Source: Candidatus Micrarchaeota archaeon
GTDB lineage: Archaea > Micrarchaeota > Micrarchaeia > Micrarchaeales > CABMGC01
NCBI GenBank assembly: GCA_964419095.1
Contig: CAYQOG010000003.1
Location: 1 to 48,196, forward strand
Direction: 5' to 3'
Length of the DNA: 48,196 nucleotides
Shown: one piece after another, positions 1 to 48,196 of the stretch
Position numbering within the stretch: the first letter of the stretch is position 1
Layout: every line of letters begins with the position of its first letter
Translations under genes and position numbers: made by a program
Notes under the pieces: generated by a model
Seen by the model: the letters and a program-made list of their open reading frames with translations, nothing else
What the model was told of the DNA's origin: nothing
The model's database searches: none

Positions 1-61
1 CAGGAATCAGGAAGCGATAAAAGCGTTGCATGAGATGCAATCCTTATCCTAGGTTGAGAAA

Positions 62-3000
62 TTGAGAGTAGAGGAGCTCAGGAACAGGCTCCCGAATGAG
101 TTCGTGGACGCCTGCTTGAAGCAAGGAATAGAGAAGCTGAGCCCGCCGCAGGAGCTTGCGGTGGAGAACGGCCTGCTCGACGGAAAGAACTTCGTGATAG
201 CAGCGCCGACAGCCAGCGGAAAGACGCTGATAGCGGAGATGTGCATAGCAAGGTCGGTGTTCAGGGAAAAGAAGAAGGCCATTTACGTTGCTCCTATGCG
301 GGCCCTTGTAAGCGAGAAGTTCACCGATTTCAAGAAGGCATACCCTTCATTGCGCATTGCGATGTCGATAGGAGACCTTGACGCATTGGATCCTTGGCTC
401 GCGGAGTATGATCTCGTTTTGACTTCCACGGAGAAGCTCGACAGCCTGATAAGGCACGGGGCAAACTGGCTGGAGAATATAGGCTGCATGGTCTTCGACG
501 AGGTGCACATGCTTGACGATGCGGGAAGAGGCCCTACGCTAGAGATATTGATTGCAAGGCTAAGGAGAATATGCAAGGATGCGCAGGTAGTTGCGCTGAG
601 CGCAACAGTCGGAAACGCAAATGAGATTGCCGACTGGTTGAAGGCAGGACTTGTGGAAAGCGACTACAGGCCTGTACTGCTCGAAAAGGGAATAGAGCTC
701 AATTCAAAGGTCTATTATGGGGACAAGGAGGAAGAGCTTGAAGGCACACACAAGATACCTGAAATGAGGATAACGCAGGATACGCTGGAGAGAAACAAGC
801 AGATACTGCTTTTCTACAGCACGAAAAGGAATGCAGAATCTGGAGCTGGGAGGCTTGGGGAGGTAGTAGTGCCGTATCTCAAGGAGAATGAGAAAAAAGA
901 TTTGAAAGTGCTCTCCGGAAGGATTCTTCATGCGCTTGACCGTCCCACTGCACAATGCGAAAAGCTCGCAAAGGCAGTGGAAACGGGTGTTGCATTTCAT
1001 CATGGCGGGCTTGTAAATGAACAAAGACGATTAATAGAGGATGCATTTAAAAATAATATACTTAAAGCAATTTGCGCGACTACAACCCTGTGTCTTCCGC
1101 CAAACCAAGATATCATTTGTAACCCTAAACAGGAGCAGATACAGTATGTGCAGAGTCAGGATAAAGTTTTAACACATAACGGTCAGTATAGAAGAGTTTT
1201 AACGCCCATAAAGAGCGATTATAATGGAACTATTGTCGAGATTAGGCCATATGGCCAACTCCCTATGTCGATGACTGAGGAACATAGGGTATTGGTTGTC
1301 AAAAGGAAACGGCATAATAACCATTTTAGAAACGGAAGGCATAAGTTGTGGTGGACTTATTCAGAACCAGAATGGGTTGAGGCAAAGTCAGTGATTGAGG
1401 GAGATTTAGTATTGTTTCCTCGAATAAGGGAGGAAAGAGGTATTTCAGTCATTAAAATGGATAAAATAGGACCGCTTACTAATCAGACAGGAGTAGTCGG
1501 GAAACATTGGAGACGTCTAAATACGGATGATATAGAACTCAATTTAGATACCATGGAGTTTATGGGTCTATTTATTGCGGAAGGATATACAGGTAAGAAT
1601 GGCATTTTAAGACTTGCAATAAATATGGATGAACTAGACCTTACTGAATTGATATCAAAATGGTTCACTTCCCTTGGTTTAGTTCCTGTCGTAAAGGATT
1701 TCGAACGGCACAGGAGGACCATTAATGTGTGTTCAAAACAACTTTCATATAAGTTTAGAGAGCTTTTTGGAGGAAATGCTCTCGAAAAGCATCTTCCACA
1801 AGAATTTCTTTTCTTAGACAGAGAAAGACTGGTGTACGTAGTTAGAGGTATGTGGCGCGGGGATGGATATCTTTATCGTACGAAGACTTATGGCGATGCA
1901 GAGTATAGCACGATATCCAAGGTTTTAGCGAATCAGTTATTCATTATACTAGTTAAATTGGGCTACATGCCACGAATTAAGTATGCGGATCAACAAAATG
2001 TTGCAAGAAAAGACAGTTTAAACATTCAGTCACGTCATAGGATTTATAAAGTCAGTGTTTCAGGAAAGCAACTTAGTAGATTTACAAGAGAGGTACTTAA
2101 TAAAAAAGTGCACTTTAGCGGGAATAGAACGTATAATCTTGGATTTATAGATGATAACTATTACTATATGCCAGTAAAGTCTATCAAGAATATTGACTAC
2201 TCAGGAGCAGTTTACAATCTTGAAGTCGAAGACGATGCAAGTTATGTAGGTTCATTTATTGTACATAACTCATTGGGAGTCAATCTTCCAGCACATACTG
2301 TAGTCGTAAGGGACACTACAAGATACAGCGAGGGTGAAGGAGCGGAGAGGATAAGCGTAAACGAAGTCACGCAGCTTTTCGGGAGAGCAGGAAGGCCCAA
2401 GTACGATAAATACGGGAGAGCGCTTCTCATCGCCAGGTCGAGGAGCGAGATAGAGGAATTATACAACAGGTACATCGTGGCTGAGCTTGAGCCCGTAGTC
2501 TCGAAGCTCGGAGTGCTTCCCATACTGAGGACGCATATACTTGCCTTTGTGGCAACGAGGTTTCTTACAAACGAGGAGTCCATACTTGGATTCCTTAGCG
2601 AGACACTTTATGGATACCAATACTCGAGCATGTCGGAGCTAAGATCAATAACAAGGGACGTGCTCGCAGAGCTCTCGAAGTGGGGCTTCGTCGAGAAGAA
2701 GGGCAGCGTCTACAACACTACGAAGATAGGTGAACGCGTAAGCGAGCTCTACATAGACCCTCTCTCCGCCAGATGGATACTCGATTCGCTTACAAAGGAG
2801 CGCGACGATGTCGCAAACCTCTTCATGGTCACCAATACCATTGAGATGAGGCCGTATATGAAGGCAACGGACGATGCCGCAGAGGCATTCATGCATTACC
2901 AATACATGCTCAACAACACAACGGTCAACTACGATTCTGAAGACCTGATGTACTACGACCCGATAAAGCCGCTCAGCACCGCGCTTCTTCTCCACAGGTG

Positions 3001-3361
3001 GATAAACGAGACCTCTGAGCAGGAGCTTACCAAGGCATATTCAACCACTCCAGGGGCGATATTCTCAAAGATAACAAACGCGGACTGGCTGCTTTACGCG
3101 TGCACCGAGCTTGGAAAGCTTGCACGAGTCAACACGAGACCGCTGCTGGAATTGCGCATAAGGATGAAGTATGGCATAAAGAAGGAGCTGACGGACCTTG
3201 TGAGATTGGAGCAGGTGGGACGCGTAAGGGCAAGGATGCTTTACGGAAATGGGATAACGAGCGTTGCGGATCTTAGGAAAGAAGGAGCTGCAGCGGCTGT
3301 GGAGCGCCTCTTCGGGAAGGAGCTGACGAGGAGAATCTTAGACCAGGTCAAGACGCTTTGA
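62..3361 (+). CDS. hel308: Ski2-like SF2 helicase Hel308/Hjm, intein-containing
   Basis: Walker A APTASGKT, DEVH, ALSAT, AFHHGGL, (TL|S)LGVNLPA, QLFGRAGRP, C-terminal HhH GRVRARMLY; TTG start. Confidence 0.95.
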   Translation: MRVEELRNRLPNEFVDACLKQGIEKLSPPQELAVENGLLDGKNFVIAAPTASGKTLIAEMCIARSVFREKKKAIYVAPMRALVSEKFTDFKKAYPSLRIAMSIGDLDALDPWLAEYDLVLTSTEKLDSLIRHGANWLENIGCMVFDEVHMLDDAGRGPTLEILIARLRRICKDAQVVALSATVGNANEIADWLKAGLVESDYRPVLLEKGIELNSKVYYGDKEEELEGTHKIPEMRITQDTLERNKQILLFYSTKRNAESGAGRLGEVVVPYLKENEKKDLKVLSGRILHALDRPTAQCEKLAKAVETGVAFHHGGLVNEQRRLIEDAFKNNILKAICATTTLCLPPNQDIICNPKQEQIQYVQSQDKVLTHNGQYRRVLTPIKSDYNGTIVEIRPYGQLPMSMTEEHRVLVVKRKRHNNHFRNGRHKLWWTYSEPEWVEAKSVIEGDLVLFPRIREERGISVIKMDKIGPLTNQTGVVGKHWRRLNTDDIELNLDTMEFMGLFIAEGYTGKNGILRLAINMDELDLTELISKWFTSLGLVPVVKDFERHRRTINVCSKQLSYKFRELFGGNALEKHLPQEFLFLDRERLVYVVRGMWRGDGYLYRTKTYGDAEYSTISKVLANQLFIILVKLGYMPRIKYADQQNVARKDSLNIQSRHRIYKVSVSGKQLSRFTREVLNKKVHFSGNRTYNLGFIDDNYYYMPVKSIKNIDYSGAVYNLEVEDDASYVGSFIVHNSLGVNLPAHTVVVRDTTRYSEGEGAERISVNEVTQLFGRAGRPKYDKYGRALLIARSRSEIEELYNRYIVAELEPVVSKLGVLPILRTHILAFVATRFLTNEESILGFLSETLYGYQYSSMSELRSITRDVLAELSKWGFVEKKGSVYNTTKIGERVSELYIDPLSARWILDSLTKERDDVANLFMVTNTIEMRPYMKATDDAAEAFMHYQYMLNNTTVNYDSEDLMYYDPIKPLSTALLLHRWINETSEQELTKAYSTTPGAIFSKITNADWLLYACTELGKLARVNTRPLLELRIRMKYGIKKELTDLVRLEQVGRVRARMLYGNGITSVADLRKEGAAAAVERLFGKELTRRILDQVKTL
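1091..2269 (+). mobile_element. Intein with LAGLIDADG homing endonuclease (393 aa)
   Basis: Starts C(LPP) after ATTTL and ends IVHN followed by Ser; block B MTEEHRV; LAGLIDADG-like motifs FMGLFIAEG and RGMWRGDG; block F VYNLEV; visibly more AT-rich than the host gene. Confidence 0.95.
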
Positions 3362-3487
3362 AGCCGTTTTTCCCCGTTTCCGACTGAAACTACCGTTGAT
3401 TATTTAGTAATTACCATATCATCCGAGAACAGAAAAGGTTATAAAAGCCATCGTTGTATTAACCGTGACAGGCGATCGGTGAATAAA

Positions 3488-3859
3488 ATGGGAGTTTTCG
3501 ATAAGTTGGGCCAGGCAATGGGCTCCACAAAGGAGATAAACGTAGAGGACTACATGAACTCTGTAGAGATGGACGACGTAGACTTGCTGCACGAGCCGGC
3601 TGACATGTATGTCAAGCCCGTGTCGATTGTAAGCGAGGACGACGTAAAGGCCATAGAGGAGGAATTGGCAAAGAAGAACATACTTCTTCTGGACATGACT
3701 GAATTGAACAAGCGACCCACCACAAGGGGCAATGTAGTCGCTGAACTCAAGAGGTATGTCGACAAGATAAATGGAGACATAGGCCAGATAGACGCAAACA
3801 GAGTGCTTCTTACTCCTGCAAAGGTAAAGATAGTAAAGAGAAAGAAGTCAGGCAAGTAA
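3488..3859 (+). CDS. sepF: Archaeal cell division protein SepF
   Basis: MGVFDKL N-terminal amphipathic helix; NILLLD...INGDIGQI...VLLTP core; GGTGA SD 5 nt before ATG 3488. Confidence 0.85.
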   Translation: MGVFDKLGQAMGSTKEINVEDYMNSVEMDDVDLLHEPADMYVKPVSIVSEDDVKAIEEELAKKNILLLDMTELNKRPTTRGNVVAELKRYVDKINGDIGQIDANRVLLTPAKVKIVKRKKSGK

Positions 3860-3863
3860 GCAC

Positions 3864-4556
3864 TCACTTAAGCGCGGTTATCAATGCGTGCAGCTCCTGC
3901 TTTGTGGGCTGCGCGTTTGTTATTATCCTTTTGAATACATTCATGACCGCCTTCCTGTTCCTTATATTCTTTCTGGCGACTATGGAACTGAATGTCGCGA
4001 AGAGGTACTGCATCTCCTTTCTGTCGGGCGTCTCTGTTTTCATTGGCTCGCTGACACCGGAGAAGTTCTTCATTGTTAGGGCATAAAGCAGCACTGCAAG
4101 CGCATGTGAGAGATTCAATACAGGATAATCCGGATTCGTACCTATGTGCGCGACTATGTCGCACTTTCCTAATTCCTCTACCGTCAAGCCTATGTCGTCC
4201 CTGCCGATCAGCAGACCAAGCACTGCGTCCTTTCCCATCTTTGTCTTCCTAAGCTTCCGTATAGCCTGGTCAAGCAGGTAGACTCTCCTGAAATCAGATC
4301 TTGCCTTCTCCCATATGCCGGTGGTGCCCATCACCATGCTGCAATCTTTTACCGACTCATCGAATGTTTTGTAGACCTTTGCGTTCTCAAGGAGCTCCCG
4401 CGCGTGCTTCGCGTACATTATCGCCTTGTTCCCGGTATGCTTTACGCGAGGATTGACAAGGTAGAGTTTCTTTATCCCGAAGTTCTTGGAGACGCGTGCA
4501 ACATACCCCAGGTTGACCTGGTACTTCGGCTCTACGATTATTACTTTTATCTTTAT
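3864..4556 (-). CDS. trmJ: SPOUT tRNA/rRNA 2'-O-methyltransferase, TrmJ family (probable ATA start)
   Basis: Frame extends upstream of the ORF-track ATG 4418 through VEPKYQVNLGYVARVSKNFG; also GRDDIGL and YPVLNLSHA motifs. Confidence 0.85.
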   Translation of the reverse strand: MKIKVIIVEPKYQVNLGYVARVSKNFGIKKLYLVNPRVKHTGNKAIMYAKHARELLENAKVYKTFDESVKDCSMVMGTTGIWEKARSDFRRVYLLDQAIRKLRKTKMGKDAVLGLLIGRDDIGLTVEELGKCDIVAHIGTNPDYPVLNLSHALAVLLYALTMKNFSGVSEPMKTETPDRKEMQYLFATFSSIVARKNIRNRKAVMNVFKRIITNAQPTKQELHALITALK

Positions 4557-5257
4557 AGAATCACCATGAAGGTGACTATCAGGGTTACCGCGTTAAGGAG
4601 CATATGCCCGATGATTGAGGGATAGAGCGAATTCGTCCTCTTGTAGGCGTATCCTGCAAGCAGTCCGAATAGCAGCGCGGCTATTACCTCTATCTCGAAG
4701 CTCGAGTTGTATGCGAAATGGCCTGCGGCGAAGAAGAGGGAGCTTATAACTATGCCGAGTCGCGGGACCATGAAGCCCCTGAAGAGTATCTCTTCGTTTA
4801 TAGGGGACATTATAGCCGTGAAGACGTAGAACCAGAGCGGCGCTGAGGCAAGGAGGATGTCCACGTTGCTGTTTATAGGCACGTTGGTTATGTAGCTTAT
4901 CACGCTGACTATTATCTCCATTACAAAAAGCGCGGCGAAGAGTATCACGCCTACCAGGATGACGTTGAAATTGAACTTGCCATTGCCGAGTCCTACTGCG
5001 GAAAGGATATCAGTGAAATTCTGCTTCTTGTAGAAGATGAAGTAGCACATGACGGAGAGCGAGAAGGACATGGAGAGTGCCGCATCAGATACGAAGTTCA
5101 GGGAGTTGTAGCTCATATAGTCGTAGGTGTAGAGTATCACGCCGGGAGCGATAAGAATTATGTTTAGGACTATGAAGAACGCGACGAATACAAGGGCAGA
5201 TACAAACGGGTTCTGTTTTTTTGTTTGCTTCCTTGCCCTGGGCTTTCTCCTTGCCAA
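4553..5257 (-). CDS. CPBP/CAAX-family intramembrane metalloprotease
   Basis: Multiple TM segments; PINEEILFRG, FAAGH and GHMLLN motifs. Confidence 0.9.
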   Translation of the reverse strand: MARRKPRARKQTKKQNPFVSALVFVAFFIVLNIILIAPGVILYTYDYMSYNSLNFVSDAALSMSFSLSVMCYFIFYKKQNFTDILSAVGLGNGKFNFNVILVGVILFAALFVMEIIVSVISYITNVPINSNVDILLASAPLWFYVFTAIMSPINEEILFRGFMVPRLGIVISSLFFAAGHFAYNSSFEIEVIAALLFGLLAGYAYKRTNSLYPSIIGHMLLNAVTLIVTFMVIL

Positions 5258-5268
5258 GAATCTCTACC

Positions 5269-5430
5269 TTACTTGTTCGGCTTCATCTCCGTGTAGCCGC
5301 ACTTACCGCACGCGAACCTGTCCTTGTGGTCGCCCATCCTTGCGCCGCATTTAGAGCAGAACTTTGCCGCAGGCTTGTAAGCCTCGATCTTTTTCTTCTT
5401 CGGAGCAGCCTCCTTTTTTGCCTCAGCCAT
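5269..5430 (-). CDS. rps27ae: 30S ribosomal protein S27ae (eS31), missed by the ORF track
   Basis: Manual translation [53 protein letters not shown]; directly downstream of rps24e as usual. Confidence 0.92.
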
Positions 5431-5435
5431 TCAAA

Positions 5436-5774
5436 TCAACCTTTCTTCTCCTCGGCCTTAGCGGCGGGGGTGGCAGCGGCTGGAGCAGCAGGCTGCGCGC
5501 CGGGCTTCGCCTTCTTCTCCTTCTCCTTCTTCGCGAACTTGTCCATGGATTCCTTGCTGTTGTATGAGTATGCCACTACCTCGCTTGTCCTTATCCCGTA
5601 GTTCTGGTCTATCCTTATAATCTGGAAGGTATCAGGGTTCAGGTTCAGCTTCTTGCAGACGCCTTCCGCTATCTCCGCCCTGCCCGGCGTCTTCCCTTCG
5701 TAAGCAGCATGTACTGCGAGCTCCCTCCTCTCGAAGAGCTTGTTCTCCTTGTCATCGTTTATCGTTATTTCCAT
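5436..5774 (-). CDS. rps24e: 30S ribosomal protein S24e
   Basis: ENKLFERRE, TPGRAEI, followed by S27ae. Confidence 0.9.
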   Translation of the reverse strand: MEITINDDKENKLFERRELAVHAAYEGKTPGRAEIAEGVCKKLNLNPDTFQIIRIDQNYGIRTSEVVAYSYNSKESMDKFAKKEKEKKAKPGAQPAAPAAATPAAKAEEKKG

Positions 5775-5775
5775 T

Positions 5776-6180
5776 TTATCCGCCTCCTACCATTCTTGCT
5801 ATGGCCCTCTTGCCCATGCTCTCTACGATCTCGACTTCCGCGCCTGCCTTGAGGGTTCCCTTGAGATCCTCAGGGATGGGCACCTCGAAGGTGTCATATG
5901 CCTCTAGGTCCATCAGCTGCGCGGATGTCTCTGTAAGCGAAACCACCTGGGCCTTCTTCTTCGTTATTATGGGCACTTCTATATCGGCATGACTTGGCGC
6001 CAGCATAGTCCTCTTCTGGTTGTCGAATACGCCCACGGCAGTGAGCCTTACCTTGGCCGCGCCGTGCTTTCCAGGCGAAGACGTATCGAGCTCAACCACC
6101 TTGCATGGCACTCCGTCTATGAGTATGTACTTTCCCGGCTTTATGTCTTTCATCGATGAGTACATCACGTCTTCAGGCAT
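5776..6180 (-). CDS. eif5a: Translation factor aIF5A
   Basis: SSPGKHGAAK hypusine-site motif. Confidence 0.97.
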   Translation of the reverse strand: MPEDVMYSSMKDIKPGKYILIDGVPCKVVELDTSSPGKHGAAKVRLTAVGVFDNQKRTMLAPSHADIEVPIITKKKAQVVSLTETSAQLMDLEAYDTFEVPIPEDLKGTLKAGAEVEIVESMGKRAIARMVGGG

Positions 6181-6299
6181 CTAACCAAACCAATTATCTG
6201 ATTAAGCAAAAAAGGAATTGCTCTCAGGAATATATGAATGGAAACCATTAATAAAGCATACGGCATGCTAGCGTTATTCCATTCTAAAGAGGAAATTAC

Positions 6300-7322
6300 T
6301 CAGTAGAGCCTGTCTACTCCTTCCATCGCCATTGCGGTGGCAGTTTCCTTGTACTCCTTAGGCGAGCCGAACTTGGCCTTGACTCCAGTTATCACGGACA
6401 TGACTCTTACCTGGTCGTTAAGCTCGGGATTCATTCTCGCGCCGAAGATCACGTTGGCATCAGGCGCGAGCGCGTCTGTGACTCCTTCCCCTATCCTTGT
6501 GGCCTCGCTTATGGTGAGGTTCGTCCCGCCTACCACGTGTATGAGTCCGCCCTTTGCACCCTCATAGTCCACGTTAAGAAGGGGATGGGTCCTTGTCGAC
6601 TTTATTGCCTGCTCGACTCTGTCTGCTCCGCTCCCTGCTCCGAGGCTTATGACTGCTGTGCCCGTGTCCTTGACCACGTTCCTCAAATCAGCGAAATCAA
6701 GATTTATGAGGCTTGGAAGGGTTATCGTGTCTGATATTCCCTTGACTGCGTTGCCCGTTATATTGTCAACCAGCTCGAATGCCCTCTCTATTGGAAGGTT
6801 AGGCACATATGACAGGAGCTTGTCGTTCTCTATGACTATAGTGCAGTCCGCCTGCTTCTGCAGCTGCTCCAGTCCCCACTCCGCCTTCTGCTTCCTTGAC
6901 CTTTCAAGCGCGAACGGGAATGTGACCGTAGCTATTACCGTTGCACCCATCTCCCTTGCGACGTTTGCCACTATAGGAGCGGCTCCTGTTCCTGTTCCTC
7001 CTCCCATGCCTGCAGCAACGAAGACGAGATTGTATCCCTGCAATGCGGCTTCGATCTCCCTCCTTGACATATCTGCGCACTTCGCAGCTACTTCGGGGAA
7101 GCCTCCTGCACCCAATCCGTTCGTTATCTCCTTTCCTATGAGTATCTTCTTGTGAGCCTTGATCATGTTCAAGTGTCCGATGTCCGTGTTCACGGCTATC
7201 GTCTCCGCACTCTTTATGTTGTGCGAAAACAGTCTGTTAACCAGGTTGCTTCCCTGTCCACCGACGCCTACAACGGCTATTCTAGGCGTAAACGCGTCAT
7301 AGTCGAATTGATTCTCTCCCAT
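6300..7322 (-). CDS. ftsZ: Cell division protein FtsZ (second copy)
   Basis: GVGGQGSN, GLGAGG, GMGGGTGTG, PSLINLDFAD; start set at MGENQ. Confidence 0.95.
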   Translation of the reverse strand: MGENQFDYDAFTPRIAVVGVGGQGSNLVNRLFSHNIKSAETIAVNTDIGHLNMIKAHKKILIGKEITNGLGAGGFPEVAAKCADMSRREIEAALQGYNLVFVAAGMGGGTGTGAAPIVANVAREMGATVIATVTFPFALERSRKQKAEWGLEQLQKQADCTIVIENDKLLSYVPNLPIERAFELVDNITGNAVKGISDTITLPSLINLDFADLRNVVKDTGTAVISLGAGSGADRVEQAIKSTRTHPLLNVDYEGAKGGLIHVVGGTNLTISEATRIGEGVTDALAPDANVIFGARMNPELNDQVRVMSVITGVKAKFGSPKEYKETATAMAMEGVDRLY

Positions 7323-7400
7323 CCAGTTCACCAAATATGAAAAACGGCAGATAAAAAAGCAATCTGCCAAACCCTGTTACCCGTTGAATGCACTTCCCGC

Positions 7401-8444
7401 TTATATGGTCTCCAGTCCGCTGTAGCTTGGTTCCTTGGTCTCCTCGAACTTTCCTATTATGCTCGAGCCCTTGACTCCCGTCACTATGGCTACTATCTCG
7501 ATCTGGCCCTCATATCCAGGTATGATTCTTGCGCCCCACTTGATGTTCGCCTTAGGGTCCATGCGCTCCGTGATGACTTCTCCGGCCTTTATTGCATCGC
7601 CCAGTGTCAGGTCAGATGCGCCTGAGATGTGTATGAGTGCTCCCTTCGCGTTCTCGAAGTCCACGTCAAGAAGCTTGTTCTTCAGTACAGCCTCTGCGGC
7701 AGCAGTGACCTTGTCATTGCCCTTGCCCGTTCCGACTGATATGAATCCAACGTCTCCGCTTCCCATTATGGACCTTACGTCTGCGAAGTCTATGTTGATA
7801 AGACTTGGCTGCGTGATCGTCCATACGAGTCCTCCTATCGCCTTTGCGAGTATGTCGTCAGCAACGGCAAAAGCCTCGTTCATAGGAAGATTAGGCACGA
7901 GCTTCACTAGTCTGTTGTTGTCCAGGATAATGACGCTGTCCGAGTACTTCCTCAGCTTCTGGATACCTTCCTCGGCCTTGATCTTCCTTACTCTTTCAAG
8001 GTCGAATGGGTATGTTACCATTGAAACGACTATGGCTCCCTGCTCCTTTGCTATCTGAGCGACTACTGGCATAGAACCAGTACCTGTTCCTCCTCCCATG
8101 CCTGCGCATAGGAAGACGAGCTGAGCGCCGTATAGCACTTCCTCGAGTACCTGCCTGTCTACTTCTGCAGCCTTTGCCCCTATGTCAGGGGCTCCGCCTG
8201 CACCAAGTCCTCTCGTTATGCTCTTTCCGATAAGTATTTTCTTGATTCGGTCGTCGATTATCTTGAAGTGCTGGACGTCCGTGTTTATAGCAACAAGATC
8301 CGTTCCCTTGACTCCGACTTTCAGAAGTCGGTTCACGGTGTTGTTACCACCGCCACCGCATCCGATTGTCACAATCTTTATCTGCGGAGAACCCGCAGCA
8401 TCCTCGCTCTTTCCACCTAACAATTCATTCGTAAAGTCTACCAT
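7401..8444 (-). CDS. ftsZ: Cell division protein FtsZ (first copy)
   Basis: GCGGGGNN, GLGAGG, GMGGGTGTG, PSLINIDFAD. Confidence 0.96.
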   Translation of the reverse strand: MVDFTNELLGGKSEDAAGSPQIKIVTIGCGGGGNNTVNRLLKVGVKGTDLVAINTDVQHFKIIDDRIKKILIGKSITRGLGAGGAPDIGAKAAEVDRQVLEEVLYGAQLVFLCAGMGGGTGTGSMPVVAQIAKEQGAIVVSMVTYPFDLERVRKIKAEEGIQKLRKYSDSVIILDNNRLVKLVPNLPMNEAFAVADDILAKAIGGLVWTITQPSLINIDFADVRSIMGSGDVGFISVGTGKGNDKVTAAAEAVLKNKLLDVDFENAKGALIHISGASDLTLGDAIKAGEVITERMDPKANIKWGARIIPGYEGQIEIVAIVTGVKGSSIIGKFEETKEPSYSGLETI

Positions 8445-8670
8445 TCCGATCGCCTGTGATTCAGTTACAATAAATAGGTTTAAATATCTTTTGCAAACGC
8501 GCTGTTAGTGGAATGTGTGGGTTTTTTACAAAATCATGCAAAATAAGTCAATTTCAGTTAAAACTTACTGCACATAACAATAGATTTGTTTGCATATTGT
8601 CTAGATTTTGTTTGAAGAAATCTCGCGAAATTTTCATAATTAATCATTTGCAAAGTTTCTGGGCAGCTCT

Positions 8671-9054
8671 TTGATCGGAGAGAGGTTATTTAATATACTA
8701 AACATATTTCTTAATGTGGCCCTTTATGCCGAGAGCAATGATAACTCGCGACGTCAGGGAGAACAATCCGCGGAAAGAGTTGCGCAGCTCCAACTCATAT
8801 CGACATATGGAAGGAGTAGAAGGGCTCCGCAAGGATTCTGGAGCACAGGAGAAGGAACCGAGGAGGCTAGGAGAAGGACTTCGCGCTTCATCATGAATGA
8901 AAAGAGACTGCCTACACTGAGAGAGTTTGAGACCCACTTGGATCTTGCATTGCACGGATATTACGACCTGCACAGGGCTGAGAGCTTTGATAAGATTCTT
9001 TGGGATTTGGTGGGTGAACGGATAATAGAAGCAGTGAAGAAACTACGCAGATGA
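8671..9054 (+). CDS. Hypothetical protein (start uncertain, possibly frameshifted at the 5' end)
   Basis: Fills the gap before ogt; C-terminal half looks protein-like (APQGFWS...RLPTLREF). Confidence 0.4.
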
Positions 9055-9092
9055 GGAGAGCTTCTTTTATATTTTATCTGCGAAATAGTATC

Positions 9093-9398
9093 ATGGACAG
9101 AAATGATATTGCAGAGCGCTTGAACCATTACAAGCTTACGCAATTCCAGAAGAAAGTGCTCATTGCTACTGCAACTATACCTAAAGGGGAGACAAGGACA
9201 TACAAACAGGTTGCGGCAATGGCAGGAAACCCGAAGGCAGCAAGGGCAGTAGGAACTGCAATGCGTCTGAATCCTCTTGCCCCAACGATTCCTTGCCATA
9301 GAGTCATCAGAAGCGACGGAAAGATAGGCAATTACTCCGGAAAAGGAGGAAGAAACGGAAAGGCCAGGATGCTCAGGGCTGAAGGAGCGCTAAATTAA
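9093..9398 (+). CDS. ogt: O6-methylguanine-DNA methyltransferase (MGMT, C-terminal domain only)
   Basis: [14 protein letters not shown], active-site IPCHRV. Confidence 0.92.
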
Positions 9399-9405
9399 TC
9401 GTGAG

Positions 9406-9774
9406 TTACTTTTCCGCAACTTCTACTTCAATGCCTCCTATTTTTGAGGTCGTGAAATTATATATCGCCGCGCCTATTGCACCGGCTATGAAACCAAGAA
9501 TCGCAAATGCTATCGGCAGGACTATTATTGCAACTATGCCTATAAGGCCGAATAATGAACTGATGCCTGCCCCTGAGAACGCCCCGGCGGGTATCGTGAC
9601 AGGGACTGATCCCGAAGGTATTGAAGAGAGATTTCCAATAGAATTAGCAAGGCTTGAAATGACGAATGAGAATATGCTGAGCGCTATGCCGTAGAGGAAT
9701 CCTATTATGGCCGCTATTATTGCGGTTATCTTTCCCGCGGAGACAACTCCTATCCTTTTTATTACCGTGACCAC
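9406..9774 (-). CDS. Small two-TM membrane protein (DUF3566-like)
   Basis: IKRIGVVSAGK N-terminus, two hydrophobic helices, YNF...GGIEVE C-terminus. Confidence 0.7.
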   Translation of the reverse strand: MVTVIKRIGVVSAGKITAIIAAIIGFLYGIALSIFSFVISSLANSIGNLSSIPSGSVPVTIPAGAFSGAGISSLFGLIGIVAIIVLPIAFAILGFIAGAIGAAIYNFTTSKIGGIEVEVAEK

Positions 9775-9781
9775 GATTACA

Positions 9782-11548
9782 CTACTTGTCTTCTACTTTT
9801 ATGCGTTTCTGCATGCCGTACATCTCGATTATCTCCTTTGTAGTGGTTGCATCCTCAGGGCTCTTGTCCTCCCTGGCGCCATCGCTTACTATTCTCGGGA
9901 ACCTAAGCGCGTATCCTATGCCTCCTGAATCCTTGCCGCATGTATGCATCGGCGACCTTGTTATTTCGTCTGCGCGAACCGTGATGACGTATTTAGGCTG
10001 AATCCAGAAATCTGGCGTTACAATTGAATCTAACCTTGCAGGCTTGTGCTGCACTCTTATCTTATCCAGTATCTTCTTGAAGTTCTTCATCTGCTCCTCT
10101 GAGAATCCCGTGCCTATTCTGGTTATTGTTTCAAAGAGATCCCTTTTCTCGTTGTATGTCGCTGCAAGCAGTCCGCCAAATTGGAACTCTGCCCTTGCTC
10201 CTCTGCCCAGGTAATAGCCAACGATCACAAGATCAACAGTATCTGACAGTTCTCCCTTGTAGCTTCTCTTCAGCTTTATCCAGCTGAATTTTCTTGCGCC
10301 TGCGACATATGGGGCATCGAGATCTTTTGCAACTATTCCTTCAAGTCCTTCCGCTATCTGCTCCTCGAAATATTTGTCAAGCTCCTTGGGCTTTTCTGCT
10401 ATAATCTTTCCCGAAGGTAGAATCGTGTCGCCTCCTTTTATTATCGACTCGAGTTTTGCCCTGCGTTCCTTGTAGGGCTTTTCGAGATAATCCTCGCCAT
10501 CAAGGTACATGAGATCAAACGCGAAAAGATGCAGCGGCATGCTCACGCTCAATTCGTCTATTCCGTGCTTCCTTTTCCTCTGTATCGTTTCCTGGAACGG
10601 ACGAAATTCGCCGGTCTCTTCGTTATAGGCGATAGCTTCGCCTTCTATTATCGCCTTCTCCGCCTTTACTTCAGCTAGGGCGGCCTTTGCTATCTCCGGC
10701 AGCATTGGCGTAAGACGCTCAAGATTCCTCGAAAATATTTCCACGCGTTTCTTGTTTTTGTCTATGTGCACTTGAGCGCGAAGTCCGTCGTATTTCGATT
10801 CCACTGCGCACTTTCCGCGCATTTTTTCAAGTATTTCTTCAGATGTGGACAGCCTTTCCGCAAGAGCAGGTCTTATCGGATTGAACAGTGATACCTTGAG
10901 CTTCTCGACACCATGCATTCCAGATTCGGCAAGAACCTCGCCTACCTTTCCGAGGTCGCTGCATATGTTGTATGCGTTTTCCAGCTTTCCTTTTGATGTT
11001 CTTTCCCCAGTAGCCATCTTCGATAACGCTTCAAGTATTGTTGCATCGCCTGCCCCGAGTCTGACTTTTCCGAGAGCAAGCCTTACAAGATATCGCGCTT
11101 CGAGAGGCGTTGCGGCTGCAAGCAGCGCGACTATTATGTGTATCTTTGCTTCCTGGCTTCCCTGGCCAGATGTTCCTGCAGTTTTTAGCAGCAATTCGAA
11201 TACTTCTTTGACGCTGTGCTTTTTCGAACTCATTCTTTTGAGTTTAGTCTTCCCCGTCAGCTCTTCGGCAGTGTTGCCTAGGTCGCCGCTCTTTCTCGCG
11301 TTCGATATGACTTCCTCTTTTGTAAATCCAGTTGCGGATGCAATTGCCTGCTGCGCGAACTTCTCCGCTACCCCAATCCGTATGCCCTCGAACGGCGGGC
11401 CCAGCAGTCCCTGTGTCATGTAAATAAGCGGGCGCATCTCGTCTTTCTTCGCCTTGCCGAGCATCTCCGCAAGTAGGTCTATCATTGTGAGGCGCGATGT
11501 GACGTCCTCGAGTTTCTGATAGTAGGATGCTACCTCCTCAAAGAGCAT
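9782..11548 (-). CDS. lig: ATP-dependent DNA ligase
   Basis: KYDGLRAQ motif I, EGE, FDLMY, EGIVAK, WIKLK, ALRFPR. Confidence 0.97.
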   Translation of the reverse strand: MLFEEVASYYQKLEDVTSRLTMIDLLAEMLGKAKKDEMRPLIYMTQGLLGPPFEGIRIGVAEKFAQQAIASATGFTKEEVISNARKSGDLGNTAEELTGKTKLKRMSSKKHSVKEVFELLLKTAGTSGQGSQEAKIHIIVALLAAATPLEARYLVRLALGKVRLGAGDATILEALSKMATGERTSKGKLENAYNICSDLGKVGEVLAESGMHGVEKLKVSLFNPIRPALAERLSTSEEILEKMRGKCAVESKYDGLRAQVHIDKNKKRVEIFSRNLERLTPMLPEIAKAALAEVKAEKAIIEGEAIAYNEETGEFRPFQETIQRKRKHGIDELSVSMPLHLFAFDLMYLDGEDYLEKPYKERRAKLESIIKGGDTILPSGKIIAEKPKELDKYFEEQIAEGLEGIVAKDLDAPYVAGARKFSWIKLKRSYKGELSDTVDLVIVGYYLGRGARAEFQFGGLLAATYNEKRDLFETITRIGTGFSEEQMKNFKKILDKIRVQHKPARLDSIVTPDFWIQPKYVITVRADEITRSPMHTCGKDSGGIGYALRFPRIVSDGAREDKSPEDATTTKEIIEMYGMQKRIKVEDK

Positions 11549-11609
11549 AAGATCACAAATTCTTTTCTCATGCAAACGTTAAAAATGCGTTGCTATTCGC
11601 TGTTCTGCA

Positions 11610-11795
11610 TCATATAGAGAGAATGCCAAGAAAGAAACCGCTAACAACTATGACAATCAGTATTATTGCTATTATCACGATCTTTGTCTTGTGTACCCTT
11701 GGCTGAAACCCTGTCTCCTCGGGCTTGATTTCCGGGGAATCTATCCATGATTCATCCTCCGGGGAGAGAAAAGGGTAGTTTATTGGCTGGGGCAT
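11610..11795 (-). CDS. Small membrane protein
   Basis: 61 aa with a single C-terminal TM helix; fills an intergenic gap. Confidence 0.55.
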   Translation of the reverse strand: MPQPINYPFLSPEDESWIDSPEIKPEETGFQPRVHKTKIVIIAIILIVIVVSGFFLGILSI

Positions 11796-11969
11796 GTATT
11801 CAGGCGTATATTATTTGGGCGGGTCACATAAATACCCACATTTTTGCAGATCCATTTGCAATTTTCTTGCGATTCGTCAATCGTGCGCAGTTAAACTTAT
11901 ATAGAAGCCGAACGTGACCCTATCTCTTTTTATATCATGGAATTGTGGGTTAACTTGGGGGTGAAAGAA

Positions 11970-12227
11970 ATGCCAAGAATGGGCGAAGGAAACAGAATAG
12001 GAAGGCAGCAGATGAAGAGCTTCGGCATGCCTAAGAGGGTGGCGCAGATAGCAGTACATCTGAGCGAGCATGTTGACTATCCTGCAAGCAAACGCGAGAT
12101 AGTGACCGCATGCAGCAGCCTGGCGTGCTTCAGCTATGAGGACGACCGCGAATGGCTCGAGGACAACCTGGAGAACAGGAGCTACAGGGATTCGGACGAA
12201 GTGGAGGATATACTGCAGATGATATAG
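11970..12227 (+). CDS. Small protein, DUF2795-like
   Basis: VDYPASKREIV...L.NRSYRDSDEV pattern; GGGGTGA SD upstream. Confidence 0.6.
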   Translation: MPRMGEGNRIGRQQMKSFGMPKRVAQIAVHLSEHVDYPASKREIVTACSSLACFSYEDDREWLEDNLENRSYRDSDEVEDILQMI

Positions 12228-12305
12228 CGTTGCAGGCGCCAGTGCCGCAGCAGTAGATTCTCTGTTCCTTTATATCTCTTCTTTTCGCAGAATAATTGTG
12301 GTTCT

Positions 12306-12917
12306 TTGCTCGAGTACGAAGGCTTGAATATTGAAACGTCAGACAGTGTTTACGTTCCTGCCGAGGACTCAGTGCTGGCTGCGGGTTTCATATCCGATTG
12401 CCTGAAAAATGAAAAGAGGACAGGGCTCAGGGTCCTCGACATGGGAACAGGAACGGGAATTCTTGGGTTGGTTGCTGCGAAAAGCCAGAATGTCTCGCAT
12501 GTGGTTTTTGCAGATATAAATCCTGAAGCCTTGGATATTGCCAGGAAGAGCTATGCATCGAATAAGGGGAAGGTGCATGCACATTGCGACTTTCTCTTCA
12601 GTGACTTGTTCCTTGGAATAGAGGATGATTTCGATATCGTGATCTTCAACGCCCCCTATCTGAGAAGCGGTGGGATTGCCAGTAGCGATCTGCGGTGGGA
12701 TGGCGGAAGGGGCGGTGTTGAGGTTTCTGAAAGATTTCTCAAAGAAGCCATGAAGCGCCTGAATGCAAATGGGGAAATATTTCTTGTCTACAGCTCGCTA
12801 TCCGATGTTGAAAGACTGAAGGATTATGCACGCGTTCTCGGATTTAGTTTCGTCGAATCGAGAAGCGTAAGGATCTTCTTCGAGGAGATAACAGTCTCGA
12901 GGCTGGAAAGAAAGTAA
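12306..12917 (+). CDS. HemK2/PrmC-like SAM-dependent methyltransferase
   Basis: VYVPAEDS, VLDMGTGTG, IFNAPY, WDGGRGG, IFFEEI. Confidence 0.9.
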   Translation: MLEYEGLNIETSDSVYVPAEDSVLAAGFISDCLKNEKRTGLRVLDMGTGTGILGLVAAKSQNVSHVVFADINPEALDIARKSYASNKGKVHAHCDFLFSDLFLGIEDDFDIVIFNAPYLRSGGIASSDLRWDGGRGGVEVSERFLKEAMKRLNANGEIFLVYSSLSDVERLKDYARVLGFSFVESRSVRIFFEEITVSRLERK

Positions 12918-12923
12918 TTAGGG

Positions 12924-13772
12924 CTAGGATTTCTCAGGGAAGTAGCGCAGCTTTTGGCGCAACTCGAGTCTTTCTATTTCCCTGGTCTTGTCCGCTATGA
13001 TATCGTCCCATGCGTTCTGGTGTTCGGCCTTGGGATGCGTGAAGCTGTCATAAAAGTGCCTGATTTTGATTGCGGAGCCCAGCGCATTCCTGAGTAACTC
13101 TATTTCCTCGTCCGGGCGGGTTGTCTTGTCGCTCTCTGTGACCAGACGCGTGTAGCTTGCCTGCTCGTGCGATATCGCTTCCTTAATTTCCTGGTCGGCG
13201 TGATGCACAGGTGCCACAGGCTGTCTTGGCCTGAATAAAGGAATTATGGCTGCTTGCTGATTCTCTCCGAGCCTAGGCCGCATAGGAACTGCATGCCTGC
13301 GCCTTACGGCTGCCCTGAATTTAAGTATTGCAGCATCAGACCGCTCTGCCTGTTGCGTTCTTGAATCGAATAGCACTTCTTCCTTCATTGTGGATTTTGC
13401 ATATTCATCGGCTTCGGTCAACGCCCGTATTATGCTGCCTCCGTAATAATCAAGCAGTGGCTGTAGGCCTGCATCCCTGAAAGTCTGCCTGTCAATCGGC
13501 ACGCATTTAGCTTCGCTCTCCATGATCAATCCAAGAACAAGGGCACCCCTCTGCTCTTTATCTTTTATTAGGACATTAAGCTCTTCGGGCAATAATACCT
13601 GTCTCAGCGCAACGGCATTAGGAACAGGGCCTGCGGATGGTTGACCCTCGCCTCTCATGAGAGTCAGTCTGTGTTCAGGAACAGGACGGGATCTGACTAG
13701 CATTTTGCCACAGGAATGTATTAGTATAGCCTTTTTTAATACTTTTCTCAGATTTTGGGGAGTCGGCGGCAA
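12924..13772 (-). CDS. Hypothetical protein
   Basis: 282-aa ORF beginning a few nt after the stop of the Zn-finger gene. Confidence 0.65.
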   Translation of the reverse strand: MPPTPQNLRKVLKKAILIHSCGKMLVRSRPVPEHRLTLMRGEGQPSAGPVPNAVALRQVLLPEELNVLIKDKEQRGALVLGLIMESEAKCVPIDRQTFRDAGLQPLLDYYGGSIIRALTEADEYAKSTMKEEVLFDSRTQQAERSDAAILKFRAAVRRRHAVPMRPRLGENQQAAIIPLFRPRQPVAPVHHADQEIKEAISHEQASYTRLVTESDKTTRPDEEIELLRNALGSAIKIRHFYDSFTHPKAEHQNAWDDIIADKTREIERLELRQKLRYFPEKS

Positions 13773-13775
13773 CAG

Positions 13776-13940
13776 TTAAATCGACTTCTCATCCGAGTAT
13801 TCGTCCTTGAATTTGACGTTTGGTGGAGCCGCCTTTCCGCACTTCTTGCAGTATATCGTCTTGTCTCCGATGTATCTCATGAATTGCGTGCTTCCGCACT
13901 CGCATGCATATTGGGCTATGGCCATTTGCTCACTAAACAT
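13776..13940 (-). CDS. Small Zn-ribbon microprotein (54 aa), missed by the ORF track
   Basis: MFSEQMAIAQYACECGSTQFMRYIGDKTIYCKKCGKAAPPNVKFKDEYSDEKSI; start overlaps the 3' end of the upstream gene. Confidence 0.75.
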   Translation of the reverse strand: MFSEQMAIAQYACECGSTQFMRYIGDKTIYCKKCGKAAPPNVKFKDEYSDEKSI

Positions 13941-14757
13941 GTGTTGCGGGCTGGACCAGTGCGACCCTCTCCTGCCGTCCGCTCGCGAGCCTCCTTACCA
14001 TCTTAAGTATTTCGTCTGCCTCGTATTTCCACTCCTCGGCTGCGGAAAGCTCTTTCTTTCCAACATATCTGCGTGAAAGGTCCCTTTCTTCCTGGCAAAT
14101 GAGCAGCAGAAGCCTCAGCAGTTCACGCTTCGTCGCCTCTGCACCAATGCTTTGCAGTGATTTTCCAGCATCGAACATCCCGCGATCCAGTTCTATCGCC
14201 CTTTCCTTTAGGTCTGTTATGCGCTTCAGGCTCTCTCTGGCATACAGATCAATTATGGCATCCTCATCAATTCTGGGCGGGGGTAATTCCGTTCTCGTAT
14301 GCTTCCCATCCCTCCTGTTTCTTATATGGCTTAAATCCGGTGGAGGAGTTGGCTTCTTTGATTTCTTCTGCCTTAGTGTAGGAGCGGTTGTCCGGCTGCC
14401 ATTGGAGGAGTGGCTAGCATGCAGCTGCTCCTCATTCTGATCTGCTTGCCCCTGCAACTTTTTGATCCTTGCATATACTGCCGGAGTGGTAACCTTGAAT
14501 CTTCTCGAAAAGTCAGAGATGGACATTCCGCCATTCTGTATGAGCTTGCGTACGTCATCGTCACTGAATTTTCGCCTGTGGCGTGGGGCGGAGCGCGCAA
14601 ATCCATTACTTTCAAGTTTAGCTCTGGGAGCGCTCTTCCTTGCAGTAGCTGCCTTTTTGGTTGCAGGACTTTTATCACTGCCCCTTCTGGCGTGAGTTAG
14701 CGCCGGGTCTGCGGCCTGTGTTTTGCGGATAGGTCTCCTTGTAGATGTACGTTCCAA
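13933..14757 (-). CDS. Hypothetical HTH DNA-binding protein with basic disordered regions
   Basis: MSISDFSRRFKVTTPAVYARIKKL HTH pattern flanked by K/R/S/P-rich segments. Confidence 0.7.
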   Translation of the reverse strand: MERTSTRRPIRKTQAADPALTHARRGSDKSPATKKAATARKSAPRAKLESNGFARSAPRHRRKFSDDDVRKLIQNGGMSISDFSRRFKVTTPAVYARIKKLQGQADQNEEQLHASHSSNGSRTTAPTLRQKKSKKPTPPPDLSHIRNRRDGKHTRTELPPPRIDEDAIIDLYARESLKRITDLKERAIELDRGMFDAGKSLQSIGAEATKRELLRLLLLICQEERDLSRRYVGKKELSAAEEWKYEADEILKMVRRLASGRQERVALVQPATHV

Positions 14758-14783
14758 TTATACACCGGGATCTGATTGTGTTT

Positions 14784-16046
14784 TCATCCCTTATAAGATT
14801 TATCTTCCAGATGAAGCACTTTCTTTACTTTGGATATCGCATCGACGGCCCTGTCAACGTCCTGCTCAGTAGTGTATAGATAGAAGCTCATCCTTGCCAC
14901 CGATACCTCTCCAAGAACCTGGTTTACCAGCGGCATTGCGCAGTGATGCCCAGCCCTTATGGCAACGCCTTCGCTGTCGAATATAGTCGCCACATCGTGG
15001 GGATGCGCTCCTCTTATGTTGAATGATATTACGCCGCCCCTTCTTTCAATATCTTTTATGCCTGATCCATAAACCGTAACACCTTCAATTTCCGCGAGTC
15101 TTTTCAAAGCGTACTTTGTGACCTTTATCTCGTGGTCCCTTATTCTCTGCATTCCTATCTTGTTGAGATACTCTATTGCTGCGCCGAGTCCTATCCCTCC
15201 CTCCATGTTCGGTGTGCCAGATTCGAACTTCCATGGAAGCTCGTTCCAGTCCGCAGACTCGAATGTCACCGTTCTTATCATATCGCTGCCGACTATCGCA
15301 GGAGTGGTCTGCTCAAGGAGCTCGTCTTTCCCGTAGAGAACTCCGACTCCTGCAGGTCCCAGCATTTTATGACTTGAGAAGCCCATGAAGTCACATCCCA
15401 TCTCCTTGACGTTAACAGGCATGTGAGGCACCGATTGTGCCGCATCAAGAAATACCATAGCGCCTGCTTCATGGGCAAGCCTTGTCATCTCCTTCGAGTT
15501 GTTTATCGTCCCGAGGACGTTGGATGCATGCGTGAACGCAACCATCTTCGGCTTTGACTTTAGCTTTTCCTTGAAATCATCCATGTCCACGAATGACTTG
15601 TCCTTCAGCTTCACGTGATCGAGGATCGCCTTCTTCCTTTTTGCGAGCATGAGCCATGGAACTATGTTGCTGTGGTGTTCCATGTCCGTTATCAGGATAT
15701 GGTCGCCCCTTTTTATGTTCGGCTCTCCCCATGAGAGCGCGACTATGTTGACCGCATCGGTGGCGTTCCTGCAGTACACTATGTCCCTGTAAGAATCCGC
15801 GCCTATGAACTTCGCTGCAAGCTCCTTGGACCTTGAATACTCTTCCGTGGACTTCATTGAGATTTCGTAGAGCCCCCTGTGTATGTTTGAGTTGTAGGTT
15901 TTGTAGTACTCTGAAACCTTGTTTATTACTTGGTTTGGCTTCTGTGAAGTGGATGCGCTGTCCAGATAAGTAAGCGGCTTTCCGTGGCTCGTTGTGGAGA
16001 GAATAGGAAAATCCTTTCTTATGCTATTTGCATCAAGCTCTGGCAT
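14784..16046 (-). CDS. sufS: Cysteine desulfurase SufS
   Basis: YLDSASTSQKP, FSSHKMLGP, IRAGHHCA. Confidence 0.96.
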   Translation of the reverse strand: MPELDANSIRKDFPILSTTSHGKPLTYLDSASTSQKPNQVINKVSEYYKTYNSNIHRGLYEISMKSTEEYSRSKELAAKFIGADSYRDIVYCRNATDAVNIVALSWGEPNIKRGDHILITDMEHHSNIVPWLMLAKRKKAILDHVKLKDKSFVDMDDFKEKLKSKPKMVAFTHASNVLGTINNSKEMTRLAHEAGAMVFLDAAQSVPHMPVNVKEMGCDFMGFSSHKMLGPAGVGVLYGKDELLEQTTPAIVGSDMIRTVTFESADWNELPWKFESGTPNMEGGIGLGAAIEYLNKIGMQRIRDHEIKVTKYALKRLAEIEGVTVYGSGIKDIERRGGVISFNIRGAHPHDVATIFDSEGVAIRAGHHCAMPLVNQVLGEVSVARMSFYLYTTEQDVDRAVDAISKVKKVLHLEDKSYKG

Positions 16047-16050
16047 TTCA

Positions 16051-16776
16051 TCACTTTACTTCGTATCCCTCCTTCTCTATCTTCTCTATCAGCTCCTTGC
16101 CCCCTTCCCTCACTATCTTGCCGTCATGCATGACGTGTATGAACTGCGGAGACATATAATTGAGTATCCTGCTGTAGTGTGTTATCACGAGAAGTCCGAG
16201 TCCTGTCTTCTTCTGCAGCAGGTTTATGCTCTGCGCTACGACCTTTACAGCATCAACGTCGAGTCCAGAATCCGGTTCATCGAGTATGGCGATCTTTGGC
16301 TTGAGCACCGACATCTGCAGTATCTCTGTTTTCTTCTTCTCCCCTCCGGAGAATCCGAAGTTGAGCGACCTTCCTATGAGGTCTTCCTTTATCTTCAGGT
16401 CCTTGGATGTGTCCTTTACTTCGGTGAGAAAATCCTTGAATGACTGGGTGTTCCCAACAGCCCCTCTTGCAGTGTTGAGGAAATTCATGAGTCCCAATCC
16501 TTCTATCTCGGTGGGATTCTGGAATTCGAGGAATATTCCCTTCTTTGCGCGTTCGTTCGGCTTGAGGTCCTTTATGTTCTCCCCGTCAATGAGTATGTCC
16601 CCTTTTGTTATCTTCAGCTGCGGATGCCCCATTATCGCCTTTGCAAGCGTGGTCTTCCCGGAACCGTTAGGTCCCATGAGGACATGCTGCTCTCCCTCCT
16701 TTATCTTGAGACTTACGCCTTTGACTATCTCCTTTCCCTCCGCTTCCACATACAGATCTTTTAGTTCCAACAACAT
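16051..16776 (-). CDS. sufC: Fe-S assembly ATPase SufC
   Basis: GPNGSGKT, GFSGGEKKK, LDEPDSGLD. Confidence 0.96.
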   Translation of the reverse strand: MLLELKDLYVEAEGKEIVKGVSLKIKEGEQHVLMGPNGSGKTTLAKAIMGHPQLKITKGDILIDGENIKDLKPNERAKKGIFLEFQNPTEIEGLGLMNFLNTARGAVGNTQSFKDFLTEVKDTSKDLKIKEDLIGRSLNFGFSGGEKKKTEILQMSVLKPKIAILDEPDSGLDVDAVKVVAQSINLLQKKTGLGLLVITHYSRILNYMSPQFIHVMHDGKIVREGGKELIEKIEKEGYEVK

Positions 16777-16781
16777 TCAAT

Positions 16782-18020
16782 TCACCTTGAAGGCCTCTGC
16801 ACGACCCATACGTTCCTCGGAGTTATCTCCGAAAGTATGCCATAGGTCTTCTTGTCAAGCTTGTCAAGCATAACCGACATTGCGATCTCCCTCGCAAAGG
16901 GACTCGTGATCTTTGATATGTACTTTGAAATAAACGCCGCGACGAAGAGCTTCCTAGCCTGCGATTCCTCTATTCCCCTTGATGTGAGGTAGAATAGAGC
17001 GTCGGGGTCTATCGGTGCTGTCGATGCCGAGTGCGATGCCTTAACCTCGTTGCTGTAATCTATTGAAAGATCAGGCAGCGCGTCCATGTGCGCATCCTTG
17101 CTGAGAAGTATTCCTTTTTCCACTATCGTTGATACGGATCCCCGTGTTTTGTCCGCAACCTTTGCGAATCCCTTGAGCATGCATTTCGAGAGATCGTCGA
17201 GTATCACTCCAGATTCAAGCGAGACAGTGCTCTTTGGCGTTGAGTTTATTACCGCATTGTCGAGGTCGAATTGCTGCGATGAAATTCCGAATGCGAGTTC
17301 CGTTACTTCTACCCTGCTCGCAATTCCCCTTGCATCCAGCACGGACCTTGCCTTTGTAGCTTCACCCCCGCAGTATACGGAGTTCAGCAATAGCTGCGCT
17401 TGCTCTCCTGTGTTCCCCTTGCAGAGATTCACTACGGTAGTATTGGCATTCTCGTTATGCAGTGCATTGAGCTCGAGTATCGAGTTATTTTGGCACTGCA
17501 GTTCGTGAAGAACCGATAGGGTGGCCTTTTCGTTTGCAGTGGAGAGATAGAATTCAGATACGTCTGCCTTCGCCGCTTCCCCTGCATTGACCAGTACCTG
17601 TGCAGAGAGGTTGCCGCTGTTTACGAATAGGATGTTTAGGCTCGCCCTCCGGTTATTCTGCACGTCTATGGTCACAAAATACTTTGCATTCGCATTAACG
17701 TATGCCGCAAGCTTATCATCGCTGCTCTTGAATATCTTGTTCTGGAGCAGGTTGTTGTCGAACTCCTCAGCCTTTGTTATACTTACAAGCGGATTCGTGC
17801 TTGTTGCATAAGAATCAGTGATCACTGCATCAAACTTTATTCGTGTCTTCTCTGAAATCTGGCTTACCATCTTTTCCAGTCCGGCCTTTCCATCGGCATT
17901 TGCAACAAGTTCCTCGGGAAGAACCATGACCACGCTGTATTTCTTATAGAGATCATTCATCTCTAGAGGCAACTCTCTGTAATATTGCATGGCTTCCTTT
18001 ACGAAATCAGAGTAGGACAT
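16782..18020 (-). CDS. sufD: Fe-S assembly protein SufD
   Basis: ALPDLSI, EVKASHSAS, LFYLTSRGI; lies between sufB and sufC. Confidence 0.88.
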   Translation of the reverse strand: MSYSDFVKEAMQYYRELPLEMNDLYKKYSVVMVLPEELVANADGKAGLEKMVSQISEKTRIKFDAVITDSYATSTNPLVSITKAEEFDNNLLQNKIFKSSDDKLAAYVNANAKYFVTIDVQNNRRASLNILFVNSGNLSAQVLVNAGEAAKADVSEFYLSTANEKATLSVLHELQCQNNSILELNALHNENANTTVVNLCKGNTGEQAQLLLNSVYCGGEATKARSVLDARGIASRVEVTELAFGISSQQFDLDNAVINSTPKSTVSLESGVILDDLSKCMLKGFAKVADKTRGSVSTIVEKGILLSKDAHMDALPDLSIDYSNEVKASHSASTAPIDPDALFYLTSRGIEESQARKLFVAAFISKYISKITSPFAREIAMSVMLDKLDKKTYGILSEITPRNVWVVQRPSR

Positions 18021-18037
18021 AAAGATCTGTTGTTTGA

Positions 18038-19450
18038 TTAGCCTATTCCCTTGCTTGTATCGAGCTTTATGAGCCTCTTCAGTTCGAGGGAATACTCGAG
18101 AGGCAAAACCTTTGTAAGATCGTCTATGAATCCAAGCACTATCATCGCTATCGCATCGTCTTCCGGGATTCCCCTCGACATCAGGTAGAATATATCGTCA
18201 TCGCTTATCTTTCCGACCTTAGCTTCGTGGCTTATCACGGCGTCGCTCCTGTTGATCTGGTTGTACGGATAAGTGTTTGTCTTCGCCTTATCATCAAGAA
18301 GCAGCGCGTCGCATGAGACGTGAGCTTTAACATTAGCGGCATTCTTGGCAACATGCATAAGACCTCTGAATGTCGTAACCCCGGTTCCCTTTGATACGCT
18401 TTTTGAGACTATCTTTGAGGTAGTGTTAGATGCGAGATGATAGATCTTTCCCCCGGAATCTTGAATCTGCCCATCTCCTGCTATTGCAATTGATAGAACT
18501 TCCCCGCGCGCATGCTCTCCCATCAAGTATATTGATGGGTACTTTTCGTTAACCTTACTGCCTATATTTGCATCAATCCATTCAACACGTGCGTTTTTTG
18601 CAGCGTGCGCTCTTTGCGTAACAAGATTGTAAATATTCTTTGACCAATTCTGAATTGTAACGTATCTTATGTGCGCTCCTTCAAGTGCGACAAGTTCTAC
18701 TACAGCCGCATGCAGCGAGTCTTTCTTGTATACAGGCGCGGTACAGCCCTCCACGTAGCACACATCAGCGCCCTCGTCTGCGATGATAAGAGTCCTCTCA
18801 AACTGCCCTGCATTCATGGCATTGATTCTGAAGTAGGCATTGAGCGGCATGGGCACTTTGACACCTTTTGGCACATATATGAAACTTCCGCCTGACCATG
18901 TTGCAGTATTTAGTGCTGCAAACTTGTTATCAGTAGGGGGAATTATGGTTCCCCAGTACTTCTTGAATATTTCGGGGTATTTCTTTATTGCAGTATCAGT
19001 ATCGGTGAAGATTATTCCAAGTTTCTCCAGCTCTTCGTTTATATGCGAGTAGACTACTCCGCTATCGAATTGGGCTTCTGCACCAGAGAAGAACTTCCTC
19101 TCTGCCTCTGGGACTCCGAGCTTGTCAAACGTGTCCTTGATCTCCTTTGGGACATCCTCCCAGTTGTTTGCCTCCTTGGACTTTGGCATCAGGTAATAAT
19201 AGTACTCGTTGAAATCGATAGCGCTGAGATCCACGCCCCATGTTGGGACGGGTTTGCTCTGAAAGACCCTGAAGCCAGTGAGTCTCTTCTCGAGCATCCA
19301 TTCCGGTTCTCCCTTAAGTTTGGATATCTTCCTGACTATATCTTCTGAGAGACCTCTTGGAAAGTCCTCATACTCGATCTTCTTGCTGAATCCATATCTT
19401 TCAATATATTCATTCTTGTCTACTACTTCCTCCAAACCCTCGTTTACCAT
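18038..19450 (-). CDS. sufB: Fe-S assembly protein SufB
   Basis: GQFERTLII, YVEGCTAP, LHAAVVE, HEAKVGKI, FYLMSRG. Confidence 0.96.
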   Translation of the reverse strand: MVNEGLEEVVDKNEYIERYGFSKKIEYEDFPRGLSEDIVRKISKLKGEPEWMLEKRLTGFRVFQSKPVPTWGVDLSAIDFNEYYYYLMPKSKEANNWEDVPKEIKDTFDKLGVPEAERKFFSGAEAQFDSGVVYSHINEELEKLGIIFTDTDTAIKKYPEIFKKYWGTIIPPTDNKFAALNTATWSGGSFIYVPKGVKVPMPLNAYFRINAMNAGQFERTLIIADEGADVCYVEGCTAPVYKKDSLHAAVVELVALEGAHIRYVTIQNWSKNIYNLVTQRAHAAKNARVEWIDANIGSKVNEKYPSIYLMGEHARGEVLSIAIAGDGQIQDSGGKIYHLASNTTSKIVSKSVSKGTGVTTFRGLMHVAKNAANVKAHVSCDALLLDDKAKTNTYPYNQINRSDAVISHEAKVGKISDDDIFYLMSRGIPEDDAIAMIVLGFIDDLTKVLPLEYSLELKRLIKLDTSKGIG

Positions 19451-19458
19451 ACAATCAC

Positions 19459-19785
19459 TCAGATTCCGGCCTTTGAGAACTTGCAGTCGAAATTGTTCCC
19501 CTTCCTGCATATTGTGCAGATTGCCGCATTGGCATATTCCTTCTTTCCCTGCGCGATCATGCTTATCTTGTTCGCTATCGATGCCATGTCAACGCCCTTC
19601 TCCACGTCCTTTATCGCCTTTGAATATTTCCCTGAGAGGTATTTGCTTACCGCAGCCTGCGCAACGCCCAATTGGCTTGCTATCTCCTGCTCCGTCATCT
19701 GGTAGCGCTCCTTCAATTCTCTTGCGATTATCGAGCGCGCTGCAGGTATCATCAGCTTTGACGCCCTTGCGTATCCGTTGGTCAT
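19459..19785 (-). CDS. XRE-type HTH transcriptional regulator with a Cys-rich tail
   Basis: MTEQEIASQLGVAQAAVSKYL HTH; C-terminal CTIC-x7-C; first gene of the suf operon. Confidence 0.85.
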   Translation of the reverse strand: MTNGYARASKLMIPAARSIIARELKERYQMTEQEIASQLGVAQAAVSKYLSGKYSKAIKDVEKGVDMASIANKISMIAQGKKEYANAAICTICRKGNNFDCKFSKAGI

Positions 19786-19796
19786 CGACTGGCCCT

Positions 19797-19813
19797 TTAT
19801 AACTCAGTTATAA
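19797..19813. promoter_or_regulatory. Palindromic operator candidate TTATAACT-C-AGTTATAA
   Basis: Perfect 8-1-8 inverted repeat between the TATA box (~19833-19840, minus strand) and the regulator ATG. Confidence 0.7.
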
Positions 19814-19865
19814 TTAGTATGCCATAAGCAACTTTATATACCTTGTTACGGGGGTTGGCAATTGT

Positions 19866-20215
19866 TCAGCTACCCGTGGTGTAGCGGAAGACGCAGAAGG
19901 TCGTGGTTGGCCTTACCGTTGTAGTTGGTCTCGTTGTTGTTGGTCCTACCGTGGTAGTAGGCCTTGTCGTAGTTGATCTCCCGGAGTTGCGGTGTGCGTA
20001 GTCGTAGCGGTTGAGGATGTGCTGGTGCTGGTTGTTGCGACCGTTGTTGTAGAAGCGAGCGTCGTTGTGGATATGCTGGTTGGGTGGTTGTTGAGGATGA
20101 AGATATGACATTGACTGTAGTCTTCGAAAGCATGGTCGTTGTAGGCATGGTAGTGCGGTGGACCCTCAGTAGTAATTCTCGGACTGAAGCCCTGAGTTGC
20201 TAGGAGAAACGGCAC
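19866..20215 (-). pseudogene. Degenerate Thr/Ser-rich (mucin-like stalk) coding remnant
   Basis: Thr-rich translation passes successively through three frames; ends in RPTTT/GPTTT repeats. Confidence 0.55.
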
Positions 20216-20248
20216 TCCTGTAAGTTTCCCAATGGCAATGCATGCGGA

Positions 20249-23200
20249 TCAGCGCCTGAAGGAACTCCTCCCTCTCCTGATACGGTAGGCGAAGAAAATC
20301 AGCAGGGCGCTGAGCACTGCGGCGAGGGCGTAAATCCACGGCCAACCAAACCATTCCTGCTGCTGGCTTTTTCCGGCTGCCTGGCTCGTCCCCGCTGGGG
20401 AGAGCGATCGTTCGAATATGCCCACCACATGACCGTTCTGCGCCGGAAACTCTATCCTGCACGGATTCTGCAGCACCACTGCGTTGTAGACCTGCTGCCA
20501 CGTGCCGTTTACATAGGCGAAAGGCACCACCCCCGGATTGAGGCTGCAGTTGTACTCTATGGTGGTGTTGACCGTGAGATTGCCCGAGGGCGTCGCGCTC
20601 ACCGCGAAGACGAATATCTTCGAATAGTTGACTGGTGCAGTCGACTGGGGTGTCTCATTCTTCACAGAGATTCGAACCTGCTGGCTGCTCTGGTTGCTGC
20701 TGCTTATCTTAAGCGTCATGAAAGGCGTTACGTTGAGCTGCACCGGAGCGTTCGCCGATACGGTCAGTATGTTAGACACATAGCCGCTGACGGTCGTTGT
20801 CGGTGCCGCTGTAGTGGCCGGCACGGTTGTCCGCACAGTGCTTTGTTCAGCGGTTGTGCTCGCCGTAACTGTTGCCGTAGACGACGCCGAGGTGCCGGCA
20901 TTCTGCCTGAGCGTGTATATGGCCTCTATGCTGGCTATGCCTGTCTGGTACGTCTGATTGCAGACTGCCCCATACCCAAGGCCGTAAGCGTCGTGCTGGT
21001 AGTCATAGACATTGCCGTTTATGGTCACGCTGCAGGCAAAGCTGACAGACGCGAGCGATCCGGTGTAAGTTGCCCCTGCAGGAAGCTGGTTCTGGTAATA
21101 GTGCTGCGAGTCCACAGTGAATACAGGGGCCGCTGACGCAGAGTTAGAGTTTATATTGTCCGATATCGAGATGGCGGATGGCTGCGGCACGCCTGCCCCG
21201 CCACCGCCTGCCGTTGGGGAAGGCGCTGCAGAAACAATTACATTTGCCGCAACAGAATTTGCTGTTGACTGGCCTGAAGCTGCATGCAGCACGAACCAGT
21301 ATGTGCCTGTTGCCGTGCCTGTGGAAGTAGCAAAGATTGCATTCTGCGATTGCGCAAGCCCATTCGAGGTCCCTGTGCCAAGCAGGGTGTTCGCCTCTGC
21401 TGCATTTGCAGATGTCGCTGCGGGTATGGCTCCAAGCGCCGCGTACCACTGATAGGTGTACGGGCCGATGCCTCCCGATGCATTTGAGGATATCTCAGCT
21501 GTGCTGCCCTGGGTCACGGACTGCATGAGCGGAGATGGCATGGAAACCGAAAGCTTCAGTATTGAGGAGGAGACCGATGATTCTGAAACAGAGGACCGTA
21601 TCCTGAACCACTGTGCGTGCACATACTTGTCATTCCACCACGATCCAAAGAATGGATGGAAGCCGTTGTAAGTGGTGTCGTTGTGGCCCACTATGGGCAT
21701 GTACTGCACCTCGCCCTGTATCTGGTTTGATCCTAGCGTCAGCGTTATCGCGTTGTACGTTGAGGCTATCTCCGTGTTAGGAGACATGTCGGTGCTCACT
21801 CCCCCGGCGTACTTGACCAGGTCGAAGTCGCTGACAGATAATCCTGATATCTGGTACCCGTTCTGAAAAGAGTTGGTGGTGTCAGCATATCCCAGGTCAT
21901 ATACGGGCGCTGTTCCCGTCACTGCGGCAAGCTCATCTATGGAGACAGGCCTTCCATACGTGGCGTTTAGCGTTACCTGGTCCTGGTTTGTGGTACCTGT
22001 ACCGGTGAATGATATCCCGTTGTCAACGACTAGGTTCGCGGCGTCCGTGGTATTGAATCCAGCGGGCATTGTGTTGCCTGCGAAGTTGTAATAGGCTGTG
22101 AACACCTTCGCGCCGTTGTCATACTGCGCGTAGATGCCGTTGCAGGACATCGCGTTGGCATTCGAGCAGCTCAGCTGGGGCGCCTCTCCCACGAAGTTGC
22201 CGTCAAGGAGGACGTTGTCTGTAGGACCGAAGACCAAGTACGCCACGTTAGACACTGCATTCCCCGTGTCTGCGGTCAGAAACGTGTTTGAGGGCGTGTC
22301 GAACCAGTAGATTACGTTGCTTGAGCTGGAGAGCGTCGCCGGCAGCGAGTTCTCCTCGTTCATTAGATTTCCTTCAAGCCAGGAATATGCAACGGTTCCG
22401 TTGGAGAACGCTATCGCAGTGTTGTTGAGCGTGTTCGACTCCTCAGACGCGTAGGCAAGCGCGTTGAAGCTTATCATGAGCGACGTGTTTGCAGGCACTG
22501 CAGTCGCCTGCGTGCTGGTGAGCTTGAATGCCACGGTGCTGTCCGCCGTGATCCTGCGCACATAGGCATTGTTGGAAGCCAGCCCCGATGTTATGTCGTT
22601 TGCGAATAGTGCCGTGGAGCCCGGGTCGAGCGAATTATAGGCTATGCTGACAGTGTTGGCTGCAGAAGCTAGCACATTGCCTGAGGAGCTCTCTATCTCG
22701 CATGTATCCCCCGAGGCGCATGTGGCCGTAATAAGTGCGTTGTCGGATGGTGAGCCTATCAGGACGTCGATGGCGTTGGAGGCTATCGAGTTCGCAAGGC
22801 TCAGGGATGGCTGCAGCCTGATGCTGCCGAACTGTGCGTCAGGCATGGTGCCGCCAGGCGGATAAGACCTCATCCTGAACCACTGCGCATGGATCGTCTG
22901 GTTGTTGTTGACGTAGAGCATCGGATATGCTGCTGCGGCGGTATTGACCGAGGAGCTCGATTCCGTGACCGAGTAGTTCCAGGTGGCGATCCCGTTCGTT
23001 CCCTGCCAGCTGTCGGAGGCCACATACGGGCCGCCCGGATTCAATGAGTACCTGGCATTGCTTCCGGCGCCGTTGGTGACATAGACCATCTCGAACCTGG
23101 GCGGCGTCCCCCCTCCAGCTCCTGCGAGCACCGCGTTTCCGGTGATCCCCCACCATCCGGAGTTGGTTCCTGAATCTCCGGTTGTGCTGAATCCCACCAG

Positions 23201-23935
23201 CTCATCCGAGCTTCGGGTGCTTGAAAGTATGTAACTGTCTATGACGTTGCCGGTGGGCAAGACCGTTGACCCTTCATAGATTGCGGCGCTCTCGCCTGAG
23301 GCGCTGTAGAGCGTTATGCCGTTGTCTATTGAGAGGGTGGAGCTCACCCCAGCATAGGTCCATCCTGCCGGCGCTGCGGATGAGACTCCCTGAAAATTAA
23401 GGTATAACGGAAAGACGTTCGCGCCGTTGTCGTACTGCGCGTAGATGCCGTTGCATGTTATCGTGTTGACCGTGTTCCCGCTACCTGAGCATGAGAGCTG
23501 CGGCGCCTCTCCAGTAATGGTGTTGCTGAACTCGTTGACCGCGGTTGGAAAGAAGCCCATGTATATCGTATTGGCTGAGTTTGCCGCAAGGAAGGTACTC
23601 GCAGGGTATATCCTGAGCCAGTAGACCGTATTTGCCGATGTATAGAGGCTATTGGTCTGTTGCTCGTTGAGCGCGTTGCCCTCCATCCATGAAGGGATTA
23701 CTGTTCCGTTAGAATAGAAGAACTCGATGTTCTGCAGGTTCGGGGCCTCGTAGCTCTTGTACGCCAGCGAATTGACAGTGAGCATGATCTGCGAGTTCTG
23801 CGTCAATGCTATGTTCTGCTGGTTCGTCAGCGTTACAGGCAGATCCCCCGCAAGCCCGCCAGGCGCCCCGCCTGCAAACACAAGTGTAGAGAGGATAAGC
23901 AAAGGAAGAAGCATATCCAGTAACTTGAGACCCAT
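20249..23935 (-). CDS. Large membrane-anchored surface protein with a duplicated DUF2341-like/beta-rich module
   Basis: Signal peptide; two repeats (SWxEGN...GEAPQLSC...CNGIYAQYDNGA...HAQWFRxRS); Thr-rich linker; C-terminal TM and Arg-rich tail. Confidence 0.85.
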   Translation of the reverse strand: MGLKLLDMLLPLLILSTLVFAGGAPGGLAGDLPVTLTNQQNIALTQNSQIMLTVNSLAYKSYEAPNLQNIEFFYSNGTVIPSWMEGNALNEQQTNSLYTSANTVYWLRIYPASTFLAANSANTIYMGFFPTAVNEFSNTITGEAPQLSCSGSGNTVNTITCNGIYAQYDNGANVFPLYLNFQGVSSAAPAGWTYAGVSSTLSIDNGITLYSASGESAAIYEGSTVLPTGNVIDSYILSSTRSSDELVGFSTTGDSGTNSGWWGITGNAVLAGAGGGTPPRFEMVYVTNGAGSNARYSLNPGGPYVASDSWQGTNGIATWNYSVTESSSSVNTAAAAYPMLYVNNNQTIHAQWFRMRSYPPGGTMPDAQFGSIRLQPSLSLANSIASNAIDVLIGSPSDNALITATCASGDTCEIESSSGNVLASAANTVSIAYNSLDPGSTALFANDITSGLASNNAYVRRITADSTVAFKLTSTQATAVPANTSLMISFNALAYASEESNTLNNTAIAFSNGTVAYSWLEGNLMNEENSLPATLSSSSNVIYWFDTPSNTFLTADTGNAVSNVAYLVFGPTDNVLLDGNFVGEAPQLSCSNANAMSCNGIYAQYDNGAKVFTAYYNFAGNTMPAGFNTTDAANLVVDNGISFTGTGTTNQDQVTLNATYGRPVSIDELAAVTGTAPVYDLGYADTTNSFQNGYQISGLSVSDFDLVKYAGGVSTDMSPNTEIASTYNAITLTLGSNQIQGEVQYMPIVGHNDTTYNGFHPFFGSWWNDKYVHAQWFRIRSSVSESSVSSSILKLSVSMPSPLMQSVTQGSTAEISSNASGGIGPYTYQWYAALGAIPAATSANAAEANTLLGTGTSNGLAQSQNAIFATSTGTATGTYWFVLHAASGQSTANSVAANVIVSAAPSPTAGGGGAGVPQPSAISISDNINSNSASAAPVFTVDSQHYYQNQLPAGATYTGSLASVSFACSVTINGNVYDYQHDAYGLGYGAVCNQTYQTGIASIEAIYTLRQNAGTSASSTATVTASTTAEQSTVRTTVPATTAAPTTTVSGYVSNILTVSANAPVQLNVTPFMTLKISSSNQSSQQVRISVKNETPQSTAPVNYSKIFVFAVSATPSGNLTVNTTIEYNCSLNPGVVPFAYVNGTWQQVYNAVVLQNPCRIEFPAQNGHVVGIFERSLSPAGTSQAAGKSQQQEWFGWPWIYALAAVLSALLIFFAYRIRRGRSSFRR

Positions 23936-24223
23936 GTTCGCTACCGCTAACAATCCGAGACAAATTTATTTAAATAGAATGGAAGAGCTTCCATAATTTA
24001 TAGACCTCCGCTAAAGTCTTTTGGAAGCCAAGTATCATAAATCTTCTTTTCGTTGGTTCACCACGCCCAGCATGGATATTCGAGACGACTCTCAACAACT
24101 AAACCGGCCTGCCGCTATGGCGGGTTTCTTATTCTCGAAGTGCCCCTTGTCTCTAACCATACGATACTCATATGGACTTTGGATGTGCTTATGTGCCTCG
24201 GAGAATGCGGACGCTTTAAAGTC

Positions 24224-24295
24224 AGCCCCAGAAGGGAATCGAACCCTCGACTTCTAGTTTACAAAACTAGCGCTCTACCACTGAGCTACTGGGGC
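24224..24295 (-). tRNA. tRNA-Thr(UGU)
   Basis: GCCCCAG/CTGGGGC acceptor, CTAGT-TTTGTAA-ACTAG anticodon arm, GTTCGAT T-loop. Confidence 0.96.
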
Positions 24296-24418
24296 GCCGT
24301 GGCCGCTTCTATTCATTCTGCTGCCACCAATATAAAGATTTCATCGTGCTCCTGAACGGTTCGGAGTAAAGCTATATAAGAGATTGCCGCCTTATTACTC
24401 TCGTATAGTGGGAACGCA

Positions 24419-25171
24419 ATGGCGGCATTAGTAGACGCGCGCAGGAAACCTTTTGAAGTAAGGGCAGGTATGGGCGGCGCTGCTGGGAATGGCTTGGGAT
24501 CAGCGCAGGCCCAAGCGTGCACAGCTTCGGAGACGCTGGCTATGTGGAATAGATATTACGATGGGAGGTACTACCCGTTCGGCCATGCGTATGAGTATGC
24601 AATAGGAACGGAGCTTTCCCTCTTGCGAAGGGCGCAGAGGCGCCGGTATCCCGATTACGATGCATTGGGCAGCGCGATCAGGAGGAGCGGGTGGCTCATG
24701 TGGCAGATTGCGGGAGGCCTTTACGACAGGCGTAGGGTTGATGACGGCGAAGTTGGACAGTTCGCCAGAGCCGTAGGGACAGACATCAAGACGCTGAGGC
24801 GAATAGGCGTGGAGGCGGTGGAGAGGGGTGCGCCGCTGAGGATACTTCCGGACGAGGGGCTTGCGATGCTTGTCACGGCCACGAACAAGGATGCAGAACT
24901 GCATCCGGAGAGGTATGTGGAGAGCGAGGCGGTTGGAGCGGGAGTCCGGCATATAAGGGAGGCCGTCTGGATGAGAAGAAAGCAGCTGGCAAAGCGCAGC
25001 GATACTCCAAGGGAATTCATAGCTGCGCTGGAGCATGGCCGCGTGCCGGCAGAGCTGATGCGCTCCCCATTCATATTAAACCTCCTGGATGTGCTGAGGG
25101 TGGACATGGACGGCATCAGAGCCATAGGCTCGCTGGTTATTGAGAGCAGGGGATCAGGAGGTGCAGTCTGA
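24419..25171 (+). CDS. Hypothetical protein
   Basis: 250-aa ORF after a TATA-like element (~24373); GGAGGTG SD for the next gene at its end. Confidence 0.7.
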   Translation: MAALVDARRKPFEVRAGMGGAAGNGLGSAQAQACTASETLAMWNRYYDGRYYPFGHAYEYAIGTELSLLRRAQRRRYPDYDALGSAIRRSGWLMWQIAGGLYDRRRVDDGEVGQFARAVGTDIKTLRRIGVEAVERGAPLRILPDEGLAMLVTATNKDAELHPERYVESEAVGAGVRHIREAVWMRRKQLAKRSDTPREFIAALEHGRVPAELMRSPFILNLLDVLRVDMDGIRAIGSLVIESRGSGGAV

Positions 25172-25557
25172 TGATAAAACGGGTACGCGGCGACGCAATA
25201 TACAAGCCCTCAAAGGAGATGCCTGGCGAGACGTTCACGAAGCTCTATCTCTCATTGCGCGGAAACGGGCAGCTTGCGCACGCCATGGCCACCTCGAACG
25301 AGCTTGCGATGCTGAAACGAGTAGGCAACGCTACAAAAGGCACGACAGTGGCCCATTTGGTGGCTGCCACTGATGCAGGAGCGCAGGCATTAGTTGCAAG
25401 GACAGCATGGGATCCTGAAACAATGAAAGGTATATTTGACCTCAGGAACGATAACGGAGTGACTGTCAGGGACGTTGTCGAGGCAAGGCTTTACGGTGCG
25501 CCGATACAAACCAGGAGTGCAGTAGACCAGGAGATGGCGGAGAGCCTAAGGTCCTGA
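25171..25557 (+). CDS. Hypothetical protein with ankyrin-like motifs
   Basis: Coupled start (TGATG); GTTVAHLVAA and DLRNDNGVTV resemble degenerate ankyrin repeats. Confidence 0.6.
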   Translation: MIKRVRGDAIYKPSKEMPGETFTKLYLSLRGNGQLAHAMATSNELAMLKRVGNATKGTTVAHLVAATDAGAQALVARTAWDPETMKGIFDLRNDNGVTVRDVVEARLYGAPIQTRSAVDQEMAESLRS

Positions 25558-25635
25558 TTTCTGCCGGCATGGAAGGTCATAGCGCGGAGCATACTGGTTT
25601 TTAATTGTTTAATTCCCATTAGCCTAGGGATCGCT

Positions 25636-27300
25636 ATGCCTGTGGGCAAACTTCATATCCTGGCTTCGCTAATCTTTGCAACTCTATTCTTTTCGCTGGC
25701 AAACGCCCAGCTCACGGTAACAGTCTCTTCGCAGAGGGCCGTCATGGATGCGGGCCAGAACAGCATGGTAACCGCCAACGTGGCAGGAGGAAACGGCGCA
25801 TACACATGTCTGTGGACCTGGCATCCGCTCAACAGGCCCTCGCAGATATCCTCATTCGGCGGCCAGTCATGCGTAACTACATTCTTCGGGAACGGCTCCG
25901 ACCTTGCCTCTCCAGACGTAATTGTAGCGAATGCCAATGATGTGCTCGGGGACACAGGCAGCGGGAGCGTGAACATTGCAGTGAAGACTGCGCTCTCAAT
26001 ATCGATCACTGCGTCTGCAAATGCGATATACGCAGGAAACGGCATATCAATTTCCAATGACACGACGAACAGCACATTCGGAGTTCCCAGCGGCTCGCCC
26101 GCTTATACATTTTCTTATATAATTCCTGCCAATGTGATAGAGAATGGAAACGGGTTCACATTCCCGAATGCGGGCACGTACAGGATAATAGAAGTGGTTG
26201 AGGATTCCAACGGCGCATTTGCCAATGCAAGCGTTACCATAACAGCGCTGCCGGTGCCGGTCCCGGTCTTCGTAAGCATCTCAACGCCCTCTTCATTGCT
26301 CGAGCTTGGGCAGAGCGAACAGGTGTCTGCAGCGCCAACGGCGGGAGTGCCGCCATACACATTCTCTTGGTTCGTAAACAGCGTTCAGGTAGCATCGGGG
26401 TCCTCAAACACCCTTGCATTCATTCCAGACTCAGCAGGCACATACAGCATATACTCTGAGGTATTCGACTCGGCCGGTGATACAAGCAACTCGCAGGCGC
26501 TGACGATAAACGTCATAGGGGGACCGTCGGTCTCGCTGCACGCAACCCCATCGCTCATCAGCGCAGGGCAAAGTGTGAAGCTGGGCAATACAACCATAGG
26601 AGGCATGGCTCCTTACACTTATGCATACGCTTTCAGCAGCCAGGCGGGAGTCGTGCAGAATGGCAACAACATTGTAACGTTCAACACTCCGGGAAACTAC
26701 ATTGTCACGCTCACAGCGCAGGATTCGCTGGGCGGGAAGGCAAGCTCCAATGCGCTTGTAACAGTGACTCCCGTACTCGCCGTAACGCTAAGCGCTAACA
26801 CAAACCAGATAAATGCAGGTCAGTCCGTTGGATTCACCAATTCAACCACGGGGGGCACAGGATCGGAGCAGTATTCCTATTCGGTCTCGCCGAACAACGG
26901 GTTCAATGAGAACGGCAACTCGTTCACGTTCAACGCTCCCGGCAATTACATAGTGACACTGACTGTGAATGACATATCAGGCGAGGTTGCCTCTTCAAAT
27001 TCGCCCATAACGGTGTTCTCCAAGAACTCGACCAAGTGCGGGGGCGATGGCCATGTAAGTAATGAGGACTCGTATGGCCAGTCATACCAGGGCCACGGGG
27101 ACGAGAGCAGCCATCAGGGCTACCGGCAGGGTTATGGTTCCGGTTACAACTCCTGGGGCGACACGAACCATGATGGCCAGATGGGAGACCATGGCGACTC
27201 GAACGGGTCATGCACGGATCATGAGCATGGCGATGATGACTCTGGTCACGGCGACGATAATGGCATGAACTATGGCCAGTCAAATCAGCAGTACAGATAA
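25636..27300 (+). CDS. Secreted PKD/Ig-like repeat protein with a Gly/His/Asp-rich tail
   Basis: Signal peptide; repeated GGxxPYTY...F..PGNYIVTLT modules; low-complexity C-terminus. Confidence 0.82.
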   Translation: MPVGKLHILASLIFATLFFSLANAQLTVTVSSQRAVMDAGQNSMVTANVAGGNGAYTCLWTWHPLNRPSQISSFGGQSCVTTFFGNGSDLASPDVIVANANDVLGDTGSGSVNIAVKTALSISITASANAIYAGNGISISNDTTNSTFGVPSGSPAYTFSYIIPANVIENGNGFTFPNAGTYRIIEVVEDSNGAFANASVTITALPVPVPVFVSISTPSSLLELGQSEQVSAAPTAGVPPYTFSWFVNSVQVASGSSNTLAFIPDSAGTYSIYSEVFDSAGDTSNSQALTINVIGGPSVSLHATPSLISAGQSVKLGNTTIGGMAPYTYAYAFSSQAGVVQNGNNIVTFNTPGNYIVTLTAQDSLGGKASSNALVTVTPVLAVTLSANTNQINAGQSVGFTNSTTGGTGSEQYSYSVSPNNGFNENGNSFTFNAPGNYIVTLTVNDISGEVASSNSPITVFSKNSTKCGGDGHVSNEDSYGQSYQGHGDESSHQGYRQGYGSGYNSWGDTNHDGQMGDHGDSNGSCTDHEHGDDDSGHGDDNGMNYGQSNQQYR

Positions 27301-27364
27301 CCGGCCAGGTAGAAGGGACATGCAGCCTCTCCTTAAGCGGCAGGCAGGCCGGCCAGGTATGCAC

Positions 27365-27925
27365 ATGGCCTCAAAACTCCAATCGGCAATGGAGTACCTG
27401 ATGACCTACGGCTGGGCAATACTGATAATAGCAATAGTGCTTGGCGTGCTCTATTATCTGGGCGTTTTTTCTCCCCAGGTCATAAACGGATGCGTTGCCC
27501 AGCCGGATTACCTCTGCCAGCAGCTGGTCTTCAACGCCAATGTCGCAAACCTCTACGGCGATCCGAGCGTGAGCGTGAATCTGGGAGTAGCATCGACGCA
27601 GCCGTGGTCCAACGTATACTTCACCATAGTGCCGGAGGGGCAGCAGATAACGGATACGACTCTGGCCGACGAGGCGAACGCGAATGACATATTCTATTGG
27701 GGGCAGCTATACGGGCAGTATTATTTCACCCCTTCCCTTGCCCAGGGGCAGATTGCCACCGCGAAGATGTACATAAGCACTAATTATCCAGGCATAAGCA
27801 GTACGACGCCGATCCTTGGCACAAAGCTGGTAGGCAGCATATGGGCCATGTATACGACAGCGAGCACAACGAACGCGCTTGTGCAGGTTGCCGTGTTCAG
27901 CACCGTAGCCACAAGAAACAACTGA
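27365..27925 (+). CDS. Type IV pilin-like protein (class III signal peptide)
   Basis: MASKLQSAMEYLMTYGWAILIIAIVLGVLYYLGVF followed by CxxxxxxxC. Confidence 0.85.
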   Translation: MASKLQSAMEYLMTYGWAILIIAIVLGVLYYLGVFSPQVINGCVAQPDYLCQQLVFNANVANLYGDPSVSVNLGVASTQPWSNVYFTIVPEGQQITDTTLADEANANDIFYWGQLYGQYYFTPSLAQGQIATAKMYISTNYPGISSTTPILGTKLVGSIWAMYTTASTTNALVQVAVFSTVATRNN

Positions 27926-27929
27926 GCGG

Positions 27930-28559
27930 TCACAGCATGCCTGTTCGCGAGGCTGGCGAAGCCGAAACCAGCCCGTTCTTTATGACCGCGTATTGGGCAG
28001 GTATCTCGGCTGCTGTAGGAACCCTCTCGACTCCGCGCCGTATCAGGGAGACCAGCGTGTCCATCAGCATAGGCTTGTACCCTGTAAGCTCCACGCTCAC
28101 GTTTATCGTCCTGCTGCGCGGGTTGAAGAAGGGATATGTCTCCATGTCCTTGTTGTGCATATGCCCGTGTATCATCCATGTGTTCCCATCAAGGCCTGCC
28201 GGCCTGTGCTCAGGGTTGTGCACAACATGGAATTTGATCCCCTGATGAGTGAATGTGGCGCTCTCCACTGAGCCAGGCACGCCTATGTCGCGGTTGCCCC
28301 TGACGAAGGTTATCTGCCCGTTCAATTGCCCAAGCCAGTAGCTGGCAGGCCTGAAGCCCTTTCCAGGAGTCATGTCCCCCACAAAGTATACAGTATCCCA
28401 AGGCTGCACAACGGAATTCCAGTTTATCCTCATTGCGCTGTTCATCTGCGAGACCTCCTCGAACGGCCTCGCGCATCGCTTCATGATATTCACATGGTCG
28501 AAATGCGTATCGCTGACGAAGAATATCCTGCTGATGCCCACCTGCCTTATTTCTGGCAT
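27930..28559 (-). CDS. Calcineurin-like metallophosphoesterase
   Basis: SDTHF, VGD, GNRD, VHNP, HGHMH motifs. Confidence 0.85.
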   Translation of the reverse strand: MPEIRQVGISRIFFVSDTHFDHVNIMKRCARPFEEVSQMNSAMRINWNSVVQPWDTVYFVGDMTPGKGFRPASYWLGQLNGQITFVRGNRDIGVPGSVESATFTHQGIKFHVVHNPEHRPAGLDGNTWMIHGHMHNKDMETYPFFNPRSRTINVSVELTGYKPMLMDTLVSLIRRGVERVPTAAEIPAQYAVIKNGLVSASPASRTGML

Positions 28560-28608
28560 GCAAAACAATCCTCTTTCCCTCTATTTAAACAAATTGTCTA
28601 AAATCAGT

Positions 28609-28683
28609 TGCTCCCAACGGGATTTGAACCCGTGTCGCAGGCGTGAGAGGCCTGCGTCCTTGACCGGACTAGACGATAGGAGC
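28609..28683 (-). tRNA. tRNA-Glu(CUC)
   Basis: GCTCCTA/TGGGAGC acceptor, CAGGC-CTCTCAC-GCCTG anticodon arm, GTTCAAAT T-loop. Confidence 0.96.
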
Positions 28684-28751
28684 ATTAGCAGTACCTTGTT
28701 ATTTGAGAATACATTAATATATCTCTTTTGCCCTGTTTAACTGCTGGTCTC

Positions 28752-29984
28752 ATGCTCATCGACAAGTACAATCCTTTTACGCTCAATGCGCTAATTGGCA
28801 ATGGCCTGGCAATCGATAAGCTGAACCAGTTCGGACTTGACGCCTTAGCGGGGAAACATACCCGCGCAATAATGATCTGCGGGCCTTCAGGTACGGGAAA
28901 GACCACTGCTGCAAGGGCGATAGCCTATACAAATGGGTTCGAAGTGCTGGAGCTCAACTCCAGCGATTACAGGGACGCTGAAACGATGGAGAAAAAGGTC
29001 CTCCCTGCCTCTATGACCCGCGGATTGTTCAACAAGAAAGTGCTGATACTATTTGATGAGATAGACGAACTTTCCGCAAAGTTCGACGCAGGCGCCGAGC
29101 GCGTGATACTCCAGCTTATCAACAAATCAAAGCAGCCTGTCGTATTCACTGCGAATGATTACTGGGACAGGAAGATCGCCTTCCTAAGGAATCACGTGGA
29201 AAAGATAGACTTCAAGCGCGCAGGTAAGACGGAGGTGCTCGATCATCTGAAGAGGATACAGGAGAAGGAAGGCAAGTCCGTAAGCAGCGAGATACTGGAA
29301 GAGATAGTCAAGAGGAGCAACGGCGATATAAGGGGAGCGCTCAATGACCTTGAGATGATGTTTGGCGCAAAGCCGGAATTGATAGAATCGCTCTCAATTA
29401 GGGACAGGAAGATGGAGATATTCTCCGTTCTTGACAAGATATTCCTCTCAGGAAACTTCGAGAGGGCCAGGCATGCGGCCGCAAGCAGCGACGTAGATAT
29501 GAGCATGCTGATAAACTGGGTCGACGAGAACATACCTGTAAGATATTTGTCCAAGGGAGGGAGGAAGAATTCCTACCAATACCTCTCAAAGGCGAGCGCA
29601 TTCTACGAGAACGCCTCGCGCTCCAATTACTATGGATACATGAGGTATTCTTCGGTGCTCCTTTCCGCAGGGGTGGCAGTCGCAAGCACCGGGGATGTGA
29701 GCATGATCAACAGGTATGCGTTCCCCGCAAACATACAGTATCTCAGCAAGGTGAAGAAGGGCAAGGAGGCCTTGAACAAGATAGCCATGAAGCTGGCCAA
29801 GACGGTCCATGCGAACAGGAAGGACATAATCAAGGGAAGCCTCCCGGTAATCTACGCCATGATGGAACAGGCGCGGAAGGAGATAGGCGACGAGGCAGTG
29901 GCAGACTTCATGGCAAGGACCTATGATTTTGACGAGAAGGACCTGGAGGCCATTGCAGAGCACTACAGGTTCACGCAGAGCTGA
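28752..29984 (+). CDS. rfcL: Replication factor C large subunit
   Basis: DKYNP, GPSGTGKT, LELNSSDYR, DEID, TAND, GDIRGALNDL, WVDEN. Confidence 0.93.
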   Translation: MLIDKYNPFTLNALIGNGLAIDKLNQFGLDALAGKHTRAIMICGPSGTGKTTAARAIAYTNGFEVLELNSSDYRDAETMEKKVLPASMTRGLFNKKVLILFDEIDELSAKFDAGAERVILQLINKSKQPVVFTANDYWDRKIAFLRNHVEKIDFKRAGKTEVLDHLKRIQEKEGKSVSSEILEEIVKRSNGDIRGALNDLEMMFGAKPELIESLSIRDRKMEIFSVLDKIFLSGNFERARHAAASSDVDMSMLINWVDENIPVRYLSKGGRKNSYQYLSKASAFYENASRSNYYGYMRYSSVLLSAGVAVASTGDVSMINRYAFPANIQYLSKVKKGKEALNKIAMKLAKTVHANRKDIIKGSLPVIYAMMEQARKEIGDEAVADFMARTYDFDEKDLEAIAEHYRFTQS

Positions 29985-31611
29985 TTTCAAGCTCCATTGC
30001 GACAGTAGGCTCCTCTATGCCGAATGAATTGAGCACTTCAGGGTGCACCTCGCCGAAGAATCCGATTTCCTTTCCGTTGAGAGTTACCTTTGCGCATCTG
30101 CCTTCAATGAAACTTCTGTGGTAATGCGCCTCTACCTTGCACTGAATGCGCATCCTATCCGCAAGGGATTCGAATATCGATTTTATTGAATTGAAGTTCG
30201 CCTTCGGATTCGTTGAGACAGCGGCAAGGTGGTGCGATTCCTTTGGTTTCTTTGACTTCAGGGTGAATGCCATGTCCAGTTCGAAGGCATTGAGCGGCGT
30301 CTTCTCGTTCAATGAGAGCGCTATGTCCTTTAGCAGCGATGGAATGAGCCATGTCCTCATTATGGTTATTGACTCGGATTTAGGATTTCTTATCTTCACG
30401 GCTGACTTGTCATTCTCAAGCCTCATGTCCGAGAAATTTGTCTTTTCGTTTGTAAGGTATGAGTTCATCAGCTGGTTGAATCCCAGGCCTATCATAATCT
30501 CCGACACTTTTGACCTGTATATCGTCTCGCTGTCAAGCGTACCGGTCTGCGTTGCCTTTATTGCGACCGGCTGTATGTAATCGTATCCGTATGCTATCGC
30601 GATGTCCTCGACTATGTCCTGCTCGTTGATCACGTCAAGCCTGTATGCAGGAACGATGAATCGGATCTTTTTGCCCAAGATCGCAGCCTCGTAGCCCATC
30701 TTTGCTGCCAAAGAAGCGACATTGTTGCTTCCTATTGCGACCCCTATCTCGCTCTCTATAAGTTTTGTAGGAGTCTGGATCTCGTGCTCGGCCATGACCG
30801 GCGTGCGCACTCCCTTTTCAGGATAGTTTATCTGCACGACCTTCACATCCCCGCCCATGTCGATGAAAATCGACGCGAGCATGTCGGCAGTCTTGTTTAT
30901 CATGTATTCCGACGGTCCGGTTACATCGACCAGGACATTCTTTGTTGAGACGCTTACCTTGGTGCGCTCTGAATTGAGCACAGGTATCAGCGCGAGGGTT
31001 CCCTGCGAATCCTTCAATGCAGGGTAGACTCTTCCTTTGCCCGACGGTATTGTGCCGGAGTACTTGATTCCTTTCTCTGTGCTTTTCAACACTTCTTCGT
31101 ATGTCATCTCCGTCTTTGAGTTGAGCGGCAGGTATGACTCATTTGCATATGCGTCGTAATAGAGCGGTGCCTTTATCGCATCGAGGTTGTGCATGCCAAT
31201 TGCAATCTTCTTCCTTGCCCTTCCATACGTCTCGGTGAATTTGTCCATCGAACTGAGAAGTTCGGTAAGCGACTCATTAGTGAAATGCATTCCAAGTACT
31301 ACGAATGACGCTATGCATTGCCTAACTTTCCTTGCATCCTTCCCTACATTTATCTCGAGCATCGGCTCGGGGTCCTTTACGCTGTAATGGTATCTCTTGA
31401 TCTTGTGCGAGTAGAGCGACACGGCCCTTGCAAACCCTGCAGCGCTTACGAGATCCGGTCGGTTTGAGGTTATCTCGACGCTTATCTCATCCTTGTCGAC
31501 CTTCTCAACGTTGATTCCGAACTTGCCTATCTCATCGACAAGCTTGTCCTCATCGACGTCTCCCCCCAGAAGGTGCATCAGGTATTTCTTGTTGAACGTA
31601 ACCATTGGCAT
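29971..31611 (-). CDS. pheT: Phenylalanyl-tRNA synthetase beta subunit
   Basis: NRPDL, AIGMHN, PAYRLD, DIVEDIAIAYGY, GEVHPEVL. Confidence 0.95.
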   Translation of the reverse strand: MPMVTFNKKYLMHLLGGDVDEDKLVDEIGKFGINVEKVDKDEISVEITSNRPDLVSAAGFARAVSLYSHKIKRYHYSVKDPEPMLEINVGKDARKVRQCIASFVVLGMHFTNESLTELLSSMDKFTETYGRARKKIAIGMHNLDAIKAPLYYDAYANESYLPLNSKTEMTYEEVLKSTEKGIKYSGTIPSGKGRVYPALKDSQGTLALIPVLNSERTKVSVSTKNVLVDVTGPSEYMINKTADMLASIFIDMGGDVKVVQINYPEKGVRTPVMAEHEIQTPTKLIESEIGVAIGSNNVASLAAKMGYEAAILGKKIRFIVPAYRLDVINEQDIVEDIAIAYGYDYIQPVAIKATQTGTLDSETIYRSKVSEIMIGLGFNQLMNSYLTNEKTNFSDMRLENDKSAVKIRNPKSESITIMRTWLIPSLLKDIALSLNEKTPLNAFELDMAFTLKSKKPKESHHLAAVSTNPKANFNSIKSIFESLADRMRIQCKVEAHYHRSFIEGRCAKVTLNGKEIGFFGEVHPEVLNSFGIEEPTVAMELEISSA

Positions 31612-31615
31612 AGAA

Positions 31616-33100
31616 TCACATCATCTTCCTGTTCCTCAGCCATCCGAGCCCGTTGTTGTAGAGCTCTGTGATGCTGTTTACGTTGCCATTAGGTCGGATC
31701 ATCATGAGCCTCTCCACGGATACGCCCCATGCAAGGACGGAGAGGTCCTTTCTCTTCATTCCTGTTATCTCCCTCCTCAGGATGCCTGCGCCGCCTATCT
31801 CTATCCACTCATTTCGCTCCTTTGAGAAGACGTATATCTCAACGCCCGGTTCCACGAAAGGGAAGTATGCGGGCTTGAATTTTATCTCGCTTCCTATCCA
31901 CGCGTATAGCCTTATGAGTATGTCGAAGAGATTCGCAAAGGTGAGGTTCTTCCCTATCACAGCTCCGTCAGTCTGCTGGAAGTCGGCAAGGTGCCTGTAG
32001 TCCACGTTCTCGTTCCTGAAGACGCGGCCGAGGGAGAAGAGCTTTATCGGGAACTCGTATTTCTTGCTGGTGAGGTTTGAGAGCATCTCGTAGAGATATC
32101 TCACGGAAACGCTGGTCATGTGGGTTCGCAGCACAGGTTCCATTGCTGTATCTATGTCCCACTTGTAGTGCCATCCCTGCGTATGGGCTTTCTTCACCTT
32201 GTTTATGTATTCCTTGCTCTTGATCTCCTGGGCCTCCACATCTTCCAGGTAAAAAGTATCCTGGGTATCGCGCGCGGGATGGTCCTGCGGCTGGAAGAGC
32301 GAATCGAAGACCCAGAAGGCAGAGTCGATGACAGGTCCCGATACTTCCGTGAATCCGTTTGAAGTATACGCGCGCCTTATGTCATCAATATTTTGCGCCA
32401 GCGGATGTTTCATTGCCGGAATTGCTTTCTCCACAGGCACATTGACATCGTAGCCCTTGAACTTGACGCCGTTCCAAGCCTTTCCTGCTATTGCGCTCTT
32501 GGTCAGTGCGCCAATCCCTTCATCTTCAACATCAGTCTTTGCCATTGCGCCCTTCTGCGTTATGCTTATCCTTGCCACTGAGCTCTTCTTCTTGGTCTCT
32601 ATAAGACCGCGCTTTGCGAGTTCTGCGAGTTCTGCGGCGCTGGATCTCGTAAGCGATGGATATGAATGAGAATCCTTTGCAAGTTCCTTGAGGACTTTCT
32701 CTTCGGGAAGACCTTTTTCGAATACGTGGACGCCCTTCTCTGCAAGAAGCACCTTGCCGTCCTGTATTACTATGAGTCCTTTCTGCTTTGCCCATTGGAG
32801 GCCTATGCGCTCTTCATCGCTCTTGAGTGATCTTATTTCAACAGTACCTTCCTTCAGCCTTGCAAGTAGCCTTGCTTCAGGAAGCGCGCTTACCGAATAC
32901 TCCTTTCCCTCCTTTGTCAGTGAGACTTCTGTGGAGTCTTCCCGCTGAAGTTCAACGTATCCGTTCTGGCTCAGGCTTTCAAGAGTCCAGAGCGCTTCGT
33001 CACGCCCGAGCCCTGATTTTGCAAGGAGGTCTGAAAAACCCATCGGCTTGCCTCCCCTCAACGCATCAAGCACTAATCTTTCGTATCTGTGCAAAACCAC
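31616..33100 (-). CDS. pheS: Phenylalanyl-tRNA synthetase alpha subunit
   Basis: PQDHPARDTQDTF, LRTH, VFRNE, YFPFVEP. Confidence 0.96.
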   Translation of the reverse strand: MVLHRYERLVLDALRGGKPMGFSDLLAKSGLGRDEALWTLESLSQNGYVELQREDSTEVSLTKEGKEYSVSALPEARLLARLKEGTVEIRSLKSDEERIGLQWAKQKGLIVIQDGKVLLAEKGVHVFEKGLPEEKVLKELAKDSHSYPSLTRSSAAELAELAKRGLIETKKKSSVARISITQKGAMAKTDVEDEGIGALTKSAIAGKAWNGVKFKGYDVNVPVEKAIPAMKHPLAQNIDDIRRAYTSNGFTEVSGPVIDSAFWVFDSLFQPQDHPARDTQDTFYLEDVEAQEIKSKEYINKVKKAHTQGWHYKWDIDTAMEPVLRTHMTSVSVRYLYEMLSNLTSKKYEFPIKLFSLGRVFRNENVDYRHLADFQQTDGAVIGKNLTFANLFDILIRLYAWIGSEIKFKPAYFPFVEPGVEIYVFSKERNEWIEIGGAGILRREITGMKRKDLSVLAWGVSVERLMMIRPNGNVNSITELYNNGLGWLRNRKMM

Positions 33101-33103
33101 ACC

Positions 33104-33886
33104 TTACTCCGGCGCCAGGAACTTCAGGTAGACATAGGCTACGAATACTCCGACGATCATCACTCCGAGCAGGTAGAGAAGAGGCCTGTAGTTTCTGTAT
33201 ATGTTCGTGAAATATGCAAGCACCTCCTCCTGCGGTGACTGCGCGACTATGTACGAGAATGCGAAGCTGTTCAGCGGCTCCTGCGAATACCATGAGAAGA
33301 CTGTAGTGTTGGCATAGCTTCCCACGAAATTGGGCTTGGGGGTGTCGGGAAGCGGATAGAGCGCCACTATCTGGGAGTTCTTCGGTACCACGAAATTGAG
33401 CCGCTCGAGCTGCGCGAGCTCCTGACCGCTTGCAGTATGCTCGAAGTTGAGCACAGAGTCATTGAACACGTACTCGAACTTCCTCGGCGCTATCTCGTTT
33501 ACCGTTGTTACATTGTATACGTCATAGCTGAGTATGAGGTCTGATGCGCCTCCCTGCGAGGTGAGTATCAGCGCGGCGGGAAGGAATGTGAGATTGATAG
33601 CTCCACTCTTCGGGTTGAGTATGTGTTCCGTGAGAAGGGGCGTGTTGAGAAGCTGCTGCCAGTCGCTTATGCTGAGGTTGTAGGCGCCCCTGCTCGCCTC
33701 ATATTGGCTTATGGAGGATTTGCTGATGAAGACGCTGAAAGTTTCAATCACGCGTGCGCTTGTGCTGCCGTTGAGTATCACAGTCGTGTTGATTGCGGTG
33801 ATGTTGTATGATGCAGACGCAAACCCGAGCGGAAGCATGGCTAGCAAGGCAACGATTAGGATCTGCAGCCTTTGAATGCGCATCAC
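33104..33886 (-). CDS. Secreted, membrane-anchored hypothetical protein
   Basis: N-terminal signal peptide, beta-rich body, C-terminal TM. Confidence 0.75.
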   Translation of the reverse strand: MMRIQRLQILIVALLAMLPLGFASASYNITAINTTVILNGSTSARVIETFSVFISKSSISQYEASRGAYNLSISDWQQLLNTPLLTEHILNPKSGAINLTFLPAALILTSQGGASDLILSYDVYNVTTVNEIAPRKFEYVFNDSVLNFEHTASGQELAQLERLNFVVPKNSQIVALYPLPDTPKPNFVGSYANTTVFSWYSQEPLNSFAFSYIVAQSPQEEVLAYFTNIYRNYRPLLYLLGVMIVGVFVAYVYLKFLAPE

Positions 33887-34075
33887 ATTACTCTGTTGAA
33901 TATAAGCATTTAAAGGTTATGAGAAGCAGTTTGTCTGGAAAATCAGGGTTTTGCAATTGTCAATAAAAAGGCCTCAAGAGGCCAAACATATGCTTATATA
34001 CCTTATCGGCAATACTATATCATTGTAAGACGATGCGATTCGCATCGTGTTTATTTCTGGCAAAGGTCGCATTTT

Positions 34076-34501
34076 ATGGCTTCAGAAAACGATAACAAAT
34101 TACTCGCAGTCATACGGGTCCGCGGGAGGATAGGCGTCAGGCGCGACATCAACGAGACGCTTAGGAGGCTCAATCTCAAGCATCCGAACAACATGGTGTT
34201 ACTTGCAGCCAACGAAAGCAACATGGGCATGATCAAGAAGTGCAACGACTTCGTAACCTATGGGGAAGTGGATGCTGCACTAGTGGAGAAGATACTTACA
34301 AAGAAGGGCCTCAAGGCGAGCAAGGAGGACATTGCAGCGATAACAAGCGGTCAGAAGGCTGCGAGGGAGGTTCTCGCAATGCCGATAAGGCTGCACCCCC
34401 CCACGCACGGCTATGAAGGAACCAAGGTCTCCTTCAGCAGGAAGGGAGCTCTGGGGTATAGGGGCGCTGCAATAAGCAAACTCCTCTCAAGAATGTCTTG
34501 A
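34076..34501 (+). CDS. rpl30: 50S ribosomal protein L30 (uL30)
   Basis: LAVIRVRG, TLRRLNL, VTYGE, RLHPPTHG, GALGYRG. Confidence 0.94.
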   Translation: MASENDNKLLAVIRVRGRIGVRRDINETLRRLNLKHPNNMVLLAANESNMGMIKKCNDFVTYGEVDAALVEKILTKKGLKASKEDIAAITSGQKAAREVLAMPIRLHPPTHGYEGTKVSFSRKGALGYRGAAISKLLSRMS

Positions 34502-34508
34502 TGATTTT

Positions 34509-34907
34509 ATGGTACTAAGGACAAAGAAGAACAGGAAGTTCCTCGGTTCAAGGACGTGGGGCTGGGGAAACAAGAAGAACAACAGGGGCAGCGGCGCGCG
34601 GGGAGGAGTTGGGAGGGGGGGCAGGAAGAGCAAGTGGACCTATACCGTGAAATACGACAAGGAGAGGATACACACCCCGGGATTCGTGATGCCGCGAAGA
34701 GTCGTGCTCGATGAGATCAGCCTTGACAAGATCTCAGATATTGCAGAGGAGATGAAGGAGGAGAAGCCTACTGTTGAATTGAGAGGCTATAAGGTCCTCT
34801 CGAACGGCAGCCTCAGCAAGCCTGCAGTGATAAAGGCAATGGGCTTCACTGAAAAGGCAATGGAGAAGATAAAGCAGGCCGGAGGGGAAGCAGTCAAACT
34901 GGAATAA
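34509..34907 (+). CDS. rpl15: 50S ribosomal protein L15 (uL15)
   Basis: GSRTWGWG, RGSGARGGVG, YKVL, AMEKIKQAGG. Confidence 0.94.
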   Translation: MVLRTKKNRKFLGSRTWGWGNKKNNRGSGARGGVGRGGRKSKWTYTVKYDKERIHTPGFVMPRRVVLDEISLDKISDIAEEMKEEKPTVELRGYKVLSNGSLSKPAVIKAMGFTEKAMEKIKQAGGEAVKLE

Positions 34908-34934
34908 TCTCTATTATTCCGCCCGGGATATTTT

Positions 34935-36101
34935 ATGAAAAGCTTAAGGATCGCCTTTTACACTGATTCGTACTTGCCAGCAGTCGACGGCGTCGTCTCA
35001 TCAATGCTCAATTTCAAGGGCGAGCTTGAGCGAAGGGGCCACAAGGTCTACATATTCACAAGCGGCAGGCGCGGGCAGAGAAAGGAGAAGAACGTGATAG
35101 CGTATCCGGGTGTAAAGTTCCGACCTTATCCGCAATACAACGTGGCTCTCTTCCCATACAATTCAACATCGAAGCTGAAGGACCTTTCAATAGACATAAT
35201 ACATGCGCAGACGCCTTTCGTAATGGGGTTTGCGGGTCTTCTTGCCGCGAAGATAGGGCGGTATCCCATAACAAGCACATTCCACACCATGATAAACAAC
35301 AAGAGCGTCATCGAGGAATATTATCCGAGGAACAGGGGCCTCAAGGACCTCACGAAGAAATACCTCTGGATGTACACCAAGTTCTTCTACAGCAAGAGCA
35401 ATCTCACAATAGCCCCTACAAATTCAATACTCCAGTACCTTGCACAGCACGGAATAAGGAACACGCAGGTTGTGCCTAACAGCGTCGATACCAAGTCTTT
35501 CAGCGAAAAAGTCGGCGGGAACGGCGTCAGATCAAAACTCCATATCAAGGACAAGGAGAAGATGGTGCTTTACCTAGGAAGGATGAGCCGCGAGAAGCGT
35601 CTCGACGTCATGCTAAAGGCATGCAAAGTCCTAGTGAAGAAAGGGGAGAAGGTAAAATTCGTCTTCGGGGGCCATGGACCTTCCGAGGAATACTACAAGA
35701 ACCTTGCGCTCAGGCTCGGGATACAGGATCACGTGACCTTTATGGGCTTCGTGGACAAGAAGACGCTGCCCCATCTCTACGCGGCTGCCGACGCCTTCTG
35801 CATGCCCTCAACCTTTGAGACCCAGGGGATAGTATGCCTTGAGGCGATGGCGAGCGGGAAGCCGGTCATAGGCGCGGATTACCTCGCGCTGAAGGACCTG
35901 ATAAAGAACGGGAAGAACGGGGAGCGCTTCGCCCCGGGCAATTATACCTCGTGTGCGAAGAAAATAGAAAGGGTTTTAAATAGTCCTGAGGCATATAGAA
36001 GGAATGCTATTGATACAGCAAGAGAATTCTCCGTGGAGAAGACGACCGATCGGCTGCTAGATGCTTATAATTTTGTCTTATCAAAATGGGCGATGTACTG
36101 A
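34935..36101 (+). CDS. GT4 family glycosyltransferase
   Basis: TDSYLPAVDGV, HAQTPF, LGRMSREK, ETQGIVCLEAMASG. Confidence 0.92.
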   Translation: MKSLRIAFYTDSYLPAVDGVVSSMLNFKGELERRGHKVYIFTSGRRGQRKEKNVIAYPGVKFRPYPQYNVALFPYNSTSKLKDLSIDIIHAQTPFVMGFAGLLAAKIGRYPITSTFHTMINNKSVIEEYYPRNRGLKDLTKKYLWMYTKFFYSKSNLTIAPTNSILQYLAQHGIRNTQVVPNSVDTKSFSEKVGGNGVRSKLHIKDKEKMVLYLGRMSREKRLDVMLKACKVLVKKGEKVKFVFGGHGPSEEYYKNLALRLGIQDHVTFMGFVDKKTLPHLYAAADAFCMPSTFETQGIVCLEAMASGKPVIGADYLALKDLIKNGKNGERFAPGNYTSCAKKIERVLNSPEAYRRNAIDTAREFSVEKTTDRLLDAYNFVLSKWAMY

Positions 36102-36775
36102 CTGAGGAAAGCGGAAGGAAAGAAAGCATAAATACACAACCTACAGCCGCAGCGCCTGCCAAGGCAGCTGCCCCCGCGCCTCATGCAAGCAGCCCTGAAA
36201 ACGCAAAGATGGACGAGATACGCAAGAGCATAGACGATGAGAAGAAGAAGATACCTCCGCTCATCGACAGCGTAAAGAGGGCAAGGCACAGGCTTTCATA
36301 CAAGCTTGCGGAGAGGGCCGCCGTTGCAAAGCTCGCGGCAGCGAGCAAGGACAACACCAAAGAGATAGGCTACCTGAGGAGGAGGAAGGAGAGCATGGAG
36401 TTCAGGATCGCCACAGAGGCATTCACGCTTGAGAAGGAGAAGGATCTTATAAGGAAGAAGAATGAGATAGAGGCGCAGTTGAATGATGCCTTGAAGAGCT
36501 ACAGGCTGAAGAGGAAAGTGCAGTACGTAGACAAGGACATAGAGGACCTCACGAAGAGCATACAGGAGATAGAATCGAAGATAGCCGAGGTTGACAGGAA
36601 GCTCGATGAACTATATTCGAATCTCAGGCACATGACAGGACAGATGCGCAGGGCAAGACCGCGACAGGAGAGGAAGGCCGTTGAGCCGAAGCAGGCGGAG
36701 ATAAGCCTTGCTGACATTGCGATCATAAAGGACAATACTTCTTCAAAACATAACGGAAACAATGACGGTGAGTGA
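36086..36775 (+). CDS. Coiled-coil protein
   Basis: Heptad-rich helices, EFRIATEAFTLEKEKDL motif. Confidence 0.75.
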   Translation: MGDVLTEESGRKESINTQPTAAAPAKAAAPAPHASSPENAKMDEIRKSIDDEKKKIPPLIDSVKRARHRLSYKLAERAAVAKLAAASKDNTKEIGYLRRRKESMEFRIATEAFTLEKEKDLIRKKNEIEAQLNDALKSYRLKRKVQYVDKDIEDLTKSIQEIESKIAEVDRKLDELYSNLRHMTGQMRRARPRQERKAVEPKQAEISLADIAIIKDNTSSKHNGNNDGE

Positions 36776-38091
36776 TTTTGAAGCTAACATTCTATGGCGC
36801 AGCTGGGGAAGTGGGAAGGAGCTGCATCATGGTTGAATCCAATGACACGCGAATACTTCTTGATGCAGGGATCAAACTCGGCGAGCAGATAGAGCTGCCA
36901 CTGATTCCGGACAGCGAGCTCAGGAAGGTTGACGGTATAGTCGTAAGCCATGCGCACCTGGACCACAGCGGATTCCTTCCGCACGTCTACAGCAACGGAT
37001 ACGACGGCTATATGTATGCTACAAAACCAACATTCGAGCTTACAAATGTACTCATAAGCGATTATATTCGCATCTCGAATCCTGAGAGCATAAAGAAGGA
37101 GGGCGTTGCAAAGATGATGAAGCGCGCCAAGCTCTTCGAGTATCACGAGGAGTTCAAGATAAAGAACCTCACGATAAAGCTGATTCCTGCGGGACACATT
37201 CTCGGCAGCGCCATGATAGAGGTGAGCGACGGGAGAAAGAGGCTGCTCTACACGGGCGACGTCAACTTCAGGAGCACGCGCCTCCTTGATGCGGCATACG
37301 TAGAGAATCTCAATGCGGATATACTGATAACCGAATCGACGTACGCGGGAGAGAAAGACATCTGGGAAGGAGAGAAGAAGGTTGCAGACGCGATGGTCGC
37401 GAGCATAAACGACACCCTGAAACAGGGAGGCAAGGTCATAATTCCGGCATTCGCAGTAGGAAGGGCGCAGGAGACCCTGCTTCTTCTCGACGACTACATG
37501 AGATCGGGCATACTTCCAAAAACTCCGATATACATGGATGGGATGATCGGCAAAGCCATGCGCATACACAGGCATAATGTGATTTACTGCAGGGACGAGC
37601 TGCAGAAGAGGATCCTCCTGAACGATGACGATCCTTTCAAGAGCAAGAACTTTAACAATGTGACCACGCGCCAGCAACGGAGCAGGATAATGGGCGGACA
37701 GGAGAACAGCATAGTGGTGACGACAAGCGGAATGATAACCGGAGGGCCGATAGTGAAGTACCTTGAGCTCTGCGGCAACGATCCTAAGAACAAGCTGATA
37801 CTTGTCGGTTATCAGGCCAAGGGAACGAAGGGAAGGCAGCTCCTGGAAGGTGCGAAGGAGATATTCCTGGAAGGGCACAAAGTCAGGATAAGTATGGCAG
37901 TGGAGCGATTCCATCTATCTGCACACGCGGACAGGAGGCAGCTCATGAGCTTCATAGGAAGGATACACGGGCTCAAGAATATATTCATAGTCCACGGAGA
38001 GCCGGGAAAGGCAAAGGAGTTTGCAGAAGCGTTGAGCGATAAGTACACCGCAGTCGCACCGGTAATAGGCAGCGATTACACAGTGGAGTAG
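36772..38091 (+). CDS. MBL-fold beta-CASP ribonuclease (CPSF-like, no KH domains)
   Basis: EVGRSC, SHAHLDH, AGHILG, YTGD, AVGRAQE, SAHAD, VHGE. Confidence 0.92.
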   Translation: MILKLTFYGAAGEVGRSCIMVESNDTRILLDAGIKLGEQIELPLIPDSELRKVDGIVVSHAHLDHSGFLPHVYSNGYDGYMYATKPTFELTNVLISDYIRISNPESIKKEGVAKMMKRAKLFEYHEEFKIKNLTIKLIPAGHILGSAMIEVSDGRKRLLYTGDVNFRSTRLLDAAYVENLNADILITESTYAGEKDIWEGEKKVADAMVASINDTLKQGGKVIIPAFAVGRAQETLLLLDDYMRSGILPKTPIYMDGMIGKAMRIHRHNVIYCRDELQKRILLNDDDPFKSKNFNNVTTRQQRSRIMGGQENSIVVTTSGMITGGPIVKYLELCGNDPKNKLILVGYQAKGTKGRQLLEGAKEIFLEGHKVRISMAVERFHLSAHADRRQLMSFIGRIHGLKNIFIVHGEPGKAKEFAEALSDKYTAVAPVIGSDYTVE

Positions 38092-38094
38092 CAT

Positions 38095-38388
38095 TTATCC
38101 TCTTTCTACCACGAACTTGTCATACTGTTTTGCATCTTTTGGAAAGCGGTCGTTTTCCTCTCCGAAAGTTTCAATGTGCCTGACCTGCGGTCCGTTAGGC
38201 ATGTCGACGCTTATCGCATCCTTGAAAAGTTCAAGCACATTCTCTTCTGCTTCTGCGACTATGTGCACGCTTCCGTCCTCCATGTTCTTCACCATGCCCT
38301 TAATCTTGTAACGTTCGGCGGCCCTTCTTACCAGATATCTGTACCCTACGCCCTGAACGAATCCATGCACAATCAGAAATACCTTCAT
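38095..38388 (-). CDS. acyP: Acylphosphatase
   Basis: VHGFVQGVGYR, GMVKNMEDGSV. Confidence 0.92.
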   Translation of the reverse strand: MKVFLIVHGFVQGVGYRYLVRRAAERYKIKGMVKNMEDGSVHIVAEAEENVLELFKDAISVDMPNGPQVRHIETFGEENDRFPKDAKQYDKFVVERG

Positions 38389-38471
38389 GCTCACAGCTTT
38401 ATGCGACAAACTATTATAATGTTGGCTGCATAAAGTCTTCAATTCTGATTTCTCTTTGTAAGTGATGCGCT

Positions 38472-39659
38472 ATGGAAACAGAGATCAATACCAATGCAAA
38501 ACCTTCTGTAGTCCTGAGCGTTTCTGACAAGCTCATGATGCTCAGGGGCATGTTCAGTTCCGATTATTACATAAAATCGGTGCGGCCCATGATGTACAAA
38601 AAGGCCGGCGGAGACCCTGAAAGGGTACAGGAACTCGTTCTCAACGCATTGGCATCCAACAATTCAGGCCTTTCGCTTGTCTCGCGCCTCTTCAGCACAC
38701 CGCCTGAGCTGGAGATAGAGGTCAACGGGCGCAAAATCATCCCTTTCGGCACAGCTGCAGGCCTTGACAAGACCGGCGATGCAATGCTCCCGCTTTCAAG
38801 GTTCTTCGGATTCCTCGAGCCAGGAACAGTCATAGTCAATCCAAGAGAAGGAAACGCAAGGCCGAGGGTTGCGACCGACGATCCGAATCTTGACATATAC
38901 AACGCGCAGGGGTTTCCGAGCAAGGGACTCGATTACTTCCTCAAGAACATTATCGAATACAGGAAACAGAAGGGAAATGCGGCAGTATACGTCAGCATAT
39001 GCGGCATGCCGATCTCAAGGCAGAATGCAGTTGAGCTTGCAATGAGCGAGATGAAAACCCTGCTGAAGAGCCTTGAGCCTTATGTAGACGGGTTTGTATG
39101 GAACTGCGCATCTCCCAATACCGAGGCGCTAAAGACATTGAGGGATCCGCAGATATTCTCGGACACATCGGCGCTGATGAAAGAGCTTGCTCCCGGCAAG
39201 TTGCGGCTCGTGAAGATCTGGCCTTATGAAGCTGGAGAACGGGAATCTACATTCAAGGTATTGGACGGCTTTATCGAAGGCGGAGGGCATGGCATCGTTA
39301 CAACGAACACCAAGATGTTTCCAAAGGAGCAGGTGCCAATGGCGAATTGGGGATACAAGTCTGCAGGAAGGAGCGGCAAGTTTCTCAAGGAGTACAGGCT
39401 GCGCAGCGTAAAGGATCTTCGCGAATCATTCCCTGATTCATTCATTGTGGCAGCAGGGGGCATCTATGACGGCGATGACGCTTACGAGACTTTCAAGCTT
39501 GGCGCGGACATGCTGGAAGGCTACACCCCTTATGCCTTTTATGGGATTGGGTTGCTAAAGGATATAGAGAAAAAGGTCCTTGAGAACCTGAGGAAGGAAG
39601 GGTATTCGAACCTCAAGGAAATGATGGCAGCAACGAAACATGCAAAGGTGCAACGATGA
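38472..39659 (+). CDS. pyrD: Dihydroorotate dehydrogenase, class 2-like
   Basis: AAGLDK, GTV..NPREGNARPR, NAQGFPSKG, NCASPNT, TTNT, GRSG, AAGGI. Confidence 0.85.
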   Translation: METEINTNAKPSVVLSVSDKLMMLRGMFSSDYYIKSVRPMMYKKAGGDPERVQELVLNALASNNSGLSLVSRLFSTPPELEIEVNGRKIIPFGTAAGLDKTGDAMLPLSRFFGFLEPGTVIVNPREGNARPRVATDDPNLDIYNAQGFPSKGLDYFLKNIIEYRKQKGNAAVYVSICGMPISRQNAVELAMSEMKTLLKSLEPYVDGFVWNCASPNTEALKTLRDPQIFSDTSALMKELAPGKLRLVKIWPYEAGERESTFKVLDGFIEGGGHGIVTTNTKMFPKEQVPMANWGYKSAGRSGKFLKEYRLRSVKDLRESFPDSFIVAAGGIYDGDDAYETFKLGADMLEGYTPYAFYGIGLLKDIEKKVLENLRKEGYSNLKEMMAATKHAKVQR

Positions 39660-40639
39660 GCGAGAAGCACATAGACCCTCATGTGCATTGCAGGGATTGG
39701 GAGCAGTCTTACAAGGCTACTATAAGATCTGTTACTGATATCGCGCGGAGCCAGGGAGTGGTTGCGTTCATAGACATGCCGAATACAAGCCCTGCGATAA
39801 CAACCGCAGAGCTTGTGGACAGAAGGCTTGAAACCGCGAAGAGGGAGGGATGCCTTGAGGGCTACTATCTCAACATAGGAGCTACAAGGAATCCGGACCA
39901 GATAAGGGAGGCAGTGAAAATAATCGACGAGAATCCAAAGGTCGCAGGCATGAAGCTCTATGCTGGCAAGTCCGTAGGAGAGCTTGAGGTGCCTGACGAG
40001 CAGGGGCAGAGGATCGTTTACAAGACTCTGGCAGAAGTAGGATACAAGGGCGTCATATCTGTGCACTGCGAAAAGGAGAGCATGTTCAAAATGGGAGCAT
40101 GGGATATGACAATCCCAAGCACATGGGGAGTTGCGAGGCCGCGTGAGGCTGAAGTTGAATCGGTCAGGGAACAAATAGCAATGATGCTCGAATTCAAAGT
40201 CCAGGCGCACATGCACGTGTGCCACATCTCAGTGCCAGAATCGGTAATGCTTGTGGACGGCGCAAGGAATGACATTTTTATAAGCTGCGGCGCCACGCCG
40301 CATCACCTGACGCTTTCCTCGGAGGGCCTGCTTACTGTGCTTAACCTTGAGTCAAAGGTGAATCCGCCTATAAGACCTCACTCAGACATGAGAAAACTCA
40401 GGCAACTGCTCAAGGCGGGAAAGATAGATATGATAGAGACGGACCATGCGCCCCATGCGCCGGAAGAGAAGGTTTACAATCCTAACAAGCCAAACGCATC
40501 TTACATGTCGGGAATTCCGAGCCTCAACAACTACAGGACTCTCCTTGACGGCTTGATGGAGAATGGTTTTACGGAAGGGCAGATAGGCAAGATAACTTAC
40601 GAGAACGTAAAGAAGGTATTTACAAAGATAACGGAATGA
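39656..40639 (+). CDS. pyrC: Dihydroorotase
   Basis: DPHVHCRD, DMPNT, VHCE, HVCHIS, TPHHL, KVNPP, TDHAPH. Confidence 0.93.
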   Translation: MSEKHIDPHVHCRDWEQSYKATIRSVTDIARSQGVVAFIDMPNTSPAITTAELVDRRLETAKREGCLEGYYLNIGATRNPDQIREAVKIIDENPKVAGMKLYAGKSVGELEVPDEQGQRIVYKTLAEVGYKGVISVHCEKESMFKMGAWDMTIPSTWGVARPREAEVESVREQIAMMLEFKVQAHMHVCHISVPESVMLVDGARNDIFISCGATPHHLTLSSEGLLTVLNLESKVNPPIRPHSDMRKLRQLLKAGKIDMIETDHAPHAPEEKVYNPNKPNASYMSGIPSLNNYRTLLDGLMENGFTEGQIGKITYENVKKVFTKITE

Positions 40640-40641
40640 TT

Positions 40642-41307
40642 TCAGAGTCCTTTCCACTCCTTGTAGAACGTATCCAGGTACTTCTTCATGAATTCCTCCC
40701 TTTCTTTTGCGATCTCCTTTCCTGTCTTTGTGTTCATCTGGCCCCGCAGGAGGAATAGTTTCTCGTAGAAGTGGTTCACTGTGGTTGATTTTGCATGGGC
40801 TTTCCTGAAATGCTCAAAGTTCTTGTAAGCCATTGGCCTTATTTTGGGATTGTAGAGCTCCCTGCCCTTTGAGCCTCCGTATGCGAACGCCCTTGCGATG
40901 CCTATCGCACCGAGCGCATCTATCCTGTCGGCATCCTGTACTATCATGCCCTCTTTCGTATCAAGGACTTTTCCGAATCCGCCTTTGAAAGAGATATTAT
41001 CGACTATGTAGCATACTTTTCCTATTGTCTTTTCGTTGACTTTAAGTTTCCTGAGCAATGACTTTGCAACTCTTCCGCCTTTTTCAGTATCCCCGTTGCT
41101 GAATTTCCAGTCTGCAACGTCGTGAAGAAGGGCTGCAAGCTGCACTTCGAATATACCTGCGCTTTTCTCGCGCCTGGCTATGTAGAGTGCATTTCTCCAT
41201 ACACGATAGACGTGCCACCAGTCATGTCCCGTGCCTTCTCCCTCCATCCTTGCTTTAATCTGCTGGGCCAATATCGCAACTGTCCTCTTTTCCTTTGAGC
41301 TCTCCAC
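40642..41307 (-). CDS. HD-domain phosphohydrolase
   Basis: GHDWWHVYRV, LLHDVAD, QDADRIDALGAIG, HFYEKL. Confidence 0.9.
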   Translation of the reverse strand: MESSKEKRTVAILAQQIKARMEGEGTGHDWWHVYRVWRNALYIARREKSAGIFEVQLAALLHDVADWKFSNGDTEKGGRVAKSLLRKLKVNEKTIGKVCYIVDNISFKGGFGKVLDTKEGMIVQDADRIDALGAIGIARAFAYGGSKGRELYNPKIRPMAYKNFEHFRKAHAKSTTVNHFYEKLFLLRGQMNTKTGKEIAKEREEFMKKYLDTFYKEWKGL

Positions 41308-41456
41308 GCTACCGGATTATCTTTGGAGGCATCTTTTAATATTAGGATATGCAGGTTCTTTGATATGATCGGTTTTGAGAGCACAAAACGCAAGAAACGT
41401 TTATATAGAACCTCCTTCAATTTGTATCGTTTCCTTGCAAGTGAAAGTGAATTATA

Positions 41457-41783
41457 ATGAGTTCTAGTTTCAGGCAGCCGGTTGATAAGAAAGCCAGATC
41501 AGAGCAGGAAGACCCTACGCTCAAGCTTGCCGTGCTTCGGGACAGGATGAGCGCAATGCTGCGCGTTACATTGTCGGATGTTGCAGAGCGCACTGAGCTT
41601 GCAGCCGACGCAGGGCAGATCAAGCGCAGGCTGGGCATGCCGATACTCGATATGCAACGAGAGAAAGTTGTGATTGAAGAGGCAGGAAAGTACGCAGAGA
41701 CTCTGGGACTTTCCAAGGAGGAGGGGGAGGAATTGGCGCTTCTGGTCATTAGAATCGCAAGGCGCAGGCAGGAGGAGGCTTAG
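41457..41783 (+). CDS. Chorismate mutase type II (AroQ-like)
   Basis: LAVLRDRM...AERTELA..AGQIK...PILDMQREKVV...ARRRQ. Confidence 0.75.
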   Translation: MSSSFRQPVDKKARSEQEDPTLKLAVLRDRMSAMLRVTLSDVAERTELAADAGQIKRRLGMPILDMQREKVVIEEAGKYAETLGLSKEEGEELALLVIRIARRRQEEA

Positions 41784-41869
41784 GGCCTCTTCATCAGCAC
41801 CGGGACTTTCGCGGTGACGCAGAAGACGAAGGATGTCAAGGCGGCAGCAGCATAGGTTTTGATTGCGAA

Positions 41870-41963
41870 TGCGAACGCCGGGATTTGAACCCGGGTTTTT
41901 GGCTCTCTTCTTTAAAAGTTTTAAATGGAAGGCCAGAGTCCTACCAGGCTAGACTACGTTCGC
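41870..41963 (-). tRNA. tRNA-Gly(UCC) with a 21-nt intron at 37/38 (41905-41925)
   Basis: GCGAACG/CGTTCGC acceptor; CTTCCA|intron|A; BHB helix CTTC/GAAG. Confidence 0.93.
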
Positions 41964-42006
41964 ATATGTGCTTTAGGATATTCCTGCGCAAATTTATAAA
42001 ACAGCC

Positions 42007-42585
42007 TCAGTACCACGACTTTCTCTCCATCTCTGGCGTTTTCGGTTGCTTTTTTATTTCCGCAAGCACCTTAAGGACTTTTGCTTTGCTGCTCTTTTCA
42101 TCTATTCCCCTCAACTTGGACTTTACATGTTTCAATGAAACCTTCTCATACTCTTTCGCTTTCCCGAGTATATTCCCGGAGGTGCGCGAAGCCACGAATT
42201 TCATCATGTAACCATTACCGTAGAGCTTCCTGAATATGTATTCCGACCTTGGGAGATGGAATTCAGAGGTCACTATTACGATTGAACTGCCCTTCCTTAT
42301 CAAGGGCCTAGAGAAGAAGGCATTTCCTATCGTATTCTTAGACTTGCACTCTGCCTTTATCGCGTTTTTAGGTATGCCGTGTTTTACCAGGTAGGTCATC
42401 ATCTCCTCCCCCTCGGTCTTTCCCGACCTTGTGCGGAGGCCTCCTCCCGATACAATTATTTTTCCCGCTATTCCTTTCCTGTAGAGTCTTATCGCGACTT
42501 TGAGCCTGGAGCTTAGCATCTGGTACTGCTGGGCTGTCTTGTTCGGGTATCCGAGGACTAGAATGCAGTCGAACTTGCTGCCCAT
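42007..42585 (-). CDS. YdcF/DUF218 (ElyC/SanA-like) protein
   Basis: ILVLG, IIVSGG, EGEEM, SKNTIGNA, VTSEFHLPRS. Confidence 0.88.
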   Translation of the reverse strand: MGSKFDCILVLGYPNKTAQQYQMLSSRLKVAIRLYRKGIAGKIIVSGGGLRTRSGKTEGEEMMTYLVKHGIPKNAIKAECKSKNTIGNAFFSRPLIRKGSSIVIVTSEFHLPRSEYIFRKLYGNGYMMKFVASRTSGNILGKAKEYEKVSLKHVKSKLRGIDEKSSKAKVLKVLAEIKKQPKTPEMERKSWY

Positions 42586-42611
42586 GCTCTCAGCAACATT
42601 AACAAAAAGGA

Positions 42612-43118
42612 TTAAACTCTCCTTCCTCTCCGTCCGCCCGGCCTTTTCGTGGTATCGGTGGGCATAGGCGTCACGTCCTCTATGCTTCCTATCCTGAATC
42701 CGGACCTCGCAAGCGCCCTGACCACAGCCTGCGCGCCGTGGCCAGGAGTCTTTGAGCTGTGCCCGCCAGGCGCCCTTATCTTTATGTTAATATGAGTCAC
42801 TCCCTTTTCGATTGCAGCCGCAGAGACTTTGTAAGCCGCCTGCATTGCCGCGTAAGGGGATCCTTCCTCGTGGTCCGCGTCGACTACCATGCCTCCGCTT
42901 CCAACCGCAATTGTTTCAGCGCCGGATAGGTCTGTGACCGTAATTATGGTATTGTTCTTCGATGAGTATACATGAGCGACGCCCCACCTTGTCCCCTTGG
43001 GCTTGACTCTCTGCTGCACGTCCGCTACAACGTTCTCGTATGCCACAAGTCCCTTCTTAGATTCCTTCTGCTTCTGCTGGGTCTGCTCTGCCTGCTTCTT
43101 TGTCTTCGGGCTTGCCAT
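42612..43118 (-). CDS. rps11: 30S ribosomal protein S11
   Basis: [31 protein letters not shown]. Confidence 0.97.
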
Positions 43119-43120
43119 GA

Positions 43121-43672
43121 TTATTCACTTTTTGCCTCAGGCTTTGGAGCCGCAGGCGCATGCACAGCCCCTGCCGCATCCTTCTTTGGATTGTGGTCCA
43201 GGTTTATAGGTTTGTAGTATGCGATCCTCTCCTCCTCCATCCTTGTGACCAGGTATCCAGGTGCATTGACCTTTCTCCCTTCTATTGCAATGAATCCGTG
43301 GGCAATTAACTGCCTTGCCTGTCCGACTGTCTTTGCAAGCCCCTTCTTGAAGACTATCGACTGGAGCCTTCTGTCGAGAATTGCCTCGGGGCTCACTATC
43401 AGCAAGTCATCGAGACTTGCGCCCTGTTTGACTATGCCGTATCTGACTAACCTTGCGATTATTGAGTTACCGACCACTTCGGTTGCCCTCCCTGCAAGAA
43501 CCTCTCTCACATTCCTTCTTATTTTACCGACTTCCGTTGTAGCTTTCCAGAGTTCGTGCATGTTGCCTAATCCGTATTTGTCGCGTATGCCGTGCTCGCG
43601 CTCAATTCTCTCCTTATTCCACATCAGATTAGTAGTCTCGTACTTCCTCCTTATTTTTCTGGGGTCTCCCAT
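43121..43672 (-). CDS. rps4: 30S ribosomal protein S4
   Basis: [22 protein letters not shown]. Confidence 0.96.
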
Positions 43673-43681
43673 TCATTCACC

Positions 43682-44335
43682 TTACTTTGCTGGCTTCTCA
43701 GCCGGCTTTGCCGCTGGTGCGGCTGCGGCAGGCTTTCCGGCCGGTGCTGCACCGGCAGGTGCGGCTCCGGCAGCAGGCGCTGCGCCAGGAGCAGCAGACG
43801 ATGCTCCAGGAGTAGGCTTTCCGCCTGACGGCTTTGCCGCTGCCTCGACCTTTGCCTTGGTGACTCCTACAGTCGCTCCAGTTCTGCCAGTGGACCTTGT
43901 TCTCTGTCCCCTGACTCTCTGGCCGTACATGTGCCTGAATCCCCTGTAAGTCTGGTTTCTAATATCACGGTCTATGTCCTGCTTGACTACGACTGTCTGA
44001 TCAACTCCAATCACATGAATGTCCATTCCGGATTCGAGATCCTTTCTCCTGTTGAGCATGAAGTTTGGAATTCCTGCCTTTGTAGGATTTCTCATCATAT
44101 CTTCGATCTGCGCCGTCTGCTGGTCCGTGAGGTTGCCTATCTTGTCAGTCATCTTTATTCCGTGCTGCCTCTCTACTGCGAGGGCAATGGCCCTTGCCAT
44201 GTTGTATCCGATTCCCTTGATCTGCATCAACGCGCCTATGATGCTGTGGCTACCGCGGATGTCCCTTCCTGCCATCCTGATTATGCCGAGCTCATCGCCC
44301 TTCTGCTCTTTTTGCGGACCTTTTCCTTCAGCCAT
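43682..44335 (-). CDS. rps13: 30S ribosomal protein S13
   Basis: IKGIG, LNRRKD, YRGFRH, VRGQRTRSTGR; start set at MAEGK. Confidence 0.96.
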   Translation of the reverse strand: MAEGKGPQKEQKGDELGIIRMAGRDIRGSHSIIGALMQIKGIGYNMARAIALAVERQHGIKMTDKIGNLTDQQTAQIEDMMRNPTKAGIPNFMLNRRKDLESGMDIHVIGVDQTVVVKQDIDRDIRNQTYRGFRHMYGQRVRGQRTRSTGRTGATVGVTKAKVEAAAKPSGGKPTPGASSAAPGAAPAAGAAPAGAAPAGKPAAAAPAAKPAEKPAK

Positions 44336-44347
44336 ATTAAACACCAA

Positions 44348-44460
44348 CGCCAGGGTTGGGATATTCAGCATGTTGCTTTTGAACCCAAAAGACTCAGAGA
44401 GTCATGCGCTGACTGGAATACATTCCAGGCGCACGCGTTACCGGATTCTGCCACCCTGGC
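44348..44460 (-). tRNA. tRNA-Ser(GGA) with two introns (44411-44422 at 37/38; 44362-44377 at 59/60)
   Basis: GCCAGGG/CCCTGGC acceptor with G73; TGCGC/GCGCA anticodon stem; long variable arm; 85 nt after splicing; usual position upstream of rps13. Confidence 0.9.
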
Positions 44461-44638
44461 AAGATGAATAAGCATTGTTACCTTTAGCTTATTAAAATTT
44501 GCCATGAAGGCGGCTTTAACAATATACTATGCTTGGAAAGGGTATATAAAAGTTGCCCTAGCTCTGTCGCCTATTATTTGACCAGGCAAAATACTAGGCA
44601 AACTATATAAGGAATCGGGCAAATTAGCATCTGGTAAG

Positions 44639-45022
44639 ATGCTGAAGCAGAATAATCCGCTTAACATGGAAGACCGTCTCTTCATGGTCAGGTTTCCCGA
44701 GATAAAGCGCGAAAACCACCCGGCCAGTGTCGCTGCCTACAAAGGGCTTCTCAACGCCCTGAGAAAAGACTCGGAGTTCTACTATGAAGGAAGAGGCTTT
44801 GCATACCAGGCAAAACAGCTTGCGCAGATCGCAAGGCACGCGGCGCAGAACTCAAGGAGGGGGCTTGTGTACTACCAGGACAACGAGCGCAGGAACACTA
44901 GGGCTTATTACACAAGGAGAGGCGCATCCGAGAAGCGCGGTTACCACTCGGGGCCTATAAGCGTGTTCAGGATCAGGCGGGCAGACCGCCTAAAGCAGAT
45001 GCATGTCAAGGTGCTTGCCTAA
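44639..45022 (+). CDS. Hypothetical basic protein
   Basis: 127-aa ORF after a TATA-like element (~44604). Confidence 0.6.
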   Translation: MLKQNNPLNMEDRLFMVRFPEIKRENHPASVAAYKGLLNALRKDSEFYYEGRGFAYQAKQLAQIARHAAQNSRRGLVYYQDNERRNTRAYYTRRGASEKRGYHSGPISVFRIRRADRLKQMHVKVLA

Positions 45023-45063
45023 GTTACAGTTAAATAGTTTTCCCATGAAGTAAGTATGATAAG

Positions 45064-45909
45064 ATGCGCTTGAATAATTATACGCTCTTCTCCATCGCAC
45101 TCATCTCGGTTCTTGCGCTTGGAGTAAGCGCTAAGCCTTATCTTACAGTACAAGGCCCTGTGAACGGGACGCTTTACCAGAACGGCAGCGTCTTCCTCGG
45201 GAATCTTGGACCCGGCCAGAGCTTCTACATAGAGGCTTCTCCTTCCACTGCCAATGCAAGCGGAGCATATGTCAACGTAGGCTGGGACACGCTCGAGGCA
45301 TTGAACTTGCCGCAGGGATGGTCTGCGCAGGCGTCTCCTCTATACGAGAATCCGATGAAACTGAAGATCACGGCCTCGCCTTATGCGCAGGGAGGCCGCT
45401 ACAACCTCACGATCAGGGCAGTAAACCTCCAGAACTATTCAAAGATCGGAAACCTCACAATAAATGCGGAGGTCAATGTAACGCAGAATGTATTCAACCT
45501 CTCAGTTACGCCAGGCGTAGTCGATACGGGAGTAAGCCTGCCCACAAACCTCTACATAAAGATAAACAACACGGGCATTTCTGAAGACCCGTTCCTCATA
45601 AACATAAACGGCCTGCCCGCATGGAATGTCTCTGAGGAGGTAATAGCGCAGCATTCCGCCGTTTCGACGTTCGTTTATCCGGTATATGTCGATGAACCAG
45701 GAATCTATCATATCAACCTCACGGCAACATCTGCTACAAGCCCTCTCATAACAAGATCATATCCAATAATGCTGAATGCGCAGGCTAGCCTCCTGAATGA
45801 CTATTATGCGGTGGGCCAGGGAGTTGTAATCTCTCCGGTCATAATGGAACCGGCATACTCGTTCATGCTCCTCCTATCCGATTGCTACAGACTCTTGACA
45901 GGCCAATGA
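45064..45909 (+). CDS. Secreted beta-sandwich hypothetical protein
   Basis: Signal peptide, LPQGWS, GRYNLTI and many N-x-S/T sequons. Confidence 0.75.
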   Translation: MRLNNYTLFSIALISVLALGVSAKPYLTVQGPVNGTLYQNGSVFLGNLGPGQSFYIEASPSTANASGAYVNVGWDTLEALNLPQGWSAQASPLYENPMKLKITASPYAQGGRYNLTIRAVNLQNYSKIGNLTINAEVNVTQNVFNLSVTPGVVDTGVSLPTNLYIKINNTGISEDPFLININGLPAWNVSEEVIAQHSAVSTFVYPVYVDEPGIYHINLTATSATSPLITRSYPIMLNAQASLLNDYYAVGQGVVISPVIMEPAYSFMLLLSDCYRLLTGQ

Positions 45910-45919
45910 AGGTGAATAG

Positions 45920-46615
45920 ATGCCAAAGAGCAAGTCTAAGCATGGTAAAGGTATACTTTACGTCAAGCTGGCTTCGATGACTGACCTTGCAAGGTACGCA
46001 TACAACTTCGACTTCAGCTCGAAGAGCCTCATACTCAGCAAACAGGGAAGCAGTTCGAAGCTCATTGCGTTGGGAGAGTGCATCAAGGAGTCGGTGCTGG
46101 CATACTACGTGAACGTGGATGCGCCGCACAGCTTCATACACTATACCTTCCCCGCATCTTCCAGCGAATCGGAGCTTGCAAGGTTTGCGGAAAGGGCCGT
46201 GGAGGGATCAGAGAAGGACTACATAAACATATTCAAGGTCGATCTGGGCGAATTCAGGGAGCTCAAGTCACTTGGCAAGGATGACGTGCTGCAGATACGG
46301 ATGGATTCTGCAGAGGATCTGGTCCATGCTGTCGCAAAGAGATCTGTGAGGGAGGAGTCCTTTGCAAGTCTATATTTCTTCGAGAAGAACGGCAGGCAGT
46401 TCGTCTGCGCCTTCGACCTCATAGACGAATTGAACGATGATAGGAAAACCTTTTATTATGCGGCGGTAAAAGATAAAAAGAGAGGAGGCTTCGCGAAGTA
46501 CGGCTATGCTGACAACACCTTCGGTTTCACCGACACAGTGGGGGAGCACTCCTACATCTACATAAAGATAATAAATCTTGCAGAGCCTTTCCAATTCTTC
46601 AAAATGCCCGATTAG
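45920..46615 (+). CDS. Hypothetical protein
   Basis: 231-aa ORF with a GGTGA SD; host-like codon usage. Confidence 0.75.
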   Translation: MPKSKSKHGKGILYVKLASMTDLARYAYNFDFSSKSLILSKQGSSSKLIALGECIKESVLAYYVNVDAPHSFIHYTFPASSSESELARFAERAVEGSEKDYINIFKVDLGEFRELKSLGKDDVLQIRMDSAEDLVHAVAKRSVREESFASLYFFEKNGRQFVCAFDLIDELNDDRKTFYYAAVKDKKRGGFAKYGYADNTFGFTDTVGEHSYIYIKIINLAEPFQFFKMPD

Positions 46616-46677
46616 CTCAGTGGTAGAGCGCTTGGCTGTTAACCAGGATGTCGCAGGTTCGATCCCTGCATCGGGCG
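46606..46677 (+). tRNA. tRNA-Asn(GUU)
   Basis: GCCCGAT/ATCGGGC acceptor, CTTGG-CTGTTAA-CCAGG anticodon arm, GTTCGAT T-loop. Confidence 0.96.
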
Positions 46678-46690
46678 TAAAAATATTGAT

Positions 46691-47391
46691 ATGATGGATC
46701 TAAAAGGAAAGGTTGTTGTAATAACTGGGGCAAGCAAGGGACTTGGTAGGGCTATTGCCGAAACTCTTTCTAAAGAAGGTTGCAAAGTTGTAGTAAGTGC
46801 AAGATCGAAAGACGTACTGGACAAGCTTGCATCTGAAATTAAGGGATTAGCAATAGAAGCAGATGTAAGGAACGAGCAGGATATGCTTAATCTTCAGACC
46901 AAACTGCCAAAAAGTTTGCACGAATTGACATCTGGATAAACAACGCAGGTGTTAGGATACCGCATGACATAGTGGAAAATATAAACTGGGAGAGAGCACA
47001 TGACATGTTGGAGGTAAATTACTTTGGAACAGCTTATGGTTCAAAAGCGGCTCTAAAATATATGAAAAACAGGGAGAAGGCACTATTGTGAACATTCTTT
47101 CTACAAGTGCATTGAAGGGCAACCCTAAATCATCTGCATATGCGGCGAGCAAATATGCCCAAAAAGGATTTACCGATGCCCTTAGAAATGAGGTAAGAGG
47201 GGATAACATAACGGTAATAGGAATATTTCATGGAGGAATGAAAACTGATTTCTTCAATGAGCAGGTACCAGATGAGTTTGATAGGTATATGGACCCTGTT
47301 TCAGTTGCCCAGAAGATAGTTACCAACTTAAAGATTATTAAAGTTGGAAAAACCCGAAGAGGAGCAAATACTAAAGAGACCAGCCCAGTAA
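46691..47391 (+). pseudogene. SDR oxidoreductase pseudogene
   Basis: TGASKGLG, IDIWINNAG and YAASK lie in different frames; shifts near 46893, 47068 and 47335. Confidence 0.85.
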
Positions 47392-47745
47392 TCAACGTCT
47401 TTTGTATCCGAACTTCTTATTGTACTTATCATGGTCCATTATGTCCAATACAAATGCGACTATCTCTACTTCAGTTTCATCGTTAGTAAGAGTGTATAGC
47501 ATCCTCCAAAAATCAGACAGCTCAACGTGAAATAAGTTGGTAACCCCGTATCGCACTACATATTCATTAGGTATCAGCTTCTTTGCAATGGGATTTCCAT
47601 AGTGTGGGTTATTCTTTATCATTTCCTTCTTCTTATTTATAGAATTGAGTATGCTTCGTTCTATCTTTGACTTAGGAGCTTCCTTCTCAAGATAAGCGTA
47701 AGCCTCCTCAGCCTCTGGAGAGAGCACAATCTTAACAGATTTCAT
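47392..47745 (-). CDS. RelE/ParE-like toxin
   Basis: 117 aa; IKNNPHYG...LFHVELSDFWRMLYTL...VLDIMDHDKY; overlaps the upstream partner. Confidence 0.7.
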   Translation of the reverse strand: MKSVKIVLSPEAEEAYAYLEKEAPKSKIERSILNSINKKKEMIKNNPHYGNPIAKKLIPNEYVVRYGVTNLFHVELSDFWRMLYTLTNDETEVEIVAFVLDIMDHDKYNKKFGYKRR

Positions 47746-48020
47746 ATCTGCCGCCCTTCTATTATTGCCTTTCTTAGATTAGTATTTGTATTGTGCACCC
47801 AGGTTATTCCCTTAAGAGTAACAATTATCTTTCCACTTGTCTCAAGATACTCTAGAATAACCATCAGAGTATTGTGATTGACCTGCTTTGGTAAATTCTT
47901 TTTTATTTCAGCAATAGTTATTATTGAATTCTTAGCATCCTTTATGACGTCCTCTACCATAATGACAGTATTCAGCGTGGGTGAAGGCCTTATCTTTTGC
48001 ACTACAGCTGTTCTAGCCAT
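47742..48020 (-). CDS. Winged-helix protein, putative antitoxin
   Basis: ITIAEIKKNLP...TLMVILEYLETSGKI; ATGA overlap with the toxin. Confidence 0.65.
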   Translation of the reverse strand: MARTAVVQKIRPSPTLNTVIMVEDVIKDAKNSIITIAEIKKNLPKQVNHNTLMVILEYLETSGKIIVTLKGITWVHNTNTNLRKAIIEGRQI

Positions 48021-48150
48021 AAGAATCACTTATTGTTATTGATTAGTAAGTATTAGATATTAATAGATATATAAACCTTTCTATCGGGCACACCAGCAAA
48101 CAATAGTATTCGCTATTAAATACCGTTGTTTCGGCAACAGAATTAAAGAA

Positions 48151-48170
48151 CCCACACCTAAAGGTGTGGG
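48151..48170. repeat. Perfect hairpin CCCACACCT-AA-AGGTGTGGG, IS200/IS605-end-like
   Basis: 9-bp inverted repeat in AAGAAC...GGGATTT context at the window edge. Confidence 0.5.
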
Positions 48171-48196
48171 ATTTCCTTCAGGTTAACTTTCTCTGT

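Follow-up and report, generated by a model that had tools for sequence, protein, structure and literature searches.

How a micrarchaeon controls the assembly of its Fe–S clusters is the question raised by a small gene at the head of a suf operon in the window analyzed here—a stretch of 48,196 nucleotides from a Candidatus Micrarchaeota archaeon. To our knowledge, the regulation of Fe–S cluster biogenesis in archaea is largely unknown, and the bacterial paradigms IscR, SufR, and RirA belong to other protein families. The initial annotation had read the small gene as an Fe–S-sensing autorepressor and a nearby palindrome as its operator, with regulator, operator, and suf target forming one unit. 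This unit is borne out by the comparison of relatives: as far as comparison can, it is established as a putative autoregulated unit of HTH protein, operator, and suf genes with a small iron/oxidative-stress regulon. For the full model—an autoregulated repressor of sufBDCS and of iron/oxidative-stress genes whose Cys triad would sense an Fe–S cluster—the chances stand slightly above even.

Organization of the suf locus

The window is contig C3 of a genome of ~874 kb (873,967 bases, 40 contigs, 88% complete, 50% G+C), and its DNA is also contained in mine-drainage metagenomes. The operon lies on the minus strand in the order regulator, sufB, sufD, sufC, and sufS. The regulator gene (19459–19785, minus strand) codes for 108 residues featuring an HTH_3-like helix–turn–helix (HTH) and a C-terminal Cys triad, as judged by its open reading frame, Pfam, homologs, and an AF2 model. 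Its stop codon is separated by 8 nt from the start of sufB (18038–19450, minus strand; TIGR01980, 675 bits), which codes for 470 residues from the ATG at 19450; homolog alignments begin at residue 1 of this start. The genes sufD (16782–18020; Pfam SUFBD_core, 6.9e-41; TIGR01981, 160.6 bits, under the cut-off of 222), sufC (16051–16776; TIGR01978, 301.6 bits), and sufS, coding for the cysteine desulfurase (14784–16046; TIGR01979, 553.9 bits), are all on the minus strand and are spaced by gaps of 4–17 nt.

Read along the minus strand, the promoter of the operon consists of the TATA box TATATAAA (19840–19833, assigned from reading the sequence), 19 nt, TTATAACTGAGTTATAA at 19813–19797, 11 nt, and the regulator ATG at 19785. 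The perfect palindrome TTATAACTcAGTTATAA (19797–19813) that had been reported between box and start codon is located exactly there. It can be written as TTATAACT-c-AGTTATAA, has the core TATAAC-N3-GTTATA, belongs to neither strand in particular, and is a candidate operator because of its recurrence at suf promoters. A scan for sigma-70 promoters and terminators was set aside, the host being an archaeon.

Two further genes flank the operon on the same strand. A 274-residue basic protein (13933–14757, minus strand) starts 26 nt past sufS and weakly matches an AsnC-type HTH (below cut-off, E 6.5e-4); its gene may be co-transcribed with the suf operon. On the other side, a gene on the minus strand (20249–23953) codes for a protein of 1234 residues that is rich in Thr, Ser, and Ala, is of a secreted or surface type, and has a membrane anchor at its C-terminus; the gene stops 400 bp before the suf promoter, and the spacer between them (19841–20248) is rich in low-complexity repeats of the ACC/ACG type.

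Fold and family of the regulator

The AF2 model of the regulator has a mean pLDDT of 87 and is all-helical with six helices. The HTH is formed by helices 32–39 and 43–51 (residues 32–51; 19633–19692, minus strand), delimited by the model helices and by conservation, and carries the recognition-helix motif GVAQAAVSKYL. The C-terminus, ...AAIC90TIC93RKGNNFDC101KFSKAGI, contains the triad C90-x2-C93-x7-C101 (CTIC-x7-C; 19483–19518, minus strand), the presumed sensory site on the grounds of homolog conservation. In the model, C90 and C93 are inside the last helix (83–97), and C101 is in the tail. A homodimer prediction gave a score of 0.00 and a mark of 0.42, which counts neither for nor against a dimer.

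The initial description of the protein as an XRE-like HTH with three C-terminal cysteines holds. Pfam returns HTH matches only, the best being HTH_3 at 22.1 bits (E 1.6e-4; gathering cut-off 23), and suf-embedded orthologs pass this cut-off (P0045, 28.2 bits; P0084, 27.0 bits), with scores of up to 32.8 bits in other members of the family. The Cys tail is covered by no Pfam model matching the orthologs or the wider members. The best NCBIfam match, TIGR03879, reaches 29.2 bits (9.4e-07) against a cut-off of 65.1, and the regulator is therefore not a member of that family. Searching the PDB by sequence yielded marginal HTH matches only (best E 0.031), Foldseek with the model against the PDB nothing at E ≤ 0.001, and the wide VIA-align search at best Z 5.1 over 50 residues of a DeoR HTH with the Cys tail unmatched; a protein atlas search with residues 66–108 gave no usable match. 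Since sequence and fold searches yield a generic HTH only, the label "XRE-like" is a fair one.

The regulator belongs to a wider family, which may correspond to COG2522. A word-indexed search found 37 homologs at 37–100% identity, and at E ≤ 0.001 an exhaustive one brought up 380 representatives (at 50% identity) of the wider family; neighbors in the protein atlas come from Thermoproteota, Bathyarchaeota, methanogens, and Thermoplasmatota. Conservation is high in the HTH: Q43 is invariant, and A44, S47, K48, and Y49 are conserved to at least 90%. Because alignment A2 was chosen by the triad motif, the invariance of its cysteines is a circular result; this does not apply to P14 and Q43, which are invariant in it too, or to its near-invariant AQAAVSKY helix. 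Most genomes of the window's family contain two paralogs. In the source genome, the Cys-less one (one Cys, similar HTH; G000:C35, ~5360–5680, minus strand) is directly upstream of a glutamate-dehydrogenase-like gene, and no TATAAC-N3-GTTATA is found near it.

Linkage to suf across Micrarchaeota

In a phylum sample of 201 genomes, members of the regulator family occur in 94, including 32 of 35 genomes of the window's own family (f1) and 45 of 56 of its sister family (f2). The regulator is directly before sufB in 25 of the 29 best non-self loci, embedded in the operon in one, and unlinked in three, all of the latter in one genus (g4). A second gene order, sufB–sufD–regulator–sufC–sufS, is featured by 14 of 16 further loci, mostly from f2; in genome G039, the regulator precedes a cysteine-desulfurase-like gene. 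Among 80 named Micrarchaeota records, all 74 triad-bearing loci have suf genes, and five of the six without the exact triad have no suf gene at the locus.

As a check on the original claim, it had been proposed to ask whether homologs conserve the Cys residues, the palindrome, and the linkage to suf; they conserve all three. Of 126 pooled loci, 119 contain the triad; suf genes are on the same strand in 116 of these 119; and TATAAC-N3-GTTATA, with at most one mismatch and no more than 150 bp from the first gene of the operon, is likewise found in 116 of the 119. The pooled loci come from related genomes and overlapping sets, with 94 unique promoter windows among the 116. The counts take in the unpublished genomes G197 and G029, and no conclusion rests on either.

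Several relatives carry a sufB with a long in-frame insertion (L182/L183 in G019:C8 and G041:C17, L004, L009, L010, L016, L019, L080, and L093). The frames have 879–888 residues compared with 470, the alignment is split near residue 230–250, and the insertion looks like an intein.

The palindrome as candidate operator

The palindrome was rejected as significant by itself, as palindromes with arms of 8 bp are common in the source genome: 92 perfect ones (arms ≥ 8, gap ≤ 3) were matched compared with 35–46 in five shuffles, and nine of 100 shuffles of the window yield a match at ≤ 3 mismatches. Its significance lies in the recurrence of the motif, which is rare in the genome and kept at the suf promoters of two families. 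TATAACNNNGTTATA occurs exactly twice in the 873,967 bases of the genome, where 0.05 copies are expected for independent bases. The motif has 61 sites in 41 f1 genomes versus 5 for the reversed control, and 41 versus 8 in 41 f2 genomes, with 1–6 copies per genome.

Some other palindromes of the source genome are worth recording. CCACACCT-AA-AGGTGTGG or its reverse complement has three copies (window 48152–48169, G000:C30:29, and C32:8346), all near contig ends, as are those of TTGCCTTG-C-CAAGGCAA at C1:22 and C5:37467; these may mark the ends of a repeated or mobile element at which the assembly breaks. Two GTTACCT-N3-AGGTAAC palindromes, 37 bp apart at G000:C16:13417–13472, could be the paired operators of another regulator.

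The position of the site shifts with gene order. In f1 loci, it is found 11–39 bp before the start of the regulator, and in f2 loci that begin with sufB, it precedes sufB and not the regulator; altogether, it stands before the regulator in 90 regulator-first loci and before sufB in 26 sufB-first loci. The operator hence follows the promoter of the operon rather than the regulator gene. Its spacer is variable (TGA or TCA in 53 of 94 windows), and its flanks diverge. The three triad loci lacking the site (L029, L080, and L093) either have their promoter outside the fetched DNA or an interrupted sufB, and the site missing from L029 is present in the longer locus L094. Neither suf nor site was found at five loci of the Cys-less paralog.

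Site and regulator are also lost together. Genomes G019, G041, G155, and G100 have kept sufB, contain no member of the regulator family at E ≤ 1e-5, and have no palindrome before sufB; in G155, there is no copy of it even at one mismatch. G033 seemed at first to depart from this pattern, but its operon does contain a regulator, embedded and diverged (30% identity), and its sufB is preceded by an exact site at a distance of 25 bp. In G016, G022, and G128, the suf-embedded member is the only one and the site is still present; the Cys-less paralog is thus not needed for the site. In G024, where the regulator is unlinked from suf, the site is found at sufB, sufS, the regulator, a radical-SAM gene, and a superoxide dismutase (SOD) gene. 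Judging from these patterns of presence and loss, regulator and palindrome very probably form a regulator–operator pair.

Promoter geometry and proposed mechanism

The best TATA-like 8-mer of each unique orthologous promoter was taken as its TATA-like box. In 59 of the 94 unique promoters, this box is centered 24–32 bp upstream of the palindrome center, with a mode of −30, and in the window the distance is 31.5 bp; the start codon is 16–24 bp downstream in 80 of 116 loci. Since archaeal TATA boxes are centered near −26/−27, the predicted transcription start falls inside the palindrome. For the window, the TATA box predicts a start at ~19810, within 19797–19813, so that the palindrome would span from about −3 to +14—in line with the earlier expectation that it covers the start.

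We propose that, in Micrarchaeota, the protein acts as an autoregulated repressor of sufBDCS together with a small iron/oxidative-stress regulon. By analogy, it would presumably be a dimer, and it would bind TATAAC-N3-GTTATA via its HTH_3-type helix–turn–helix. The palindrome, ~27–31 bp downstream of the TATA box, would thereby cover the transcription start, and because of this the bound regulator would block the recruitment of RNA polymerase. Archaeal repressors positioned at the transcription start, such as MDR1, LrpA, and Phr, act in this manner. The position of the site makes it likely that the regulator represses the suf genes. The Cys triad would be the sensory site and would most likely hold an oxygen- or iron-labile Fe–S cluster, the presence of which would be needed for repression, by analogy with holo-form repressors. 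Shortage of clusters or oxidative damage to them would then derepress Fe–S assembly, a ZIP-type importer, superoxide dismutase, and some Fe–S enzymes.

Regulon beyond suf

A genome scan for the palindrome, also suggested at the outset, gave two exact copies, the second being located before a ZIP-like permease. This second copy (G000:C11:8903–8919) is identical over all 17 bp and lies 19 bp before the gene of a 258-residue membrane protein with weak ZupT similarity, relatives of which show a weak Pfam Zip match (32.7 bits; cut-off 35.1). Among the 61 f1 sites, 34 are at regulator/suf promoters and nine precede ZIP-like permeases in eight genomes. Four, in four genomes, precede a radical-SAM protein with an HMPTM zinc ribbon; two, in two genomes, belong to Fe/Mn SOD, one of them divergent from another radical-SAM gene; and two are those at sufB and sufS of G024. 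DoxX and a thioredoxin/glutaredoxin-like gene have one site each, six sites are without a convincing target, and two were left unexamined. In f2, a site precedes a ZIP-like gene in four genomes.

The regulon outside suf is patchy. In the 19 f1 genomes that have the ZIP-like gene, the site is exact in eight, has one mismatch in four and two mismatches in two, and is missing in five; G071, from the same genus as the window, has no site before its ZIP-like gene. Consistent with a regulatory role of the protein over these genes, the 88%-complete source genome contains no match to Fur or Rrf2 and none above cut-off to DtxR.

Some of the other sites stand before proteins of their own interest. The radical-SAM protein at L063, L066, L036, and L052 has ~500–614 residues and an HMPTM-type N-terminal zinc ribbon, contains a CxxxCxxC motif, and presumably resembles the MJ0619/tetraether-synthase group. 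In one f2 genus, a second exact site (L192/L193; G016:C1:45723 and G128:C10:156044) occurs 14 bp before a conserved, uncharacterized 123-residue protein with three cysteines, a possible extra member of the regulon. At L184 (G033:C1:81204–81240), two sites 22 bp apart, one exact and one with one mismatch, are found 35 bp before an uncharacterized 513-residue protein.

The cysteine triad and rival explanations

C93 never varies among the 37 homologs, and C90 and C101 each reach at least 90% conservation. The 182 short family proteins from both searches comprise 84 with CxxC-x7-C, 53 with a CxxC otherwise arranged, and 45 without CxxC. Many members of the window's family have an extra cysteine at −2 (C88, giving CxCxxC), which the nine closest proteins, including the window's own, and the sister family do not have; E6 occurs commonly in the family but not in the window's clade. 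Both were rejected as a conserved fourth ligand, each being missing in part of the family.

An Fe–S cluster as the signal at the triad, proposed by analogy, is a possibility to which we give a little less than an even chance. Three conserved cysteines with a facultative fourth, and the physical coupling to the cluster-making machinery, would favor a cluster, and the C-x2-C-x(n)-C spacing is reminiscent of FNR-type cluster sites. The missing invariant fourth ligand would tell against certainty, as would the location of the CxxC within a predicted helix, an unusual setting for a classical metal knuckle. A thiol-based (peroxide/redox) or a metal-based sensor would match the regulon about equally well.

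Accordingly, two rivals keep the same repressor and operator and differ in what the cysteines do. They might be a metal-free thiol–disulfide switch, in which oxidation of the CxxC, with C101 as resolving or alternative partner, releases the DNA and would induce the oxidative-stress regulon. The regulon is indeed typical of oxidative stress (Fe/Mn SOD, thioredoxin/glutaredoxin-like gene, DoxX, and metal importer), the fourth ligand is not conserved, and archaeal SurR provides a CxxC redox switch as precedent. Yet three cysteines, not two, are conserved over ~30% identity, the fourth Cys two residues upstream in many members makes the pattern more metal- or cluster-like, and the tight coupling is to an Fe–S assembly operon and not to peroxidase or thioredoxin genes, so that we regard such a switch as unlikely. 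Binding of a mononuclear metal by the triad—structural Zn, or Fe(II)/Zn(II) as co-repressor in the manner of Fur/Zur—appears improbable as well. It would fit the most conserved second target, a ZIP-family (ZupT-like) importer and as such a classic target of metal repressors, and the source genome, which has no match to Fur and none above cut-off to DtxR; one distant member of the family also weakly matches the Pfam "zinc- or iron-chelating domain" CxxCxxCC (17.5 bits, below cut-off). Tetrahedral Zn sites, however, normally keep four ligands where three are conserved here, suf operons are not usual members of the Zn (Zur) regulon, and a site that is structural only would receive no signal and would leave the strict coupling to suf unexplained.

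A further rival concerns the palindrome itself, which could be something other than the site of this regulator: a core-promoter element (the TATA-like TTATAA with a leaderless transcript), the site of another factor, or a hairpin in the RNA of the 5′ leader, with a different role for the HTH protein. The half-site TTATAA is TATA-like and is found 12–28 bp before the ATG, and the arms never vary, which makes a covariation test of RNA pairing impossible either way. Against this, a separate canonical TATA/BRE-like box exists upstream at a conserved distance, the site is gone from sufB promoters exactly in the regulator-less genomes, it follows the regulator-containing operon in two gene orders, the motif is rare at 1–6 copies per genome, and an Rfam search of 19400–20300 returned no match. 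We consider this explanation highly improbable.

Comparison with known regulators

Several known systems resemble the proposed autorepressor in parts. SufR is encoded by the first gene of the suf operon, has a palindromic operator in its own promoter, and, as a holo-repressor with a Cys-ligated [4Fe–4S] cluster, represses suf, according to two reports (bioRxiv 10.64898/2025.12.26.696629; PMC6034842). SufR (COG2345) occurs in cyanobacteria and actinobacteria, and putative homologs are proposed to precede suf in some archaea (bioRxiv 10.64898/2025.12.26.696629), the one archaeal proposal that our literature search turned up. The regulator described here is likewise encoded together with suf and has a palindromic candidate operator in the operon promoter, a likeness that is a functional analogy only: it has 108 residues and a single HTH, whereas SufR, as far as these reports describe it, is unrelated, much larger, and composed of two domains. 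A SufR/COG2345-type family is absent from its Pfam and NCBIfam matches, and Micrarchaeota have a 105–125-residue HTH_3-type protein in place of COG2345 SufR.

The IscR/Rrf2 regulators (NsrR, RirA, and RsrR) are small dimers in which the DNA-binding domain is followed by three cysteines and a fourth ligand that varies; they control Fe–S assembly, iron uptake, and stress genes. Their fold is a winged helix, and their cysteines are spaced C-x5/6-C-x5-C with an additional His/Asp/Glu, in contrast to the C-x2-C-x7-C of the regulator. PF02082 (Rrf2) matches neither the regulator at E ≤ 0.1 nor anything else in the genome, whereas all 14 controls are matched, and NsrR appears in VIA-align as a weak structural row only (Z 3.8). 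The early statement that the protein is outside the IscR and SufR families is upheld by Pfam and NCBIfam, neither of which gives an Rrf2 or SufR match. Fnr of the Bacillus subtilis type and E. coli FNR feature a terminal C-x2-C-x(4–7)-C that holds an O2-labile [4Fe–4S] cluster, the fourth ligand of which is remote or not a Cys. The regulator shares such a short terminal motif, whereas Fnr/FNR have the CRP/FNR fold with a C-terminal HTH, and Pfam, Foldseek, and VIA-align show no relation in sequence or fold.

Similar in the DNA-binding part are XRE/Cro-C1 (HTH_3) proteins such as the controller protein C.Esp1396I, with an HTH that is probably of the same type; known members bind short palindromes as dimers and regulate themselves, as proposed for the regulator. 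They are the best Foldseek rows for the regulator, although weak (E ~0.8; TM 0.33–0.44), and known members have neither its long N-terminal helix nor its C-terminal Cys triad. TIGR03879 (near_KaiC_dom, "probable regulatory domain") is an uncharacterized archaeal HTH domain like that of the regulator, but has KaiC-like genes as its context. In the accessible parts of open-access papers and preprints (including PMC9628965), no description of the regulator family or of a Micrarchaeota suf regulator was found. The protein appears to represent a type of suf regulator that had not been described before, a candidate autorepressor of suf in which a Cys-based sensor is joined to an archaeal scaffold of the HTH_3 type.

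Implications

The sequence data define the regulator, a predicted operator of 15–17 bp that is near-invariant across two families of genomes, the target operon, and a small regulon to which a metal importer, SOD, and radical-SAM enzymes belong. With 108 residues, the protein makes the hypothesis directly testable, even though the hosts are uncultured DPANN archaea of mine drainage. Tentatively, and with the balance leaning somewhat against so broad a reading, the regulator could be the founding member of a new archaeal Fe–S-cluster-sensing class with an HTH_3 fold and a C-terminal Cys3 site, the master regulator of Fe–S, iron, and oxidative-stress functions in Micrarchaeota, which would have no Fur, DtxR, or Rrf2 regulators, and its wider family a large unrecognized set of metal/redox sensors. 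If true, the design of a three-Cys sensor and an HTH within the suf operon would have arisen by convergent evolution, and the regulator may provide a handle on the wider, uncharacterized family of archaeal HTH–CxxC proteins.
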